Positions 1 to 64,000 are shown, numbered from the stretch's first letter. The stretch is 64,000 nucleotides of DNA from Cyanobacteriota bacterium (GCA_046052125.1 JBJOMY010000001.1:224001-288000), one strand, 5' to 3'. A program made the numbers and translations. Notes: generated from the letters alone by a model not told the origin.

Positions 1-1
1 C

Positions 2-352
2 GTGGAGGAGCGCCTCGAGCAGATCCGCCGCGCCACTTGCCATCTGCCGAACGTGCAGGTGGCCGCCTTCGACGGCCTGACCGTGGATTTCGCCCAGGCC
101 TGCGGCGCCGGCGTGATCTTGCGGGGTCTGCGCGCCCTCAGCGACTTCGAATACGAACTGCAGATCGCCCACACCAACAAAAGCCTGGCCCCGCAGCTGG
201 AAACGTTGTTCCTCGCCACCGCCACCACCCACAGCTTTCTGAGCAGTTCGGTGGTGAAGGAGGTGGCGCGCTTCGGCGGCAACGTTGGTCACATGGTGCC
301 CACAGGAGTGGCAGAAGACCTGGCCAGGCTTTTTAATCAGTCATCCCCTTGA
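2..352 (+). CDS. coaD: phosphopantetheine adenylyltransferase (5' truncated by window edge)
   Basis: [19 protein letters not shown] and [15 protein letters not shown] motifs of PPAT. Confidence 0.95.
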
Positions 353-361
353 TCCTCCGTG

Positions 362-1300
362 ATGGCTGAGGCGCAGCTCACTTCCGTGCTCGACCAGCTC
401 GATCAACTGGAGGAGATCGTGTTGGACGGCACCCGCGTGCCCTTCAGCGGCGGTCGCCTGGTGAATGAACAGGATGCGATCGAGTTGATGGATGCGGTGC
501 GTGAGGCACTGCCACCGCAGCTGGCCCAAGCCGAAGAGCTGGTGGCCAAGCGGGACGACTTCATCAACCAGGCCCGCCAACAGGCCGAAGAACTCCTGAA
601 TCAAGCCCGCCAACAGCGGGAGCAACTGATCAACAGCCAGAGCATCCGCCAGGAAGCGGAACGCCAGGGCGCTGAGCTGCGTGAGCAGGGCCGCCAACAG
701 GGTGAACAGATGCTCGCCCAGGCCCGGCAGCAACTGGCCAAGACCGAGCAGGAGCACCAAGGGCGCCTGGCTCAAATGGAGCAGCAATACAGCCAGCGCC
801 GCCAACAGCTGGAACAGGAGGCGCTGCAACGCCGCCAACAGCTCGATCAGGAAGCGCTTGAACTCAAGCGTCAACTGGGCGAACAACACGAGCAGCTGCG
901 CCAGCAGAGCCTGGCCGAGCTGGAGAAGATCCGCCAGGAGGCCCTGCGCCTGCAGCAGAGCAGCCAGGCCGAAGCGGAGCGTCTGCAGGCCGATGCGCTG
1001 CAGTTCCGCCAACAAACCCAACAGCAGTGCGAGGCTTTGATCAGCCGCACCCGCCAGGAAGCCGCCACGATCCAGGAGGGTGCCAACCGCTACGCCGAGC
1101 AGGTGCTCAGCGAGCTGGAGGGCCGCCTCAAGGAGATGGGACAGGTGGTGGTGGCCGGCCGCCGCGAGCTGGTGCGGCTGCAGGCGGTGGATCCCACAAC
1201 CCTGGTGCAGCAGGGCCGCTCAGCAGAAGAGCAGGCCGTGCCGATCAGCCGTGCCCGGCGCGCCGCCGAGCGGCTCAAGCGCGCCGCCGGCCAGGGCTAA
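362..1300 (+). CDS. DivIVA-like/Cdv3 coiled-coil cell division protein
   Basis: N-terminal LDQLEEIVLDGTRVPFSG...LPPQLAQAEE; long Gln-rich coiled coil; GANRYAEQVL; directly follows coaD as in cyanobacteria. Confidence 0.7.
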   Translation: MAEAQLTSVLDQLDQLEEIVLDGTRVPFSGGRLVNEQDAIELMDAVREALPPQLAQAEELVAKRDDFINQARQQAEELLNQARQQREQLINSQSIRQEAERQGAELREQGRQQGEQMLAQARQQLAKTEQEHQGRLAQMEQQYSQRRQQLEQEALQRRQQLDQEALELKRQLGEQHEQLRQQSLAELEKIRQEALRLQQSSQAEAERLQADALQFRQQTQQQCEALISRTRQEAATIQEGANRYAEQVLSELEGRLKEMGQVVVAGRRELVRLQAVDPTTLVQQGRSAEEQAVPISRARRAAERLKRAAGQG

Positions 1301-2574
1301 AGCGCTGGGCAGAGTCCGGCCACCCGGCTCTGCCGCAGGATCTCCCCGATCGTGCTGTTCGGGGAGCCAGCCCCGTTCGACACCATGCTCAGGTAGCGGA
1401 CCCCATCGGGGGTTTCGAGCACGCCACTGATCGAGCGCACACCGCTGATCGTGCCCGTTTTGCCGCGGAAGCGGCCATCCAGCTCCGTACCCCGCCAGAG
1501 GCTGCGCAGAGTGCCCCGCTGTCCGGCGATCGCCATCGAGGCCATGTAGTCGTTGGCGTAGGGGTGCTCAGCCATCCGCAGCAACAGTCCCGCAAGCAGG
1601 CGACTGGTCACGCGATTGCTGCGATCCAGGCCGCTGCCGTCCACCACATTCACGCCGGCCATCGGCAGCCCTTGTGCGGAGAGCCACTGCATGGCTCGCT
1701 GGCGGGCCTGGCTGAGCTCCCAGCTGCCGGTTCCCTGGCGCAGGAGCACTTCAGCGGTGAAGTTGTGGCTGTCAGTGTTGGCCAGGCTGAGCAGGCCATG
1801 CATGCCCACCGAACGCTCTTCATGGAGCAGCGTGGCGGTATCGGTGTTGGCGGCCGTTACCGGCACCAGGCGAATGGCAGCACTACCCCCCTGGCGCTTG
1901 ATTTCCTGGCCGAGCAGGGTTTGCATCCGCGCCGGCGGATTGCTCACCGCCATGTCGAGCGCATTGCTGGTGAGCGCCAGGCGGGTGATCGGAGCGCCAT
2001 AGGCCTCGGCCCGATCGGTCCAGTGCCAGCCCTGGGGCCACCAGCGCTGCTGTGGCTCCTCCAGCAGCTGGATGCTCACGGAGCCTCCGGGCTCACCACT
2101 GCTCCCTCCGGAGCCCAGGGCGAGCTTGGCGAAGCGCTTCAGCTGCGCGAGATCAAAATCCGGATCACCCTCTCCGGTGATCTGCAGGGTGCCATCGGGC
2201 TGGCGCCAGAGCCGCGTCGTCAGCCTGTAGTCGGGGCCGAGCCGATCGAGGGCGATGGCCGTGCTGATCAGCTTTTGGTTGGAGGCAGGAATGCGCGGGC
2301 GGGTGCCGTTGATGTCGGCCAATAGACGGCCATTGGCATCCGCCACCGACACGCTCCAAACCGCCTCTTCAGCGCCGACGGCCGCACGAACCCGCTGTTG
2401 CAGAGCCGGGCAGCTCACCTGCTGCTGCAACTGAGGCAGACCAACCGGCGGCGGTGTCGCCGGCAACGAACTGGCTGCCACGGTGGGCACCTCTGGCCCC
2501 AGCTCCAGGGCCTGGAGCGGCAGGCTGAGGCTCAGGGGCAGCGCCGCAGCTGCCAGCAACAGGCGTTTCGCCAT
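1297..2574 (-). CDS. dacB: D-alanyl-D-alanine carboxypeptidase/endopeptidase (PBP4, peptidase S13)
   Basis: PASNQK (SxxK), SHN (SxN), GKTGT (KTG), DGSGL; N-terminal signal peptide. Confidence 0.92.
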   Translation of the reverse strand: MAKRLLLAAAALPLSLSLPLQALELGPEVPTVAASSLPATPPPVGLPQLQQQVSCPALQQRVRAAVGAEEAVWSVSVADANGRLLADINGTRPRIPASNQKLISTAIALDRLGPDYRLTTRLWRQPDGTLQITGEGDPDFDLAQLKRFAKLALGSGGSSGEPGGSVSIQLLEEPQQRWWPQGWHWTDRAEAYGAPITRLALTSNALDMAVSNPPARMQTLLGQEIKRQGGSAAIRLVPVTAANTDTATLLHEERSVGMHGLLSLANTDSHNFTAEVLLRQGTGSWELSQARQRAMQWLSAQGLPMAGVNVVDGSGLDRSNRVTSRLLAGLLLRMAEHPYANDYMASMAIAGQRGTLRSLWRGTELDGRFRGKTGTISGVRSISGVLETPDGVRYLSMVSNGAGSPNSTIGEILRQSRVAGLCPAL

Positions 2575-2575
2575 C

Positions 2576-3091
2576 TCAGGAGCGACCCACCTGCAGGCCG
2601 GTCACCGAGCCGATCACCCGGAAGTTGCTGCCTTCCAGTTCCACAGGGGCCCCGATCTTGAGGTTCTGGTTGCCAAACACCACGCCGTCGGCACCCTTGC
2701 GGCCCTCGCCCTGGAGCACGAAGCGGGCATCCAGGGTGGGGAAGGTGCTCTGGTTGGGATCAGGGGCGCTCACCACCTTGCCGTCGGGCAATACAGCCGA
2801 GAGGCGGCGCTGCAGCGGAATCACCTGATTCACCGCCACGCTGCCGTGGGGTTGATTGCGAATCACGATGGCCACCTTGCCCGCCTCACGGGCGGCATTG
2901 ATCACGCTGTCCGCATTGGCCACAGCGATGCCGCGCACGTCCACCATCACCGTGACGGGCACAAGGCCGCCGGTGGCCCGAGCGACTGCTCCGCTCAACT
3001 TGGGACTCCAGATCACCCCCGCGGCCGCCAGTAGCACCGCCGCAGCGGCTCCCGCATCCACCAGCGAGAAACGACGGGAGGATTCAGCCAT
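2576..3091 (-). CDS. DUF4330 family membrane-anchored protein
   Basis: N-terminal TM helix; IVIRNQPHG and C-terminal KIGAPVELEG patterns. Confidence 0.7.
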   Translation of the reverse strand: MAESSRRFSLVDAGAAAAVLLAAAGVIWSPKLSGAVARATGGLVPVTVMVDVRGIAVANADSVINAAREAGKVAIVIRNQPHGSVAVNQVIPLQRRLSAVLPDGKVVSAPDPNQSTFPTLDARFVLQGEGRKGADGVVFGNQNLKIGAPVELEGSNFRVIGSVTGLQVGRS

Positions 3092-3142
3092 GGAGCAACA
3101 GCAGACACCGAACTGTAAGGAGCGTGTTCGGTGCAGACAAGC

Positions 3143-3778
3143 TCAGGCGGCCGCCTCTTCCAGGGCCTCCAACTGCTGCTCCCGATCGGGCCGGCTCTCA
3201 AAGCTGCAGATGTTGCGATAGCCATCGGGATCGCGCCGATAGAACTGCCAGTCCTCGGGGAACACCCGGCGCAACGCGCCTTCGGCGGTGGGGATCAAGC
3301 CGTAGGCGGCCTGCCACTCCGCCAGGAAGCCCTTGCGCCGTTCACGGGCCACGGTGCCGATGCCGATGGCGGCGTCTTCGAGGCGGCCGTTGATCATCAC
3401 CAGCGGGCCGCGGTGCTGGGCGCAGAGGTTTTCCACCTCTTCGTAATCGGCTGGTGTGGGAGCGGCGAGCAAAACAAGCCCGTCGCTGCCGCCATCGGCC
3501 TGCTGCAGCCGCAACAGATCACCAAGCCCGAGCAACTGGGCTGCCTGCTCGGGAGCATCGCGCTTGGCAAGTGCGGTGGCACCGGCATCCGGGAACAACA
3601 GCCGCGCCTCGGGCCGCTGCGGCGTGAGCGCGGCCAGCAGCCGCAGGGCCACCGGCAGGATGCGCAGCCCCTCAAAGCGAAACTCCACAGTCCAAAGACC
3701 CTTGGCCTGGCTGACCAGGGCCGCCTGCACGGCTGCGAGGGCCTCAGTTTCGGCGCTGCGCAGGTCGGCGGGGAGCAT
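3143..3778 (-). CDS. DUF1995 family protein
   Basis: FPDAGATALAKRD, NGRLED, GALRRVFPEDW patterns. Confidence 0.75.
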   Translation of the reverse strand: MLPADLRSAETEALAAVQAALVSQAKGLWTVEFRFEGLRILPVALRLLAALTPQRPEARLLFPDAGATALAKRDAPEQAAQLLGLGDLLRLQQADGGSDGLVLLAAPTPADYEEVENLCAQHRGPLVMINGRLEDAAIGIGTVARERRKGFLAEWQAAYGLIPTAEGALRRVFPEDWQFYRRDPDGYRNICSFESRPDREQQLEALEEAAA

Positions 3779-3802
3779 CGGTGAGGGGCGAATCGGGCGA
3801 CC

Positions 3803-4996
3803 TTAAAGCGCTGCACGGGCCCGTTCGAGGGCGGGGGGCAGTTGCTCGAGCAGCTCGCTGCTGTGCCAGGGGCCAAGACTGACGCGCAAGCCGGCGCCGG
3901 CAGGCCCGTTGGCGTAGCCCATTGCTGTGAGCACGGGGCTGGCTCCGGCCAGGCCGCTGCTGCAGGCCGAGCCCGAACTGCAGGCGAAGCCCTCACGCCA
4001 GAGCGCTTGTACCAGGCGCCTCCCCTGCACCCAGGCACCATTGCGGTCCTGCACCACCACACTGAGGTGATGCGGCAGCCGCTGGGGATGGCTGGGCTCG
4101 CTGGGATCCGGGCCGCTGAGCTCCACACCCGGCAAGACCAGAACTCGGTGCAGCAAGGCATCCCGCAGCGGTGCCACGGGATCGCGGCCGCCGTGTGCCG
4201 CCAACCGCTGCGTGCAGAGCTGCAACGCCGCTTCAAAACCGGCCACCAATGCCACCGGTTCAGTACCGGAGCGCATCCCGCCTTCCTGGCCGCCGCCACC
4301 GATGCAGGGCTGCACCTCCACACCGTTGCGGATCACCAGGGCGCCTACCCCGCGGGGACCCTGGATCTTGTGGGCCGCCAGGCTGAGAAGATCCACCGGC
4401 AACTGGGCCAGGGCAACCGGCTGATGGCCGATCACCTGCACCGCATCCACATGCAGCAGCACCCCGGCCTGGCGGCAAAGATTTCCAATCGCCTCCAGGG
4501 GCTGAATCGTGCCCACCTCGCTCTGGCCCCACACCAGCGACACGAACCGGGTGGGAGGCACCAGCCAATGCTCGAGCGCCTGCAGATCCACAGCGCCAAC
4601 GCGATCCACTGGCAGCTCCTGCACTTGCCATCCGCGGCGTTGCAACGCCTCAGCCGCCGCACGGGTGGCCGGGTGCTCCACCGCTGAGATCAACAGCCTG
4701 GGGGCTTCGGCTCCAGCGGCCTGCTCCAGCGGAGCAGCCGCACCCAGCAGCGCCAGATGAATCGATTCACTGCCGCCCGACGTAAACACCAACTGCTCTG
4801 CCTCGATGCCAAGCAACGAGGCGATCCCCTGCCTGGAGCGCTCGAGCTGCTCAGCTGCTGCCAAGCCAAAGCCGTGGAGGCTGGAAGGATTCGCCCAGGC
4901 TTCCACCTGAGCCGCCGCCATCGCCGCAGCCACCTCGGGCGCCAACGGTGTGGTGGCGCAGCAATCGAGGTAGCGGCTCTGCGGCAGCGAGGCCAT
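3803..4996 (-). CDS. iscS: cysteine desulfurase (IscS/NifS, class V aminotransferase)
   Basis: YLDCCATTP, ANPSSLH, FTSGGSES, DAVQ, AHKIQGPRG, SSGSACSSG. Confidence 0.92.
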   Translation of the reverse strand: MASLPQSRYLDCCATTPLAPEVAAAMAAAQVEAWANPSSLHGFGLAAAEQLERSRQGIASLLGIEAEQLVFTSGGSESIHLALLGAAAPLEQAAGAEAPRLLISAVEHPATRAAAEALQRRGWQVQELPVDRVGAVDLQALEHWLVPPTRFVSLVWGQSEVGTIQPLEAIGNLCRQAGVLLHVDAVQVIGHQPVALAQLPVDLLSLAAHKIQGPRGVGALVIRNGVEVQPCIGGGGQEGGMRSGTEPVALVAGFEAALQLCTQRLAAHGGRDPVAPLRDALLHRVLVLPGVELSGPDPSEPSHPQRLPHHLSVVVQDRNGAWVQGRRLVQALWREGFACSSGSACSSGLAGASPVLTAMGYANGPAGAGLRVSLGPWHSSELLEQLPPALERARAAL

Positions 4997-5001
4997 GGCG
5001 A

Positions 5002-6222
5002 TCAGCCGCCGAGGCCGCTATCCCGCTCGAAGCGCGCGCGGGTGCGGGATTCAAGGGTGTTGGTGGCCAGGGTCACCAGATCATCGAGGGAGCTGCCGCT
5101 CAACAGAGCCGCCACCCGAGCCCGCGCTTCTGCACTCGGGCAGTTGTCGGGGCGAATGCAGCCGTTGGTGCACACGCTGGCGCAATCGATCTCAGGAGCT
5201 GCGGCAACGGCGGGCGCGGCTGCAGGCGCCGCTGCCGGAACTGCGGTCGGCGCGGTCGCGCTGGCTGGGGCGCTTCCAAACGCGTCCGACCCTTCAGCCG
5301 CCAGGCGGCGTGCCTCGGCCACAGCGCGCGGATCGGGAATCAACGCATCGAACACGTGCTCGGCCGGTCCGTCCATAAACACCTTGCCGCTCTCGGCGTC
5401 CCAATGGATCTGCAGCGGACCACCCGGCAGATCCACCCGAGCCCGGCGATCGCAGAGGCCCAGGCTGTGGCTGGCCACCAGCGTGGCGCAGGCGCCCGTG
5501 CCGCAGGCCAGGGTGGGGCCAGCGCCCCGCTCCCACACGCGCATCACCAGGTGATCGGGGGCCAGCACCTCCACGAAATGCACGTTTGTCTTGGCGGGGA
5601 AGGCGGGATGCAGCTCGAACTGGCTGCCAAAGCGATCCAGATCGATCTCTTCCACCGCAGGCACCGGGATCACCACATGGGGGTTGCCCATGCCGGCGGC
5701 CGCCACGGCAAAGCGCTCTCCATCCACCTCCAATTCACCCTGGGGCAGGCCCGCTTCTCCCACCGGCAGGGTGGTGGGCACCTGCTCGCTCTGCAGGAAG
5801 GGAGCGCCCATGTCCACGCGGATCGTGCCATCGGGCAGCAGCTCCGGCACGATCCGGCCCGCCAGGGTGTCGATCTGCCAGGTGCGGCCGGGGCCATCGC
5901 CATCGCGGTCCGCCAGGAAGCGGGCCAGGCAACGGATGCCGTTGCCGCACATTTCCGGCTCGCTGCCATCGGCGTTGAAGATGCGCATCCGCAGCTCGCC
6001 ACCGTTGTTGGGGGGCAGGGCGAGGATCACGCCATCGCCACCCACACCGAAGCGCCGGTCGCACAGCTCCACCACCAACTCGGGCGTCAGACCGAAGACA
6101 AACTCCGAATCAGCGGCACCACGGCCATCGAGCATCAGGAAGTCGTTGCCCAACCCCTGGTATTTGCTGAAGCTCAGCTCAGCGGCCAGGGTGCTGAACA
6201 GGCTCTTGCTGGGGGTCGACAC
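5002..6222 (-). CDS. dapF: diaminopimelate epimerase with C-terminal Ala/Pro linker and Cys-rich extension
   Basis: FSKYQGLGNDF, NADGSEPEMCGNGIRC, GNPH, ERGAGPTLACGTGAC. Confidence 0.95.
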   Translation of the reverse strand: MSTPSKSLFSTLAAELSFSKYQGLGNDFLMLDGRGAADSEFVFGLTPELVVELCDRRFGVGGDGVILALPPNNGGELRMRIFNADGSEPEMCGNGIRCLARFLADRDGDGPGRTWQIDTLAGRIVPELLPDGTIRVDMGAPFLQSEQVPTTLPVGEAGLPQGELEVDGERFAVAAAGMGNPHVVIPVPAVEEIDLDRFGSQFELHPAFPAKTNVHFVEVLAPDHLVMRVWERGAGPTLACGTGACATLVASHSLGLCDRRARVDLPGGPLQIHWDAESGKVFMDGPAEHVFDALIPDPRAVAEARRLAAEGSDAFGSAPASATAPTAVPAAAPAAAPAVAAAPEIDCASVCTNGCIRPDNCPSAEARARVAALLSGSSLDDLVTLATNTLESRTRARFERDSGLGG

Positions 6223-6266
6223 GCGCGGCAGCCTGCCTGTGCAGGCATGAGGTTGAGGCCGATCCT

Positions 6267-6506
6267 ATGGGGAGCAGCACGGACAACAGAGCCCCCCAGT
6301 TCGACACCTCCCAGCCGGGAATCCGGCAGTTCCAGAGCTGGATCCGGGAGCGCACCCCCCTGGCGATCCAGCTGCTGGATGGCTCCGGTGTGAATGGTGT
6401 GCCCCGCTGGGTGGATGCGGAGTACCTGGGGCTCGAGCCGGCCAATGGCGGCGAGCTGATCCTGGTGGCCCGTCAGGCCATGGCCCTGATCCGCCCCTTG
6501 CTGTAG
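6267..6506 (+). CDS. hfq: cyanobacterial Hfq-related Sm-fold RNA-binding protein
   Basis: [17 protein letters not shown]...IQLLDG...RWVD...AMALIRP resembles cyanobacterial Hfq; located beside dapF and leuS. Confidence 0.8.
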
Positions 6507-6547
6507 CTGGGCTGTGGGAGCATCGGCCCATCGCAATCCAGCCGTCC

Positions 6548-9193
6548 GTGAGCGAGAGCAGCCGCTACCAACCCCAGGCGATCGAGACCGGCTGGCAACG
6601 GGCCTGGCGAGAGAACGGCCTGCATGACACGCCGGAGCTGAAGCCCGGCGACGACGCTTTTTACGCCCTGTCGATGTTCCCCTATCCCTCGGGGAACCTG
6701 CACATGGGCCATGTGCGCAACTACGTGATCACCGATGTGGTGGCGCGGGTGCAGCGGCTGCGCGGCAAACAGGTGTTGCATCCGATGGGCTGGGACGCTT
6801 TCGGCCTGCCGGCGGAGAACGCGGCGATCGAGCGCGGTGTCGACCCCGGCGCCTGGACCGACCAAAACATCGCCTCGATGCGCGAGCAGCTCAACCAGCT
6901 GGGGCTCTCCATCGATTGGGATCGCGAGGTGGCCACCTGCCACGGCGATTACTACCGCTGGACCCAGTGGCTGTTCCTGCAGTTCCTGGAGTCAGGGCTG
7001 GCGTATCAGAAGGACGCCACGGTCAACTGGGATCCGATCGATCAGACCGTGCTCGCCAATGAGCAGGTGGATAGCGAGGGGCGCTCCTGGCGCTCCGGCG
7101 CCCTGGTGGAGAAACGCAAGCTGCGCCAGTGGTTCCTAAAGATCACCGACTACGCCCAGCAACTGCTCGACGACCTGAGCAAGCTCGAGGGCTGGCCGGA
7201 GCGGGTGCGCACGATGCAGGCCAACTGGATCGGCCGCAGCACCGGCGCCGAACTGCAGTTCACCGTGGTCGACGCAGCCGGCAACGACACAGCCGAGCGC
7301 ATCACCGTGTTCACCACCCGGCCGGACACGATCTTTGGCGCCTCCTATGTGGTGCTGGCACCGGAGCATCCGCTGGTGGCGCAGCTCACCACGGCTGACC
7401 AGGAGATTGCGGTGGAGGCGTTCTGCGATCTGGTGTCGCGCCAGAGCGAGCAGGAGCGCACCGCGGAGGACAAGCCCAAGCGCGGCGTTGCCATCGGCGC
7501 CCAGGTGCGCAACCCCGCCAACGGCGAGCTGATTCCGATCTGGATCGCCGACTACGTGCTCGCCGACTACGGCACCGGCGCCGTGATGGGGGTTCCCGCC
7601 CACGACCAGCGCGATTTTCTGTTCGCCCGCCAGTACGAGTTGCCGGTGCAGCAGGTGATCATTCCGGAGGGCAGCGATGAGCACGCCTTTGAAGGCGGCG
7701 CCTGGACCGAAGCCGGTGTGCTGGTCCACTCCGGCCGCTTCGATGGGCTCCCCAGCGGCGAGGCCAAGCAGGCGATCACCGCCGCCGCAGAAGCCGAGGG
7801 CTGGGGCCGCGAGAAGGTGCAGTTCCGTCTGCGCGACTGGCTGATCTCGCGCCAGCGCTACTGGGGCTGCCCGATCCCGGTGATCCACTGCGATAGCTGC
7901 GGCGTGGTGCCCGTGCCCGCCGATCAGCTGCCGGTGGAACTGCCCCGCGATGTGGCGTTCAGCGGCAAAGGCGGTTCACCCCTGGCACAGCTGGAGAGCT
8001 GGGTGACTGTGAACTGCCCCTGCTGCGGCAAGCCCGCCAAGCGGGAGACCGACACCATGGACACGTTCATGTGCTCCAGCTGGTACTACCTGCGCTATAG
8101 CGACGCCAGCAACACCAGCTTGCCCTTCAGCAAGGAGGCGGTGAACAACTGGCTTCCTGTGGATCAATACGTGGGCGGCATTGAGCACGCGATCCTGCAC
8201 CTGCTCTACTCGCGCTTCTTCACCAAGGTGCTGCGCGATCGCGGGCTGCTCAGCTTCGACGAACCCTTCACCCGTCTGCTCACCCAGGGGATGGTGCAGG
8301 GCATCACCTACAAGAACCCCCACACCGGTAAATACATCGCTCCGGCGGATGTCGCCGACCCCACCGATCCGCACGATCCAGCCACTGGCGACGTGCTGGA
8401 GACGTTCTACGAAAAGATGTCGAAGTCGAAATACAACGGCGTGGATCCCGCCGTTGTGATCGACAAGTACGGCGCCGACACGGCCCGGATGTTCATCCTG
8501 TTCAAGGCCCCCCCGGAAAAGGATCTCGAGTGGGACGACGCGGATGTGGAAGGCCAATTTCGCTTCCTGCAGCGGATCTGGCGCCTGGTGGATAGCGCCA
8601 GTGAACGCGGCCTAAGCTTGGCCGCGGGAACCGGTGGACCCGAGGCGGTGGCCCAGGCCCTGGCCGCCGGATCGCTGAACCCTGCCGAACAGGAGCTGCG
8701 CCGGGCGGTGCACACGGCCATCACCGAGATCAGCGACGACCTCGATGGCGACTACCAGTTCAATACCGCCGTGTCGGAGCTGATGAAGCTCAGCAACGCC
8801 ATGGGCACGCATCTCGAGGGCAGCGCTGATGTGTTCGCCTGCGAAGCCCTGCGCACACTGCTGATCCTGCTCGCCCCATTTGCTCCGCACCTGGCGGAGG
8901 AGCTCTGGCTGAAACTCGGCGGCCGCAACGCCGGCGATGCCCTGGCCGGCAGCAGCATCCACGCCCAGCGCTGGCCCAGCGCCGATGCCACGGCCCTGGT
9001 GCGCGACACCGTGCCGCTGGTGATTCAGATCAAGGGCAAGGTGCGCGGAAACCTTGAAGTGCCCGCCGATGCCGACAAGGCCACCCTGGAAAAGTTGGCT
9101 CTCGAGAGCGACATCGCCGCCAAGTGGCTGGAGGGCAAAGCCCCCAGCCGCGTGATCGTGGTGCCGGGCAAGCTCGTGAACCTGGTGCCCTGA
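6548..9193 (+). CDS. leuS: leucine--tRNA ligase
   Basis: [13 protein letters not shown] (HIGH), KMSKS, TTRPDT editing domain, [15 protein letters not shown]. Confidence 0.98.
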
Positions 9194-9202
9194 GGCAGGG
9201 CC

Positions 9203-10807
9203 TCAGTCGTGGGTGAACACCAGCGATTCGGGCTTGCCCCAATCGCCGCGCGCATCAATGTGGCGGCGGTTGGCGCAGAGGTGGCGCAGGATCCAATAGA
9301 GCGGCTCGGCTGACGGCAGGCCCATCAACTCCTGCAGCTCCGCCAGGGTGTGCTCACGTTTGTGCCCCATCGCCTGCTCGAGGCGGGCCTGCAGATCGAG
9401 CAGGGCAGCGGCGGCTTTCTTGCCAGCCTCCACGCCGGGCTGGTGGTAGGCATTCACGTTCACCAGCTCGCCGTAGTAGCCCACGGCGCGCTCAAACAAG
9501 GCGATCAAGGCGCCGAGGCTGCGGGCGTCCAACTTCTGCATCGTGATGCTGAGGTTGAATCGGCCTTCGTCGGTAAGGGCTGAGCGGGTGCCCTGCAGGA
9601 AGCCATCGAGGAAGTCACCAGGGTTCTCGCCTTCCAAAGGCGGGATATCGCCGGGGTCTTCGAGCACCTCGATGAAGGTCACGAAGTAGTTGTCCACGCC
9701 ATCGCGCAGTTGTTGCACGTAGGCGTGCTGGTCAGTGGAGCCCTTGTTGCCGTACACGGCAATGCCCTGGTGCACCAGGTTGCCGTCGCGATCGAGCTTC
9801 TTGCCGAGGCTCTCCATCACCAGCTGCTGGAGGTAGCGGCTGAACACCTCGAGGCGATCCCGGTAGGGGAGCACCACCATGTCGCGCTGGCCTTTGCCAC
9901 CACCAGCGTTGTACCAGGCGGCTGCCAGTAGGGCGGCCGGGTTGCTGTCGAGGGTTGTCGCCGAGCGGGTCACCTGATCCATCTCGCCGGCACCGGCCAG
10001 GAAGGCGCGGATGTCGGAGCCGATCAACACGCCGGGGAGCAGGCCAACGGCGCTGGTGATGCTGGTGCGGCCGCCCACCCAATCGAACATGTCGAAGCGG
10101 GCCAGCCAGTCGCCCTGCTGGGCATCCGTGTCGAGGCGGCTACCGAGCATGGTCACGGCCACGGCCTGTTTGATCCAGGTGCCACCGGCGGCCTCCACAG
10201 CGCGGCGGGCCTGAAGCATGCCGATGTGAGGCTCCGGTGTACCGCCGGACTTGCTCACCACGATCACAAGAGTGGTTTTGAGCCGCTCACCCAGGGAGGC
10301 GAGGGTGCGGCGCATGCCGTCGGGGTCGACGTTGTCGAAAAAGTGGAAGGGCAGGCCGGCACCGGGATCCTGCAGGGCGCGGATCATCAGCAGGGGGCCC
10401 AGACCAGAGCCGCCGATGCCGATCCAGAGCACGTCGGTGAAGCGGGTACCGCTGGAGGGCCCGATCGAGCCGTTCAGCACATCGCGGCCGAAGGATTCGA
10501 TGCGATCAATCTCCGCCTGGATGTGCGCACCGCTGGCCGGATCTGGCGCCAGCTGGGGATTGCGCAGCCAGTAATGGCCCACCTGACGCTGTTCATCGGC
10601 GTTCGCGATGGCACCGGCTTCCAGATCGGCCATGGCCTTGAAGGCCTTCTCGAAGCGTGGCCGCAGGCTGCTGAGCACCGACTCATCGAGCCCCATCCGA
10701 CTGACGTCGAGCCAAAAGCCGAGACTGGAGTCGTGCCAGAGCAGAGAACAGAACCGCTGCCACTGGCTGTTGGCGTCAACGCCGGGAGCGGAAGCGGTGG
10801 GAGTCAT
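9203..10807 (-). CDS. pgi: glucose-6-phosphate isomerase
   Basis: IGIGGSGLG, SKSGGTPE, VGGRTS, QQLVMESLGK, HQPGVEAGK. Confidence 0.97.
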   Translation of the reverse strand: MTPTASAPGVDANSQWQRFCSLLWHDSSLGFWLDVSRMGLDESVLSSLRPRFEKAFKAMADLEAGAIANADEQRQVGHYWLRNPQLAPDPASGAHIQAEIDRIESFGRDVLNGSIGPSSGTRFTDVLWIGIGGSGLGPLLMIRALQDPGAGLPFHFFDNVDPDGMRRTLASLGERLKTTLVIVVSKSGGTPEPHIGMLQARRAVEAAGGTWIKQAVAVTMLGSRLDTDAQQGDWLARFDMFDWVGGRTSITSAVGLLPGVLIGSDIRAFLAGAGEMDQVTRSATTLDSNPAALLAAAWYNAGGGKGQRDMVVLPYRDRLEVFSRYLQQLVMESLGKKLDRDGNLVHQGIAVYGNKGSTDQHAYVQQLRDGVDNYFVTFIEVLEDPGDIPPLEGENPGDFLDGFLQGTRSALTDEGRFNLSITMQKLDARSLGALIALFERAVGYYGELVNVNAYHQPGVEAGKKAAAALLDLQARLEQAMGHKREHTLAELQELMGLPSAEPLYWILRHLCANRRHIDARGDWGKPESLVFTHD

Positions 10808-10975
10808 CAGGAGGCCAGATCGAGCGGGCGCAAAGCGAACCTATCTGTGAAATCCCAGTTGGCAAAGCCTTTTTGAGGTCGAGCCCGAGAAATCGCAAGA
10901 CTGATGCGCGACTGTGTGGACAAGAACACAGCTGCACCCTGATCCATCCTTCGAATTGAGCAAGCTTCGTAAGAT

Positions 10976-11791
10976 TTGGTTAATCCGGTGACACCCCTGG
11001 GTCGCGCCACCAGCTACCGCAGCTCTCGCACGGCACTCTGGGCTGGTGTAGTGGGGCTCGGCCTGCTTGCCCTTGGGGGGATCGACTGGTCACACCTGGA
11101 TCAGGGTCGCTCGAGAGCCCAGGCCAATTTTTCGGGCCGAGCCGAACCCGATCCCACCACCTTCACGGCCAGCGAACTTCAGGAGCTCCAGCGGCGCTTC
11201 GGAGTACATGGCCCGCAACCCAAGCTCGCGCAGCTGTTCACCCGTGGGGTGGATCAGCTCTCGCCGCTGCGCAACCACACGGTGACCCGGCTCGAATCGC
11301 TGCGCCCGGCGGTGCTTCGCGAAAGCCGCCGCACCGGCATCAACCCCATGCTCTTGGCGGCGATTCTCTTTGATGAGATGCAGCACGCCAAACCGGGAGA
11401 GGACCTCCCCCTGGCGGCCCACTCCGGCCTGTTCAGCACCCATGGCCCCGCCCAGCTCGGCCTGAGCGAAATGGTGAAGCAGGGTTTGCTGCGGGACGAT
11501 GCCACCCCCGAAGAATTGGCCGAGGCGCGCAATCAGCTCCTGGATCCCGAGCGCAATGTGCAGCTCCTCGCCGGAAAGATGGCACGCATCCTGAAGGTGC
11601 TCGAGCAGTCGCCGGCGTCAACCTTCAACGTGAGCCAGAGCCGCAGCCGCGCCAAAACCGTGGCCACCCTGGCCTATTTACACAACGGCAAGCTCGACTA
11701 CCCCGCCCGGATCCTGCGCTACATGCAAGACCCTGAGCTGCATGGCTTGCTGTATGGCGTCCCCAGCAAACCCAGGCTGTCGTTCATCTGA
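10976..11791 (+). CDS. conserved membrane-anchored protein with possible lysozyme/SLT-like domain
   Basis: N-terminal TM; GINPMLLAAILFDE...GPAQL...LLDPERNV...YLHNG...YPARIL resembles the SLT motif order. Confidence 0.6.
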   Translation: MVNPVTPLGRATSYRSSRTALWAGVVGLGLLALGGIDWSHLDQGRSRAQANFSGRAEPDPTTFTASELQELQRRFGVHGPQPKLAQLFTRGVDQLSPLRNHTVTRLESLRPAVLRESRRTGINPMLLAAILFDEMQHAKPGEDLPLAAHSGLFSTHGPAQLGLSEMVKQGLLRDDATPEELAEARNQLLDPERNVQLLAGKMARILKVLEQSPASTFNVSQSRSRAKTVATLAYLHNGKLDYPARILRYMQDPELHGLLYGVPSKPRLSFI

Positions 11792-11807
11792 GCGCCGCGC
11801 TCAGCGA

Positions 11808-12650
11808 TCAGCACAAAGCCCCGAGCGCAGCCAGCCGCACCTGCAGGGCCTGCCAATCGAAACTGCGGGGATCCGCCCGCGCAGCACCCAGATCGATGTG
11901 GCGGTGGGTGGTGATGTGATTGAAGGGAATGCGGTAACGCTTCATCCAATCGGCGAGCACCACGGCAAGCCCGTCGTATTGCTGCGCTGAATAGCCGCTA
12001 TGGCCCGCCTCAGCATCCTCACCATCGAGGGGGGTTTCAAGGCTCACATGCAAGGCGAAATTGTTCACCGAACCGGACATCTGCGGGTTGGTTACCACCC
12101 AGCGACCATCAAACGCTGAATAGCCGGCACCGAAGGCACGCTTGCTGGGATCGAGGGTCTGCACCAGCTGGCCCCGCTCGCCAATCAACAGGTGGTAGCT
12201 CGCCTGGTCGTCGTCGTGGGGATGGTGGGTGGTGAAGGTGTTGATGGCCGATCCGATGCCGTACACGGTTTCGTGCAACACCACCAGCGACGGCGTGGTG
12301 TCGAGTGAATTGCCGAACGCATCGCGCCGAATGCGCTCGCCGTAATTGCTGGGATCGATCGTCACCTTCTGCAGCTGAGCCGGCAACGAACGCCGCAGCT
12401 TCTGCAGTCGATCCACCAGGGCACGGTCATTCACGGAGCATTGCGGCGAGAGCGGACTCTCCCAGGCGGCTTGATCCGGTGGGGCCGGAGTCTGTGGTCG
12501 TTGCGGCAGCCCGGGGATCGTCAGCGTGAGCGGTTCGCGGCCACTGTGCAGGGCCACGGCGGTGAGCGCCACCGAGGCAACGGCTCCCAACAGCGCGCCA
12601 GGCCACCAAGCGTGCCGCTCAGCTCCGGAACCAAAGAACGGCCGCACCAT
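11808..12650 (-). CDS. N-acetylmuramoyl-L-alanine amidase (Amidase_2)
   Basis: VVLHET, ASYHLLI, RAFGAG, ITTHR...DP Zn-amidase motifs; N-terminal TM. Confidence 0.85.
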   Translation of the reverse strand: MVRPFFGSGAERHAWWPGALLGAVASVALTAVALHSGREPLTLTIPGLPQRPQTPAPPDQAAWESPLSPQCSVNDRALVDRLQKLRRSLPAQLQKVTIDPSNYGERIRRDAFGNSLDTTPSLVVLHETVYGIGSAINTFTTHHPHDDDQASYHLLIGERGQLVQTLDPSKRAFGAGYSAFDGRWVVTNPQMSGSVNNFALHVSLETPLDGEDAEAGHSGYSAQQYDGLAVVLADWMKRYRIPFNHITTHRHIDLGAARADPRSFDWQALQVRLAALGALC

Positions 12651-14377
12651 CAGGCCACGCCCGCCGGCTGCTGCTGCAGCCAGAGCCGCTGGCGCTCGAG
12701 CAGCGCAGGGCTGACAGCAGGGTTGCGCTTGAGCAGGTAGCGCTCCACCTGCGGAGGAGCGCAGGAGAGGTTGAGGCGGCGCAGCTGGGAGCGGCGGCTG
12801 ATCAGCAACTCCTGGGAGCCATCGGCGCGCAGCACAGTCTGGAGATCCTCAGGGCGCCGCAACCGCTGACCATCAATGGCCAGCAGCTCATCGCCCACCA
12901 TCAGGCCCGCCTGCTCCGCCGGTCCGCCACGCACCACCCGATACGCCATGAGCAGCCCCGCTTCTGCGCGTGCGCTCAGCCCCGCCCATGGCGCCGTGGC
13001 CATCTCCGCCTCCAACTGCAAACCGATACCCGATAAGTAGCTATCGAGATCGGGATCGTCGAGCTCCTGCAACCAACGGGGCAGCAATAACTCCAGATCA
13101 GCAGCCTCGCTGGCAAACGCCTGCACCAGATCCGCTTCGCTGTAACCCCGGCCCCACTGGCCATGGCTACCCCATAGCCCGCGCAGCACCTGCATCAGCG
13201 AGCTGCCCTGTTGGCGCAGGTGCAGATCCAGACACAGCGCCACCACCGCCCCCTTGAGGTAATAGCTCACCTGGCTATCTGGCGCGTAGGCATCGGCTTT
13301 GTAGAGCTTCACCCAGGCCTCCTGGCTGCTGTCGCGCAGGCTCTGCACGTGGCGGCCAGGCGTGAGCCGGTAGCGGCTGAGGTCTTCGCCCAGATCGCTC
13401 AGCAAATCGTCGGGCTCACTGAGGCCGGCGCTCAGCGGCAGGAATTGATCGAGATAGCTGGTGACCCCCTCGGCAAACCAGAGGCTCGGCACCACCGGCG
13501 GGCGGTGGTAGTCGATCGGCGTGAGTTCAGCGGGCCGCAGCCGGCGCACATTCCACTGATGCAGGTATTCATGGGCCACCAGCTGCAGGAAGCGGCGGTA
13601 GCCGTTGGCCTTCTCGAGATTGCGCCGTCCGTAGACGAGCACCGTGCTGTCGTCGTGCTCCAGGCCGCCGTAGGCCTCATCCAACAAATGCAGCACCACC
13701 AGATAGTTCGAGGAGGCGGGTCGCTCCACGCCCATCAGCTGGCAACAGGCCTCACACACCTTCCGCAGATCGTCGAGCAGCTGGGGATGGCGCTGCAGCA
13801 ACCAGGCCTCATCGCCCGGCGTCCCCGCCCAGATCACCAGGCGATGGGGCACACCGAGCACGCTGAAGTCGAGCGCGCGGTGTGGGCCCGCCTCAAACGG
13901 AGAGTCGAGAAGCTGATCAAAATTCCTGGCTTGCCAGGCATCGCCAGAGCGCGGCAGGGGAACAAAGGCCTGCCAACCCGCCGGCAGGGTGCAGCGGAGC
14001 TGATGAGGCGCCCAACGCTCCCCCTCCAGCTCCAGCACCACGGCCGCCAGAGCCAGAAAGCCATGGTCTTGATCGAGATGGCAGGTGCGCACCGAGAGTT
14101 CGGTGGCATGCACCCGGTAACGGATCAGCAGGGAGGCGCCGCCCGGGTCGCAGCTCACCTGCCAGGCGGCGGGCGCCACGCGGGTCAACGCCAGTGGCTC
14201 GCTGCCCTGCGTCACCTGCAGGGATTCCAGCTGGCGCACGTAGTCGCGCATCAGGTACGACCCCGGCGTCCAGCCAGGCAAGACCAGGCGCATCGATGGC
14301 AGCCGCGGCTGCACCCGGATCTCAACCGCCACCAGGTGCTGCTGCGGATCGCTCAGATCAAGGTGGACCTGAACCAC
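12650..14377 (-). CDS. M61 family glycyl aminopeptidase with C-terminal PDZ domain
   Basis: PGWTPGSY, YGGLEH, HEYLH, LWFAEGVTSY, SYYLKG, GPAEQAGLMVGD. Confidence 0.92.
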   Translation of the reverse strand: MVQVHLDLSDPQQHLVAVEIRVQPRLPSMRLVLPGWTPGSYLMRDYVRQLESLQVTQGSEPLALTRVAPAAWQVSCDPGGASLLIRYRVHATELSVRTCHLDQDHGFLALAAVVLELEGERWAPHQLRCTLPAGWQAFVPLPRSGDAWQARNFDQLLDSPFEAGPHRALDFSVLGVPHRLVIWAGTPGDEAWLLQRHPQLLDDLRKVCEACCQLMGVERPASSNYLVVLHLLDEAYGGLEHDDSTVLVYGRRNLEKANGYRRFLQLVAHEYLHQWNVRRLRPAELTPIDYHRPPVVPSLWFAEGVTSYLDQFLPLSAGLSEPDDLLSDLGEDLSRYRLTPGRHVQSLRDSSQEAWVKLYKADAYAPDSQVSYYLKGAVVALCLDLHLRQQGSSLMQVLRGLWGSHGQWGRGYSEADLVQAFASEAADLELLLPRWLQELDDPDLDSYLSGIGLQLEAEMATAPWAGLSARAEAGLLMAYRVVRGGPAEQAGLMVGDELLAIDGQRLRRPEDLQTVLRADGSQELLISRRSQLRRLNLSCAPPQVERYLLKRNPAVSPALLERQRLWLQQQPAGVA

Positions 14378-14382
14378 AGAGA

Positions 14383-14739
14383 TCAGGGCTGAAGGCCCGA
14401 AGCGAGCTCAGCCGAAACCATCGGCAAATCAGTGGCGAGAGCACGCAAGGCCTGGTGGGCCGCGTAGCGCCGGGTGATCTCACCGATCAGTTGCTGCAGG
14501 GAGTGGGAGCGCCCGAGCCGCTGCAGATCGCCCACGAGCGCCAGCTGGCCACTGGCTTCGCGGCGCCAGCCCAGCCAGGTGCCTTCCGGCAGCTGGGCCC
14601 GCAGGCTCACCGCCTCACGCTGATCAGCAAAACCCCTGAGATAACCACCACGCTTAACCGTCAGGGACAGGTCCTCAAGCGCCTGAACCAACACCTCTTC
14701 CTCGCGGAGCACGGTTGGCAGGATGGAGAGATGGGACAT
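14383..14739 (-). CDS. DUF1257 / Ycf35-like protein
   Basis: MSHLSILPT...LVQALEDL...ITRRYA pattern; ATG at 14739 preferred over the ORF-track start. Confidence 0.75.
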   Translation of the reverse strand: MSHLSILPTVLREEEVLVQALEDLSLTVKRGGYLRGFADQREAVSLRAQLPEGTWLGWRREASGQLALVGDLQRLGRSHSLQQLIGEITRRYAAHQALRALATDLPMVSAELASGLQP

Positions 14740-14754
14740 GGCCCTACACCCGAT

Positions 14755-15423
14755 GTGCTCAACCCTAGCGAGCACAACCTGGCGATCCAGTGGCCATTGC
14801 CACAGGATTTCAGCCCTGGCGAGCGCCGCCTGCTGCGTCTGGGAGTGTTGGCCTCCGGCTCAGGCAGCAACTTCGAGGCCTTGGCTCTGGCCTGCCAGCG
14901 CGGCGAGCTCGCAGCGGACCTGAGCCTGCTGGTGGTGAACAACCCCGGCTGCGGCGCCCAGCAGCGGGCCGAGCGGCTTGGGATCTCCGTGACGCTGCAC
15001 GACCACCGGAGCTACGAAAGCCGAGAGGCCCTGGATCAGGCCCTGATCAACAGCTTCCGCCAGGCCGATGTGGATCTGGTGGTGATGGCGGGCTGGATGA
15101 GGATCGTCACCCAGGAGCTCATCGATGCCTTCCCCGAACGGCTGCTGAACATTCACCCCTCGCTCCTGCCCAGCTTCCGCGGTGCTCGGGCGATCGAGCA
15201 GGCGCTTGCGGCGGGCGTCACGCTCACCGGCTGCACGGCCCACCTGGTGAGCCTCGAGGTGGACACAGGACCGATCCTGATTCAGGCCGCTGTGCCTGTG
15301 CTGGCCAGCGACAGCGTGGAGAGCCTGGCCGGCCGCATCCACCGCCAGGAACACCGCATCCTTCCCCAGGCCGTGCAGTTAGCTGCACAGCGCCTGGGGC
15401 TGCTCCACCGCGATCAGGGATAG
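14755..15423 (+). CDS. purN: phosphoribosylglycinamide formyltransferase (start uncertain: GTG 14755 or ATG 14731)
   Basis: LASGSGSNF, MAGWMRI, NIHPSLLPSF, GCTAHLV, VDTGPI, EHRILP within the 3' part of ORF 13882-15423. Confidence 0.93.
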   Translation: MLNPSEHNLAIQWPLPQDFSPGERRLLRLGVLASGSGSNFEALALACQRGELAADLSLLVVNNPGCGAQQRAERLGISVTLHDHRSYESREALDQALINSFRQADVDLVVMAGWMRIVTQELIDAFPERLLNIHPSLLPSFRGARAIEQALAAGVTLTGCTAHLVSLEVDTGPILIQAAVPVLASDSVESLAGRIHRQEHRILPQAVQLAAQRLGLLHRDQG

Positions 15424-16478
15424 AAGGGCAGCAGCGGCAGGCCGGTTTCAGCCGGAAGCCCGGCCATCAGGTTCAGGCACTGCACGCCCTGGCCGGCCTG
15501 ACCCTTGACCATGTTGTCGATCGCGCTCATCACGATCAGCTGGCCGGTGCGGCCATCCACCTGCACCGACAGCAGCGCCCGATTGGTCTGGCGCACCCAC
15601 TTAGTGGAGGGATAGGTACCCACGGGCAGCACCTGCACGCAGGGGGCATGGCGATAGGCGGCCTCCAGCAGGGTGGTGATGTCTTCAGCGGTGAGGCCGG
15701 GATCGCGCAGGCGGCCGTACACCGTGGCCAGCAAGCCGCGCACCATCGGGATGAGATGGGGCGTGAACTGCAACTGAATCGCGCGCCCCGAAGCGCGGCT
15801 GCAGAGCTGTTCGATCTCGCTGGTGTGGCGGTGGCCCACCACGCCGTAGGGCATCACACCTTCTGAGGCCTCGGCCAGAAGCAGGTGTTCCTTGGCCGCA
15901 CGGCCACCGCCGCTGGTGCCGGTTTTCGCATCGATCACGATGCCACTGGTTTCGATCAGGCCCTGCTTGAGCAGGGGCGTGAGCGCCAGCAGGCTGGCGG
16001 TGGGGAAACAGCCGGGGGCTGCCACCAGCCTGGCCGCCGCGATCCGCTCCGCCTCCCACTCCACCAGGCCATACACCGCCTCAGCGCAGAGATCGGCATC
16101 CGTGCGGGGGAAGGAGCGCGCCTCGGAGGCGTACACCTCTTTCCACTGGTCGAGGGAGCTGTAGCGGTAGTCGGCGGAGAGATCCACCACCTTCACGCCG
16201 CGCTCCAGCAGCGGAGGCACGAGGGTGGAAGCCAGTCCATTGGGCAGACTCAGCACCGCCAGATCAGCCGCCGCCGCAATCGCTTCGGGATCGGGGCTCT
16301 GCACCACCGGATCACCGGGCAGGGGCAGGAAGGGGGTGAGTTCGCTCCAGCGCTTGCCGCTGCTGCGCTCACCCCCGAGGAAGGACACCTCGAGTTCGGG
16401 ATGCCCCTGGAGCAGGCGCAGGGTCTGCAATCCGCCGTACCCAGAGGCGCCGATCACCGCAACGCGCTTGCTGGCCAT
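15414..16478 (-). CDS. argC: N-acetyl-gamma-glutamyl-phosphate reductase
   Basis: IGASGYGG, DLSADYR, APGCFPT, GTSGGGR, HRHTSEI, IDNMVKGQAGQ; start at MASKRVAV. Confidence 0.96.
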   Translation of the reverse strand: MASKRVAVIGASGYGGLQTLRLLQGHPELEVSFLGGERSSGKRWSELTPFLPLPGDPVVQSPDPEAIAAAADLAVLSLPNGLASTLVPPLLERGVKVVDLSADYRYSSLDQWKEVYASEARSFPRTDADLCAEAVYGLVEWEAERIAAARLVAAPGCFPTASLLALTPLLKQGLIETSGIVIDAKTGTSGGGRAAKEHLLLAEASEGVMPYGVVGHRHTSEIEQLCSRASGRAIQLQFTPHLIPMVRGLLATVYGRLRDPGLTAEDITTLLEAAYRHAPCVQVLPVGTYPSTKWVRQTNRALLSVQVDGRTGQLIVMSAIDNMVKGQAGQGVQCLNLMAGLPAETGLPLLPFYP

Positions 16479-16555
16479 GGCGGAACTACCGGAACGCCAG
16501 ATCGTACCGGGCTCTATAAAAGTGTCTGCCACCGAGGCCTTGAGGCCAGCCGCCC

Positions 16556-18181
16556 CTGAAGCAAGCCGCATTTCAGTTCGACACCATCGCCGATGGCCTG
16601 GCGGCGATCCGCAACGGCGAGATGGTGGTGGTGGTGGACGATGAAAACCGGGAGAACGAAGGCGATCTGATCTGCGCGGCTCAGTTCGCCACACCTGAGC
16701 AGATCAACTTCATGGCCACCGAGGCTCGGGGCCTCATTTGCCTGGCGATGGAGGGGGAGCGCCTCGACGCCCTCGATCTGCCCCTGATGGTGGATCGCAA
16801 CACCGACAGCAACCAGACCGCCTTCACCGTGAGCGTGGATGCTGGGCCTGAAAACGGGGTGAGCACCGGGATCTCCGCCGAAGATCGCGCACGCACGATT
16901 CAGGTGGCGATCCACCCGGCCACGCGCCCGGCGGATCTGCGGCGCCCCGGCCACATCTTTCCGCTGCGCGCCAAGCAGGGCGGTGTGCTCAAACGCGCTG
17001 GCCATACCGAGGCCGCCGTTGATCTGGCCCGGCTCTCCGGCTTGTACCCGGCCGGTGTGATCTGCGAGATCCAGAACACCGATGGCTCGATGGCGCGGCT
17101 GACTCAGCTGGTGGAGTACGCCCGCCTGCACGGCTTGCGGCTGATCAACATCGCCGATCTGATCCGCTACCGGCTCGATACCGAGCGCTTCGTGCGCCGC
17201 CAGGCGGAAGCGGAGTTGCCCAGTGCCTTCGGCACGTTCCGGGCCATTGGCTACCGCAACGAGCTCGATGGCAGCGAGCACGTGGCGATCGTGAAGGGCC
17301 ACCCCGAGAGTTCGGAAGGCCCGGTGCTGGTGCGCGTGCATAGCGAATGCCTCACGGGCGATGCCTTCGGTTCGCTGCGCTGCGACTGCCGGCCGCAGCT
17401 GGAGGCGGCCCTGCGCATGATCGAAGCCGCCGGCGAGGGTCTGGTGGTGTATCTGCGCCAGGAGGGCCGTGGCATCGGCCTGATCAACAAGCTGCGGGCC
17501 TATTCCCTTCAGGACGGCGGCCTCGACACGGTGGAAGCCAATGAACGGCTCGGCTTCCCGGCCGATCTGCGCAACTACGGCGTTGGCGCCCAGATCCTCA
17601 GCGACCTGGGGGTGCATCGCCTGCGCCTGATCACCAACAACCCCCGCAAGATCGCCGGCCTCGGCGGCTACGGCCTGCAGGTGGAGGATCGGGTGCCCCT
17701 GGTGATGGACCCAAGCCAGCACAACGCCGCCTATTTGCAAACCAAGCAGGCGAAGCTCGGCCATCTGATGGATGCACCGCCCGGCCAGGGCCCAGCCGCC
17801 GTGCTCGCCTGGACCAGCAGTGCCGAGCAGGAGCTCAGCAGCGAAACCAAGGCCGCACAGTTCCAGGAGCTCCGCGACTGGTGCAGCAGCCACAACCTGG
17901 AGCTGGAACTGGAGGAGCATTCGCGGGTGCTGGCGTTGCTCAACCAGCCCGACCTGGCCGTGCTCGTGCCCAGTGGCGATCAACAACAGCTGGCCCAGGC
18001 GCTGCACACCATGGCCGCCTGGCCCCAGACCGGCAGTGTGAGCCTGCTGCTGGCGCCGGACACGCAGCGAACGGTGCACCCCAGCAACACCCTGGAGGCG
18101 CAACGCAGGCCGCTGGTGGAGCTACAGGCGGATCGCCCGCAGCTCCAGATCGATGCAGGCATGCTGATGCGCTGGAGTTAG
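16556..18181 (+). CDS. ribBA: bifunctional DHBP synthase / GTP cyclohydrolase II (true start upstream of ATG 16622; see findings)
   Basis: [58 protein letters not shown]. Confidence 0.95.
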
Positions 18182-18215
18182 GCGCTCAGCAAAGCCTGCC
18201 CAGTCCACAGGCTGA

Positions 18216-18656
18216 TCAGTCCTGGATGGTGACGGTGTTGATGCGGCTGCCGTTCTTGAGCGCCATCACCACATCCATGTTGCCGGTGTGACCGAACACG
18301 GTGTGCACGCCATCGAGGTGAGGCTGGGCCTCATGGCAGATATAGAACTGTGAGCCACCGGTGTTGCGGCCAGCGTGGGCCATGGCGAGGGTGCCGGCCT
18401 GGTGCTTCTGGCTGTTGATCTCACAGTCGATCTGGTAGCCGGGGCCACCGGTTCCTGCCATGCCGCGGGCACCTTCGCGGCTGTTGGGGCAACCGCCCTG
18501 GGCCATGAAGCCGGGAATCACACGGTGGAAGGCCAGGCCGTCATAAAAGCCGTCCTTGGCCAGTTTCACGAAGTTGGCCACGGTGTTGGGCGCATCGGCC
18601 TCAAACAGCTCGAGCTCGATCGTGCCGGCGTCGGTCACCATCACGGCTTTGGTCAC
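18216..18656 (-). CDS. cyclophilin-type peptidyl-prolyl cis-trans isomerase
   Basis: [42 protein letters not shown]; likely GTG start at 18656. Confidence 0.95.
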
Positions 18657-18724
18657 GGCAAAAGAAAATACGAACGATCTCAGTATGGGCGCTCCGGTAA
18701 AAGGGTTGCAGGCGCAGTACGTCC

Positions 18725-19636
18725 ATGGCTTCCTCCCCAGCTTTGAACCTCTCCCAGGCACGTCTGGGGGTGCTCGGCGGTAGCGGCCTCTACGCCATGG
18801 AGGGGCTGGAGAACGTTCAGGAACTCACGGTTGACACGCCCTTTGGCCCCACCTCGGACAGCCTGCGGCTGGGCACCCTCGGTGGCATGGAGGTGGTGTT
18901 CTTGGCGCGTCACGGCCGTCATCACACTTTTTTGCCCACGGAGGTGCCCTATCGCGCCAACATCTGGGCGATGCGCTCCCTGGGGGTGCGCTGGATCCTC
19001 TCGCCATCGGCCGTGGGCTCCCTGCAGGAGTCGGTGAAGCCGCTCGACATGGTGGTGCCGGATCAGTTCATCGATCGCACCCATCAGCGGCCGATCAGCT
19101 TCTTCGGTGAAGGCGCCGTGGCCCACGTGGCCCTGGCTGATCCCTTCTGCCCCAATCTCAGCCGGCTGCTCGCTGATGTGGCCGACAGCCTGATGCCGGA
19201 GGGACGCAGCCTGCATCGCGGCGGCACCTACCTCTGCATGGAGGGACCGGCCTTCTCCACCCGCGCCGAATCGAATCTCTACCGCAGCTGGGGCTGCACG
19301 GTGATCGGCATGACCAACCACACCGAGGCCCGCCTCGCCCGTGAAGCGGAGATCGCCTACGCCACCCTCGCCATGGCCACCGATTACGACTGCTGGTACG
19401 CCGACCACGACAGCGTCACGGTGGAGATGGTGATCGGCAACCTGCGGGCCAACGCTGCCCTGGCCACCCAGATCGTGCGCACCACCGCCGAGCGCATCGC
19501 CGCCCAACGGCCGATCAGCGCGGCCCATAGCGCCCTGCGCGATGCCCTGATGACACCCCCCGATCAGGTGCCGGCGGCCACCCGTCGCAAGCTGGATCTG
19601 TTCACCCAGCCCTACTGGGGTTCAGTGGAGGGCTGA
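18725..19636 (+). CDS. mtnP: S-methyl-5'-thioadenosine phosphorylase
   Basis: [47 protein letters not shown]. Confidence 0.95.
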
Positions 19637-20533
19637 GCGCAGCTGGCCGCCGCAGGCATCGAGGCGGCTGCGGGCTTCCGCAGCCGAGAGCTCCTGCTGC
19701 GCCATCAGCAACGCCAACTTCACCGAACCATCGCTGGCGGCCAGTAGCTCGCGGCCCCGTTCGCGCTCCACAGCGGCGATATCCGCCAGGATCCGCAGGG
19801 CACGGTCCTCGAGCTTGGCGTTGGTCACCGCCACGTCCACCATGCGGTTGCCGTAGACCTTGCCCAGGCGCACCATCACGCCGGTGCTGAGGATGTTGAG
19901 CGCCATCTTGGTGGCCGTTCCCGCCTTCAGGCGAGTGGAACCGGTGAGCACCTCAGGGCCGGTGAGCAAGCGGATGTCGATGTCGCAGGGCATCGGCACC
20001 TGCTCGGCTGGAACACAGGCCATGGCAATCGCCAGGGCACCGAGGCTGCGGGCGTGGCTCAAGCCTCCGTGCACATAGGGCGTGGTGCCGCCGGCAGCGA
20101 TGCCCACTAAGGCATCGGCGGCGCTGAAGCCCCGAGCCTGCAGGTCGTCCGCACCGGCCTCAAACAGATCCTCGAGTCCCTCCGAGCTGCGCAGGAGAGC
20201 TGGGGCACCACCGGCAAGCACGCCCTGCACCATCTCGGGGTCGCTGCAGAAGGTGGGCGGACACTCCGCCGCATCGAGCACCCCCAGGCGACCGGAGGTG
20301 CCTGCTCCCAGATAAAACAACCGCCCTCCTTGCCGCAGGCGCGCCGCAATCGCATCGATGGCCTGCGCCAAGGCGGGAGCGGCTTGCGCCAGCGCCTGCT
20401 GGGGCTTGAGGTCTTCCGCTACAAACACATCCACCAGCTCGGCGGTGCTCAGGGCATCGAGCTCACTGCTGCGGGGATTGGCCTGCTCCGTGAGCAGATG
20501 GCCCCGACTCACATCGGCAAAACCAGGGCTCAC
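19622..20533 (-). CDS. murQ: N-acetylmuramic acid 6-phosphate etherase
   Basis: [45 protein letters not shown]. Confidence 0.96.
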
Positions 20534-20952
20534 AGCAACCCCTCGAGCCGGCGGCGGAAGTCTTCCAGCTCGGCATCCCCGGTGCTAATCGGCTCCTCCG
20601 CCAGATCCACACCGCCGGCCGGCTCGGGCTCCTCCTGATCCTTCCAGGAGGTCACATCCATGTTCTTCTCTGGCGGAGCAATCAGCAGACGGTCCTCTGC
20701 GGTTTGAGGCAGGAAGCCAGCGGGCACAAAACGAGCCTCATAACCCGCGCTGCTGCAGAACTCCTCCATCTCGTGCCGATCGATCGCCTCCACCGTGGGA
20801 GCCGGAAAATCCTGGGCCTCGAGCAAGCCGGCGTAGCGCTCGGCGTCATCGCGATCCTCGAACAGCAGCACCACCGTGGTGCCATTGAGTTCGAGGGAGT
20901 GAATGCCCTCGTTGTCGCTGCCGGCATCGAACAGCAGGACGTGGACCGACAT
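20530..20952 (-). CDS. DUF3110 family protein
   Basis: HVLLFDAG...EGIHSL, FEDRDDAERYAGLLEAQDF, C-terminal [11 protein letters not shown] at 20952. Confidence 0.85.
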   Translation of the reverse strand: MSVHVLLFDAGSDNEGIHSLELNGTTVVLLFEDRDDAERYAGLLEAQDFPAPTVEAIDRHEMEEFCSSAGYEARFVPAGFLPQTAEDRLLIAPPEKNMDVTSWKDQEEPEPAGGVDLAEEPISTGDAELEDFRRRLEGLL

Positions 20953-21001
20953 CTGGGTGCGATTGCTCGGCTTCAGTGTCTCACCGATAGGCCGGCTGTG
21001 C

Positions 21002-21922
21002 TCAGCCCCGTTCACCATCGAGCTCTGCCGCCAGTTGCTGCAGGCGGGCATAGAGCGCTTCTTCGGCTTCCGTGAGACCCGCGGGCACCACCAGCCGGAT
21101 CTCCACCAGCTGATCCCCGCGCTGATTGCCTTGTTGCAAACCCCTTCCCCGCAGGCGCAGCAGCCGGCCGCTGGAGGACCCCGGCGGCACCCGCAGCTGC
21201 ACGGGACCCTCGAGGGTGGGCACCACCACGGAGCAGCCGAGGGCGCCATCGGCCGGAGAGAGATCGAGTTGATAGAGCACCCGCAATCCGTCGATGCGTA
21301 ACCCCTCGGCGGTGCGCACCCGCAACTGCAGGAAGTGGTCAGCCCCTCCCGGTGCCACGCCGGCCAGGCGCAAACGCCAACCATCCCCCGCCATCGCCGG
21401 GGTCCACACCTCCACGCAGGTGCCATCGGGGAGATCGAGCTCCACCCGTTCGCCGTTGAGCGCTTGCTCTGGAGAGAGCTCCACGATGGATTCGCAATCG
21501 CTGCTCGCCACCACCGGTGCTGGCGGCGGCGGTGCGGTGGTGACCTCAGCGCGCGTTGACTCCTCAACCCGACGTTCCTCAACCGGCCTGCGCCGTGGCA
21601 TGCCGAACAGCTCCTCCACGTAGTCGTGGAAGTCGGGGAAGCCATGGGCAAAGGGATCCAGGCCTGCGGCAGCGGCCTGGCTGCTGTCGAGCCCTTGCTC
21701 CCATTGCTGCCGGCGCTGCGGATCACTGAGAACGGCGTAGGCCTCGTTCACAGCCTTGAACTGCTCTTCGGCGTGGGGATCGTTGCCGTTGAGGTCGGGA
21801 TGCCAGCGCCGGGCCTGCTGACGGAAGGCGCGCTTAAGCGCCTGGGGATCGGCGCCGGGATCGAGGCCGAGCACCGCCCAATGGTTGATCACGGTCTTCG
21901 ACGAAGCGACCACCGGGCTCAA
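21002..21922 (-). CDS. dnaJ: DnaJ/CbpA-type co-chaperone (no zinc finger)
   Basis: J-domain with HPD and NEAYAVLSD; C-terminal VPTLEG...LRLRGRG domain; coupled to dnaK. Confidence 0.9.
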   Translation of the reverse strand: MSPVVASSKTVINHWAVLGLDPGADPQALKRAFRQQARRWHPDLNGNDPHAEEQFKAVNEAYAVLSDPQRRQQWEQGLDSSQAAAAGLDPFAHGFPDFHDYVEELFGMPRRRPVEERRVEESTRAEVTTAPPPPAPVVASSDCESIVELSPEQALNGERVELDLPDGTCVEVWTPAMAGDGWRLRLAGVAPGGADHFLQLRVRTAEGLRIDGLRVLYQLDLSPADGALGCSVVVPTLEGPVQLRVPPGSSSGRLLRLRGRGLQQGNQRGDQLVEIRLVVPAGLTEAEEALYARLQQLAAELDGERG

Positions 21923-24288
21923 TCCTCAGCCCAGGGATCACCCTCGAACGGTGTCGGCTTGGCAGGGGCGGTGCGCGATGCGGCAGGGCGTGGCTCCCAC
22001 TGCCGCTGAGATGGCACGTCCGCCTCGAAACGATCCGCATCGTCATCACGCTCGTCGTAGCCACGCTCGGTGTAACTACGGTCGTCGTACCTGGGAGGGC
22101 TGTAGCTCGGTTCGCTGTAGCGGGGTGCCGGATCAGCAGCATCGTCAAAGCGGGAGCGCTCGTCGTAGCTCGAACGTTCTGCGTAGCTGGAGCGCTCGTC
22201 GTAGCGGGAGCGATCGTCGTAACCGGCGCGGGCAAACCGCGAATCCTCGTAGTTCCGGTCGCTGGTGCGGGTGTCGCGATAGGGCGCAGCCGGCGGCTGG
22301 TTCCAGGAATCGGCCCCCCAGGCACTGCGGCCCGCAGACCAGGACGGCTCCGCCCAGGGATCACGGCTACGCCCGCGGTTATCCCAGTCATCCCAGTCGT
22401 CGTCGGCGAACAGCTCATCCTTGAGGGAGCCGAGCGTGTTTTTGAGACCCTGCAGGGGGCTGGTGTCCTGTTTGCGCTCGCTCGCCAAACGGCGGTTGAG
22501 GCCATACAGCGCTTCCTGCAGCTGGCTCACCGCCAGGTCCAGATCGCCAAGGTCGCCGGAGGCGAGCTGATCCTGCACATCGCGCACGGCGATCTCCACC
22601 GCCCGCTGCTGCCGCTCGGCGCCATAGGGGCCCAATTCCAGGGCGGCATCCCGCAGCCGGCGTTCCGCCTGCGCCACCAGGGTTTGCGCCCGATTGCGGC
22701 GATCGATCTCGGCCTTGCGGCGGCGGTCTTCGCTTGCTTTCTGCTCGGCCTCCTCGATCAGGGTCTTGATTTCGTCCTCGCTGAGGTTCGAACCGCCCTG
22801 GATGCTCACGCTCTGCTGGCGGCCGGTGGTGCGGTCGGTGGCCGACACCTGCAGCAGTCCATTGGCATCGATATCGAACGACACCTGCACCTGGGGCACA
22901 CCCCGAGGCGCCGGTGGAATGCCCGACAAGCGAAAGCGACCCAGGCTCTTGTTGCCCTCGGCCATCTGCCGCTCGCCCTGGAGCACGTGGATCTCCACGG
23001 AGCTCTGGTTGGCTTCGGAGGTGCTGAACACATCGCTCTTGCGCACCGGGATCGAGGTGTTGCGCGGGATCAGCACCTTCATCACCCCGCCGATCGTTTC
23101 CAGTCCGAGCGAGAGCGGTGTGACGTCGTTGAGCATCAAATCGCGCAGCTCACCGGTGAGGATCCCGGCCTGCACGGCGGCACCGATCGCCACCACCTCA
23201 TCGGGATTCACCGACTGGCAGGGCTCCAGCGGGATCAGGGTGCGCACCATCTGCTGCACCATCGGCATCCGGGTGGAGCCGCCCACCAGCACCACATCGT
23301 CGATGTCTTCAGCGGCTAGGCCTGAATCCCGCAGCGCCCGCTGCACCGGCCGCAGCAGCCGATCGAGCAGATCAGGGCAGAGCCCTTCAAAGGTGCTGCG
23401 CTCGAGCGTGGTTTCGATGTGGAGCGGGCCCGCATCACCGGTGGCGATGAAGGGCAGGGAAATCGGTGTGCTCTGCACACCACTCAATTCGATCTTGGCC
23501 TTCTCCGCCGCTTCGGTGAGCCGTTGCAGCGCCTGGCGGTCGCGGCGCAGATCGATGCCGTGCTCGTTCTGGAAGCGATCCGCCAGCCAATCCACGATGC
23601 GGCGATCCCAGTCATTGCCGCCCAGCTGGGTGTCACCGCTGGTGGCCTTCACATCGAACACCCCCTGGGCGATGCGCAGCACTGACACGTCAAAGGTGCC
23701 GCCGCCCAGGTCGAACACCAGCACCCGCTTCACGGTGCTGCGATCGAAGCCGTAAGCCAGCGCCGCAGCGGTGGGTTCGTTGAGGATGCGCTCCACGCTG
23801 ATGCCCGCCAGCCGGCCCGCATCGCGGGTGGCCTGGCGCTGCGCGTCGTTGAAATAGGCGGGAACGGTGATCACCGCCGCCTCAACGGGCTCACCTAAAT
23901 AGGTACTGGCGTCGTCCACCAGCTTGCGCAGGATGCTCGCCACGAGCTCCTCAGGCGCGTATTCCCGCTCCGTGGCCGGGCACACGACGCGCACGTTGCC
24001 CTGATCGTTGGCGCGCACGGTGTACGGCACCGACAGACTGTTGTCTTCGAGTTCGTCCCACTGGCGCCCCACGAAGCGCTTGAGGTTGGCAAAGGTGTTG
24101 CGTGGGTTGAGCACCAACTGGCGACGCGCCAGCTGGCCCACCAGCAGCTCTGAGTCTTTGCTGAAGCCCACCACCGATGGCGTGGTGCGACCGCCCTCAG
24201 CGCTGGCAATCACCTGCGGGCGACCACCCTCCAGCACCGCCACCACCGAGTTGGTGGTGCCCAGGTCGATGCCAACGATCCGTGCCAA
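21919..24288 (-). CDS. dnaK: Hsp70 chaperone DnaK (cyanobacterial DnaK3 type) with long acidic/aromatic tail
   Basis: GIDLGTTNS, TVPAYFND, DLGGGTFD, LVGGSTR; DDDWDDWD tail. Confidence 0.97.
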   Translation of the reverse strand: MARIVGIDLGTTNSVVAVLEGGRPQVIASAEGGRTTPSVVGFSKDSELLVGQLARRQLVLNPRNTFANLKRFVGRQWDELEDNSLSVPYTVRANDQGNVRVVCPATEREYAPEELVASILRKLVDDASTYLGEPVEAAVITVPAYFNDAQRQATRDAGRLAGISVERILNEPTAAALAYGFDRSTVKRVLVFDLGGGTFDVSVLRIAQGVFDVKATSGDTQLGGNDWDRRIVDWLADRFQNEHGIDLRRDRQALQRLTEAAEKAKIELSGVQSTPISLPFIATGDAGPLHIETTLERSTFEGLCPDLLDRLLRPVQRALRDSGLAAEDIDDVVLVGGSTRMPMVQQMVRTLIPLEPCQSVNPDEVVAIGAAVQAGILTGELRDLMLNDVTPLSLGLETIGGVMKVLIPRNTSIPVRKSDVFSTSEANQSSVEIHVLQGERQMAEGNKSLGRFRLSGIPPAPRGVPQVQVSFDIDANGLLQVSATDRTTGRQQSVSIQGGSNLSEDEIKTLIEEAEQKASEDRRRKAEIDRRNRAQTLVAQAERRLRDAALELGPYGAERQQRAVEIAVRDVQDQLASGDLGDLDLAVSQLQEALYGLNRRLASERKQDTSPLQGLKNTLGSLKDELFADDDWDDWDNRGRSRDPWAEPSWSAGRSAWGADSWNQPPAAPYRDTRTSDRNYEDSRFARAGYDDRSRYDERSSYAERSSYDERSRFDDAADPAPRYSEPSYSPPRYDDRSYTERGYDERDDDADRFEADVPSQRQWEPRPAASRTAPAKPTPFEGDPWAED
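22151..22222. repeat. 4 x 18-bp imperfect tandem repeat in the dnaK 3' tail (YDERS-like hexapeptide)
   Basis: cgggagcgctcgtcgtag / ctcgaacgttctgcgtag / ctggagcgctcgtcgtag / cgggagcgatcgtcgtaa. Confidence 0.85.
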
Positions 24289-24371
24289 CTGACTGAGAGC
24301 GCCCCAGGGATTGTGACCTAAGGATCCAACGCTAACGGCCTTATGTCAGACCTTTAGATTTGGGTCAGGTA

Positions 24372-25334
24372 ATGATCCCCATGGCAGCGGGTACGCGCCC
24401 CGAACTCTTCACGCAGCGGCGGCGGCCCCTCTGGGAACTGCTGATCGACAGGGGCTTTCAGAAACTGGTGGTGCTGCTCGCCTCAGTGGTGGGCTTGGTG
24501 CTGGTGGGCATTTTGTTCACTGTGTTGGGGGGATCCACAGAAGCGATTGGCCGCTTCGGGCTCGGTTTTCTCACCACCTCCAACTGGGATCCGATCGCTG
24601 AGCAGTACGGGGCCTTCACCGCCATCTACGGCACGGTGGTGAGCTCGCTCCTGGCCCTGCTGATCGCCGTTCCCCTCGGCGTGGGAACGGCCATTTTTCT
24701 CACCGAAAACATCATTCCCCTGCCGATTCGCCAGGTGCTCGGCGTGATGGTGGAACTGCTGGCAGCGATTCCTTCGGTGGTGCTGGGTCTCTGGGGCATC
24801 TTTGTGATGGAGCCCTTCCTGCGCCCGGGACTCACCGGCCTGCATCAGCTCCTCGGCTGGCTGCCCTTCTTCTCCACCACCCCTCAAGGCCCGGGGATGG
24901 CACCGGCGGTGCTGATTCTGGTGGTGATGATCCTGCCGATCATCACGGCGATCTCCCGCGATTCTCTGCAGCAGGTGCCGCTCGCCCTCCGCCAAGCCGC
25001 CTATGGCGTGGGCACCACCCGTTGGGGCGCCATTGCCCACGTGATCCTTCCAGCGGCCATTTCCGGCATCACCGGGGGCGTGATGCTTGCCCTGGGCCGG
25101 GCGATGGGCGAAACCATGGCCGTCACGATGTTGATCGGCAATTCCAACAACTTCAGCCTCAGCCTCCTGGCTCCGGCCAACACCATCTCGTCGATGTTGG
25201 CCAACCAGTTCGGTGAAGCCGATGGGCTGCAGGTGTCGGCCTTGATGTACGCCGCCCTGGTGTTGATGCTGCTCACCCTGCTGGTGAACCTGCTCGCCCA
25301 GAAGATCGTGCGCCGCCTGAGCCTGAAGTACTGA
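24372..25334 (+). CDS. pstC: phosphate ABC transporter permease PstC
   Basis: ELLAAIPSVVLGLWG, LGRAMGETMAV; multiple TM helices; start uncertain (24360/24372/24381). Confidence 0.95.
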   Translation: MIPMAAGTRPELFTQRRRPLWELLIDRGFQKLVVLLASVVGLVLVGILFTVLGGSTEAIGRFGLGFLTTSNWDPIAEQYGAFTAIYGTVVSSLLALLIAVPLGVGTAIFLTENIIPLPIRQVLGVMVELLAAIPSVVLGLWGIFVMEPFLRPGLTGLHQLLGWLPFFSTTPQGPGMAPAVLILVVMILPIITAISRDSLQQVPLALRQAAYGVGTTRWGAIAHVILPAAISGITGGVMLALGRAMGETMAVTMLIGNSNNFSLSLLAPANTISSMLANQFGEADGLQVSALMYAALVLMLLTLLVNLLAQKIVRRLSLKY

Positions 25335-25339
25335 GCGCG

Positions 25340-26224
25340 ATGACCTCCTCTTACGCCCGCGGCTCCCTCACCCTTCAGCGCTCGCTGGCCCGCAACCGCT
25401 GGAACCAGCTGCTCACCGTGATCGCTGGGCTGTTCACCGCCCTGGCGGTGCTGCCACTGATCGTCGTGATCGCCTATGTGCTGATTAAGGGCGGCTCGCT
25501 GCTCAACCTGCAGCTGCTCTCCTCGCTGCCACCACCGCCCGGCCTCGATGGCGGTGGAATCGGCAACGCGATTGTGGGCACCTTGATCGTGACACTGATC
25601 GCTGCCCTGATCGCCGTGCCCGTGGGCGTGGGAGCAGGCGTCTATCTCGCGGAATTTGCCGCCGCAGGCTGGTTTGCCCGTTTCGTGCGCTTTGGCACGA
25701 ACGTGCTGGCCGGGGTGCCCTCGATCATCTGCGGGGTGTTTGTGTATGGCCTGATCGTGAGCACCCGCGTGTTCTTCGGTCAGAGCTACAGCGCCATGGC
25801 CGGGGGCATCGCCCTGGCGGTGCTGATGCTGCCCACGGTGATCAAAACCACCGATGAGGCCCTGAAGCTCGTGCCTCAGGAGTTGCGTTGGGGGGCGATG
25901 GGCATCGGCGCCTCCCGCTTCATCACCATCAGCCGCGTCACCCTGCCCGCGGCCTTCTCCTCGATCGCCACCGGTGTGGTGCTGGCCATTGCCAGGGCTG
26001 CCGGAGAAACAGCCCCGTTGATTTTCACGGCCCTCTTTTCACCCTTCTGGCCGGAGGGATTGTTCAACCCGATCGCGTCGATGTCGGTGTTGATCTACAA
26101 CTTCGCGATCATGCCCTACGAGGCCCAGATCGCCCTGGCCTGGGCCTCCTCCTTCGTGTTGGTGGTGATGATCCTGCTGGCCAACCTGCTCGCCCGCTGG
26201 CTCGGGCGATTGAGCAGCACCTGA
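25340..26224 (+). CDS. pstA: phosphate ABC transporter permease PstA
   Basis: [28 protein letters not shown]. Confidence 0.95.
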
Positions 26225-26270
26225 GCATCACTTTCTGTTGTTTGTCAGTCCTCCAGCCAGCCCCTTGACC

Positions 26271-27065
26271 ATGCCTGCCACCGCCACCAACACCTGCCTC
26301 GCGCTCGAAAACGTGAGCATCAGCTACGGCGGCCAGCTGGCGGTGAGCGGGGTATTCATGGAGATCCCGCGCGGCAAGGTCACCGCCTTCATCGGGCCGT
26401 CCGGTTGCGGCAAGAGCACCGTGCTGCGGGCGCTCAACCGCATGAACGATCTGATCGAAGGCTGCAGCCTCAGTGGGCGGGTGATTTTTGACGGTCAGGA
26501 TCTCTACGACCGCCAAGTGGATCCGGTGGAAGTGAGACGGCTGATCGGCATGGTGTTTCAGAAGCCGAATCCCTTCCCAAAAAGCATCTACGACAACATC
26601 GCCTTCGGCGCCAGGATCAATGGCTTCCGCGGCGATATGGATGAGCTAGTGGAGCGCTCCCTGCGCAAAGCGGCCCTCTGGGATGAAACCAAGGACAAAC
26701 TCAAAGAGAGCGGCTACGCCCTTTCCGGCGGCCAGCAGCAGCGCCTGTGCATCGCCCGCGCGATTGCGATTGAGCCGGAAGTGATCCTGATGGATGAACC
26801 CTGCTCAGCCTTGGATCCGATCTCCACCTTGAAGATCGAGGAGATGATGCATGAGCTCAAAAAGAGCTACACGATCGTGATCGTGACTCACAACATGCAG
26901 CAAGCAGTGCGGGTGAGCGATCTCACGGGTTTCTTCAACGTGAGTGCCCAACCCGGCAGTGACCGCAAGGTGGGTGTCCTGGTGGAATTCGCCGAAACCG
27001 GGATGATCTTCAACTCACCGCAGCAACAGGCCACGCTCGATTACGTGAGCGGCCGCTTCGGCTGA
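26271..27065 (+). CDS. pstB: phosphate ABC transporter ATP-binding protein PstB
   Basis: [53 protein letters not shown]. Confidence 0.97.
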
Positions 27066-27104
27066 TCGGCAACCCACCCGATCGTTGCCGGCTTTGCAAG
27101 GCAT

Positions 27105-27128
27105 AAAAAAACCGCCCGTTGGGCGGTT
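27105..27128 (-). terminator. intrinsic terminator downstream of tRNA-Ser (may also serve pstB)
   Basis: aaccgccc-gtt-gggcggtt hairpin preceded by an A-run on + (U-tract on -). Confidence 0.75.
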
Positions 27129-27169
27129 GGTCTTTGGAATCTGAAAATCAGGTTCGTTGACCTTGATAA

Positions 27170-27256
27170 CGGAGAGGGAGGGATTCGAACCCTCGATAGA
27201 GTTGCCCCTATACAGCATTTCCAGTGCTGCGCCTTCGACCACTCGGCCACCTCTCC
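27170..27256 (-). tRNA. tRNA-Ser (anticodon GGA)
   Basis: Reverse complement GGAGAGGTGGCCGAGTGG...GCAGCA-CTGGAAA-TGCTGT...long variable arm...GGTTCGAATCCCTCCCTCTCCG; 87 nt, no encoded CCA. Confidence 0.97.
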
Positions 27257-27376
27257 GCGGGAGGGGGGCTTTTTGCTGCATTCAGCCTGAAACTCGTAGA
27301 GCAACAGAGATGAACGCGGCTGCGCGGGGCAACATTGAGAATGTAGCAGTCACCACGCCCTTCGCTGGTTGCGGCC

Positions 27377-27742
27377 ATGCGCACTTATCCGATCACGGTC
27401 CACTGGAGGCAGGAGAACCGCACGATCCAGCTGGATGTGCCGGAGGGGGAGTACATCCTGCGCAGTTTTGAGCAGCAGGGGGAGCCGTTGCCCTTCAGCT
27501 GCCGCAATGGTTGCTGCACCGCCTGTGCGGTGCGGGTACTCGACGGTGCTATCGATCAACGCGAAGCCCTGGGCCTCTCCCGCGAGGTGCGCGGCCAGGG
27601 CTACGGCCTGCTCTGCGTGGCACGGGCCACCGGCCCCCTGGAGGTGGAAACCCAGGATGAGGATGAGGTGTACGACCTGCAGTTCGGTCGGTTCTTCGGT
27701 CGCGGCACGGTGCGCGCCGGTCTGCCCCTTGATGAGGAATGA
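27377..27742 (+). CDS. 2Fe-2S ferredoxin
   Basis: LPFSCRNGCCTAC...LLC plant-type ferredoxin motif. Confidence 0.92.
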   Translation: MRTYPITVHWRQENRTIQLDVPEGEYILRSFEQQGEPLPFSCRNGCCTACAVRVLDGAIDQREALGLSREVRGQGYGLLCVARATGPLEVETQDEDEVYDLQFGRFFGRGTVRAGLPLDEE

Positions 27743-28641
27743 GCAGCGTGAGCGTGGGGCGTCTGTCGGATCAGAGCCGGGATCAATCGGGCTTGAGCGC
27801 AGCCGAGCTGGAGCGCTTGGCAGCGGTGGCCAGGCATGCCGCCCAGGCCGGCGCTGAGCAGCTGTTAAAGCATTTCGGCCAGCTGGAGCGGATCCGAGAA
27901 AAAGGCCGCGCCGGCGATTTGGTGACCGAAGCCGATGTGGCCGCGGAACAGGCCGTGCTTGCGGTGCTCGAGCGACACACGCCAGAGCTCGGAGTGCTGG
28001 CGGAGGAGAGCGGCCGCCGGGCCGGGCAGGGATCAGAACTCGAGTGGTGCGTGGATCCCCTCGATGGCACCACCAACTACGCCCATCGCTACCCCTTCTT
28101 TGGCACCTCGATCGGTCTCACCTGGCGGGGCCAACCGCTCCTCGGAGCCCTGGCGGTGCCTGCCCTTGAGCAGCTCTACTGGGCAGCCCCCGGCCTCGGA
28201 GCCTGGTGCAACCACAGCCCCATCCGCGTCAGTGAATGCGAAGGCCTGGCCAGCTCCCTGCTGGTGACCGGTTTCGCCTACGACCGCCACGAACGCCTCG
28301 ATAACAACTACGCCGAGTTCGCCTGGTTCACCCACCGCACCCGCGGGGTACGGCGCGGCGGTGCAGCGGCGGTGGATCTGGCCTTCGTGGCCGAAGGGCG
28401 CCTCGATGGCTACTGGGAGCGGGGCCTCTCTCCCTGGGATCTGGCCGCCGGCGTGGTGCTGGTGGAGCAGGCCGGCGGGGTGGTGTGCGCTTACGACGGC
28501 GGACCGGCCCGGCTGACCGAAGGCCGCTTGATCGCCTGCACGCCGGGGGTACGTCAGGCCCTGATCGATGGGCTGGCGGCCTGCCGGCCCCTGAGCGGCG
28601 CCAGCTTCGGCGCTCCCGAGCTCGACAAGCCCGCTCCATAG
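27739..28641 (+). CDS. suhB: inositol monophosphatase family protein
   Basis: DLVTEAD, AEES, DPLDGTTNY, WDLAAG. Confidence 0.92.
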   Translation: MSSVSVGRLSDQSRDQSGLSAAELERLAAVARHAAQAGAEQLLKHFGQLERIREKGRAGDLVTEADVAAEQAVLAVLERHTPELGVLAEESGRRAGQGSELEWCVDPLDGTTNYAHRYPFFGTSIGLTWRGQPLLGALAVPALEQLYWAAPGLGAWCNHSPIRVSECEGLASSLLVTGFAYDRHERLDNNYAEFAWFTHRTRGVRRGGAAAVDLAFVAEGRLDGYWERGLSPWDLAAGVVLVEQAGGVVCAYDGGPARLTEGRLIACTPGVRQALIDGLAACRPLSGASFGAPELDKPAP

Positions 28642-28671
28642 GATCGGCGGCAATTCGCGTTTACCTCCTCC

Positions 28672-29850
28672 ATGGCCCTGCAACCCGCTGCCGGCGCCAG
28701 GGACCTCAACCCCCGTGAGGTGGATGGAAACCGCTGGCTCTGTGATCAGCTGGCCGAGGTGTATCGGCGCTGGGGCTACGCCGAGGTGGCCCCACCGCTG
28801 GTGGAGCGCCTCGAAACCCTTGAAGCTGGTGGCGGCATCAGCGACCAGGAGCTGGTGCGGCTGGCCTCCGATGAACCGCTGGGGCTGCGGCCGGAGATGA
28901 CCGCCTCGATCGCCCGTGCCGCCTGCACCCGGCTGGCGGGCCGGCCCCGCCCGCTGCGCCTCTGGAGCAGTGGCGCTGTGTTCCGTAGTGCCGTGAGCGA
29001 CTCAGGCCAACACCGCCTGGAGGAACGGCTGCAGAGCGGCGTGGAGTTGCTGGGTGCCGATTGCAGCCAAGCGCTTGTGGCCGACGCTGAACTGCTCCGC
29101 CTGCTGCTGGCCTGCCTGCGGCAGCTGCAGGTGAGCGCTGAGCACCAACCCACCCTGCTGCTCGGGCACCACGGACTGCTCACGGCCCTGCTCGATCAGG
29201 TGCCCGCCGAGCAGCGGCTGGCCACGCGCCAGGCCCTGATCAACTTTGATCCGCTGGCCCTGGCGGCCCTGGAGCTTCCGGCCCACCAGCGCCAGGGCCT
29301 GCAGCAGTTGATGCGTCTTCGGGGCGATGCCAAAGCGGTGCTCTATCAACTGGAGCAGCTGCTCGGCCCCTCAGCGCTGCTCGATCAGCTGGCCGGAACC
29401 CTCAACAGCGTGGCCGCCGTGGCTGCAGAGCAGGGAGTGCGAATCCAGCTCGATCCGAGCTTCCAACCCCACTTCGATCTCTACGACGGTCTGGTGCTGA
29501 AGCTGGTGTGCCAGGGGGCCGTAGCGCCGGTGGCCATCGCCAGTGGCGGCCGCTACGACGCGTTGGTGGCCCGCTTCGGCGGAGCGGCCGGCGGCATGGG
29601 CTTCAGCTTCGACATCGAAGCGATCCGCGATCTCCTGGGCACCGAGAGCACCGCCCCGCAGCGGCCCGAGATCACGCTTGTGGCCTACGGCAGTGCAGCC
29701 CAGCTCACCAGCGCCCTCGATCAGCTGGAGAGCCTGCACCGCTCCGGTGCGCGGGCCGAGCTGCTGCAAACCCCCTGCCCCTCTGAGGCCGAGGCCGAGG
29801 CGATCGCCAGCCAGCGCGGTTGCGCCGCCTGCCACTGGATCGGTTCTTAG
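28672..29850 (+). CDS. hisZ: ATP phosphoribosyltransferase regulatory subunit
   Basis: AGARDL, LRPEMTASIAR, QSGVELLG, SGGRYD, GFSF. Confidence 0.92.
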   Translation: MALQPAAGARDLNPREVDGNRWLCDQLAEVYRRWGYAEVAPPLVERLETLEAGGGISDQELVRLASDEPLGLRPEMTASIARAACTRLAGRPRPLRLWSSGAVFRSAVSDSGQHRLEERLQSGVELLGADCSQALVADAELLRLLLACLRQLQVSAEHQPTLLLGHHGLLTALLDQVPAEQRLATRQALINFDPLALAALELPAHQRQGLQQLMRLRGDAKAVLYQLEQLLGPSALLDQLAGTLNSVAAVAAEQGVRIQLDPSFQPHFDLYDGLVLKLVCQGAVAPVAIASGGRYDALVARFGGAAGGMGFSFDIEAIRDLLGTESTAPQRPEITLVAYGSAAQLTSALDQLESLHRSGARAELLQTPCPSEAEAEAIASQRGCAACHWIGS

Positions 29851-29876
29851 GATCCCGTCAACTGCGTTGCTGCCCA

Positions 29877-30101
29877 ATGGCCCACACGATCGTCACCGAC
29901 GTCTGCGAAGGGGTGGCCGATTGCGTGGATGCCTGCCCGGTGGCCTGCATCAACCCCGGCAGCGGTGCCAACACAAAGGGCACGGCTTTTTATTGGATTG
30001 ATTTCGATACCTGCATCGACTGCGGCATCTGCCTGCAGGTCTGCCCAGTCGAGGGAGCCATCCTTCCTGAGGAAAAACCCGAGCTGCAGCGGGCGAGCTG
30101 A
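29877..30101 (+). CDS. small 4Fe-4S dicluster ferredoxin
   Basis: CEGVADCVDACPV and CIDCGICLQVCPV; ATG at 29877. Confidence 0.92.
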   Translation: MAHTIVTDVCEGVADCVDACPVACINPGSGANTKGTAFYWIDFDTCIDCGICLQVCPVEGAILPEEKPELQRAS

Positions 30102-30106
30102 AGCCG

Positions 30107-30910
30107 ATGTCCAGCCAATGGGACAACTTTCTGCAGAACCTCGGCGAGTGGCGCGGCAGCTTCTCCAGCCTTGATGCCACTGGCGCAGTGGTGGAGTCGA
30201 CCCCGTCGATCCTCACTCTGGAGCGCGGAGCGGAAGAGCGCCTGGTGCACTTCCGCCTGCGCCGCTTCGCCGGGGGCGACCTGAACGGCGAGCCCAGCCG
30301 GGATATGAGCGAGGACTACCGCAACCTCGGCAAGCAGGTGGTGTTCTTCGACAGCGGCACCTTCTGCAAGGGACGCTTGCAGGTGGCACCGGGCACGCCG
30401 TTTGGCGGTGAATTCGGCTTCATCCAGGGCGATCGCCGCCACCGCCTGGTGCAGCTGCATAACGACGACGGCGACTTCAGCCAACTGGTGCTGATCCGCG
30501 AATTCCGTGCCGGCAGTGATGCCCAAGAAGTTCCCGCGCTGACGTTGGATCAGCTGCAGGGCCACTGGAGCGGCAGCGCCTCCACCATCAGCGCCGACTG
30601 GCCCGAACCCGACCGCGCTGACTGTCGCTTTGAGGTGAGCGGCGAAGGCACCAACACCCTGCGCATCGACACCCAAACCGGCAGCAGCAGCGAAAGCGTT
30701 GCAGCAGGCAGCGCCGATCCTTCTCGCCAGCTCACCTGGATGGCCGATGGCGGCTACCACCTCACGCCGCGCCATGTGGATCACCGCAGTGCCTTTGCGG
30801 TGGAGGCGGGCTGGCTCACCGCACCGAATCGGCTGGAACGCCTGATCCGCCGTTACGACGCCAGCGGCGCCTGGATCTCCGCCACCCAGATCATCGCCAG
30901 CCGTGTCTGA
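30107..30910 (+). CDS. DUF3598 family protein
   Basis: QWDNFLQNLGEWRGSF start, RRHRLVQL, RLIRRYD. Confidence 0.8.
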   Translation: MSSQWDNFLQNLGEWRGSFSSLDATGAVVESTPSILTLERGAEERLVHFRLRRFAGGDLNGEPSRDMSEDYRNLGKQVVFFDSGTFCKGRLQVAPGTPFGGEFGFIQGDRRHRLVQLHNDDGDFSQLVLIREFRAGSDAQEVPALTLDQLQGHWSGSASTISADWPEPDRADCRFEVSGEGTNTLRIDTQTGSSSESVAAGSADPSRQLTWMADGGYHLTPRHVDHRSAFAVEAGWLTAPNRLERLIRRYDASGAWISATQIIASRV

Positions 30911-31109
30911 GGCCACCGGTCAGGAACGCCTGCAGCAGCTGGGGCGGTTTGGGTTACGGGCGCTGCGCATCGCCGCCAGCACCGTGTCGTTGATCGAGCT
31001 GTTGCGCTCGGAGTGGACGGGCGGCATCGCCGCCGGCGTGGCCTGGTTGGTGTTCGTTCAGGTAGAGCGGCGCTTGCCGCCCAAGCAGGACCAGGCCCCA
31101 CCGCCCTGA
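30903..31109 (+). CDS. small hypothetical membrane protein
   Basis: 68-aa ORF overlapping the upstream stop; two hydrophobic segments. Confidence 0.55.
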   Translation: MSEATGQERLQQLGRFGLRALRIAASTVSLIELLRSEWTGGIAAGVAWLVFVQVERRLPPKQDQAPPP

Positions 31110-31202
31110 AGCCAGCCGAGGGGTCGGTTTCCTGCCCATGGCGGCCCCTTGGCGGGCTGGCCTGCCCCGGGTGAGTCTGGAGCCACGTTGCTTTTTCACG
31201 CT

Positions 31203-33110
31203 GTGGTGCTGCAGGCGGAACAGGGCCAGATCCAGATCCACACCGAGAACATCTTCCCGATCATCAAAAAGGCCGTGTACAGCGGCCATGAGGTGTTCCT
31301 GCGGGAGCTGGTGAGCAATGGGGTGGATGCCATCAGCAAGCGCCGCATGGCCGCCATGGCGGGCGATTGCAGCGAAGGGAGCGAAGGCAAGATCTCGATC
31401 CGCATCGACCGCGAAGCCAAAACCCTCACCATTTCCGACAACGGCATCGGCATGACCGCCGATGAGGTGAAGCGCTACATCAACCAGGTGGCCTTCTCCA
31501 GCGCCGAAGACTTCCTGGAGAAGTACAAACAGGAGAACGACGCGATCATCGGCCACTTCGGCCTGGGCTTCTACTCCAGCTTCATGGTGGCGAAGCAGGT
31601 GGAGCTGGTGACCCGCTCCGCGCGCGAGGGCAGCGAAGCGGTGCGCTGGAGCTGCGATGGCTCCCCCAACTTCAGCCTGGAGGCGGCCGATCGCAGCGAA
31701 GCCGGCACCGATGTGATCCTCCACCTGATGGAGGAAGAAGAGGAGTACATCGAGCCGGCGCGCATCCGCACCCTGATCACCACCTACTGCGACTTCATGC
31801 CGGTGGAGGTGCAGCTCGAAGGTGAAACCGTGAACAAGCGGGAAGCACCCTGGCGCAAGAGCCCCCGCGATCTCACCGACAACGACTACATCGAGCTCTA
31901 CCGCTACCTCTATCCCTTCCAGGGCGATCCGCTGCTCTGGGTGCACCTCAACACCGACTATCCCTACAACCTGCAGGGCATCCTCTACTTCCCCAAATCC
32001 ACGGGCCGCGCCGACTGGGAGAAGGGCGAGATCAAGCTCTACTGCAACCAGGTGTTCGTGAGCGATTCGATCAAGGAGGTGGTGCCCCGCTACCTGCTGC
32101 CCCTGCGCGGCGTGATCGATTCGCCCGATATCCCCCTGAACGTGAGCCGTTCCGCTCTGCAGACCGACCGGCGCGTGCGCTCGATCGGTGGCTTCGTGGC
32201 CAAGAAAGTGGCCGATCGGCTCAAGGAACTGCATCGCGATGAGCCGAAGCGCTACGCCGAGATCTGGGAATCCCTGGCGCCGTTCATCAAGATTGGGGCA
32301 ATGGAGGATGAGAAGTTCGCCGATCAGGTGGCCGAGCTGGTGCTGTTCGGCACCACCGCTGCGGCGGGCGAGGGCGAGAACGCCGACCCGATCCCCGGCG
32401 AGAACAACAAAACCTTCACCACCCTCTCGGGCTATCGCTCCCGCCTGAGCGCTGACAACGACAAGCGGATCCTCTACTGCACCGATGAAGCCGGCCAGGC
32501 CGGTGCCCTCGCCCTCTGGAAGAGCCAGGGCGCTGAGGTGTTGCTGGCTGACACCTTCATCGACACCCAGTTCATCCCCTGGCTGGAATACCGCCACGAG
32601 GAGCTGAAGTTCCAGCGCGTTGACAGTGAACTCGACGACTCCCTGCAGGAGAAAGAGAGCGAACTGAGCGATGCCGACGGCAAAGACAGCTCCGAAAAGG
32701 TGCGCGATCTGTTCAAGAACGCGCTCAACAACGACAAGGTGACCATCCAGGTGCAGGCCCTCAAGGGCGACAACACCCCCGCCGCCCTGATCCTGTTGCC
32801 GGAGCAGATGCGCCGCATCAACGACATGGGTGCCCTGATGGAGCAGCGTCTGCCCGGCCTGCCCGATCACCACGTGCTGCTGGTGAACCGTAAGCACCGC
32901 CTGGTGGAAGGCCTGCTCAAGCTCTCCGCCGGCTCGGTGATCACGGGCGGCAGCGGCAGTTCCCCCAGCCAACAGTTGGCGGACGATCTCAGCCGCCATG
33001 TGTATGAAATGGCCCGCCTGGCAGTGGGTGGTCTGGAGCCGAACCAACTGGCCGGCTTCCAGCAGCGCAGCTGCGATCTGATGGGCAAGCTGATGGAGCG
33101 CGGCCTCTAG
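31203..33110 (+). CDS. htpG: Hsp90 chaperone HtpG
   Basis: FLRELVSNGVDA, DNGIGMT, IGHFGLGFYS, GVIDSPDIPLNVSRS; likely GTG start at 31203. Confidence 0.97.
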   Translation: MVLQAEQGQIQIHTENIFPIIKKAVYSGHEVFLRELVSNGVDAISKRRMAAMAGDCSEGSEGKISIRIDREAKTLTISDNGIGMTADEVKRYINQVAFSSAEDFLEKYKQENDAIIGHFGLGFYSSFMVAKQVELVTRSAREGSEAVRWSCDGSPNFSLEAADRSEAGTDVILHLMEEEEEYIEPARIRTLITTYCDFMPVEVQLEGETVNKREAPWRKSPRDLTDNDYIELYRYLYPFQGDPLLWVHLNTDYPYNLQGILYFPKSTGRADWEKGEIKLYCNQVFVSDSIKEVVPRYLLPLRGVIDSPDIPLNVSRSALQTDRRVRSIGGFVAKKVADRLKELHRDEPKRYAEIWESLAPFIKIGAMEDEKFADQVAELVLFGTTAAAGEGENADPIPGENNKTFTTLSGYRSRLSADNDKRILYCTDEAGQAGALALWKSQGAEVLLADTFIDTQFIPWLEYRHEELKFQRVDSELDDSLQEKESELSDADGKDSSEKVRDLFKNALNNDKVTIQVQALKGDNTPAALILLPEQMRRINDMGALMEQRLPGLPDHHVLLVNRKHRLVEGLLKLSAGSVITGGSGSSPSQQLADDLSRHVYEMARLAVGGLEPNQLAGFQQRSCDLMGKLMERGL

Positions 33111-33126
33111 ACCCGTTTCCGCTTCG

Positions 33127-34395
33127 TTGATCCCCTCACGGGCGCTGCGGCGCTGGGCCCTGCTGCTGGTTGCCCTGATGGGCAGCCTCAGCCTGGGCCT
33201 GTGGGTACTGGCGACTGAGCGTGTAGAGCCGGTGTCGGTGTTGATGCCGGCTCCGTTCGCTGATGCCACGGCGGAGTTGGTGAGCGCCTTCAACCGCAGC
33301 CATCCGCGCATTGCCCTGAGCGTCACCCGGGGGCCGCTGGAAACGGAGGCCGTGTCGGATCTGGCGATCAGCAGCCTGTTGCTGGGGGAGAGCCCCTACG
33401 ACCTACTGCTGATGGATGTGTCGTGGACGCCGAAATACGCCGCCGCCGGTTGGCTTGAACCACTGGATGCATGGCTGGGGCCGGATGCTCTGGCAGACCT
33501 GGCTCCTGGCGCGGATCTGGGCAATGCCTTCGGCGGTCAGCTCTGGCGGTTTCCGCTACTGGCGGACATGGGCCTGCTCTACTGGCGCACCGATCTGATG
33601 GAGGCGCCGCCGCGAACACCGGCGGAGCTGGTGGCGATCAGCCGGCGGTTGCAACGGGACGGCCGGGTGCCCTGGGGCTACGTGTGGCAGGGCAAGCAAT
33701 ACGAGGGCCTGAGCTGCGTGGTTCTGGAGCTGCTGCGCGGCTTCGGCGGCCACTGGCTCGTGAACAACGAACCGGAGCTGGATTCCCCAGAGGCCATTGC
33801 CGCCACGGGCTGGCTGCAGGATCTTGTGCGCCAGGGCATCACCCCTGCGGCGGTGGCCAACATGGGCGAACCGGAGGCGCTGCAGCTGTTTGAAGCCGGC
33901 GATGCCGCCTTCATGCGCAACTGGCCCTACGCCTGGGCGGAGCTCAACAAGCCGGGCTCTCCGCTGCGCGGCAAGGTGGCCTTCACCACAATGGTGAGCC
34001 AAGAGGGCGAGCCCCACGCCGCCACCCAGGGCAGCTGGGGCTTCTCGCTGCTCGCGGGCTCCAAGCACAAGGCAGCCGCGGTGGAGGTGCTGCGCTTTCT
34101 CACCAGCGCAGACGCCCAGAAACAGCTCAACCTGCGCTGGGGCTACACACCCACGCGGCTGAGCGTGTTTGAAGATCCGGAGCTTCTCGCCGCCAACCCG
34201 GCCCTGGCTGATCTGCAACAGGCGCTGGCCGCTGCAGTGCTGCGCCCATTGAGCCCGGTGTATGCCCAACTCAGCGATCTGCTCTACCGCGAGGTGAACA
34301 CGGCCATCACAGGTGATCAGCCCGCCTCAACGGCGATGCGGGAGTTGCAGAACAACAGTGAACGGCTCCTGCGCAGTAGTGGAGGCGAGGGCTAA
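33127..34395 (+). CDS. carbohydrate (CUT1) ABC transporter substrate-binding protein
   Basis: N-terminal signal; LLYWRTDL, WQGKQYEGL, FMRNWPYAW typical of trehalose/maltose-class SBPs. Confidence 0.88.
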   Translation: MIPSRALRRWALLLVALMGSLSLGLWVLATERVEPVSVLMPAPFADATAELVSAFNRSHPRIALSVTRGPLETEAVSDLAISSLLLGESPYDLLLMDVSWTPKYAAAGWLEPLDAWLGPDALADLAPGADLGNAFGGQLWRFPLLADMGLLYWRTDLMEAPPRTPAELVAISRRLQRDGRVPWGYVWQGKQYEGLSCVVLELLRGFGGHWLVNNEPELDSPEAIAATGWLQDLVRQGITPAAVANMGEPEALQLFEAGDAAFMRNWPYAWAELNKPGSPLRGKVAFTTMVSQEGEPHAATQGSWGFSLLAGSKHKAAAVEVLRFLTSADAQKQLNLRWGYTPTRLSVFEDPELLAANPALADLQQALAAAVLRPLSPVYAQLSDLLYREVNTAITGDQPASTAMRELQNNSERLLRSSGGEG

Positions 34396-35270
34396 TGCGC
34401 TGGCGCCTGTGGCTGTTGATGGCGCCGGCCCTGGCGCTGTTGCTGGCGATCTTCGCGGCGCCGTTGCTGCATTACCTCTGGCTCAGCACCCAGGCCCAGA
34501 GCGTGCTCACCGGCCTACATCCGGAGCCGATCGGCGCGCAGCAATGGCTGCGGCTTTGGAACGATGGCCGCTTCTGGCAGGACACCTGGCAGACCCTGCG
34601 CTTCAGCGCCGTCTCAGTGAGCCTGGAAATGCTGTTGGGGGTGGCGGTGGCCCTGCTGCTGGATCAACCGCTGCGGGGGCGCGGCGTGCTGCGCACCATC
34701 AGCCTCTTGCCCTGGGCCCTGCCCACCACGGTGATGGCCCTGGGCTGGCGCTGGATCTTCAACGACCCCTACGGACCGATCAATCACGTACTGGCAGGGC
34801 TTGGGCTACCAGCCATCCCATTTCTCTCCAATCCGGCGATCACCTGGATGGCCACCGTGGGCGCCGACACCTGGAAAACCACCCCGTTTGTGGCCCTGCT
34901 GCTGTTGGCGGGTCTGCAAACGATCCCCGCGGATCTCTACGAAGCAGCAGCCCTGGAAGGAGCCACCCCCTGGCAGACCCTGCGGCGCATCACCCTGCCC
35001 CTGCTCACGCCGTATCTGCTGATCGCGTTGCTGTTCCGCCTGGCCCAGGCGCTGGGGGTGTTCGATCTGATCCAGGTGCTCACCGGTGGCGGTCCGGCCG
35101 GGAGCACCGAAAGCCTGGCGCTCTACGCCTACCTCAACGCCATGCGCTTTCTCGATTTCGGCTACAGCGCCACCCTGCTGCTTGGGTCCTTCGCGATCCT
35201 GTTGCTCCTCTGCGGGATGGTGGCGCTGGTGTGGCGCTGGGGCTCCCGCCTGCAGGGGGAGCTGCGCTGA
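34395..35270 (+). CDS. sugar ABC transporter permease (MalF-like)
   Basis: WKTTPF...LQTIPADLYEAAALEGA EAA loop. Confidence 0.92.
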   Translation: MRWRLWLLMAPALALLLAIFAAPLLHYLWLSTQAQSVLTGLHPEPIGAQQWLRLWNDGRFWQDTWQTLRFSAVSVSLEMLLGVAVALLLDQPLRGRGVLRTISLLPWALPTTVMALGWRWIFNDPYGPINHVLAGLGLPAIPFLSNPAITWMATVGADTWKTTPFVALLLLAGLQTIPADLYEAAALEGATPWQTLRRITLPLLTPYLLIALLFRLAQALGVFDLIQVLTGGGPAGSTESLALYAYLNAMRFLDFGYSATLLLGSFAILLLLCGMVALVWRWGSRLQGELR

Positions 35271-36061
35271 TGGCCCGACTGCTCTTGCTGCTCTGGAGCC
35301 TGGGGCCGATGCTCTGGCAGCTCTATTCCTCCCTGCGGCCCAGCGAGGCCCTGAGTGGCACGGGGGCTGGCGGCTGGACCCTGGAGCACTACCGCCAGCT
35401 GTTGCAGGGCGATCCCCCCTTTCTCACCTATCTGCTCAACAGCGCGGTGGTGGGCATCTGCAGCACCGCTCTCACCCTGGCGCTGGCGGTGCCCTGCGCC
35501 TATGCCCTCACGCGATTGGGGCGCGGGCAAGCCCGAACGCTCACCCTGCTGGTGGCGGCGGCCGCTGCTTTTCCGGCGGTGTTGCTGTTTCTGGCCCTGC
35601 TCGAGCTGGCGCGCGACTGGCATCTGGCCAACCAGCTGCTGGCCTTGAGCCTTCCCTATGCGGGCCTGTGCCTGCCCCTGGCGATCCTGTTGCTGCAGGC
35701 GGCCTTTGCCGACATCCCGATCGAACTGGAGGAGGCGGCATTGATCGAGGGCATGGGCCTCTGGCAACGGCTGCGCTGGGTGTTGCTGCCGCTGATGGCA
35801 CCGGCCATGGCCAGTAGCGCCCTGCTGGTGTTCCTGTTCAGCTGGAACGAATATCCGATCGCCCTCACCTGGTTGAGCCGCACCGATCTGCTCACCCTGG
35901 CGCCGGCCATGGCCCGCATCGCCGGTTCATCCGTGTACACGATTCCCTATGGCGCCTTCGCTGCCGCCACGGTGCTCGGCAGCGCCCCGCTGATCCTGTT
36001 GATGCTCCTGTTTCAGAAGCAGATCATCAGTGGGCTCACCCAGGGAGCCATTAAGGGATGA
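35270..36061 (+). CDS. sugar ABC transporter permease (MalG-like)
   Basis: IPIELEEAALIEG, FSWNEY, ISGLTQGAIKG; ATG at 35270 within ORF 34313-36061. Confidence 0.92.
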   Translation: MARLLLLLWSLGPMLWQLYSSLRPSEALSGTGAGGWTLEHYRQLLQGDPPFLTYLLNSAVVGICSTALTLALAVPCAYALTRLGRGQARTLTLLVAAAAAFPAVLLFLALLELARDWHLANQLLALSLPYAGLCLPLAILLLQAAFADIPIELEEAALIEGMGLWQRLRWVLLPLMAPAMASSALLVFLFSWNEYPIALTWLSRTDLLTLAPAMARIAGSSVYTIPYGAFAAATVLGSAPLILLMLLFQKQIISGLTQGAIKG

Positions 36062-37104
36062 ACCACTCCGGGTCTGCGGGTTTCAACGGCTTGGAGCTGC
36101 GAGCGCTCAGCCGCATGGTGGGCATCCACACGCTGGTGGATCAGCTCAGCCTCCAGGTGGGCCCCGGCGAAATCCTGGCGCTGCTCGGCCCCAGCGGCTG
36201 CGGCAAGAGCAGCACCCTGCGGCTGATCGCTGGGCTTGATCCAGCCAGCTCCGGTGAGATCCGCCTGGGAGGGCGCAGCATCACAGGGCTGCCGCCAGCC
36301 GAGCGGCAGGTGGCGATGGTGTTTCAGAGCTATGCCCTGTTTCCCCACCTGAGCGTGGAGCGCAACCTCAGCCTCGGCATGGAGCTGCGGGGCATGGGCA
36401 GGGCCGACATCCAGCGTGAGCTGGAGCAGGTGCTCGCCCTGATGCAGCTGGAGGGGTTGCGTCAGCGCAAACCGGCCGAGCTCTCGGGCGGGCAGCGTCA
36501 ACGTGTGGCCCTGGCACGGGCGCTGATCCGCCGGCCGGCCCTGTTTTTGCTGGATGAGCCAATGAGCAACCTCGATGCCCAGCTGCGCGACAACCTGCGC
36601 GCCGAGTTGCGCACCCTCTTGCGCAGCACGGGCGTTCCCGTGGTGTACGTGACCCACGACCAGCACGAGGCCATGGGGCTGGCCGATCGGATCGCCGTGT
36701 TGCGCGAGGGGCGGCTGCAGCAACTGGGCACAGCAGAAACGCTCTACCGCGATCCCGCCAATCGTTTCGTGGCCCGCTTCCTGGGCAGCCCCTCGATCAA
36801 CCTGATCGAGCGAGGCGAGGAGCAGCTGGGCTTACGGCCGGAACGGCTGGTGCTTGTGGAGGCGGGCAGCCCGGTGCCAGAGGGATGGGAGGCCCTGGAA
36901 GGACAGCTCAGCCACCGCGAGTGGCTGGGGGATCGGGTGATCAGCCATCTCACGTGCCCTGGGCAAGGCACCCTCAAGGTGCTGAGCAACACCCCCACGA
37001 GCGGGGACGTGCTCCAGGTGCGCTGGCGCCAAGCGGATGCGTTGCGCTTTGAAGCCCGCAGCGGCGAGCGGCTGCCAGGCTCAAGCCCCAGCCAACCCTC
37101 CTGA
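36058..37104 (+). CDS. sugar ABC transporter ATP-binding protein (MalK-like)
   Basis: [41 protein letters not shown]. Confidence 0.93.
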   Translation: MNHSGSAGFNGLELRALSRMVGIHTLVDQLSLQVGPGEILALLGPSGCGKSSTLRLIAGLDPASSGEIRLGGRSITGLPPAERQVAMVFQSYALFPHLSVERNLSLGMELRGMGRADIQRELEQVLALMQLEGLRQRKPAELSGGQRQRVALARALIRRPALFLLDEPMSNLDAQLRDNLRAELRTLLRSTGVPVVYVTHDQHEAMGLADRIAVLREGRLQQLGTAETLYRDPANRFVARFLGSPSINLIERGEEQLGLRPERLVLVEAGSPVPEGWEALEGQLSHREWLGDRVISHLTCPGQGTLKVLSNTPTSGDVLQVRWRQADALRFEARSGERLPGSSPSQPS

Positions 37105-37113
37105 TGTAGCCCC

Positions 37114-38115
37114 ATGGCGATGCCAGGACCCACCGCCGCCTTGCTCCCAGCGTTGCTCACCCTTGTGGGGGGAGGCCTGCTTGGGCTGCTGGTGGCGCGG
37201 CTGGTGCAGCGGGTCTTAAGCCGGATCACGCGCCGCACCGCCTCCACCACCGACGATTTCGTGGTGACGGTGCTGGTGGACACGATTCCACCGGTGGCCT
37301 GGGTGCTGAGCGCCAGCCTGGCCTGGCAGATCCTGCCCACGGATGCGGCCAGCGATCGGCTGGTCTACGGCCTGGCCAAGCTGATCCTGGTGGTTCTGAT
37401 CGTGCGGCTGGTGAACCGCATCGGTTTGCGGCTGCTGCAGCGCTGGGCCAACCGCGCCGGCGACCTGCAGGTGGCGAACCTGATTCGCTCACTGGCCCCG
37501 ATGCTGAAGGCCCTGGTGTGGTGCCTGGGGACGGTGTTCTACCTGCAGAACATCGGCGTGCAGATGGCGGCCATCTGGGCCCTGCTCAGCGCCGGTGGCA
37601 TCGGCGCAGGCCTGGCCTTGAAGGAGCCGGTGTCGCAATTTTTTGAATACATCACGATCCTGCTGGATAAACCGTTTCAGCCCGGTCAGCTGATCCATGT
37701 GGGCCAGGTGTGGGGCACCGTGGAAAAGGTGGGTGTGCGCAGCACCCGGCTGCGCAGCATCAACGGCGAAGCGATCGTGATGAGCAACAGCTCGCTCACC
37801 GGGGCTGTGGTGGCCAACTTCGGCGAAATGCAGCGGCGGCGGCTCACGCTGCGGCTGGGCTTGAAGCTCGACACGCCGGTGGAGCAGCTGCAACGGCTGC
37901 CGCAGCTACTCGCTGAGGTGGTGAAAAGCGAGGGCACGGCAGAGTTTGAGCGCTGCCATTTCGTGAGCCTGGAACACAACAGCCTCGATTTCGAGCTCGT
38001 GTATTACGTGCCGAGCAATGAGTTCAAGCAGGCGCTCGATGTGCAACAGCGCATCAATCTCACAATCCTGCGCCGATTCGCTGAGGAGGGCCTGGAACTG
38101 GCAGCCTCCAGCTGA
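37114..38115 (+). CDS. mscS: small-conductance mechanosensitive channel
   Basis: TM helices then GIGAGLALK, DKPFQPG, GTVEKVGVRSTRLR. Confidence 0.9.
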   Translation: MAMPGPTAALLPALLTLVGGGLLGLLVARLVQRVLSRITRRTASTTDDFVVTVLVDTIPPVAWVLSASLAWQILPTDAASDRLVYGLAKLILVVLIVRLVNRIGLRLLQRWANRAGDLQVANLIRSLAPMLKALVWCLGTVFYLQNIGVQMAAIWALLSAGGIGAGLALKEPVSQFFEYITILLDKPFQPGQLIHVGQVWGTVEKVGVRSTRLRSINGEAIVMSNSSLTGAVVANFGEMQRRRLTLRLGLKLDTPVEQLQRLPQLLAEVVKSEGTAEFERCHFVSLEHNSLDFELVYYVPSNEFKQALDVQQRINLTILRRFAEEGLELAASS

Positions 38116-38195
38116 AGAGAGAAACGCCCGGCTGATAAGCTTTTGCCTTGGCTCCAAGCGGAGTCGAGTCGTCAACATCCTTTGAACGGTCGGTC

Positions 38196-38432
38196 ATGTC
38201 CCGGGTCTGCCAACTCACCGGCAAGCGCGCCAACAACGGCATGGCCGTGTCCCACTCCCACGTGCGGACCAAGAAGCTCCAGCAGGTGAACCTCCAGGAG
38301 CGCCGTCTGTGGTGGGCCGAGGGCAACCGCTTCGTGAAGCTGCGCGTGTCCACCCGCGCCCTCAAGACCATCCAGAAGAAGGGCCTGGGCGCTTACGCCA
38401 AGGAACTGGGCATCAACCTGGCCAAGATCTGA
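38196..38432 (+). CDS. rpmB: 50S ribosomal protein L28
   Basis: [34 protein letters not shown]. Confidence 0.98.
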
Positions 38433-38443
38433 ACGCCTTCACG

Positions 38444-39016
38444 ATGCAGCGCCGCCAGCTTCTGAGCGGGCTCTCCATCGCCGCATTGGGCCTGCTGGGG
38501 TTACCCCGGCAGGCCCTTTGCCTTGGTGGGGTTCTGCCCGAAACCGATCAGCCCGCGCCCGCGTTCCAGCTCCAGGGCGTGGTGCCCGGCAGTAGTGGTG
38601 AAGCGGAAGCTGCCGAGCGCAGCCTCAGCGATTTCGCCGGCCGCTGGCTGGTGCTCTACTTCTATCCACGCGATTTCACCGAGGGCTGCACGATCGAGGC
38701 GCGGGGCTTCCAGCGGGATCTGCAGGCCTTCCACCAGGCGGGCGCCGAGGTGGTGGGCATCAGCGCTGACAGCGCCGAATCTCACGCCGAGTTCTGCGGC
38801 AGTGAAGCCCTGGCCTACCCACTGCTCTCCGACCCGGGCGGACGGGTGAGCAAGGCCTATGGCAGCTGGATTTCACCCTTTTCGCAGCGGCACACCTTCT
38901 TGATTGATCCCGAGGGGGTGCTGCGCCAGGTGTGGGTGGCGGTGCGGCCGAGCGGTCACAGCCAGGAGGTGCTCGCCAGCCTCAAGCAGCTGGCGGCAAA
39001 CCATCCGAGCGCCTGA
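38444..39016 (+). CDS. bcp: peroxiredoxin (BCP/PrxQ type) with twin-Arg-like signal
   Basis: LYFYPRDFTEGCTIE, GISAD, LLSD, RHTFLID; MQRRQLL N-terminus. Confidence 0.9.
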   Translation: MQRRQLLSGLSIAALGLLGLPRQALCLGGVLPETDQPAPAFQLQGVVPGSSGEAEAAERSLSDFAGRWLVLYFYPRDFTEGCTIEARGFQRDLQAFHQAGAEVVGISADSAESHAEFCGSEALAYPLLSDPGGRVSKAYGSWISPFSQRHTFLIDPEGVLRQVWVAVRPSGHSQEVLASLKQLAANHPSA

Positions 39017-39572
39017 AGGTCATTAACCAACCGCTACCGGGTCCTTCCACCTCCCAGCGAGGCAACCAGTGACGCCAGCTGTACACCACGTTGTGACCGC
39101 CTGAGCCCACGCGCACGTAGCCGCCATTGATGTTGTCGAGCTCGCCGTAGGGGTCGTTGAAGATGCCGGCGCCGGGCTCGAAACCCACCGCCAGGATCCA
39201 GTGACCGCCACCGCGCGGGGCAGACGAGGGCCCGTGGTGCAGAAAGCCGGTGCCCACGGGATAGCCGGCCTTGAGCTCAGCTTCCAACAGGGACCGATCC
39301 CCGTTGGTGCGATACCTGGCGATCACCCCGTAGTCGGCGCAGGCCTGAATCTGCGCCTGGGCTGAGGTGGTATCGCCGTAGCGGCGCAGGGTGTGCAGGT
39401 AGGTGTCGTCGGCGTTGGAGCCCTTCAGGGCAGCAGGCCGCAGATACTTCACCGCCATGGCGCAGGTACTGGAAAAGCACATGCGGTAGGCCTGGCCGGG
39501 AATGCGGCTGTCGGTTTGGACGTAGTACTGATGCACGGGCAGCAGGAGCCGCTGCCCGGTGGTGGTGGTCAT
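38982..39572 (-). CDS. C39-like (papain-fold) cysteine peptidase
   Basis: Q...RMCFSSTCAM, GGHWILAVG, FNDPYG give a Cys-His-Asp triad. Confidence 0.8.
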   Translation of the reverse strand: MTTTTGQRLLLPVHQYYVQTDSRIPGQAYRMCFSSTCAMAVKYLRPAALKGSNADDTYLHTLRRYGDTTSAQAQIQACADYGVIARYRTNGDRSLLEAELKAGYPVGTGFLHHGPSSAPRGGGHWILAVGFEPGAGIFNDPYGELDNINGGYVRVGSGGHNVVYSWRHWLPRWEVEGPGSGWLMTFRRSDGLPPAA

Positions 39573-39578
39573 TGGCCT

Positions 39579-39812
39579 TCAGGCCGCTTCCCTCCTGGTA
39601 GCACGCTCCATCCGATTGAGGTGTGCCATGCCCACATGCAGGCTGTCGCAGTAGAGGCAGGTGCCTTGAAAGCACACCTGGAACAGCTCGCCTTCCCTGG
39701 AGTGGAGCTGATGGATCGTGCCGCCTTCCGCACCGATCATCACGGGTTCTGAGGCCATGCCACAAGCCTGAACGTCGGCCAGAGCGTGGCGCGTCAGCCG
39801 AGCGCTCACCAT
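39579..39812 (-). CDS. small hypothetical protein (CxxxxCxxC)
   Basis: 77-aa ORF 6 bp upstream of the C39 gene, host-like codon usage. Confidence 0.55.
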   Translation of the reverse strand: MVSARLTRHALADVQACGMASEPVMIGAEGGTIHQLHSREGELFQVCFQGTCLYCDSLHVGMAHLNRMERATRREAA

Positions 39813-39857
39813 CGGTAGAAATACCGCTGAGCAAACGCGGTGATCGCTGGCAACGGC

Positions 39858-40883
39858 TCAGGCCCAGCCGCTCAGCACCACCTTGCCAACGCTGCTGCCG
39901 CTCTCGAGGCGGCGATGGGCTTCGCGCAGGTTGGCCGCATTGATCGCACCCAATGGCTGGGTGAGGGTGGAGCAGATCCTGCCCGCATCCACCAGTGCGG
40001 CCAGCTCCTCCAACAGTGCCCCCTGGCGTGCCATATCAGGCGTTTGGTAGAGCGATCGGGTGAACATCAGCTCCCAGTGCAGCGACAAGCTTTTGCGCTT
40101 GAGGGCCAGCACATCGATCGATTGGGCCGGTGGATCGTCGATCAGGGCCAGGGCGCCCTGGGGTTCGAGCACCTCTACCAGCTGGGCGAAATGATCGCCG
40201 CTGTGGGTGAGCGAGATGGCGGAACGCAGGGGCGGCAGCTCCAGGCGGGCGAGCTGCTGCGCGAAGGGCTCGTGGTGGTTTATCACATGCTCCACCCCAA
40301 CCTGATGCAGCCAGGCCACGCTTTCGGTGCGTGAGGCTGTGGCCACCAAGCTGAGATCGGTGAGCTCCCGCACCAGCTGCACCAGGATCGAGCCCACACC
40401 ACCAGCCGCACCCACCACCAGCAGGGTCTGGGGCTCCTGGGTAGTGCCACGGAGGGGTAGCCGCAAGCGATCAAACAGCAGCTCCCAGGCCGTGATCGCG
40501 GTGAGCGGCAGGGCGGCAGCCTCAGCGGCGCTGAGGCTGGCTGGGGCATGGCCCACCAGGCGGTGATCCACGGCGTGCAACGCGCTGTTGCAACCAGGTC
40601 GCTGCAGCGCTCCGGCATACCAGACGCGATCACCAGGCTGGAAGCCCTGCACCGCTTCGCCGCAGGTGAGCACAGTGCCCACCGCATCCCAACCCAGCAC
40701 TCGCCATTGATCAGCTGCCGGTTGCTCTCGGCGACGCACCTTGGTGTCCACCGGATTCACGCTCACCGCCTCCACCGCCACGAGCAGATCGTTGGGCTCG
40801 TGAGAGGAATCCGGAAGCTCCACGTCAACCAAACAGTCGGCATCGTCGCTGGATCGCGAGCCGCTGTAGCCGATGGCCTTCAT
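39858..40883 (-). CDS. zinc-binding alcohol dehydrogenase / quinone oxidoreductase family (MDR)
   Basis: SVNPVDTK, LGWDAVG, PLTAITAWE, GAAGGVG, HWELMFTR, GKVVL. Confidence 0.93.
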   Translation of the reverse strand: MKAIGYSGSRSSDDADCLVDVELPDSSHEPNDLLVAVEAVSVNPVDTKVRRREQPAADQWRVLGWDAVGTVLTCGEAVQGFQPGDRVWYAGALQRPGCNSALHAVDHRLVGHAPASLSAAEAAALPLTAITAWELLFDRLRLPLRGTTQEPQTLLVVGAAGGVGSILVQLVRELTDLSLVATASRTESVAWLHQVGVEHVINHHEPFAQQLARLELPPLRSAISLTHSGDHFAQLVEVLEPQGALALIDDPPAQSIDVLALKRKSLSLHWELMFTRSLYQTPDMARQGALLEELAALVDAGRICSTLTQPLGAINAANLREAHRRLESGSSVGKVVLSGWA

Positions 40884-41929
40884 TCAGCGCACTCCAGGCT
40901 GTTGAGCAACTCGCGGTGGACGGCCGTGGCCTGGTTCATCGCCGCCAGGGCAGCACTGCTGGGGGGATGCTCCAGCGCATCAGCCCAGATGCTCATCAGA
41001 TCAGAAGCCGCCGGCGCCGGATCGGCCAGATCGATGCAGCCGCAACCAAGCTCGGTGGCACAGGCCTGCACCTTGGGGTCGTAGCTGAGGGCACTCACGG
41101 GGCTGCCGGAGAGGGCCGCCAGGATCAAGGCGTGCAGGCGCATCGCCAACACCAGAGAGGCGCTACGGAACAGGGCCATCGCCTCAGCTGGCGTGGTGGC
41201 CTCCACCACCCGGCTACGCCGCAACAGCGCCTCACCCACCAGCCCCTGCTGGTGAAGCTGGTCCAAGAGTGGGCCGTCCTGATCCCGGTGGAACGGCAGC
41301 CAGATCACCTCGCGATCGCTGCGTTCCGCCAACAGCTCTAGGGCGGTGAGGTAGGGCCTCCAGGCTTCGCCCTGCAGATGGGGGGTGGGCCGCCAACACA
41401 CCACGATCGGTCCGCCGAGCCCGAGCCAGTGCTGCCGGGGCAGGCTCCACACCGCATCGGTGCCGTGGGGTGCAGCCACGCCGAGTTGGCGGGCCAGGCG
41501 GGCAGAGGCGGGATCACGCCAGCTGATCCCCGTGGCCAGCGGCAACAGCAAGCGCACCAGGGCGCGGCTGCGCCGGCGGCGCAACGGCCCCAGGCCCTGG
41601 GCCCAGAGCAGCACCGGTTTGCCCTGCAGGCGCGCGGCGCTGATCAGGGCGGCGTAATAGAGGAGGCTTCGGAAACTGGTGGCGTCCTGGAGCAGGCTGC
41701 CGCCGCCGAGCACCAGGGCTCGGCTCTTGGCGAGGGCGGCGAGCACGGCCTTGAGGCTGCGCCGCTGCACGGTGCTCACGCCGTGGCGCTGCTCCACCTC
41801 CTGCTGATCGAAGGCGGTCACCAAAGCCGATGCACCCGTGGGCAACTGGGCTAAGAGTGCCTGCAGGAGTGCATCGTCACCGAGGTTGTGCTCGCCGTAG
41901 TAACCGCACAACAGCACGGGGTCAGACAC
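40880..41929 (-). CDS. csaB: polysaccharide pyruvyl transferase CsaB
   Basis: GYYGEHNLGDDALL, GGGSLLQDATS, AQGLGPL, MRLHALI, SYDPKV. Confidence 0.92.
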   Translation of the reverse strand: MSDPVLLCGYYGEHNLGDDALLQALLAQLPTGASALVTAFDQQEVEQRHGVSTVQRRSLKAVLAALAKSRALVLGGGSLLQDATSFRSLLYYAALISAARLQGKPVLLWAQGLGPLRRRRSRALVRLLLPLATGISWRDPASARLARQLGVAAPHGTDAVWSLPRQHWLGLGGPIVVCWRPTPHLQGEAWRPYLTALELLAERSDREVIWLPFHRDQDGPLLDQLHQQGLVGEALLRRSRVVEATTPAEAMALFRSASLVLAMRLHALILAALSGSPVSALSYDPKVQACATELGCGCIDLADPAPAASDLMSIWADALEHPPSSAALAAMNQATAVHRELLNSLECAE

Positions 41930-41974
41930 ACCACGGGTTCCAAGTGGGCCCCAGCTTCGCATCGGAGCCCGGGA

Positions 41975-42181
41975 TCAGGCAGCCGCCGCGAGGCGTTGGC
42001 GCAGCAGCTGAATCTGCTCGTCGATCAGCACCCGAGCGGCGCTGAGGCTGGAGGCGCGTCCGAGCACGGCGCCACTGCTGTGTTCAATCAGATAGGCCCC
42101 CTCACAGCGCGGGTAGCCCACCAACTGAATGCGACAGCCGCGATGCAGCCAGCAGGGGGGTGGAGCGGTTGCAGACATCAC
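41975..42181 (-). CDS. small hypothetical protein
   Basis: 68-aa ORF co-directional with csaB, host-like codon usage. Confidence 0.55.
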   Translation of the reverse strand: MMSATAPPPCWLHRGCRIQLVGYPRCEGAYLIEHSSGAVLGRASSLSAARVLIDEQIQLLRQRLAAAA

Positions 42182-42556
42182 TCATGCAGCACCTGAACCA
42201 CTGGAACGCAGGCCATGGTTGAAGCAATGGGGCATGTGCCCATTGCTCAGGTGGTTATCACCAAGGCCATGGATCGTGATTAACGCTGACCAAGAAGATC
42301 AACCCAACTGAGAGCAGAGCTTGTGGCCTGATCAGACGAGAGGCCCCGGCAGGGAATCGTGATCAACCAATCCGTTGCGAGCGGCGCTGTGGGATCAACG
42401 ATCGCTGGGCAACCTTCAGCCGTGACAACAACCGGCATCGGCGCCTTGGAGCTTGGCTGCATCGGCAAGACAGCAACACGTCAATGCTGATGGAGCCGTT
42501 CCAAAGCAATGGCGATCTACAACGCAGAGGGATGTGCTGCAGCACACCGCGCGCAT

Positions 42557-42579
42557 AAAAAACAGCCCTGAGGGGCTGT
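42557..42579 (-). terminator. intrinsic terminator
   Basis: acagccc-tgag-gggctgt hairpin with a preceding A6 on +. Confidence 0.75.
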
Positions 42580-42606
42580 GTGAGGAGGCTTCGGCATCAG
42601 CAAAGC
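42557..42606 (-). ncRNA. candidate Yfr1/Yfr10-like sRNA (or structured 3' end of the hydrolase mRNA)
   Basis: Minus strand: weak 5' stem GCUUUGC..GCCGAAGC, then CUCCUCACAC, then terminator CAGCCC-CUCA-GGGCUG-U6. Confidence 0.5.
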
Positions 42607-42640
42607 GGCTGCATCTGCAGGCAGCCATGGGGATCAATAC

Positions 42641-44173
42641 TCAGCTGCCATGCACGCTGGCGGTGACATCCGCCATCGGCTTGCTCGGGCTGCCCCAGCT
42701 GCCTGGAGGCATCAGCACCGGAGCACCAGGAGCGGGCTTCACCGCTGATCCGGCTGCAAAGGCGCGGTTGGTCCACTCCACGATCATGGGGGCGAGCACG
42801 CCGCCATCCGCGGAGCGACCAGGCCGCAGGTTGAAGTGATCACCGCCCTGCACCAACACCAACTGGTTGCCCTTGGCGGGCGCATGTAGGAAAGGACCCA
42901 CCGCTTCCGGATCCGGGGGCACCACCCAATCGTGGGTACCGCTCACCAGGAGCACCCGGGCCTGCATCTGCTGCGACGATCCGCGCGGGAACAGCAACGA
43001 CAGCGGCGGGCTCACCGCGGCCACAGCGATCACTCGGGGATCGTCAATCGCCGCCTGGTTCACGCCGCTGATCCAGCTGCACTGCAGGGTCCAGCTGAGG
43101 TTGCGATCGGGATCGTTCACGTTGTCGCAGCGGGCCTGCAAGGCGCTGTCCTGCGGGCGCAGGCCCGCCAGTTGCAGGGCCGTGGTGGCGCCCCAGGAAT
43201 GGCCGATCACCACCACCCGGTTGGCATCCACCGCTGAACCGCTCATAAGGGTGCCGTTGGCGATGGCGTCGTTGATGGCACTCACATCGCGGGCCCGCAG
43301 GCCAAGCTCGGAGGCAGACGGTGGGGCGGCCTTGCCGGTGAGCACCTCGTGCTGCTGTTGCTGATCGCTACCGGGATGGCGGGGCAGCACCACGGTGTAG
43401 CCCTGGGCGGCGAGCTGGTTCCCCCAGCCTTCAAAGTTTTCAGGCCGATCCCAAAGGCCATGGGAGATCACCACCAGGTGGCCGTTGGCTCCGCTCTGGG
43501 GCTGAATCACAAGCAAATCGAGCGGTTCGCTGCGATGGCTCACCGGCAGCTGCACCGCCTTGGCGGCAGCCGGAGCCTCCGATGCGCTGGGAACCGCCAC
43601 GGGAGCCAGGGCCGCCTTGGCCATCAGGCGCTCTGCTTGGAGCCGCTGGCGCATCATCCGGCCCAACACCACCTGGGCGCGGCTGAGGTTGAGGCGCACC
43701 CGCTCCCCGGGAATCGCCAGCATCAGCTGCAGCAAGGTGGGCTGCCCATCCGGTGAGGCGGCCGAGGCTTTCTCCAGGGCGTGCTTGAGGGTTTCGCCGC
43801 TGAGGTCGGGGCTGCGGCCCTCCACGGTGCCGAACGACGACACCATCAGCAGGGTCTGCTCGAGCAGGGGTGAGCCCACAGAACTCTCCGCCAGCTGGCG
43901 GAAGCTCACGGGCAGCGGGTGGTTGAGCAGCTTGAGCAGGGAGCGGCCGAGCTGGCCGTCGCTGGCGCGATCGAGCTCGGCGAGGTCGCTGTCGCCAGCC
44001 ATCAGGGCACTGGGATTGCTCAGCTCCCGGAGGTTCACCTTGAGGGTGCTCTCCACCAGCGGCAACTCAACGATCACCTCCTCGATCGCCTGAGCCGGCG
44101 GGCAGAGCGGCAGTAAGCCCGCCAGCACCAGCGCAGCGGTGTGCGGTGCGGTGCGGCTCCAGGAGGGCATCAA
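42641..44173 (-). CDS. secreted alpha/beta hydrolase with N-terminal DUF1400 domain
   Basis: Signal peptide ending AQAIEE; SHGLW, HPGSD, GHSWG nucleophile elbow, D..H of catalytic triad. Confidence 0.88.
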   Translation of the reverse strand: MMPSWSRTAPHTAALVLAGLLPLCPPAQAIEEVIVELPLVESTLKVNLRELSNPSALMAGDSDLAELDRASDGQLGRSLLKLLNHPLPVSFRQLAESSVGSPLLEQTLLMVSSFGTVEGRSPDLSGETLKHALEKASAASPDGQPTLLQLMLAIPGERVRLNLSRAQVVLGRMMRQRLQAERLMAKAALAPVAVPSASEAPAAAKAVQLPVSHRSEPLDLLVIQPQSGANGHLVVISHGLWDRPENFEGWGNQLAAQGYTVVLPRHPGSDQQQQHEVLTGKAAPPSASELGLRARDVSAINDAIANGTLMSGSAVDANRVVVIGHSWGATTALQLAGLRPQDSALQARCDNVNDPDRNLSWTLQCSWISGVNQAAIDDPRVIAVAAVSPPLSLLFPRGSSQQMQARVLLVSGTHDWVVPPDPEAVGPFLHAPAKGNQLVLVQGGDHFNLRPGRSADGGVLAPMIVEWTNRAFAAGSAVKPAPGAPVLMPPGSWGSPSKPMADVTASVHGS

Positions 44174-44195
44174 CAGCTGGTGAGGGAGCGAAAGG

Positions 44196-44366
44196 CTAAG
44201 CGGGGTCGATCGCCTCGATCCGGTAGTACTCGCGATCGTCGGAGCAGCAAAGATCGGCGTAGTAGCGCTCGAGCACGGCGTAGGCCTCGTCGTAGCTGCT
44301 GAAGCATTGGCCGGCGATCTGGTCGCGCTGGCCGTCGTCGCGCTCGATTCGGTAGTGGCGGGTCAT
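44196..44366 (-). CDS. 56-aa hypothetical protein (not in ORF track)
   Basis: ATG at 44366, TAG at 44196-44198; MTRHYRIERDDGQRDQIAGQCFSSYDEAYAVLERYYADLCCSDDREYYRIEAIDPA; strong GC3 bias. Confidence 0.7.
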   Translation of the reverse strand: MTRHYRIERDDGQRDQIAGQCFSSYDEAYAVLERYYADLCCSDDREYYRIEAIDPA

Positions 44367-44437
44367 CGCAGCGGAGCCGGATCAACAGCCGGCCCTTTCG
44401 GCTGGCTCTGGCTAGGGCCTTGAAGTGTGATGCATTT

Positions 44438-44523
44438 GTGTGAGGAGACGGCTCAGGCGGAAGTCGAAACAAGGACAGACGCTCCGCCTGATCCGACCAG
44501 CCCCGCTTTCGCGGGGCTTTTTT
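44438..44523 (+). ncRNA. yfr2: Yfr2 family (cyano-1 motif) small RNA
   Basis: 5' GUGUGAGGAG, central hairpin (UCAGGCGGA/UCCGCCUGA) presenting a GAAACA-AGGACA loop, terminator AGCCCCGC-UUUC-GCGGGGCU-U5. Confidence 0.85.
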
Positions 44524-44962
44524 ATGCCTCAGCAGCGAGCTGCACCAGTGCATCCGCGAGCTGCTCGCGGATGAGCCCCTCGCCCTGAGCCCGCAGCAAC
44601 GGCTGCAGCCCGATCGATTGCCGCTCCGCGTGAAAGCGTTGACGCGGCACCAGCCAGAACAGCCACTGGGCTGGATCCTGCGGATCAGCTACCGCCTCGC
44701 CGGGCTCGAGCAAACAGAGCAACAGGGCAGTGGCTGTCGAGCTGCCGAGGTTGAACACGGTGGGCCGATCCGGCTGCACCCGGGCGGAGCTGATCAACAG
44801 CGAGAGGCCGTTCCACGTGAGCGGGCTCACCGGGCCACGGGCCGGTGGCGGGACCGCCGCGGGATCGATCGCCAGGGCCTCGAGCACCTGCCAGATGGCC
44901 GCGCAATGCAGGAGTCGCTCTTCGAGCAGATCGGGGTGGCTCCAGCGCAGGAAGGTGTCCAT
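44522..44962 (-). CDS. hypothetical protein
   Basis: 146-aa ORF, host-like codon usage; stop lies in the Yfr2 terminator U-tract. Confidence 0.65.
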   Translation of the reverse strand: MDTFLRWSHPDLLEERLLHCAAIWQVLEALAIDPAAVPPPARGPVSPLTWNGLSLLISSARVQPDRPTVFNLGSSTATALLLCLLEPGEAVADPQDPAQWLFWLVPRQRFHAERQSIGLQPLLRAQGEGLIREQLADALVQLAAEA

Positions 44963-44978
44963 CAGGGTTGGGCAGCGG

Positions 44979-45395
44979 CTAGCGAAGCAGCAGCCAAAGC
45001 AAGGCCACCACCAGCAAAGCCGCCCCTGCCGCAGCGAGGGTTGCGGCGATCACCAGCAGGCGCCGGGTGGTGGCGGGCCACCAGAGCAGGCCGCACCAGA
45101 TCGGCACCAACAGCCAGAAGGGAGGCAGCAGCAGCGAGATCACCAGGAGCACCAGCAGCACGCGGCGCCGCTCGGAGCGGCGTTGCTGCTCCGCCAGCCG
45201 ATGGGCGCGCTCGTCGTCGCTGAGCCAGCGGCCCTCCTGGCGGGCCTGCTCCAGCTCGGCCTGCAGGCGCTGCTGTTGCGTGCGGCGCGGATCGGCCAGT
45301 TCCCCCACCGCATCGAGCACGCCCGCACTGGCCTCCCGCAGCAGCGAGGCCCCGATCAGCACCGAGCGCCGCACGCCCTCACGCAGCCGACTCAT
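44979..45395 (-). CDS. hypothetical membrane protein
   Basis: Charged coiled N-terminus followed by hydrophobic helices. Confidence 0.65.
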   Translation of the reverse strand: MSRLREGVRRSVLIGASLLREASAGVLDAVGELADPRRTQQQRLQAELEQARQEGRWLSDDERAHRLAEQQRRSERRRVLLVLLVISLLLPPFWLLVPIWCGLLWWPATTRRLLVIAATLAAAGAALLVVALLWLLLR

Positions 45396-45503
45396 GACTC
45401 AAGCCGTGGCAGAAGGATGCAAAAGCGAGGCATGGGCCTGTGCGCAGGAACACAGCTGCGCCTAGAAGGGCCGTGCTGAGCTGATGGCGTTGCGGAACCA
45501 GTT

Positions 45504-45623
45504 GTGATTCCAGCGGGTTTTCTGATTCTGGCGAAGTTGTTGCCCTGGGTTGGTGCCTGCACGGTGTTGGCCGCCGCCACGGCCTTGGCCATTGAAACGG
45601 CGATGCTCACGCTGCACTCCTAA
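45504..45623 (+). CDS. possible 39-aa hydrophobic microprotein
   Basis: GTG...TAA: MIPAGFLILAKLLPWVGACTVLAAATALAIETAMLTLHS. Confidence 0.35.
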   Translation: MIPAGFLILAKLLPWVGACTVLAAATALAIETAMLTLHS

Positions 45624-45740
45624 AAAGTCGCATGGCACCTGCGGTGTGAAGAGATCCGAAGCCAGGCCGTCCTTCCGATCCAGAACAAGACAAACGAGGC
45701 TTACGTCGCTTAAGGTTGTCTCAAGGTTTGAAACCGATTG

Positions 45741-45899
45741 GTGAACGAGAACAATCCTGTGCTTCACGCCATGCGCCAGGAGCTGCAGGAACTGAAGGGG
45801 CGCTACTGCCGTCAGCCCAGCGATTTCAATCGCTATCAGCTGGTGCGTCATGAGCAGCGCCTGGCCCAGTGGGTACCCTCTGAGCTTCTGAGCGCCTGA
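45741..45899 (+). CDS. 52-aa hypothetical protein (not in ORF track)
   Basis: GTG...TGA: MNENNPVLHAMRQELQELKGRYCRQPSDFNRYQLVRHEQRLAQWVPSELLSA; ends 6 bp before the next gene. Confidence 0.6.
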   Translation: MNENNPVLHAMRQELQELKGRYCRQPSDFNRYQLVRHEQRLAQWVPSELLSA

Positions 45900-45905
45900 G
45901 ATTCA

Positions 45906-46481
45906 ATGAGGGCCCTGCCCATTCACCTCGAGGCCGGAGCCGATCTGCGCGGCAGCCTTGAGGACTTGGCCCTCGAGCAACAAGCCAGCGGCTTTGTGCT
46001 GAGTGTGGTGGGCAACATGAGCCAGGCCTGCTTCGCCTGCCCTGGCCAACCGGAACCCACGGTGCTGCGTGGCGAGCTGGAAATCATCACCCTGCAGGGC
46101 ACGGTGTCACCCTCGGGGGTGCACCTGCACCTGAGTTTTTCCGATCCCGGCTGTCAGGTGTGGGGCGGCCACCTTGAACACGGCAGCCTCGTGCTCAAGG
46201 GCGCCGATCTGCTGGTGGGTGTGTTGCAGGAAGCACCGCAACCGCCCGCAGCGATGGCAGCCCCGTTGCAGGCGCGCGTGCAGGTGGCCCTGGCTCCAGG
46301 CTGTGCCTGGTCGCGCCGCACCGAGCGGCTGCTGCAGGGGCTGGGCGTGGCCTATGCGCCAATGGATCCGGAACCTGGTGCCCTGCCCCAGATCCGCATC
46401 GATGGTCAGCTGATCGGCGGCTATCCGGAACTGGCGGCACTGCACAGCAGCGGATCGCTGCAGGCCCTGCTCCGTGGCTGA
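45906..46481 (+). CDS. PPC/DUF296 domain protein with C-terminal glutaredoxin-like segment
   Basis: EIITLQGT...HLHLSFSD...WGGHL (PPC); CAWS...LPQIRIDGQLIGG (Grx-like). Confidence 0.85.
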   Translation: MRALPIHLEAGADLRGSLEDLALEQQASGFVLSVVGNMSQACFACPGQPEPTVLRGELEIITLQGTVSPSGVHLHLSFSDPGCQVWGGHLEHGSLVLKGADLLVGVLQEAPQPPAAMAAPLQARVQVALAPGCAWSRRTERLLQGLGVAYAPMDPEPGALPQIRIDGQLIGGYPELAALHSSGSLQALLRG

Positions 46482-47028
46482 GTGCCGGCTCGACACGCTC
46501 GCCGGCTGCGAGCTGGTGATCGCCGGCTATCCCCGCTTCAGCTACAACGCCCTCGGCGGCTGCGCGCCCGGGCAGTGCAACACCAACGCGGCCGGTGAGC
46601 TGGAGCTGCAGTTCGCGAGCGAGCGCACGGCGATTCCGCCGCTCAACTGGCGCAGCACGCGGTTTCTGGGCCTACCCCTGCCCCCAGGGCTCTCGATCAC
46701 CATCCAACCGGAAGCCCTGAGCGGCCGCGTGGACCCGCGCAGCGGGGAGGTGTGGCTGCAGTTCCGCTCCCGCTTCCGCTTTCAGCTGGGTGCAGGCGAA
46801 AACCTGCGCTATCAGGCGTCGGATCTGGTGGTGGACACGCAGCTCACCACCGAAGCGATCAGCAGCCAGCGCCACCAGCGCCAGGGCCGCCGCCTTGATC
46901 AGCACAACCGCGCCGTACTCGTGGGAACGGCGCTGATCCAACCCTGCGGCGAAGCCTGGCTGGATCGCTTTCTCGGCCTGCCCGATGAAGCGCTCGCCGT
47001 GCTCGAGTGCTGCCTCGCCCTGCCATGA
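46474..47028 (+). CDS. hypothetical conserved cyanobacterial protein
   Basis: 184-aa ORF overlapping both neighbours; YPRFSYNA, FLGLPLPPGL, FLGLPDEALA. Confidence 0.7.
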   Translation: MAECRLDTLAGCELVIAGYPRFSYNALGGCAPGQCNTNAAGELELQFASERTAIPPLNWRSTRFLGLPLPPGLSITIQPEALSGRVDPRSGEVWLQFRSRFRFQLGAGENLRYQASDLVVDTQLTTEAISSQRHQRQGRRLDQHNRAVLVGTALIQPCGEAWLDRFLGLPDEALAVLECCLALP

Positions 47029-47597
47029 GCCAGAGCCTCGGCCAACGCCTCGACCAGAGCCTGGCGCGCCTGGGCACCAACCTGCTGATCCCACCGCTGA
47101 TCCTGCTGATCCCCTGGGGCCAGGAGCTGATCGATCAACTGCTGTTCCGCGGTGGCTGGAACCTGCCGATGGTGCCGGGGGGCTCATTTCTGGGGGTGCT
47201 CACCGCCCCCTTCAGCCACAGCGGCTTCGGCCATCTGCTGGCCAACAGCCTCACCTTTCTGCCGCTCTCCTGGCTGGTGCTCACGAAGGGCCGGCGCGAC
47301 TACCTGGCGGTGTGGCTCGGTGTGTATGCCATGGCGATTCCGGTGTGGTTGTTCTGGCCCACCGCCAGCCATGGACTCTCAGGAGTGGTGTACGGGCTGC
47401 TCGGCTACCTGCTGCTGATCGGCTGGCTGGAGAAACGGCCGCTCTCCCTGCTGCTCTCCGTGGTGTGCCTGATCGCCTACGGCGGCGTGTTGCCCAGCCT
47501 GATCCCCCTGTTTTCTCCGGCGGGGGTGAGCTGGATCGGCCACGCCAGCGGCTTCGCCGGCGGGATGCTCGCCGCCCGCTGGATGCGACAGCGCTGA
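47025..47597 (+). CDS. rhomboid family intramembrane serine protease
   Basis: HSGFGHLLAN, GLSG (GxSG), SWIGHASG; multiple TMs. Confidence 0.88.
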   Translation: MSQSLGQRLDQSLARLGTNLLIPPLILLIPWGQELIDQLLFRGGWNLPMVPGGSFLGVLTAPFSHSGFGHLLANSLTFLPLSWLVLTKGRRDYLAVWLGVYAMAIPVWLFWPTASHGLSGVVYGLLGYLLLIGWLEKRPLSLLLSVVCLIAYGGVLPSLIPLFSPAGVSWIGHASGFAGGMLAARWMRQR

Positions 47598-47611
47598 TCA
47601 GCCCTGGCAGC

Positions 47612-48733
47612 ATGGCGCCCATGCAGATCCTTGCTGGGCGCGTGGCACGGGGAGCGGCCACGGCAATCCTGGCCGCGGCGCTGATGCCGCTCGCCGCGCT
47701 GGCGCAGCCCTGGGCACCGGGGCAGGGCCCTCCGCCTGGCTTGCAATTGCCCTCAGCGGAAGAGGCGAAGCAAATGGAGCAGCTGCGCCAGCAAGGGGAA
47801 GCCGAGGGGCTGCGCCAGCGCTATCTGCGCAGCGCCCACCAACTGCTGCATCGCTTCTGGAACAGCCGCGAGCAGCCGAAGCTGCTGTTCGCCGGCGACA
47901 AGGCCGAGGGCTGCGGCGTGAAGCAGGTGGCCCATCCAATGGCCTACTACTGCCCGCCCAGCAAGGAGCTGGCCATGGCCCTGAACCTGCGGCGCAGCGT
48001 GAGCAGCGCCAAGGGCAAGGGCGATCGCGAGCTGTTGCTACTGGACCTGGCGGTGCTCGCCCACGAGTGGGGCCACCACGTGAACCAGGAGCAGGGGCGC
48101 GGCCCCTTCAAAGGGGGCCTGAGCCTCACCGTGAAGCAGGAGGAGCTGGCGGCTGATTGGCGCACGGGCGTGTTTCTCGGCTGGCTGCTCAACAACGGCG
48201 GCATTGGGGTCGACGACTTCACCCAGACCGCGAATCTGATGTTTGAGATGGGCGACTACGAACGTCTCGCCGCCCAACATCACGGCTACCCCAAAGATCG
48301 CTTTGAAGCCCTCACACGGGGCCTGGCCAGCCAGCTCACCGCAGGCCAGAAGCTCGGCGATTGGAGTATGGATACCCAGGAAACCTTCAGCCGGCCCTTA
48401 CCCGCCACCAGCGAAGACCAGCTGCTCGGGCGCCGCCGCTACGAGGTGCGCCGCTTCGAGATCGACCGCGGCCAACAGATCGCCACCAACCTGCTCGGCG
48501 GCTTACTCGGTGCGGCGAGCTGCATCTGGGGCAACCAGCAGCAGTGCATCGGCATGGCCACCCAACAGGGCAAGGGACGGGCTGCAGGCGCCTACACCCA
48601 GCGCACGCTCACGCTCCATTGCGCCAACAGCAGCTTCGATGTGAGCGACGACGAGTTCGAACCCCAACCGATCAGCCGCGACGGCAAAGGCCAGGCGGCG
48701 GTGCTGCTCAAGCGCGACTGCCCGAAGGGTTGA
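47612..48733 (+). CDS. secreted neutral zinc metallopeptidase (YpfJ-like)
   Basis: Signal peptide; YYCP, LAHEWGHHV, ELAAD, HHG..R; in the 3' part of ORF 46985-48733. Confidence 0.82.
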   Translation: MAPMQILAGRVARGAATAILAAALMPLAALAQPWAPGQGPPPGLQLPSAEEAKQMEQLRQQGEAEGLRQRYLRSAHQLLHRFWNSREQPKLLFAGDKAEGCGVKQVAHPMAYYCPPSKELAMALNLRRSVSSAKGKGDRELLLLDLAVLAHEWGHHVNQEQGRGPFKGGLSLTVKQEELAADWRTGVFLGWLLNNGGIGVDDFTQTANLMFEMGDYERLAAQHHGYPKDRFEALTRGLASQLTAGQKLGDWSMDTQETFSRPLPATSEDQLLGRRRYEVRRFEIDRGQQIATNLLGGLLGAASCIWGNQQQCIGMATQQGKGRAAGAYTQRTLTLHCANSSFDVSDDEFEPQPISRDGKGQAAVLLKRDCPKG

Positions 48734-49532
48734 TCGGCGTGTGGCGGGCCTCCAGCACCGCCTTGAAGAAGCGGCGCCGCTGGAAGCGGATCCACACATC
48801 GGCCGCTGAAAAAGCCGGACGTTGCTGCATGCGCTGCCACCAACCCTGCAGATCCGGGCGGCTGAGCAGAGCGATCTCACCGGCCATCTCCAGGCGGGCG
48901 CAGAGCACCGCGAGCACCACATCGGCGCTGCTCACCTGGCGGCCGAACAACCAACCGCCCGCCACCACCGGCGGCAGTGAGGCCAGATAGGCCGCCACCT
49001 GCTCTCGCTGCTCGCTGAGCACCTGCTGGATCGGGGCCTGGGTGAACACCGCCAGGCGCTCACGGTTCTGGGCCGCCTTGGCCAGCAACGGCTCCGCCTG
49101 CTCCGGGCAGCGCTTGGCCTGGCGCTCCAGGCTGCGGATCACACCGCTGAGCACCTTGTTCACCACCGCTTTGAACCAGGGGCGGCTGCTCAGCAGCTTG
49201 CTGAAGGTGAGGGTTTCGATCGAGATGCGGTAGTGGCCCTGCACCGCCTCAGCGATGCCTGCCTGGCGGGCTGGATCGGCATCGGCCCATTGCGCGCCGG
49301 CCTGCTGGGCCGCGAAGGCCAGGATCTCGGAGCTGTCGGTGAGCAGCAGATCGGGGCCCCGCAGGCTGGGCACGGTCATGTGGGGATTGAGCTGGCGGTA
49401 GGCCGGGCTGAGCTGCTGCTTGGCAAGGTGGATATCGAGCAGCCGGCTCACCGTGCTCACCCCGGCCTCGGCCAGGGCGAGGCGGGCCACCATCGAGTAG
49501 TAGGAGGGCGCGGCGTGGAAGAGTTCGGGCAT
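48708..49532 (-). CDS. glutathione S-transferase family protein
   Basis: SYYSMVARLAL, LNPHMTVPSL, DSSEI, WLFG..SSAD, RPAF. Confidence 0.82.
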   Translation of the reverse strand: MPELFHAAPSYYSMVARLALAEAGVSTVSRLLDIHLAKQQLSPAYRQLNPHMTVPSLRGPDLLLTDSSEILAFAAQQAGAQWADADPARQAGIAEAVQGHYRISIETLTFSKLLSSRPWFKAVVNKVLSGVIRSLERQAKRCPEQAEPLLAKAAQNRERLAVFTQAPIQQVLSEQREQVAAYLASLPPVVAGGWLFGRQVSSADVVLAVLCARLEMAGEIALLSRPDLQGWWQRMQQRPAFSAADVWIRFQRRRFFKAVLEARHTPINPSGSRA

Positions 49533-49541
49533 CAGCCAGGC

Positions 49542-49700
49542 CTAGTGCAGGTGGAGCAGCAACTCGAGCTGCAGCTTCTCCGCCAGGGAGGCATCGATCG
49601 ATCGGAATTGAGCCAAAGCCTTGCGGCGCTGCTGCGGCTGCAGGCGGCGTAGATCCGCCAGGGCCAGCTCCAGGCAGCGTTGATCGAGCTCGCGATTCAC
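49542..49700 (-). CDS. 52-aa hypothetical protein (not in ORF track)
   Basis: GTG at 49700, TAG at 49542-49544: MNRELDQRCLELALADLRRLQPQQRRKALAQFRSIDASLAEKLQLELLLHLH; stop 9 bp before the GST start. Confidence 0.5.
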   Translation of the reverse strand: MNRELDQRCLELALADLRRLQPQQRRKALAQFRSIDASLAEKLQLELLLHLH

Positions 49701-49875
49701 AGGGTGCTCTCAGCGCTCGGATCACATCAGGGCGCCGCAGCGGCAGCCAGTGGCGGGGGCCAGATCACGAGCCTGCCTGCAGCGGCTTGCGGGCGATTTT
49801 TTGCTACGAGCTGTGTCCACCCCCTCCGCAAAGGGGGCGCCATCTCCTAACAACGAGCTTGCCGCAGTCCGGCGG

Positions 49876-51351
49876 ATGGGCTTCTTCGTTCAACTCACCG
49901 AAGCCATCGCCGAGCGCCAGTCGCTCCTGGTGACCGGGCTCGACCCGAACCCGGAGATGCTGCAGAGCTGGGCCCTGCGCCACGGCATGGGCAACCGCTC
50001 GTTTCTCAGCCAGGCGCGGCACTGGATCAAGGCGGTGGTGGAGGCCACCAGCCCGCATGTGTGCGCGATCAAGGCCAGCCTCGGTTTTTATCAAGCCCTG
50101 GGGCCGTTGGGCCTGGAGCTGCTGCTGGAGGTGCGGGATCTGGTGCCTCGGGATCTACCGCTGATCATCGATGCCAAGCACGGCGATCTGAATTCCTCCA
50201 CGGCCCTGGCCCACTACCTGTTCAAGGATTTGGGGGTGGATGCGGTGACCCTCTCGCCCCTGGCCGGGCAAGACATCGCTGCGCCGTTTCTGCTCTACGC
50301 CGATAAGGCGGTGGTGATCACCTGCCGCAGCTCCAACCCGGCGGCCAAACGCATCCAGTACCACCCGAGCGAGGCCGATCCGCTGTTCCTGCAGATCGTG
50401 CGCGAAAGCCAGCTGTGGGGCACGCCCGATCAGCTGCTGCTCGAGGTGGGCACCAGTGATCCAAAGGTGTTGGCGCAGGTGCGCCAGGCGGCGCCGGAGC
50501 GGGTGTTGATGCTGCGCAGCATCTGGAGCGAAGAGGAACGGCTTGATGGATTACTGGAGGCGGGGCTCAACCAGGCGGCCGATGGCCTGCTGCTGCCCCT
50601 GCCCCAGAACCTGCTGGTGGAAGACGATCTGAGCGAGCAGGCCGAAGCGCTCAAGGGCCTGATCAACCGCCGCCGCCAACGCTGGCTCGAGCAGCAACCC
50701 ACCGAAGGCAACACCAGCTGCGACGTGTGGCTGGCACCGCCCACGGAAAAGCCCAACGATCAGGACCCACTGGCCGAGCTGATCCTCGATCTGTTCGACA
50801 TCGGCTGCCTGCTGTTTGGGGAGTACGTGCAGGCGTCAGGAGCGGTGTTCAACTACTACATCGACCTGCGCCAGATCATCTCCGACCCAAACCTGTTCCA
50901 TCGGGTGCTGCATGGCTACAGCGGCTTGCTGGAGCAGCTGGAGTTCGATCGCATCGCCGGCATTCCCTACGGCTCGCTCCCCACGGCCACAGGGCTTTCG
51001 CTGGCGCTGCACAAGCCGCTGATCTATCCGCGCAAGGAGGTGAAGGCCCACGGCGCCCGGCGCCTGATCGAGGGCGACTTCAACGAAGGCGATCGGGTGG
51101 TGGTGGTGGACGACATCCTGATCACCGGCGGCAGCGTGCTCGAGGGCATCGCCAAGCTGGAGAGTTCAGGCCTGGTGGTGAACGACGTGGTGGTGTTCAT
51201 CGACCACGGCGGCCGCAAAGACCGCAAGGCGCGCGAACGGCTGGAGAGCCAGGGCTACCGGGTGCATGCGGTGCTCGACATCGAGCGCATCACCCAGGTG
51301 CTCTTGCAAGCCGGGCGCCTCACGCCGGAGCAGGCGGCGGTGCTGGGCTGA
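49876..51351 (+). CDS. pyrFE: bifunctional OMP decarboxylase / orotate phosphoribosyltransferase
   Basis: GLDP, K..LGFY, DAKHGD (PyrF); ASGAVFNYYIDLR, RKEVKAHG, VVDDILITGGS (PyrE). Confidence 0.92.
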   Translation: MGFFVQLTEAIAERQSLLVTGLDPNPEMLQSWALRHGMGNRSFLSQARHWIKAVVEATSPHVCAIKASLGFYQALGPLGLELLLEVRDLVPRDLPLIIDAKHGDLNSSTALAHYLFKDLGVDAVTLSPLAGQDIAAPFLLYADKAVVITCRSSNPAAKRIQYHPSEADPLFLQIVRESQLWGTPDQLLLEVGTSDPKVLAQVRQAAPERVLMLRSIWSEEERLDGLLEAGLNQAADGLLLPLPQNLLVEDDLSEQAEALKGLINRRRQRWLEQQPTEGNTSCDVWLAPPTEKPNDQDPLAELILDLFDIGCLLFGEYVQASGAVFNYYIDLRQIISDPNLFHRVLHGYSGLLEQLEFDRIAGIPYGSLPTATGLSLALHKPLIYPRKEVKAHGARRLIEGDFNEGDRVVVVDDILITGGSVLEGIAKLESSGLVVNDVVVFIDHGGRKDRKARERLESQGYRVHAVLDIERITQVLLQAGRLTPEQAAVLG

Positions 51352-51365
51352 GGATGATGGTGGCC

Positions 51366-51692
51366 ATGACCCACCGGCTCAAGCCGCTGCTGCTGGCCGC
51401 CCTGGCCCTCAGCCTCAGCGCCTGCGCACCGAAACCCCAGCCCCCGGCGCAACCGGCCAAGGATGCCGCGCAACCCATTACACCGAAATCAACCCCGAAC
51501 GCTGCAGCCACCACACCGCAGCTGCAGGAGGCGGTGCAGGCGGCCACCGATCTGTTCAACCGCGGCGAAAACGACCTGGCCTGTGAGCAGGTGAAGCGCG
51601 CCGAGGGGCTGAAGGGCTCCAGCGCATCCGCCGATGCCGCGCTCACCCAGCAACTGAACGACTACCGCCAGGCCTGCGAGCCCACCCCATGA
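51366..51692 (+). CDS. hypothetical lipoprotein
   Basis: Lipobox LSAC after a hydrophobic signal; Pro/Ala linker; two further Cys. Confidence 0.7.
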   Translation: MTHRLKPLLLAALALSLSACAPKPQPPAQPAKDAAQPITPKSTPNAAATTPQLQEAVQAATDLFNRGENDLACEQVKRAEGLKGSSASADAALTQQLNDYRQACEPTP

Positions 51693-52672
51693 GCGCGCCG
51701 ATCGTGCTCGCCGATGGGCTGAGCAAGAGCTTCCGCGTGGCCGATAAACAACCGGGCCTCTCGGGCACGATGCGCCACCTGCTGCGGCGCAGCTACCGCG
51801 AGGTGGAGGCGGTGCGGGATCTCCAGTTCACGATCCAGCCCGGTGAGGTGGTGGGCTTTCTCGGGCCCAACGGCGCCGGCAAAACCACCACGCTGAAGAT
51901 GCTCAGCGGCCTGATCCATCCCAGCGCCGGGCGGGTGGAGGTGGCGGGCTGCCTGCCGCAACGGCGGCAGGAGCGTTTCCTACAGCAGATCACCCTGGTG
52001 ATGGGGAATCGGCAGCAGCTGATCTGGGATCTGCCGCCGCTCGATTCACTGCGGGTGAATGCGGCGGTGTATGGCATCGATCCGATCGAGGCCAAGCGGC
52101 GCATCCACGAGCTGGCGGAGATGCTCGAGCTGGGGGAGGAGCTGCAACGCCCGGTGCGCAAGCTCTCGCTGGGCCAGCGCATGAAGGCGGAGCTGCTGGC
52201 GGCGCTGTTGCACCAGCCCTCGGTGCTGTTTCTCGATGAACCCACGCTGGGGCTGGATGTGAATGCCCAGGCGCGGGTGCGCGATTTCCTCGCCGACTAC
52301 AACCGCCGCACCGGCGCCACCGTGCTGCTCACCAGCCACTACATGGGCGACATCACGGCGCTATGCGAACGGGTGCTGCTGATCCACCAGGGCCGGCTGT
52401 TTCACGATGGCTCCCTCGACGCGCTCACCAGTCGGCTGGCGCCCTGCCGCGAGGTGCGGCTGGAGCTGCGGCAGGTGCATCCGCGCGAGGCGTTTGAGGG
52501 TTTCGGCACGATCGAGGTGCATCAAGGCCACCAGGTGCGGTTGCTGATCCCGCGCGAACAGCTCACCCAGCAGGTGGGTTTGCTGCTCTCACGCTTTGAG
52601 GTGGTGGATCTGGAGGTGAGCGATCCGCCGATTGAGGAGCTGATCGGCGGCCTGTTCCGGCAGCAGGGCTGA
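51689..52672 (+). CDS. ABC-2 type transporter ATP-binding protein
   Basis: GPNGAGKTT, LSLGQRMK, LDEPTLGLD, LTSHYM. Confidence 0.93.
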   Translation: MSAPIVLADGLSKSFRVADKQPGLSGTMRHLLRRSYREVEAVRDLQFTIQPGEVVGFLGPNGAGKTTTLKMLSGLIHPSAGRVEVAGCLPQRRQERFLQQITLVMGNRQQLIWDLPPLDSLRVNAAVYGIDPIEAKRRIHELAEMLELGEELQRPVRKLSLGQRMKAELLAALLHQPSVLFLDEPTLGLDVNAQARVRDFLADYNRRTGATVLLTSHYMGDITALCERVLLIHQGRLFHDGSLDALTSRLAPCREVRLELRQVHPREAFEGFGTIEVHQGHQVRLLIPREQLTQQVGLLLSRFEVVDLEVSDPPIEELIGGLFRQQG

Positions 52673-52673
52673 G

Positions 52674-53489
52674 ATGGCACGCCGCAACGCGCTCAAGCCA
52701 CTGCAACGCGCTCTGCGAATCGCCGCTGCGCTCCTCTCGAGCCAGTACGCATACATGCTCGAATACCGCGCCGAGATCGCCCTCTGGGCCCTCTCGGGTG
52801 TATTGCCGCTGATCATGCTGGCGGTGTGGCAGGGCTCCAGTGGAGCCGCAGCCGCAGGGTTCACGCCGCAGGCCTTAGGGCGCTATTTCCTGGCTGCGTT
52901 TGTGGTGCGCCAGTTCAGCGTGGTGTGGCTGATCCACGTGTTTGAGGAAGACGCGCTCCAGGGCAAGCTCTCGCCGCAGTTGCTGCAACCGCTTCAGCCG
53001 CTCTGGCGCTACCTGGCGGCCCATGTGGCGGAGCAGGCCACGCGCGTGCCGTTTGTGGCGCTGATGTTGGCGGCGGTGTTTGTGCTCAAGCCGGGCTTGC
53101 TGTGGGTGCCCTCACCCGGGCAACTGCTGCTTGGGATCGTGGCGATTCAGGCGGCGTTTGTGTTGCGCTTCCTGCTGCAAACGCTGGTGGCGATGCTCTG
53201 CTTCTGGACTGAGCGGGCCGCCGCCCTGGATCGGCTGCTGCTGATTCCCTACCTGTTTCTCTCTGGGCTGGTGGCGCCGCTGGAGTCGTTCCCGCCGGCG
53301 GTGCGGCAGCTGGCGTTGTGGACGCCATTTCCGGCGATGGTGTCGTTCCCCGCGAAGCTGCTGGCGGGCGAGAGCGTGGATATAGGCGCTGGATTTCTCA
53401 ACCTCGCCCTCTGGTGCGCCGTGCTGTTCCCATTGAGCCGGCTGCTCTGGCGGGCAGGTGTACGCCGCTATTCGGCGATGGGGGCGTGA
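52674..53489 (+). CDS. ABC-2 family permease (ABC2_membrane_6/DUF990)
   Basis: LEYRAE, GKLSPQLLQP, LSGLVAPL, RRYSAMGA. Confidence 0.88.
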   Translation: MARRNALKPLQRALRIAAALLSSQYAYMLEYRAEIALWALSGVLPLIMLAVWQGSSGAAAAGFTPQALGRYFLAAFVVRQFSVVWLIHVFEEDALQGKLSPQLLQPLQPLWRYLAAHVAEQATRVPFVALMLAAVFVLKPGLLWVPSPGQLLLGIVAIQAAFVLRFLLQTLVAMLCFWTERAAALDRLLLIPYLFLSGLVAPLESFPPAVRQLALWTPFPAMVSFPAKLLAGESVDIGAGFLNLALWCAVLFPLSRLLWRAGVRRYSAMGA

Positions 53490-54289
53490 TGGCTGGGCGC
53501 CTTCGCCGTTACTGGCGCAGCCTGCTCTGCTTCTGGGCCACCTCCCTGGAGGCGGAGCTGGAATACCAGCTGAACCTGGTGATCGAACTGCTGGCGGTGC
53601 TCGGCAACCTGGCGGGCAGCCTGTTTGTGCTGGTGCTGCTGGCTGGGCCCAGCGGGGAACTGGGGGGCTGGAGTTGGAACAGCGCCCTGGTGGTGCTGGG
53701 GATCTACACGCTGCTCGATGGCTTCACGAGCTGCGTGCTCCAGCCGAACTTGAGCAAGATCGTGAGCCACGTGCAGAACGGCACCCTCGATTTCGTGCTG
53801 CTCAAACCGATCGATAGTCAGTTCTGGCTGTCAACCCGCAGCTTCTCCCCCTGGGGGCTGCCGGGTGTGATCGCGGGCCTGGTGCTGATCGGCTGGGCCC
53901 TGGTGCAGAACGGGCAGCCGCTGAGCGCCGGGGGCTTCACCCTGGCGGTGGCACTGCTGCTGGCCGGAGGCCTGATCCTCTACAGCCTCTGGTTTCTGTT
54001 GGCGGGCCTCTCGATCTGGTTCGTGAAGGTGTGGAACGCCACCGAGGTGCTGCGCTACACGCTGGTGGCCGGCCGCTACCCGATCGGCGCCTACCCGCCG
54101 GCGCTGCGGGTGGTGTTCACGCTGGTGCTGCCGGTGGCGTTTCTCACCACGGTGCCGGCGGAGGCGCTGCTGGGGCGGGCATCAGCGGCCTGGGCGTTGG
54201 GATCACTTGCAGCGGCGGCAATCAGCCTGGTGGGCACGCGACTGTTCTGGCAGTTCGCGCTGCGGCATTACACGTCGGCGTCGAGTTGA
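53489..54289 (+). CDS. ABC-2 family permease (ABC2_membrane_6/DUF990)
   Basis: GTLDFVLLKPIDSQF, GRYP, RHYTSASS; ATG at 53489. Confidence 0.88.
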   Translation: MAGRLRRYWRSLLCFWATSLEAELEYQLNLVIELLAVLGNLAGSLFVLVLLAGPSGELGGWSWNSALVVLGIYTLLDGFTSCVLQPNLSKIVSHVQNGTLDFVLLKPIDSQFWLSTRSFSPWGLPGVIAGLVLIGWALVQNGQPLSAGGFTLAVALLLAGGLILYSLWFLLAGLSIWFVKVWNATEVLRYTLVAGRYPIGAYPPALRVVFTLVLPVAFLTTVPAEALLGRASAAWALGSLAAAAISLVGTRLFWQFALRHYTSASS

Positions 54290-54365
54290 GGTGGGCCTTC
54301 AGGAATCTCATCAAGGCGACGACCAATGCAAACCTCTACCGCGACTACCGAGCGGATCGAGGCAA

Positions 54366-57300
54366 TCAAGAACCCCTTGCAGACTCCGCCTGAACATCTC
54401 CAGATGTCTGTTCAACGGATAGGCGGGTGAAGCGATCTTGTTCAGGCTGAGCAGCAATCCGGCACAACCGGTTGATCTGCTCCGCTTCTTCGATCGTGTT
54501 AGCCAGGCCGCTCGTTAATCCGGGGGAGCCCACCACGATCGACAGGCATTGAGCCCGACTGATCGCCACATTCAGGCGGTTTGGTGAGAGCAGAAAGCCG
54601 AGGCCTCTGGGTGCGTCATCGCCACTGCTCGCCGTGAGCGACAGGATCGCAACCGGTGCCTCCTGTCCTTGGAACTTGTCCACAGTGCCAACTCTGGCTT
54701 TGCCGTCCAAGCGCTGGCGCAGGCGGTTGACCTGCACGTTGTAAGGAGCGATCACGAGGATCTCTTCTGAGGTCAGCCTGCCGCTGCCCTTGGCATGGCT
54801 GTAGGAGCCACCAAGAAGTGCAGACACGATCTGATCGATCCGCTCGATCTCGGCCTCACTGGTCACGCTGCAGCCGCTGTGGTGCACCGGTTCAAACACC
54901 AAGCCTCGATCTGGCAGGGCACTCCCCGAGGCAGACAGGCAAGGTCTGGCCCACTGAATGGTGTTCACAGCGTTGGCCGGGCTGGCCTGCAGGCGCCCGT
55001 CATAGAAGAGCTCGGAGACCACCGCCGTGATCGAGGGCTCCATCCGCCAGCTGGTGGAGAGAAACACGCCCTGATCCGCAGGCACCACATGGGCGCCCTG
55101 CATCAGGTAGTCGAGGCAGGAATCCCCAGAGGAGCCGGGGTGATCAGCCTGGGAGGGCTGAGCCAGCTGCTGCTGATCACCCACCAAAAGAATGGAGCGG
55201 GCGCAGCGAGCCATCACCAGCAGATTCGCCAGTGACATCTGTCCGGCCTCATCCACCACCAGCAGATCGAACTGATCAGCCAACGCCTCACGGCAGAACA
55301 TCCAGGCGGTCCCGCCCACCACGGCCATCGCAGGGGTGTTGCCATCGGGATGCACACACGGAATCCCTTTACCAGTGAGTGCCTCCTCCTGTTTGCTGCC
55401 ACTGCACTTCACCACCGCGCCGCTGAGTCCGCGCTCCGCGCAGGTGGCCTTGGCCTTAGTCAGCAGATTGTTGATGGCTGCGTGGCTATTGGAGCTGATC
55501 GCCACCCGCTTGCCCCGCGCCACGAGATCTGCGATCACCTGGCCTGTCACGGTGGTCTTGCCGGTGCCAGGCGGGCCTTGCAGCGCAATGGTGCAGCCGC
55601 TGCGGTTCGCAAGGAAATCAGCCAAGCGTGCAGACACACAGGCCGGATCGGCCGCCACGGCGTCATTCAGCGGCTTGAGCTCCGGAAGGGTTTGGCGTTC
55701 GAGCAGCTGCACCATCGCCTGAGGAATCGGTGACGCACCGCTCAGCCAGGCATTGGCCTGCTCAAGCAGGCTGTCGCGCAACTTCTCGGTGATGTCGGCA
55801 GGAACAGCGATCAGGCTGCAGAGCTGTTCGGGAATGCCATCGCCGATGCCCTCAGCGCGCCTTTGATCCCGTTTGCTCCAGGGCAGCTTCAGGGTGACTT
55901 GGCCCCGTTCGGCGTCGAGCGCATCAATATCGAGTTTGAGGCCCGTGTCTGCAATTTCGAGCTGCGGGGCGCGATCGGGATCCCGCGCTCCGATCTTCAG
56001 GGGTTGGGATGGATCAAAGGAAAAGGTGTGATAGTCCGCGCCGGTGCGCTGGCTCTCGCGGGGCTGAACGCTGCGCCAGCGCGCTTCCGCGATGGATTCG
56101 CCGTCATCGATCAGATCAGCGGGGCTGAGTTCGGCCTTGTTGCGTCGATCGAAGTAGGCCCACCAGGCCACCTTGGCCTCACGGTGGTGAAAGGGCAGGA
56201 GCTGGGCGAGAAGCCTCTGAACACGCCAACTCAGTCCGCGTGGTCCGCACTCCTCTTGCGCCAACAGCAACGCTTCAGAGGCATTAGCCGCTGGATCGCT
56301 CTGCAGAGCCTCAGGAAGCTCGCCGATGAAATCCTCGCTCAGACGCTCCAGTGGCCAGGGTTCCTTTGCAGGCTGTTCTGCTTTGTCCTGCTCAAGTGGT
56401 TGCTCCGGTAGGCCTTGCCCACGCCGCAGATCGAGCAGCCAGTCGTGCAGAAAAACCGTGGACTCGCAGTCTTCCCGGTTGTAGTTCTCGATACCCAGAA
56501 GTAACGGGCTGCCTTCAGGTGCTTCACCCGGCAGGCGAGATTCGCCTGAGTTCTGCCAGTTGAGGTAGGCCACCAGCGAATCGCCGGCATTAGTCACCTC
56601 AGCCGCGCGCTGCTCCATGTAGAGGTGCTCCACCTTCTTGATCGAGTAGCTGGGCTCACCGAGCACGATCGAGCCGGTCACCGCCGGCAGCAGATCAACA
56701 AGCAGGCCTGAGCGCAGCCACTCATCGATCACCGCTTCTCGGGTGGAGTGTTGCTGCGCCAGCCGGCGCATGGCCGTTTTCTCGTAGCTGGCGTAGTGGT
56801 AGATCCTCAGGCCCGGATAGCGGCTTCGGCGTTCTTCCACCCAGTCCACCCAGGCTTCAAAGGCTTTCTTTTCTTCTGCTGGGGTGTGAGCCCACCAGGC
56901 CTTGAATTGAGGCGCGCTATCGGGAACCTCACGAAAGCAGGCACCGAAGAGGTACTCGAGCTTGGTGCCGGCCACCGCATCCTGAATCCCTTCCATGTCG
57001 AACCAGATGTCACCGGCATCGGCGGCTGGCAAAGCAGCCAGACCTTTGCCTGGGACAACCGGCCGCAGGCGATAGGCGGGACGGCCGTTGGCATCAGGGG
57101 GAGTGATCTGCAGCTGAGCCTGTTGGCGTAGCTCGTGCAGGGCTTCTGGATTCAGCCCAGGGACGGCGGTTCCTGCCGGTACAGCCGCCAGTTCTTCGAT
57201 GGTGGTGACGCCCGCAGCGCGGAGCTTGAGGCGCTGGTTCTGGCGCATGTTCGCCACCAGCATCAGGTCACGTTGATCAGCCAGTCGTTGCTCAATCCAC

Positions 57301-57953
57301 GCCGTCCAGCCGCCGTGATCTCCGGGCATGTCCTCAGGAACCTTCTGCGGATCAAACGCCTCTCGAAAGGCGCGGTAGCGCTGCCTCAGCGACTGATACC
57401 AGGCCCAGAACTGGTCGCTTCGGTAGCGCTGAAAGCGACCGCCGCCGAGGTAGAGCTCGAAGTGATCAGGCCGCTTGCCAAGAACTGGGGTGAGTAGTTC
57501 GCAGTAGGCCGAGGCCTGCACCAAGAAGGTCGTCTTGGGCTTTGAGGCGAGCTTGCACTCGATCGGGATGTAGCTCCACGCGCCTAAATCCGATGGCTCG
57601 TCGATGCGTCGTAGCAAGTCAGCGGAACCGCGCATCTCCTCGTTGCAGAGCGAGGCCTGATGGATGAAATCAAACCCCTCCGCCATCGCTGCTTTGGTGG
57701 CGGCATAGTCGGCTTGGTTTTGCTTCCCAGGTAGGCGAGCAACGCGATAGCCCTGGGCTTCGAGCTTGTCGAGCAACACCCGCTCGTGGCGGATGCCGTC
57801 ATCGAACAGTTGCTGATCGAGGGCACTGACTTCGGGCTTGACACCCGCAAATACTCCGCGAGCTTCGAGCTCCTCCCACCAAGCACCGATCACTGGGCTG
57901 CGGGAGAAGAGGGAGAGCTTGCTGGGGGTAATGAGAGGCTTGCGGACTTCCAT
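54366..57953 (-). CDS. TM0106-family RecB-like nuclease fused to an RNase H-like domain and SF1 (DNA2/NAM7/Upf1-like) helicase
   Basis: GSADLL...PIECK (PD-(D/E)xK); FDMEG...HYASYE...YSIKKVE...YNREDC; QGPPGTGKT, DEAGQ, VGDQQQL, APYNVQV, TVDKFQGQE, NRLNVAISRA. Confidence 0.9.
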   Translation of the reverse strand: MEVRKPLITPSKLSLFSRSPVIGAWWEELEARGVFAGVKPEVSALDQQLFDDGIRHERVLLDKLEAQGYRVARLPGKQNQADYAATKAAMAEGFDFIHQASLCNEEMRGSADLLRRIDEPSDLGAWSYIPIECKLASKPKTTFLVQASAYCELLTPVLGKRPDHFELYLGGGRFQRYRSDQFWAWYQSLRQRYRAFREAFDPQKVPEDMPGDHGGWTAWIEQRLADQRDLMLVANMRQNQRLKLRAAGVTTIEELAAVPAGTAVPGLNPEALHELRQQAQLQITPPDANGRPAYRLRPVVPGKGLAALPAADAGDIWFDMEGIQDAVAGTKLEYLFGACFREVPDSAPQFKAWWAHTPAEEKKAFEAWVDWVEERRSRYPGLRIYHYASYEKTAMRRLAQQHSTREAVIDEWLRSGLLVDLLPAVTGSIVLGEPSYSIKKVEHLYMEQRAAEVTNAGDSLVAYLNWQNSGESRLPGEAPEGSPLLLGIENYNREDCESTVFLHDWLLDLRRGQGLPEQPLEQDKAEQPAKEPWPLERLSEDFIGELPEALQSDPAANASEALLLAQEECGPRGLSWRVQRLLAQLLPFHHREAKVAWWAYFDRRNKAELSPADLIDDGESIAEARWRSVQPRESQRTGADYHTFSFDPSQPLKIGARDPDRAPQLEIADTGLKLDIDALDAERGQVTLKLPWSKRDQRRAEGIGDGIPEQLCSLIAVPADITEKLRDSLLEQANAWLSGASPIPQAMVQLLERQTLPELKPLNDAVAADPACVSARLADFLANRSGCTIALQGPPGTGKTTVTGQVIADLVARGKRVAISSNSHAAINNLLTKAKATCAERGLSGAVVKCSGSKQEEALTGKGIPCVHPDGNTPAMAVVGGTAWMFCREALADQFDLLVVDEAGQMSLANLLVMARCARSILLVGDQQQLAQPSQADHPGSSGDSCLDYLMQGAHVVPADQGVFLSTSWRMEPSITAVVSELFYDGRLQASPANAVNTIQWARPCLSASGSALPDRGLVFEPVHHSGCSVTSEAEIERIDQIVSALLGGSYSHAKGSGRLTSEEILVIAPYNVQVNRLRQRLDGKARVGTVDKFQGQEAPVAILSLTASSGDDAPRGLGFLLSPNRLNVAISRAQCLSIVVGSPGLTSGLANTIEEAEQINRLCRIAAQPEQDRFTRLSVEQTSGDVQAESARGS

Positions 57954-57956
57954 GTC

Positions 57957-59789
57957 TCACAGATCCCAGATGCCCTTCAAAAGTGATACGTATTCACTCT
58001 GATTCTTGCGAACAACATCTGGGGTCCAGCGATCTCCTGCGTTGAGAACTTTCGTTACCGAGGGGAAGGCTGCAACTTTACCGGTTTCATCTTTTCCGGC
58101 TTCATCTTTTCCGGCTTCATCGTCGTTGGCGTTCTTTCGCGACCGGCCCGTAAAATATACCTCTTTCTTTGTTTTAAAGTCATAGTTTTGCGCTTGCGAG
58201 TTCTTCCGCCTGGAAAGCAGCACAAGGTTCCCTATCTTATTCTTTAACTCATCATGATCGTATTCATTCCACTCGGCTTTCCAGTCCCGACTGAGCGTCT
58301 GCGGTGCAACGTGCTCAATCGACGCACGGCGGTGAGAAAGGCTAACGCTAATCCCTCCATCCGCGAGAGCAGAATCAAGCCTTAGCATCACATAGAAAGC
58401 ATGGGGTTCACCATAAAGACTTCCACTAATTATTTCCAGAACTTGTTCTGCATCTTTCTGATTAATAGACTGGTGGAGTGCGGTCAAAGCCTCCTGCTGG
58501 CTTCCGTCAACGGCGGTTAGTGCGGTCAGTATTGGGCCATACCGCCTAGCTCGCTGATTAACATTCTCGCCCAAGATCAGCGAAACAGCAGCCGTGCGCT
58601 CCAGTAGCCTGAAAAAGTCATGAACACCACCCATTTGATAGCGATTTCGACTTAAGAACGAGATAGCGGCGGGTTGCCAGTCTGAATTCCCAATATTCTC
58701 AAGAAGTGGTAAGTAAAGGCGATTAACCTTCTCCCTCCCATCCGGGTTGGGAGTCTCAATGGCCCTCTTTAGAATCAACTCATAGGCATCCGAACTCTCG
58801 ACCAGCACGCTTTCAACGAATTCTTTTGCCACGGCTGGCGTCAAGCTACCGCGGCCTTGGCTTCCGATTTGCAAAACGTCTTTCTTAAAATCGTCAAAGA
58901 GATTCTTGGTGGAGCGTCGCTTAGACTTGATTCGGTGTATGTGCGAGAAGAGAAGCTCGAAATATCGCCTCGACTCTGTGGGGTCATCAGATCCCGATGA
59001 AGCAAGCCTCGTGAGATCCGCTTCTTCTTGCTCCCAAATCTGATTTATATACTCGCGCTCTGTATCGTCGCCAAACTGCTCTAGTATCAAAGCTTTGATT
59101 AGGTCTGAGACTCCCAAAGAGAGCCCTCTATTATTCATCGTCGAAAAAATACGATAAGCACTTTCGAAGTCGGTGCTTGCAACTATTACAAGGCATGCCT
59201 TGTGCTTGACGAAGCCCAGAAAATCTCTGAGTCGGCATGTATCAATCCTGTCTTCAGAGGTAAACTCTTTTTGGATTTCATCCCGCATCAATAGCGCATT
59301 TGAGCGCATGCATTTCTGGCTAGAGGGGAGAACCGCCTCCATCTGGCCTAGAGAGTCAAACTCCTCTGCGCTCCGAATGAACTTATTGAAGAACCAATCG
59401 TCAGAGTTCTTGCCAGTAGATCTGAGCCTGAGGCCAGCGTACCTGCTGTTCGCAGATTCGCTGATTAAAAGAGCAGAAAGGTCAGGCCGATCTTTAACGT
59501 CCACGAGGCTTCGAATAGCGGCTAAGAGTATCGACAGGGTCGTCAGCCTTTGCTGGCCATCAACCACTTCTGCTTCGACTGACGACGAACTTCGCTTGAC
59601 AACAACAATGCTTCCCAGAAAATACTCTTGCTCTGGAGATTCCTCGAAAGCATCAAGAAGATCTTGAACAAGAGACTTTGCCTGCTCTTTCCCCCAGGCG
59701 TAAGGCCTTTGGTAAGCAGGAATAACAAACTGATAATGGCTTGGGCTCAGAATCTCATAGATCTTCTTATGCGCAGCCGAGATTGACAT
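57957..59789 (-). CDS. DUF262 + DUF1524 (GmrSD/SspE-like) putative modification-dependent endonuclease
   Basis: IPAYQRPYAW, VVDGQQRLTT, FSTMNNRG (DUF262); SIEHVAPQ...IGNLVLL...NSQAQN (HNH-like DUF1524); markedly AT-richer than flanks. Confidence 0.88.
   Translation of the reverse strand: MSISAAHKKIYEILSPSHYQFVIPAYQRPYAWGKEQAKSLVQDLLDAFEESPEQEYFLGSIVVVKRSSSSVEAEVVDGQQRLTTLSILLAAIRSLVDVKDRPDLSALLISESANSRYAGLRLRSTGKNSDDWFFNKFIRSAEEFDSLGQMEAVLPSSQKCMRSNALLMRDEIQKEFTSEDRIDTCRLRDFLGFVKHKACLVIVASTDFESAYRIFSTMNNRGLSLGVSDLIKALILEQFGDDTEREYINQIWEQEEADLTRLASSGSDDPTESRRYFELLFSHIHRIKSKRRSTKNLFDDFKKDVLQIGSQGRGSLTPAVAKEFVESVLVESSDAYELILKRAIETPNPDGREKVNRLYLPLLENIGNSDWQPAAISFLSRNRYQMGGVHDFFRLLERTAAVSLILGENVNQRARRYGPILTALTAVDGSQQEALTALHQSINQKDAEQVLEIISGSLYGEPHAFYVMLRLDSALADGGISVSLSHRRASIEHVAPQTLSRDWKAEWNEYDHDELKNKIGNLVLLSRRKNSQAQNYDFKTKKEVYFTGRSRKNANDDEAGKDEAGKDETGKVAAFPSVTKVLNAGDRWTPDVVRKNQSEYVSLLKGIWDL
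58081..58125. repeat. 3 x 15-bp in-frame tandem repeat in the DUF262-DUF1524 gene (DEAGK x2, DETGK)
   Basis: ccggtttcatctttt / ccggcttcatctttt / ccggcttcatcgtcg. Confidence 0.85.
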
Positions 59790-59814
59790 AAATAGCTTTG
59801 GTGTTGGATGAAGG

Positions 59815-60450
59815 CTAGATCGAAAGCGTCAGGGCTGCGAGTTTTCCACTAACAAACGCACCTGTATCAATTCCTATCCGATAGGGGTAGCGAGCCACTG
59901 AGTAATCGCTCCGGTAGGTGTGCCCATGCACAACGGTGAACGGCAGACCGTGATCACCCTTCAGAAACGGGCTGCGTATCCAGAGGAGATCTTCAGGCCG
60001 TTGAGCGGTCAGAGGCACGCCAGGACGGACACCCGCATGAACAAACAGGTAGGAACCGCGCTGCGTGACCAGCGGCAGGCGCTGCAGCCAATCACGGTGG
60101 TCTCGGGCTACGGGCAGGAACGCCACATCTCCACCGTTCCATTCCCAAAGCTCCGTGGCTTCGCCTGGGGTGTCCTCCGCAAGTGCGTCAAGCAGCATCT
60201 GCTCGTGGTTGCCCCGCAGCACCGTGACTCCTGCCAGCCCATAGGCCGCAGCGTTGTCCTGGAGCTCGCGCACGAGCTCAATCACCTCCAAGTCACCATT
60301 CGGCTCAGGGGAACGGTCGATCAGATCACCGAGCAGGATCAGCTCTGCTCCGCTCCCGAGGTGTGGCCAGAGCGCCTCGCGCAGCAACGTCGCGCAGCCA
60401 TGCACATCCCCGATCGCCACCACTGGGGTGTTGGTCTCAGTCGTTGTCAT
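59815..60450 (-). CDS. calcineurin-like metallophosphoesterase (PPP/PphA/lambda-PP-like Ser/Thr phosphatase)
   Basis: GDVHG, GDLIDR, RGNHE, FVHAG, VHGHT, IDTGA; ATG at 60450 overlaps the vWA stop. Confidence 0.9.
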   Translation of the reverse strand: MTTTETNTPVVAIGDVHGCATLLREALWPHLGSGAELILLGDLIDRSPEPNGDLEVIELVRELQDNAAAYGLAGVTVLRGNHEQMLLDALAEDTPGEATELWEWNGGDVAFLPVARDHRDWLQRLPLVTQRGSYLFVHAGVRPGVPLTAQRPEDLLWIRSPFLKGDHGLPFTVVHGHTYRSDYSVARYPYRIGIDTGAFVSGKLAALTLSI

Positions 60451-61690
60451 CAACCGCCTCCCACACGCTGAGGCTGGAGCGCAGCGATTCACGGCGCAGG
60501 CGCTTACGGCTGAGGTTGCGGTCCTGCTGCATCAGCGCACGTTTCTCGGCCAGGAGTTGCCGTTCGCGCTGGATCGCCGCGCTCTGAGGGAGGTCCGCGA
60601 GCCGTTCATCCATGGAGGCAAGGCTGAATAGCGCGCCCTGGAGATCGCCTTGATCCAGGGCCTCGATGGCCTGGCGGCGTTCACGGTTGGCCTGGAGCAG
60701 GGCGAATTGCTCAGCCACAACTGGATCGCACTCCAGATCCAACAGTTCAGCCTTCGGTTGCACCGGCAGGGTGAGGTGCTCCACCAGGCTCTGGCGACCC
60801 TGTTGCTCAGGGCTATCCCAGGCCAGGCGCACGCTGGCGATCTCCTGATTCGCGGCCCAGGCTGGAAGCTCCAGGCGCACACCCACGTGCAGCTCCTGGC
60901 CATGGCGCAGGTTGGGGAGCTGGAAGTTCCCGGCCACGGTCTGCGGCAGATCATTGAGCACATCGACCAGCTCGGCGCCGTGTTTGGCGCGGATGCCGAG
61001 GCTCACCTTGCGGCCGATCGTGCTCGCCAACCCCTGGAGCTCGCTGGCGTAGAGATCGGCAAGCTGCCTGGGGGATTCGATCTGCGCGAGGGTCCCGTCA
61101 CCTGCGGCGGCGATCGCACCCATCAGGTCTTCATCGAACCCGCTGCCCAGGCCAAAGGCGCTGGTGCTGATCCCCCGCTGCGTCAGCCCCTCCACCTTGG
61201 CGGCGATGGCGCCTGCCTCGGTGAGGCCTTCGTTGGCCTGACCATCGGAGAGCAGCATCACCCGGTTGAGCGCTGTTGGATCCAGCTGCTGCGCCACCTG
61301 GGTGGCACCGGCCAGCCATCCGTCGAACAGGGCCGTGCATCCACCAGCGTCGATCGTGTTGATTGCACTGATGAAGGTCAGCGGATCGCGCACCGGTTGC
61401 GAGGGCACCAGCACGTTCACCTCATCGTCAAAGGTGACGATCGCCAGCCGGTCACGCGCCGTGAGCTCACCGGCCAGGAAGCGGGCCGCTTTGCGGGCAT
61501 AGCTGAGCTTGCTCCCGGCCATAGAGCCGGAGCGATCGATCACCAGCGCCAGATTCAGCGGTGGCCGCGGGCGGGTGGACAGCTCTGGCGGCAACGGCGG
61601 AGCGCTGATCTGGATCAGCAGATCCAGGGTGGTGGCGCCATCAGCCGCCACCGCCGGCCGCAGCGGCCGGAAGTACAGGGAGGGTTGCAT
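60437..61690 (-). CDS. von Willebrand factor A (MIDAS) domain protein, YfbK-like
   Basis: PLNLALVIDRSGSM (DxSxS), GGCTAL, LLSDGQAN, FGLG..FDEDL; helical C-terminus. Confidence 0.9.
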   Translation of the reverse strand: MQPSLYFRPLRPAVAADGATTLDLLIQISAPPLPPELSTRPRPPLNLALVIDRSGSMAGSKLSYARKAARFLAGELTARDRLAIVTFDDEVNVLVPSQPVRDPLTFISAINTIDAGGCTALFDGWLAGATQVAQQLDPTALNRVMLLSDGQANEGLTEAGAIAAKVEGLTQRGISTSAFGLGSGFDEDLMGAIAAAGDGTLAQIESPRQLADLYASELQGLASTIGRKVSLGIRAKHGAELVDVLNDLPQTVAGNFQLPNLRHGQELHVGVRLELPAWAANQEIASVRLAWDSPEQQGRQSLVEHLTLPVQPKAELLDLECDPVVAEQFALLQANRERRQAIEALDQGDLQGALFSLASMDERLADLPQSAAIQRERQLLAEKRALMQQDRNLSRKRLRRESLRSSLSVWEAVDDND

Positions 61691-61749
61691 GATTTTGGTT
61701 GAGAAAAACGTTGGGTGATCGGTTCTGCTCGGCCGATCAGAGGAGGAAT

Positions 61750-62403
61750 TCAGTCCTGGTGATCGAGTTGCTCGCGCAGGCGGTCGATCAGTCGATTGAG
61801 CCAGGCCTCACGGCGGGAGCCCGCTGGCGGGATCGAGGCCGATTCGCTGAGGTGCAGCTCCACACCCGGCGCCAGGGAGAAGCGATGCCAGCGGCTCGAG
61901 GACGCACTGCTGCGGCCTGACATCCGGCTGGCCCGCAGCGAGGGCGAGCGACTGCTCAGCGGTGAGCCGAGCAGTGGCAACAGCGACGCTGATGCCTCGC
62001 TCTCGCCACTCGGGTCCGCCTGCAAGTTCTGCAGATAGGCCAGGGCATCGTTGCTGGGCTCCACGGATGAGGCGAGCTGAGCGCTCTCATCGAGTTGGCT
62101 CCACTGCTGCTGAAGTTCAGCGTCACTGCCCACCACCAGGGGGGCAATGGCCGAGAGGCTCAATCCGCGCCGGGCCAGGGTGCGAACCAAGAGCAACTGC
62201 AGCAGATGGCGCTGGCTGTAGAGCGCACGGCGCCCGTCTTTGCCGGGTCGATCGATCAGACCCTCTGTGGCATAGAGGCGCACCGTGCGCGGCGTGATCT
62301 CCTCTCCCAGCCGTTCTCCCGCCAGCTCGAGCAACTGGTCGAGGCCATAAGCAGCCTCATCAGCGCCGTGAGCGGAAGCAGAACCGGAGGGGAGCCTCGC
62401 CAT
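61750..62403 (-). CDS. MerR-family HTH protein
   Basis: YGLDQLLELAG...TPRTVRLYATEGLIDRP...ALYSQRHLLQL...RGLSLSAI; C-terminal WHRFSLAPGVELH; ATG at 62403. Confidence 0.85.
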   Translation of the reverse strand: MARLPSGSASAHGADEAAYGLDQLLELAGERLGEEITPRTVRLYATEGLIDRPGKDGRRALYSQRHLLQLLLVRTLARRGLSLSAIAPLVVGSDAELQQQWSQLDESAQLASSVEPSNDALAYLQNLQADPSGESEASASLLPLLGSPLSSRSPSLRASRMSGRSSASSSRWHRFSLAPGVELHLSESASIPPAGSRREAWLNRLIDRLREQLDHQD

Positions 62404-62409
62404 GCCCGA

Positions 62410-62455
62410 ATGATTACACGCTTGCACTGCAACTGTCAACATCCTGAGTAGGATG
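62410..62455 (-). promoter_or_regulatory. putative sigma70 promoter and operator for the MerR operon
   Basis: Minus strand TTGACA (62439-62434), palindrome TTGCA-G-TGCAA (62432-62422) in the spacer, TGTAATCAT -10-like region; second inverted repeat CATCCT-N4-AGGATG (62440-62455). Confidence 0.5.
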
Positions 62456-62475
62456 GGTGTCTCCACTCGTCTTCC

Positions 62476-62703
62476 ATGCCTCCCCTTCTTGCTTCCCTGG
62501 CCGCTGCTGCTCTGCTCGCGCAGGCCAACCCCCTGATGATCCCCGCCAAAAACGGCAACACCTGCCCGGGCGGCACCAGCTACGCCGGTGCGGGCTACTG
62601 CAAGGTGCGCGGCAATGTTCAGTACTTTCCTGCCAAGAACGGCACGACCTGCCCGGGCGGTAGTTCCTATGCCGGCGCTGGCTATTGCAAGGTGCGCCAG
62701 TGA
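62476..62703 (+). CDS. small secreted protein with two Cys-containing repeats
   Basis: Signal peptide LLAQA; 2 x PAKNGxTCPGGxSYAGAGYCKVR. Confidence 0.75.
   Translation: MPPLLASLAAAALLAQANPLMIPAKNGNTCPGGTSYAGAGYCKVRGNVQYFPAKNGTTCPGGSSYAGAGYCKVRQ
62542..62697 (+). repeat. 69-bp direct repeat x2 (62542-62610, 62629-62697), conserved mainly at protein level
   Basis: Copies differ mostly at synonymous positions. Confidence 0.85.
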
Positions 62704-63365
62704 GCGCCTCAACCCCGGTGATCAGCGCCCGCTACGGAGAGGCCCTGCTCTGGGCAGAAGCGATCCACCGCGACCAGCGCCGTAAGGGCAAAGCCGTGCC
62801 CTACATCTCCCACCTGATCAGCGTCAGCGCCCAGGTATGGGAAGACGGCGGCACGGAAGATCAGGCCATCGCCGCCTTGCTGCACGACGCCATTGAGGAC
62901 GCCGGCCAGAGCCATGCCTCCATTGCAGAACGCTTTGGAGAAGCCGTGGCCGACATCGTGCGCGATTGCACCGACACCAGCGACAACGCACCACCGGGCG
63001 AGAAGGAGCCGTGGCTGCTACGCAAAACCCGCTACATCGCCTCCCTCGAGCACAAGCCCGAGGCCTCTCTGTTGGTGACAGCAGCCGCCAAGGCCCACAA
63101 CGCCGGCGACATGGTGCTCGACGCCAGGCGCGATCCAGCGATGTGGAGCAAGTTCAACGCTGGGCTCGAGGGATCGGCTTGGTATCTGCTGCGGATCCAC
63201 CAGCAGTTGAAACGCCAGCTGCCTCAGAGCCGTTCGGTGGAACGGCTCGGGGAAGCCGTGAGTGAAATCCTCGTGATGGACAGCTACAAACGCCTCGTGC
63301 CAGAGGGGTTCGCACCGGCTGTATGGGCAGCGGGATATGCGGAGCGACTAGGGGCGCAGGAGTGA
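62700..63365 (+). CDS. HD-domain protein, Mesh1/SpoT small alarmone hydrolase-like
   Basis: HRDQRRKG..VPYISHL, AALLHDAIED, CTD, AAKAHN; GTG overlaps the upstream stop. Confidence 0.85.
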   Translation: MSASTPVISARYGEALLWAEAIHRDQRRKGKAVPYISHLISVSAQVWEDGGTEDQAIAALLHDAIEDAGQSHASIAERFGEAVADIVRDCTDTSDNAPPGEKEPWLLRKTRYIASLEHKPEASLLVTAAAKAHNAGDMVLDARRDPAMWSKFNAGLEGSAWYLLRIHQQLKRQLPQSRSVERLGEAVSEILVMDSYKRLVPEGFAPAVWAAGYAERLGAQE

Positions 63366-63982
63366 TTCCCCTGTTCTTGCCTCTAGCAGCCGTTGCCCTA
63401 CTGGCCCAAACCCGCACCGCCACCGTGCTCTCCATCGGTGATGGAGACACCCTGCGGGTGCGCGAGGGCAGCCGCGTCCTGAACGTGCGCCTGGCCTGCA
63501 TCGATGCGCCGGAAACCAGTCAGGCACCCCATGGCGCCAGCGCCCGAACGCAGTTGCAGGTTCTTGCACCGGTTGGGTCAGCCGTTGAGCTGCGGATCAA
63601 AGCCACCGATCGCTACGGCCGCTCTGTGGCAGAGCTGAGCAGGAGCGGCCGCAACCTGAACCAGGCCCTGGTGGCAACCGGTGCAGCGTTTGTGTATTGG
63701 CATTACATCCAAGGCTGCGACCGCCAGACCTACAGCCGCCTGGAAACCGAGGCGCGGCTCAAAGGGCTGGGGGTGTGGTCCGTAAAGGGTGGAGTCCTGA
63801 GGCCATGGGACTACCGCTCGAAACAACGCCAACCCAGCAGCAATTCCTCTATCCCCTCAGGTCAGAAGTACACCTGTAGCCAGATCGGCTCGTACGACCG
63901 AGCACAGGTGCTGTTGCAACAGGGCCACAGCTATCTCGATCGCGATGGCGACGGCGTGGCTTGCGAGGGCTTACGGGGATAG
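63362..63982 (+). CDS. secreted thermonuclease (SNase) with C-terminal Excalibur Ca-binding domain
   Basis: Signal; GDGDTL, RLACIDAPE, DRYGR, PWDYR; TCSQ...LDRDGDGVACE. Confidence 0.9.
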   Translation: MIPLFLPLAAVALLAQTRTATVLSIGDGDTLRVREGSRVLNVRLACIDAPETSQAPHGASARTQLQVLAPVGSAVELRIKATDRYGRSVAELSRSGRNLNQALVATGAAFVYWHYIQGCDRQTYSRLETEARLKGLGVWSVKGGVLRPWDYRSKQRQPSSNSSIPSGQKYTCSQIGSYDRAQVLLQQGHSYLDRDGDGVACEGLRG

Positions 63983-64000
63983 GGGAGACCCGCCAGAGGG

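Follow-up and report, generated by a model that had tools for sequence, protein, structure and literature searches.

The five genes at positions 54366 to 62403 of the window (the whole stretch of DNA analysed, 64,000 nucleotides, from a host that is probably a freshwater picocyanobacterium) are best explained, in a reading that we consider fairly probable, as a composite of three head-to-tail units in a defence island: a merR-vWA-PPP module, a GmrSD-family type IV restriction enzyme and a Dna2-like nuclease-helicase. A sequence-only reading had described the locus as one candidate anti-phage operon, and its description of the layout was reproduced. Five co-directional ORFs are present on the minus strand, with gaps of 59 bp, a 14-bp overlap, 25 bp and 3 bp; the catalytic motifs reported as intact were located in all four of the vWA protein and enzymes, and the domain families agree by Pfam and NCBIfam (GmrSD_N, GmrSD_C, Metallophos, VWA, MerR_1, TIGR03491 and AAA_11/AAA_12).

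54366-57953, minus strand: nuclease-helicase, 1195 aa
57957-59789, minus strand: GmrSD-like protein, 610 aa
59815-60450, minus strand: PPP phosphatase, 211 aa counted from its ATG; a GTG at 60492 opens the longest ORF
60437-61690, minus strand: vWA protein, 417 aa
61750-62403, minus strand: MerR-like protein, 217 aa from the ATG; the mechanical ORF extends to 62712
57936..59823, minus strand: non-homologous cassette, whose only ORF is the GmrSD-like gene
62410..62439, minus strand: promoter-like site of the MerR-like gene, from consensus and family conservation

Misassembly does not explain the gene junctions: both PPP-GmrSD (X3 record 13, X5 record 22, X10 record 5) and GmrSD-helicase (X3 record 12) are spanned in contigs from other public runs. 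No terminator-like site was found on the minus strand between the five genes, and one weak site lies within the helicase gene. The defence context that had been proposed also holds, as the locus sits in a defence island with SNF2, DUF4391 and a type III methyltransferase and restriction enzyme encoded just outside the window.

The merR-vWA-PPP module and its promoter

Judged by gene neighbourhoods, merR-vWA-PPP is a conserved module. The trio was found in 24 of the 30 picocyanobacterial PPP loci fetched at ±10 kb, and with G269 in 25 of the 31 examined; PPP orthologues (57-77% identity) lie directly 3′ of the vWA gene in 24/30 loci. The earlier grouping of HTH regulator, vWA protein and phosphatase is thus sound for the module itself, but not for its place in one fixed five-gene system. 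The merR gene is directly 5′ of vWA in 27/29 cyanobacterial loci and in 18 of 19 family loci without PPP, and the pair occurs in 49 of 301 cyanobacterial genomes at E ≤ 1e-40. In other cyanobacteria the genes 3′ of the pair are unconserved (one homologous pair among 19 ORFs) and unrelated, a molybdopterin oxidoreductase gene being one example. At a further 23 loci with a vWA orthologue, both an intact PPP gene and a helicase gene are missing from the surroundings. PPP is sporadic in picocyanobacteria (30/400 genomes) and is followed by smallA in nine loci, with or without the helicase.

The MerR-like protein (Pfam MerR_1, E 2e-10, 41.1 bits against a cutoff of 21.6) comprises an N-terminal MerR winged HTH, a Ser-rich disordered linker at about residues 134-167 and a conserved C-terminal module of β-hairpin and helix with the residues W172...G180-x-E182...P192 (alignment A1, 37 sequences). 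In its AlphaFold model, pLDDT exceeds 89 at 21-110 and 171-210 and falls below 50 at 134-167. Upstream of the gene, on the minus strand, lies a near-consensus σ70-type promoter with 10 of 12 consensus matches and a TG, formed by a −35-like TTGACA at 62439-62434 and an extended −10-like TGT-AATCAT at 62418-62410, whose 18-nt spacer holds the dyad TTGCA-G-TGCAA at 62432-62422. The ATG at 62403 is 7 nt past the −10, so the merR mRNA, and with it that of merR-vWA-PPP, is probably leaderless. TTGAC(A/G) is present in 25/25 and TGCAnTGCA in 24/25 family loci, and TTGAC stands 30-42 nt ahead of the ATG in 50 of 51 merR homologues. In the remaining families of cyanobacteria the place of TGCAnTGCA is taken by a dyad of the TTGACA-N7-TGTCA type. 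MerR-type activators typically use promoters with a spacer of 19-20 nt; since the spacer here is 17-18 nt, repression fits better than classic MerR activation. We propose that the MerR-like protein binds the spacer dyad and autoregulates the leaderless operon. The earlier suggestion that the vWA-phosphatase pair gates the nucleases found no support at the post-translational level; the conserved promoter and operator-like dyad point to transcriptional control.

The vWA protein (Pfam VWA, E 4.7e-15) has a complete MIDAS (D52-R-S-G-S56, T119 and D149), all five residues of which are invariant in 36 homologues. Its predicted structure (mean pLDDT 86.1, pTM 0.77) runs from a vWA domain through a β-sandwich to a helix bundle, and the best Foldseek matches were chains A and B of 8s05, the ArnAB complex (E 6.8e-23, TM 0.64/0.69), with 4fx5 and 5a8j (the ArnB paralogue vWA2) as further best matches; in its modelled fold the protein is like archaeal ArnB. 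The phosphatase (Pfam Metallophos, E 2.9e-13; lambda-phosphatase/PrpA/ApaH-like), the start of whose gene overlaps the vWA gene end by 14 bp, carries GDVHG (14-18), GDLIDR (41-46) and GNHE (80-83). Its NCBIfam matches all lie far under their own cutoffs (PRK11439 1.1e-11, ApaH 1.3e-11), and because the ApaH model scores level with protein-phosphatase models the enzyme could hydrolyse nucleotides instead.

A direct complex of the MerR-like and vWA proteins is weakly suggested by structure prediction, with a median ipSAE of 0.58 (runs 0.58, 0.63 and 0.51) against 0.00 for the best of three controls; at least 37% of contacts are shared between runs, with a partner pLDDT of at least 63. Of 157 solved complexes 116 attain the ipSAE mark, as do 2 of 215 mismatched pairs; only 18 of those solved complexes, and both of the mismatched pairs that passed, score 0.60 or less. 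These counts hold only roughly here, as the alignments were made for this analysis.

In the ArnA-ArnB-PP2A module of Sulfolobus acidocaldarius archaellum regulation, as described in PMC6509490 and PMC7472852, ArnB is phosphorylated at its C-terminus and dephosphorylation by PP2A dissociates ArnA/B complexes. The locus shares with it the ArnB topology (Foldseek TM 0.64-0.70), a PPP-family phosphatase as functional or genomic partner of the vWA protein and a putative output in gene regulation. It differs in its bacterial host, in the lack of a linked kinase and in the partner, a MerR-like DNA-binding protein instead of the FHA/Zn-ribbon ArnA; the sequences are 16-18% identical. By analogy, the ArnB-like protein may bind the regulator or set its state by phosphorylation of the Ser-rich segments; the PPP phosphatase would reset the switch, with a kinase encoded elsewhere. 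The likeness to TerY-P (vWA, PP2C phosphatase and Ser/Thr kinase; PMC11090510) stands as an analogy, in that a vWA protein with a complete MIDAS adjoins a protein-phosphatase-like enzyme in a restriction/defence neighbourhood. It goes no further: a PPP/calcineurin-like enzyme stands where TerY-P has PP2C, the kinase gene is missing, a MerR-like HTH protein is the third member instead, and no TerY-P model of PADLOC was matched. The earlier remark that the five-gene combination is not recognisable as a named system agrees, for this module, with the PADLOC models, which gave 0 matches each to the MerR-like, vWA and PPP proteins at E ≤ 0.01.

The GmrSD-like gene and its variable slot

Its domains and motifs place the GmrSD-like protein in a known single-gene type IV restriction family, and its identification as a defence nuclease was confirmed by PADLOC (Orf5, 1.5e-120, from models that carry no description; HEC-06, 1e-62). 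Pfam finds GmrSD_N (1.2e-35) and GmrSD_C (2.3e-20), that is DUF262 and DUF1524, with the motifs DGQQR (77-81), IEHVAP (491-496) and NKIGNLVLL (517-525). Homologues at E ≤ 0.001 number 7129 among 8000 scored; the closest non-self relatives are unnamed metagenome proteins at 74% identity, the closest named one is at 47%, and 60 related genomes contain no close relative, the best match there (33% identity) covering the N-terminal part only. The same single-chain DUF262-DUF1524 build, with DGQQR and an EH-type HNH, is found in HEC-06 (Payne et al., bioRxiv 10.1101/2024.01.29.577857), which defends as a single gene, loses defence on mutation of DGQQR or EH and likewise sits among genes of another gene set, there Hma, unlike the set here. 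The GmrSD-like enzyme may act alone, with NTP-dependent recognition through DGQQR and HNH-type cleavage of modified phage DNA. As only 25 bp lie upstream of the gene and no promoter-like site is found there, it would be expressed by read-through from the first unit.

Composition and alignment mark the gene as a cassette that was swapped recently into a variable slot. Its GC content is 48.4%, against 61-67% in the four neighbours and 65.4% in the window, and its GC3 is 0.51, against 0.67-0.80 in the other genes of the locus and 0.82-0.88 in core genes. When the locus was compared by blastn with L067, from the nearest relative (G497), homology was found over 62800-59824 and 57935-54462 and none between, ending 10 nt or less from the PPP stop codon and restarting 18 nt inside the helicase gene; the cassette has a GC of 0.43-0.55 in 150-nt windows. 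The layout of trio, slot and helicase is found again in related picocyanobacteria, where the slot carries other defence genes, and the junction between trio and helicase would be a hot spot for defence-gene exchange.

Slot L091 (G531): GmrSD at 39% identity and an unknown 334-aa ORF
Slots L067, L088: PDC-S26
Slot L073: UzuA (Uzume)
Slots L072, L079, L081, L087, L093: Mrr_cat-related cluster, of which only L072 itself matches Pfam Mrr_cat
Slot L085: McrBC, opposite strand
Slots L068, L084, L090: empty of cargo

The cargo varies and is low in GC, is co-oriented with the frame of trio and helicase in 10 of the 11 cargo-bearing slots (own locus included) and, from coordinates, lies 3 bp from the helicase start here, between an 8-bp overlap and about 70 bp in six other loci and about 290 bp in L072. 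The claim that the five genes form a co-conserved unit does not survive these comparisons, as GmrSD is replaced elsewhere by other defence genes or by nothing.

The nuclease-helicase

The long protein is Dna2-like, with a TM0106/Cas4-like PD-(D/E)xK nuclease (SADLL 110-114, IPIECK 129-134, QASAYCEL 146-153), an RNase H-like domain and a UPF1/Dna2-type SF1 helicase (Walker A GPPGTGKT 793-800, DEAGQ 901-905, GDQQQL 925-930, and further motifs at 1092-1098 and 1128-1134). TIGR03491 scores 196.5 bits against a cutoff of 97.45, and the Pfam match to RNase_H_2 at 317-506 (E 1.5e-16) adds a third catalytic-looking module to those noted earlier. PDB sequence matches fall only over 791-1146 (IGHMBP2 2e-20, UPF1 1e-17, Dna2 1.5e-14). 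As in Dna2, the PD-(D/E)xK nuclease is N-terminal and the SF1B helicase C-terminal, whereas the extra RNase H-like domain sets the protein apart from the Dna2-type and TM0106 families, for the latter of which a literature search on TM0106 found no published function. The helicase core is similar to Mokosh MkoA, UPF1 and IGHMBP2. Mokosh is defined by a PLD nuclease partner; such a partner is absent here, and the PADLOC MkoA match (2.3e-54) is limited to 877-1169. This third unit may process or degrade DNA ends.

Its distribution marks the nuclease-helicase as a sporadic island gene in its own right (53/400 picocyanobacterial genomes). Among orthologues of at least 67% identity, 13 of 25 have no trio or PPP orthologue nearby, and helicase-only loci have unrelated genes upstream (RmuC, a PolA-like fusion, Nmad3, DUF6998). 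A small partner gene of 147-192 aa that often precedes the helicase elsewhere is absent at our locus, and the small ORF smallB is directly 5′ of the helicase in seven loci, with or without the trio.

Composite locus or integrated operon

A single integrated, undescribed defence operon, which we consider rather unlikely, would consist of a fixed frame, merR-vWA-PPP(-smallA) and (smallB-)helicase, carrying interchangeable modification-dependent nucleases; the phospho-switch would control transcription of the whole operon and the Dna2-like helicase would serve as common degrader for any slot nuclease. The module is often followed by the helicase (12/30 loci), which stands after 12 of the 24 intact trios, always in the same order and strand, as remnants after two more, and after none of the 23 vWA loci that lack an intact PPP gene; up to four flanking contexts are represented among the blocks of trio and helicase. 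Such an operon would also account for the orientation of the cargo, its closeness to the helicase start and the 25 bp and 3 bp flanking a GmrSD gene without a promoter-like site of its own. Defence genes embedded in multi-gene systems are documented for Hma (bioRxiv 10.1101/2024.01.29.577857), and a thematic parallel exists in Type II and III-A CoCoNuTs (Bell et al., eLife 2024; PMC11090510), where a TerY-P triad, a McrBC-type type IV nuclease and a UPF1-like helicase are joined. There, as here, a vWA-phosphatase module, a type IV restriction nuclease and a UPF1/Dna2-like SF1 helicase with nuclease domains share one co-directional array, but our locus has no CnuB/McrB GTPase with coiled coil, CnuC or HEPN CnuE, its nuclease slot is variable rather than fixed and its helicase carries Cas4-like and RNase H-like domains. 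Against linkage, ten of the 24 trios are without a full helicase, single genera having genomes of both kinds, and together with the helicases lacking a trio and the vWA loci lacking both PPP and helicase this speaks against co-conservation. Ten of the 12 co-occurrences form one syntenic lineage with shared flanks and so count as one inherited arrangement, and two of these 12 helicase genes have a single in-frame stop each. The two halves have separate small accessory genes, three slots are empty, helicase-only loci have their unrelated upstream genes, the merR-vWA pair occurs in other cyanobacteria without a helicase nearby, and a search of 24 class-level genomes with both proteins as queries showed no adjacent pair. 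We prefer the composite of three units.

An obligate system of all five genes, its two nuclease effectors gated by the HTH protein together with the vWA-phosphatase pair, is highly improbable despite the tight, co-directional spacing of the genes and their intact motifs. In one other genome, G531, all five kinds of gene recur in this order, but its GmrSD is only 39% identical and smallA and the 334-aa ORF are added, so that it counts as an independent insertion; the GmrSD gene here is foreign in composition with exact cassette boundaries, and 11 of 13 frame loci have other cargo or none. A frame unrelated to defence appears improbable as well, if less so. The trio would then act as a switch in general stress responses or signalling and the nuclease-helicase in repair, both merely flanking a hot spot of neutral insertion within a flexible genomic island. 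The wide spread of the merR-vWA pair with unrelated downstream genes, the ArnB precedent in motility regulation (PMC6509490, PMC7472852), the lack of PADLOC matches for the trio and the Dna2-like helicase, which adjoins SbcCD-like genes in G010, are compatible with this explanation, which overlaps with the composite one, where the frame need not serve in defence. Set against it are the sporadic occurrence of both halves in picocyanobacteria, their GC3 below that of core genes and the repeated company of defence genes near trio or helicase: Hhe-like and ADP-ribosylglycohydrolase genes in G269, Leo in L077 and type III restriction-modification clusters here and in L101.

Gene content and setting of the block

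The host genome (G000) comprises 2.64 Mb on 10 contigs, and the window was taken from contig C1. A sequence-only reading had proposed that five co-directional genes of the window form one undescribed anti-phage operon, and its description of the genes was borne out: five minus-strand ORFs occupy 54366-62403 with, in turn, a 59-bp gap, an overlap of 14 bp and gaps of 25 and 3 bp between them, every motif that it named could be located in the five proteins, and the families assigned by Pfam and NCBIfam (MerR_1, VWA, Metallophos, GmrSD and a TM0106 nuclease with a helicase) agree with those it gave. Its interpretation survives in part: the arrangement is confirmed as an observation, but not the single system, the locus being a composite. 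The composition anomaly and the RNase H-like domain described below were both missing from that reading. The block and its surroundings are as follows, in window positions unless a fetched locus (L) or contig (C) is named.

Core side of the block, plus strand: bifunctional pyrF/E gene and ABC-2 transporter
54366-57953, minus strand: nuclease-helicase (1195 aa)
57957-59789, minus strand: GmrSD-like protein
59815-60450, minus strand: PPP phosphatase (Pfam Metallophos, E 2.9e-13)
60437-61690, minus strand: vWA protein (Pfam VWA, E 4.7e-15)
61750-62403, minus strand: MerR-like protein (Pfam MerR_1 at 41.1 bits, the cutoff being 21.6)
62476-62703, plus strand: small secreted-looking ORF of 75 aa, diverging from the MerR-like gene, its 3' end overlapping the start of the HD gene
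62685-63365, plus strand: HD_4 / RelA-SpoT-like hydrolase of 226 aa, possibly a small alarmone hydrolase
63323-63982, plus strand: staphylococcal-nuclease and Excalibur protein
Past the window end, same side as the HD_4 gene: trypsin-like protease
L012:4913-13859 (G000:C1:290913-299859), past the window end: SNF2 (HKD+Snf2-like) helicase, DUF4391 protein, type III methyltransferase and type III restriction enzyme

Contigs assembled from other public metagenome runs bridge both junctions of the GmrSD gene, which excludes an assembly artefact as the origin of the five-gene arrangement. Summed contig depth over the GmrSD gene was lower than over its flanks in four runs, a measure that cannot rank genes. 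The type III genes gave PADLOC matches to MTase_III (4.1e-201) and REase_III (E 0); here and throughout, PADLOC HMMs v2.0.0 (2023) were scanned as single models, for which we had no curated cutoffs. GC3 lies below the core level throughout the stretch on the MerR-like side, the core genes of the window having values of 0.82-0.88, and because it stays low there and the neighbours include type III restriction-modification and SNF2 genes, we place the five-gene block at the margin of a ~22-kb defence island (54366 to ~76000). A scan of 30000-64000 found no tRNA genes, and there is thus no sign of tRNA-linked integration.

Several of the neighbouring genes recur elsewhere. The HD_4 hydrolase and staphylococcal-nuclease genes are found beside the merR block or the helicase in other picocyanobacteria, and the four-gene SNF2-DUF4391-type III cluster also abuts a helicase orthologue in the related genome G597 (L101) at 57-89% identity. 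The N-terminus of the 75-aa ORF resembles a signal peptide; the ORF includes two repeats with Cys (AKNGxTCPGGxSYAGAGYCKVR) and falls in a DNA-homologous stretch common to two relatives, G497 and G539.

The GmrSD gene and the slot that it occupies

We use trio for merR-vWA-PPP, frame for the trio plus the helicase, slot for the interval from PPP to the helicase, and cargo for the genes within it. The slot in the window holds the GmrSD gene, whose product matches Pfam GmrSD_N (E 1.2e-35; 123.9 bits, cutoff 33.2), with DGQQR at residues 77-81, and GmrSD_C (E 2.3e-20; 73.3 bits, cutoff 23), with the HNH-type motifs IEHVAP (491-496) and NKIGNLVLL (517-525). Having both the N-terminal DUF262/ParB-like and the C-terminal DUF1524 HNH-like features of the GmrSD family, the protein is, by its domains, a member of an already known family. 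These type IV restriction enzymes cut modified DNA and guard against phage, and the protein here would be expected to do likewise. Among 8000 proteins scored, at least 7129 were homologous at E <= 0.001, the best non-self match being a metagenomic protein of 74% identity and the best named one reaching 47%. The full-length PADLOC match to 'Orf5' (PDLC02686, 1.5e-120) is a better fit than that to HEC-06 (PDLC04157, E 1e-62, residues 3-546). HEC-06 is described, in the part of the preprint drawn on here, as a GmrSD-like single-gene defence that loses protection on mutation of DGQQR or the EH motif (Payne et al., bioRxiv 10.1101/2024.01.29.577857). According to the same part of that source HEC-06 sits in an Hma system, whereas the GmrSD gene of the window lies between a PPP gene and a nuclease-helicase, and its flanking genes gave no Hma match.

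Judged from composition and homology, the GmrSD gene is an independent, recently exchanged cassette. Its GC content is 48.4% (GC3 0.51), as against 61-67% GC for its neighbours. DNA homology to the nearest relative (G497, L067) runs over 62800-59824 and 57935-54462, so that the sole non-homologous stretch is the GmrSD ORF with a few bases on either side. A cassette that also carries the 3' end of the PPP gene had been suspected because GC drops from ~59,900, and was rejected since homology to G497 reaches 59824. No close relative of the GmrSD gene was found in 60 related genomes, 11 of which contain a match at E <= 1e-8, the best at 33% identity over residues 5-272. Whatever the frame does, we suggest that this gene is best annotated as a predicted stand-alone type IV restriction enzyme, and that the five genes be given no single-system name.

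The same slot is variously filled in other genomes. It measures 0.7-4.1 kb and is mostly of 45-52% GC, with the following contents.

This genome and L091: GmrSD (39% identity in L091, which adds an unknown 334-aa ORF)
L067, L088: PDC-S26 PD-(D/E)xK nuclease
L073: UzuA
L072, L079, L081, L087, L093: cluster of 312-340-aa proteins, that of L072 matching Mrr_cat
L085: McrB and McrC, on the opposite strand
L068, L084, L090: no cargo
Loci without helicase, gene after PPP: fused Leo dynamin-like protein (L077); integrase-like protein and AAA_25 ATPase (L075); serine recombinase (L095)

Two small families of normal GC border the slot. SmallA (120-134 aa) lies directly 3' of PPP in nine loci, with or without a helicase (L067, L072, L077, L080, L081, L085, L087, L088 and L091), and smallB (147-192 aa) is always directly 5' of the helicase, in seven loci with or without the trio (L084, L086, L090, L008, L003, L009 and L002). 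Neither family has a Pfam or PADLOC match, and neither occurs in the window or elsewhere in this genome. On the helicase side, homology starts at codon 6-7, the first 3-6 codons being locus-specific. An attachment-site-like repeat at the slot edges was considered and dropped, since the only conserved DNA on the helicase side encodes (L)ITPSQLSL, starting at codon 6-7; comparison of helicase starts across loci showed no repeat marking a site-specific mechanism.

Some of the cargo is without a family in Pfam or PADLOC, namely the ORFs at L091:6394-7398 (minus strand, 334 aa), L087:8483-9025 (minus strand, 180 aa) and L079:8671-9681 (minus strand) with its relatives, a cluster of 328-340 aa. These ORFs are of low GC, and the sole link of the L079 cluster is a distant one to the Mrr_cat protein of L072. 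They are candidate new defence genes, and the slot is a place to look for such genes in picocyanobacteria.

The merR-vWA pair and its promoter

A promoter-like site immediately precedes the ATG of the MerR-like gene and consists of TTGACA, an 18-nt spacer and TGT-AATCAT, with the start codon 7 nt further on; the spacer contains the dyad TTGCA-G-TGCAA. When 24 loci of the family were compared with this one, TTGAC(A/G) was present in 25/25 and TGCAnTGCA in 24/25, even though the MerR-like proteins of the family loci share just 48-74% identity. Other cyanobacterial families have the same layout with a dyad of the TTGACA-N7-TGTCA type, and TTGAC occurs 30-42 nt 5' of the ATG in 50 of 51 merR homologues. 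The conserved layout and dyad point to an autoregulated, leaderless transcript. Classic MerR activators have a dyad operator inside a -35/-10 spacer of 19-20 nt; here a conserved dyad, a candidate operator, lies in a spacer of 17-18 nt. The protein has the N-terminal winged HTH of MerR regulators, as indicated by its MerR_1 score and by a model with a confident HTH and long helix, and alignment and model together divide it into three parts: the HTH with the long helix, a linker that is disordered and rich in Ser, and a conserved C-terminal beta-hairpin and helix.

The pair is widely distributed. A merR homologue lies directly 5' of vWA on the same strand in 27 of 29 vWA-homologue loci, 28 of which come from other cyanobacterial families (38-48% identity). 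Among 19 ORFs of at least 140 aa located 3' of the pair in these loci there was only one homologous pair. No description of the merR-vWA pair or of the trio was found among the literature matches listed, and the term 'MerR' does not occur in the text of Kaur et al. (2020). With its conserved, probably leaderless promoter and its dyad, the pair represents a regulatory module that is widespread in cyanobacteria, as yet uncharacterised and open to direct testing, whatever the frame does.

The vWA protein was modelled (pLDDT 86) as a vWA domain, a beta-sandwich and a helix bundle. Its best Foldseek match is 8s05_A, from the ArnAB complex (E 6.8e-23, TM 0.64-0.70), followed by 4fx5 and by the ArnB paralogue 5a8j (E 2.9e-19). 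ArnB, according to the abstract of PMC6509490, likewise combines a vWA domain, a beta-sandwich and, at the C-terminus, a bundle of helices. In Sulfolobus, as described in the parts of PMC6509490 and PMC7472852 drawn on here, ArnB, which is phosphorylated in its C-terminal part, binds ArnA in a phosphorylation-dependent manner, and the complex is released on dephosphorylation by the PPP-family phosphatase PP2A. The partner of ArnB is the FHA protein ArnA, whereas the locus contains no FHA-domain (ArnA-type) gene and the gene partner of vWA is MerR-like. A predicted MerR-like/vWA complex, computed from self-made alignments, fell in the class 'weak support', with a median ipSAE of 0.58 against 0.00 for the best of three controls, at least 37% of contacts in agreement between runs and a partner pLDDT of at least 63. 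Of 157 solved complexes 116 attain the ipSAE mark, as do 2 of 215 mismatches, and the passing range up to 0.60 holds just 18 of the 157 solved complexes and both passing mismatches. The predicted ArnB-like fold suggests that phosphorylation-controlled vWA regulators are common to archaea and bacteria; in the window, such a phospho-switch would act on a DNA-bound MerR-like regulator, and its kinase would be encoded elsewhere in the genome. The PPP enzyme scores equally on ApaH-type models (NCBIfam).

Trio and nuclease-helicase: one operon or a composite

Of 400 family genomes, 30 contain PPP orthologues (49-77% identity), at 33 places in all. A further search of genome contigs gave one weak locus (26% identity) in an Ignavibacteria MAG. 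Of the thirty places fetched at +-10 kb, 24 hold merR-vWA-PPP, the last two genes mostly abutting or overlapping, and six have PPP alone or are contig-edge fragments. In the same genomes, 26 of 49 vWA-orthologue loci (>=61% identity) include PPP and 23 lack it; merR is present in 18 of these 23 (18/19 in one set, 0/4 own-genus loci) and PPP remnants in three.

The 1195-aa protein matches TIGR03491 (TM0106 RecB-like nuclease; 196.5 bits over residues 70-506, the cutoff being 97.45) and also contains RNase_H_2 (E 1.5e-16) and AAA_11/AAA_12 helicase domains. No publication on such a TM0106-helicase fusion was found among the literature matches listed. Orthologues occur in 53 of the 400 genomes. 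At 12 of the 30 PPP places the trio is followed, on the same strand, by a full-length one (69-79% identity), and two of these twelve have one in-frame stop each; at two more places short 5' remnants come after the trio. At helicase-only loci the genes just 5' are low-GC or of conflict type (RmuC, PolA-like/AAA_25 fusion, Nmad3, DUF6998/methyl-directed-REase-like), and at one (L103) a 5' fragment of the helicase is duplicated.

The five genes form a composite. The frame, with the small accessory ORFs, could nonetheless be one undescribed picocyanobacterial defence operon, ordered trio(-smallA) and (smallB-)helicase, that serves as a regulated carrier for interchangeable modification-dependent nucleases. 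As a whole, such an operon would have the MerR-like repressor set expression from the leaderless promoter under control of a vWA and PPP phospho-switch, the slot nuclease (GmrSD, Mrr-like, McrBC, PDC-S26 or Uzume) cut first, and the Dna2-like nuclease-helicase then degrade the DNA processively. Among vWA loci the helicase is found only where PPP is present, at 12 of 24 (plus the two remnants) as against 0 of 23 PPP-less loci within the stretch fetched; trio and helicase keep a constant order and strand, the cargo lies tight against the helicase start, and the arrangement occurs in up to four flank contexts, namely this genome, G497 (with only the HD side in common with it), G539 and a ten-locus group. 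The ten loci, however, share both flanks and represent one inherited arrangement, so that independent observations of trio and helicase together are few. Moreover, 13 of 25 helicases (>=67% identity) have no PPP orthologue nearby, including the closest of all (87% identity, G008); helicase orthologues of this genus and of G560 instead have a LysR-like gene and an AAA_33 protein of 700-766 aa near them; 10 of the 24 trios lack the helicase, in the same genera as trios that have it; and each half has an accessory ORF of its own. We consider a single carrier operon unlikely. The frame and its exchange slot merit experiment.

TerY-P was rejected as a match for the locus: the vWA protein matches no PADLOC family at E <= 0.01 and is nearest in fold to ArnB, PP2C is absent, the sole phosphatase is of the Metallophos/PPP type with no PADLOC family, and no Ser/Thr kinase domain was found in the five genes or the flanking genes scanned. 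Mokosh combines a full-length MkoA-type helicase and a PLD nuclease, which is MkoB or is fused in MkoC, and was rejected since MkoA models match only residues 877-1169 of 1195 and the locus has no PLD domain. CoCoNuT types II and III, which have a coiled-coil CnuB/McrB GTPase and CnuC/McrC, were likewise rejected, there being no McrB or McrC domain (no CnuB/CnuC) at the locus; McrBC occurs among the relatives only as the cargo of L085. The CoCoNuT helicase CnuH is a UPF1-like SF1 enzyme, and the helicase core here is UPF1/IGHMBP2/Dna2-like. The array does have in common with CoCoNuT the theme of a vWA-phosphatase module with a type IV nuclease and a UPF1-like helicase, as far as the part of PMC11090510 drawn on describes it. 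The embedding of a defence gene is similarly common to this array and to Hma-embedded HEC-06 (bioRxiv 10.1101/2024.01.29.577857, in part). Among the matches listed from the picocyanobacterial defence-island literature, nothing was relevant. Were the frame to prove functional, bacteria would have in it a counterpart of two themes that are known only apart from each other: restriction-helicase arrays under vWA/phosphatase control (TerY-P, CoCoNuT) and defence genes embedded in other operons. The place of the embedded gene would then be a true exchange slot sampling many type IV nucleases.

A small ORF without a Pfam family, o143, travels with the modules (L012:2008-2439 on the minus strand, L044, L068, L114, L121, L122, L100, L101 and L107). 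In five loci it directly follows vWA, with PPP on its other side in L044 and L068, and in three marine-type loci it is beside the helicase. In G269 it is inserted in the trio: there, L044 (G269:C1:6000-25999) has merR-vWA-o143-PPP between a 2002-aa Hhe-like protein (DUF4011, SF1 helicase and MTES_1575 nuclease) and an ADP-ribosylglycohydrolase, with Rad52 and Gp157-like prophage-type genes nearby.

Close to the trio-less helicases of this genus and of G560 (L003, L009, L002 and L097) are a LysR-type HTH gene and a gene whose product starts with an AAA_33 P-loop kinase-like domain, one of these proteins also having WCX; the two genes may be an alternative regulator module in the same position. 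In marine-type genomes (L099-L112), short hairpin-like inverted repeats of the type TCCCTCAAnnnGAGGGAT or CCCAtttGGGTGAT recur ~30-80 nt 5' of the helicase start; they may represent a repeat element or an RNA motif with a regulatory role.
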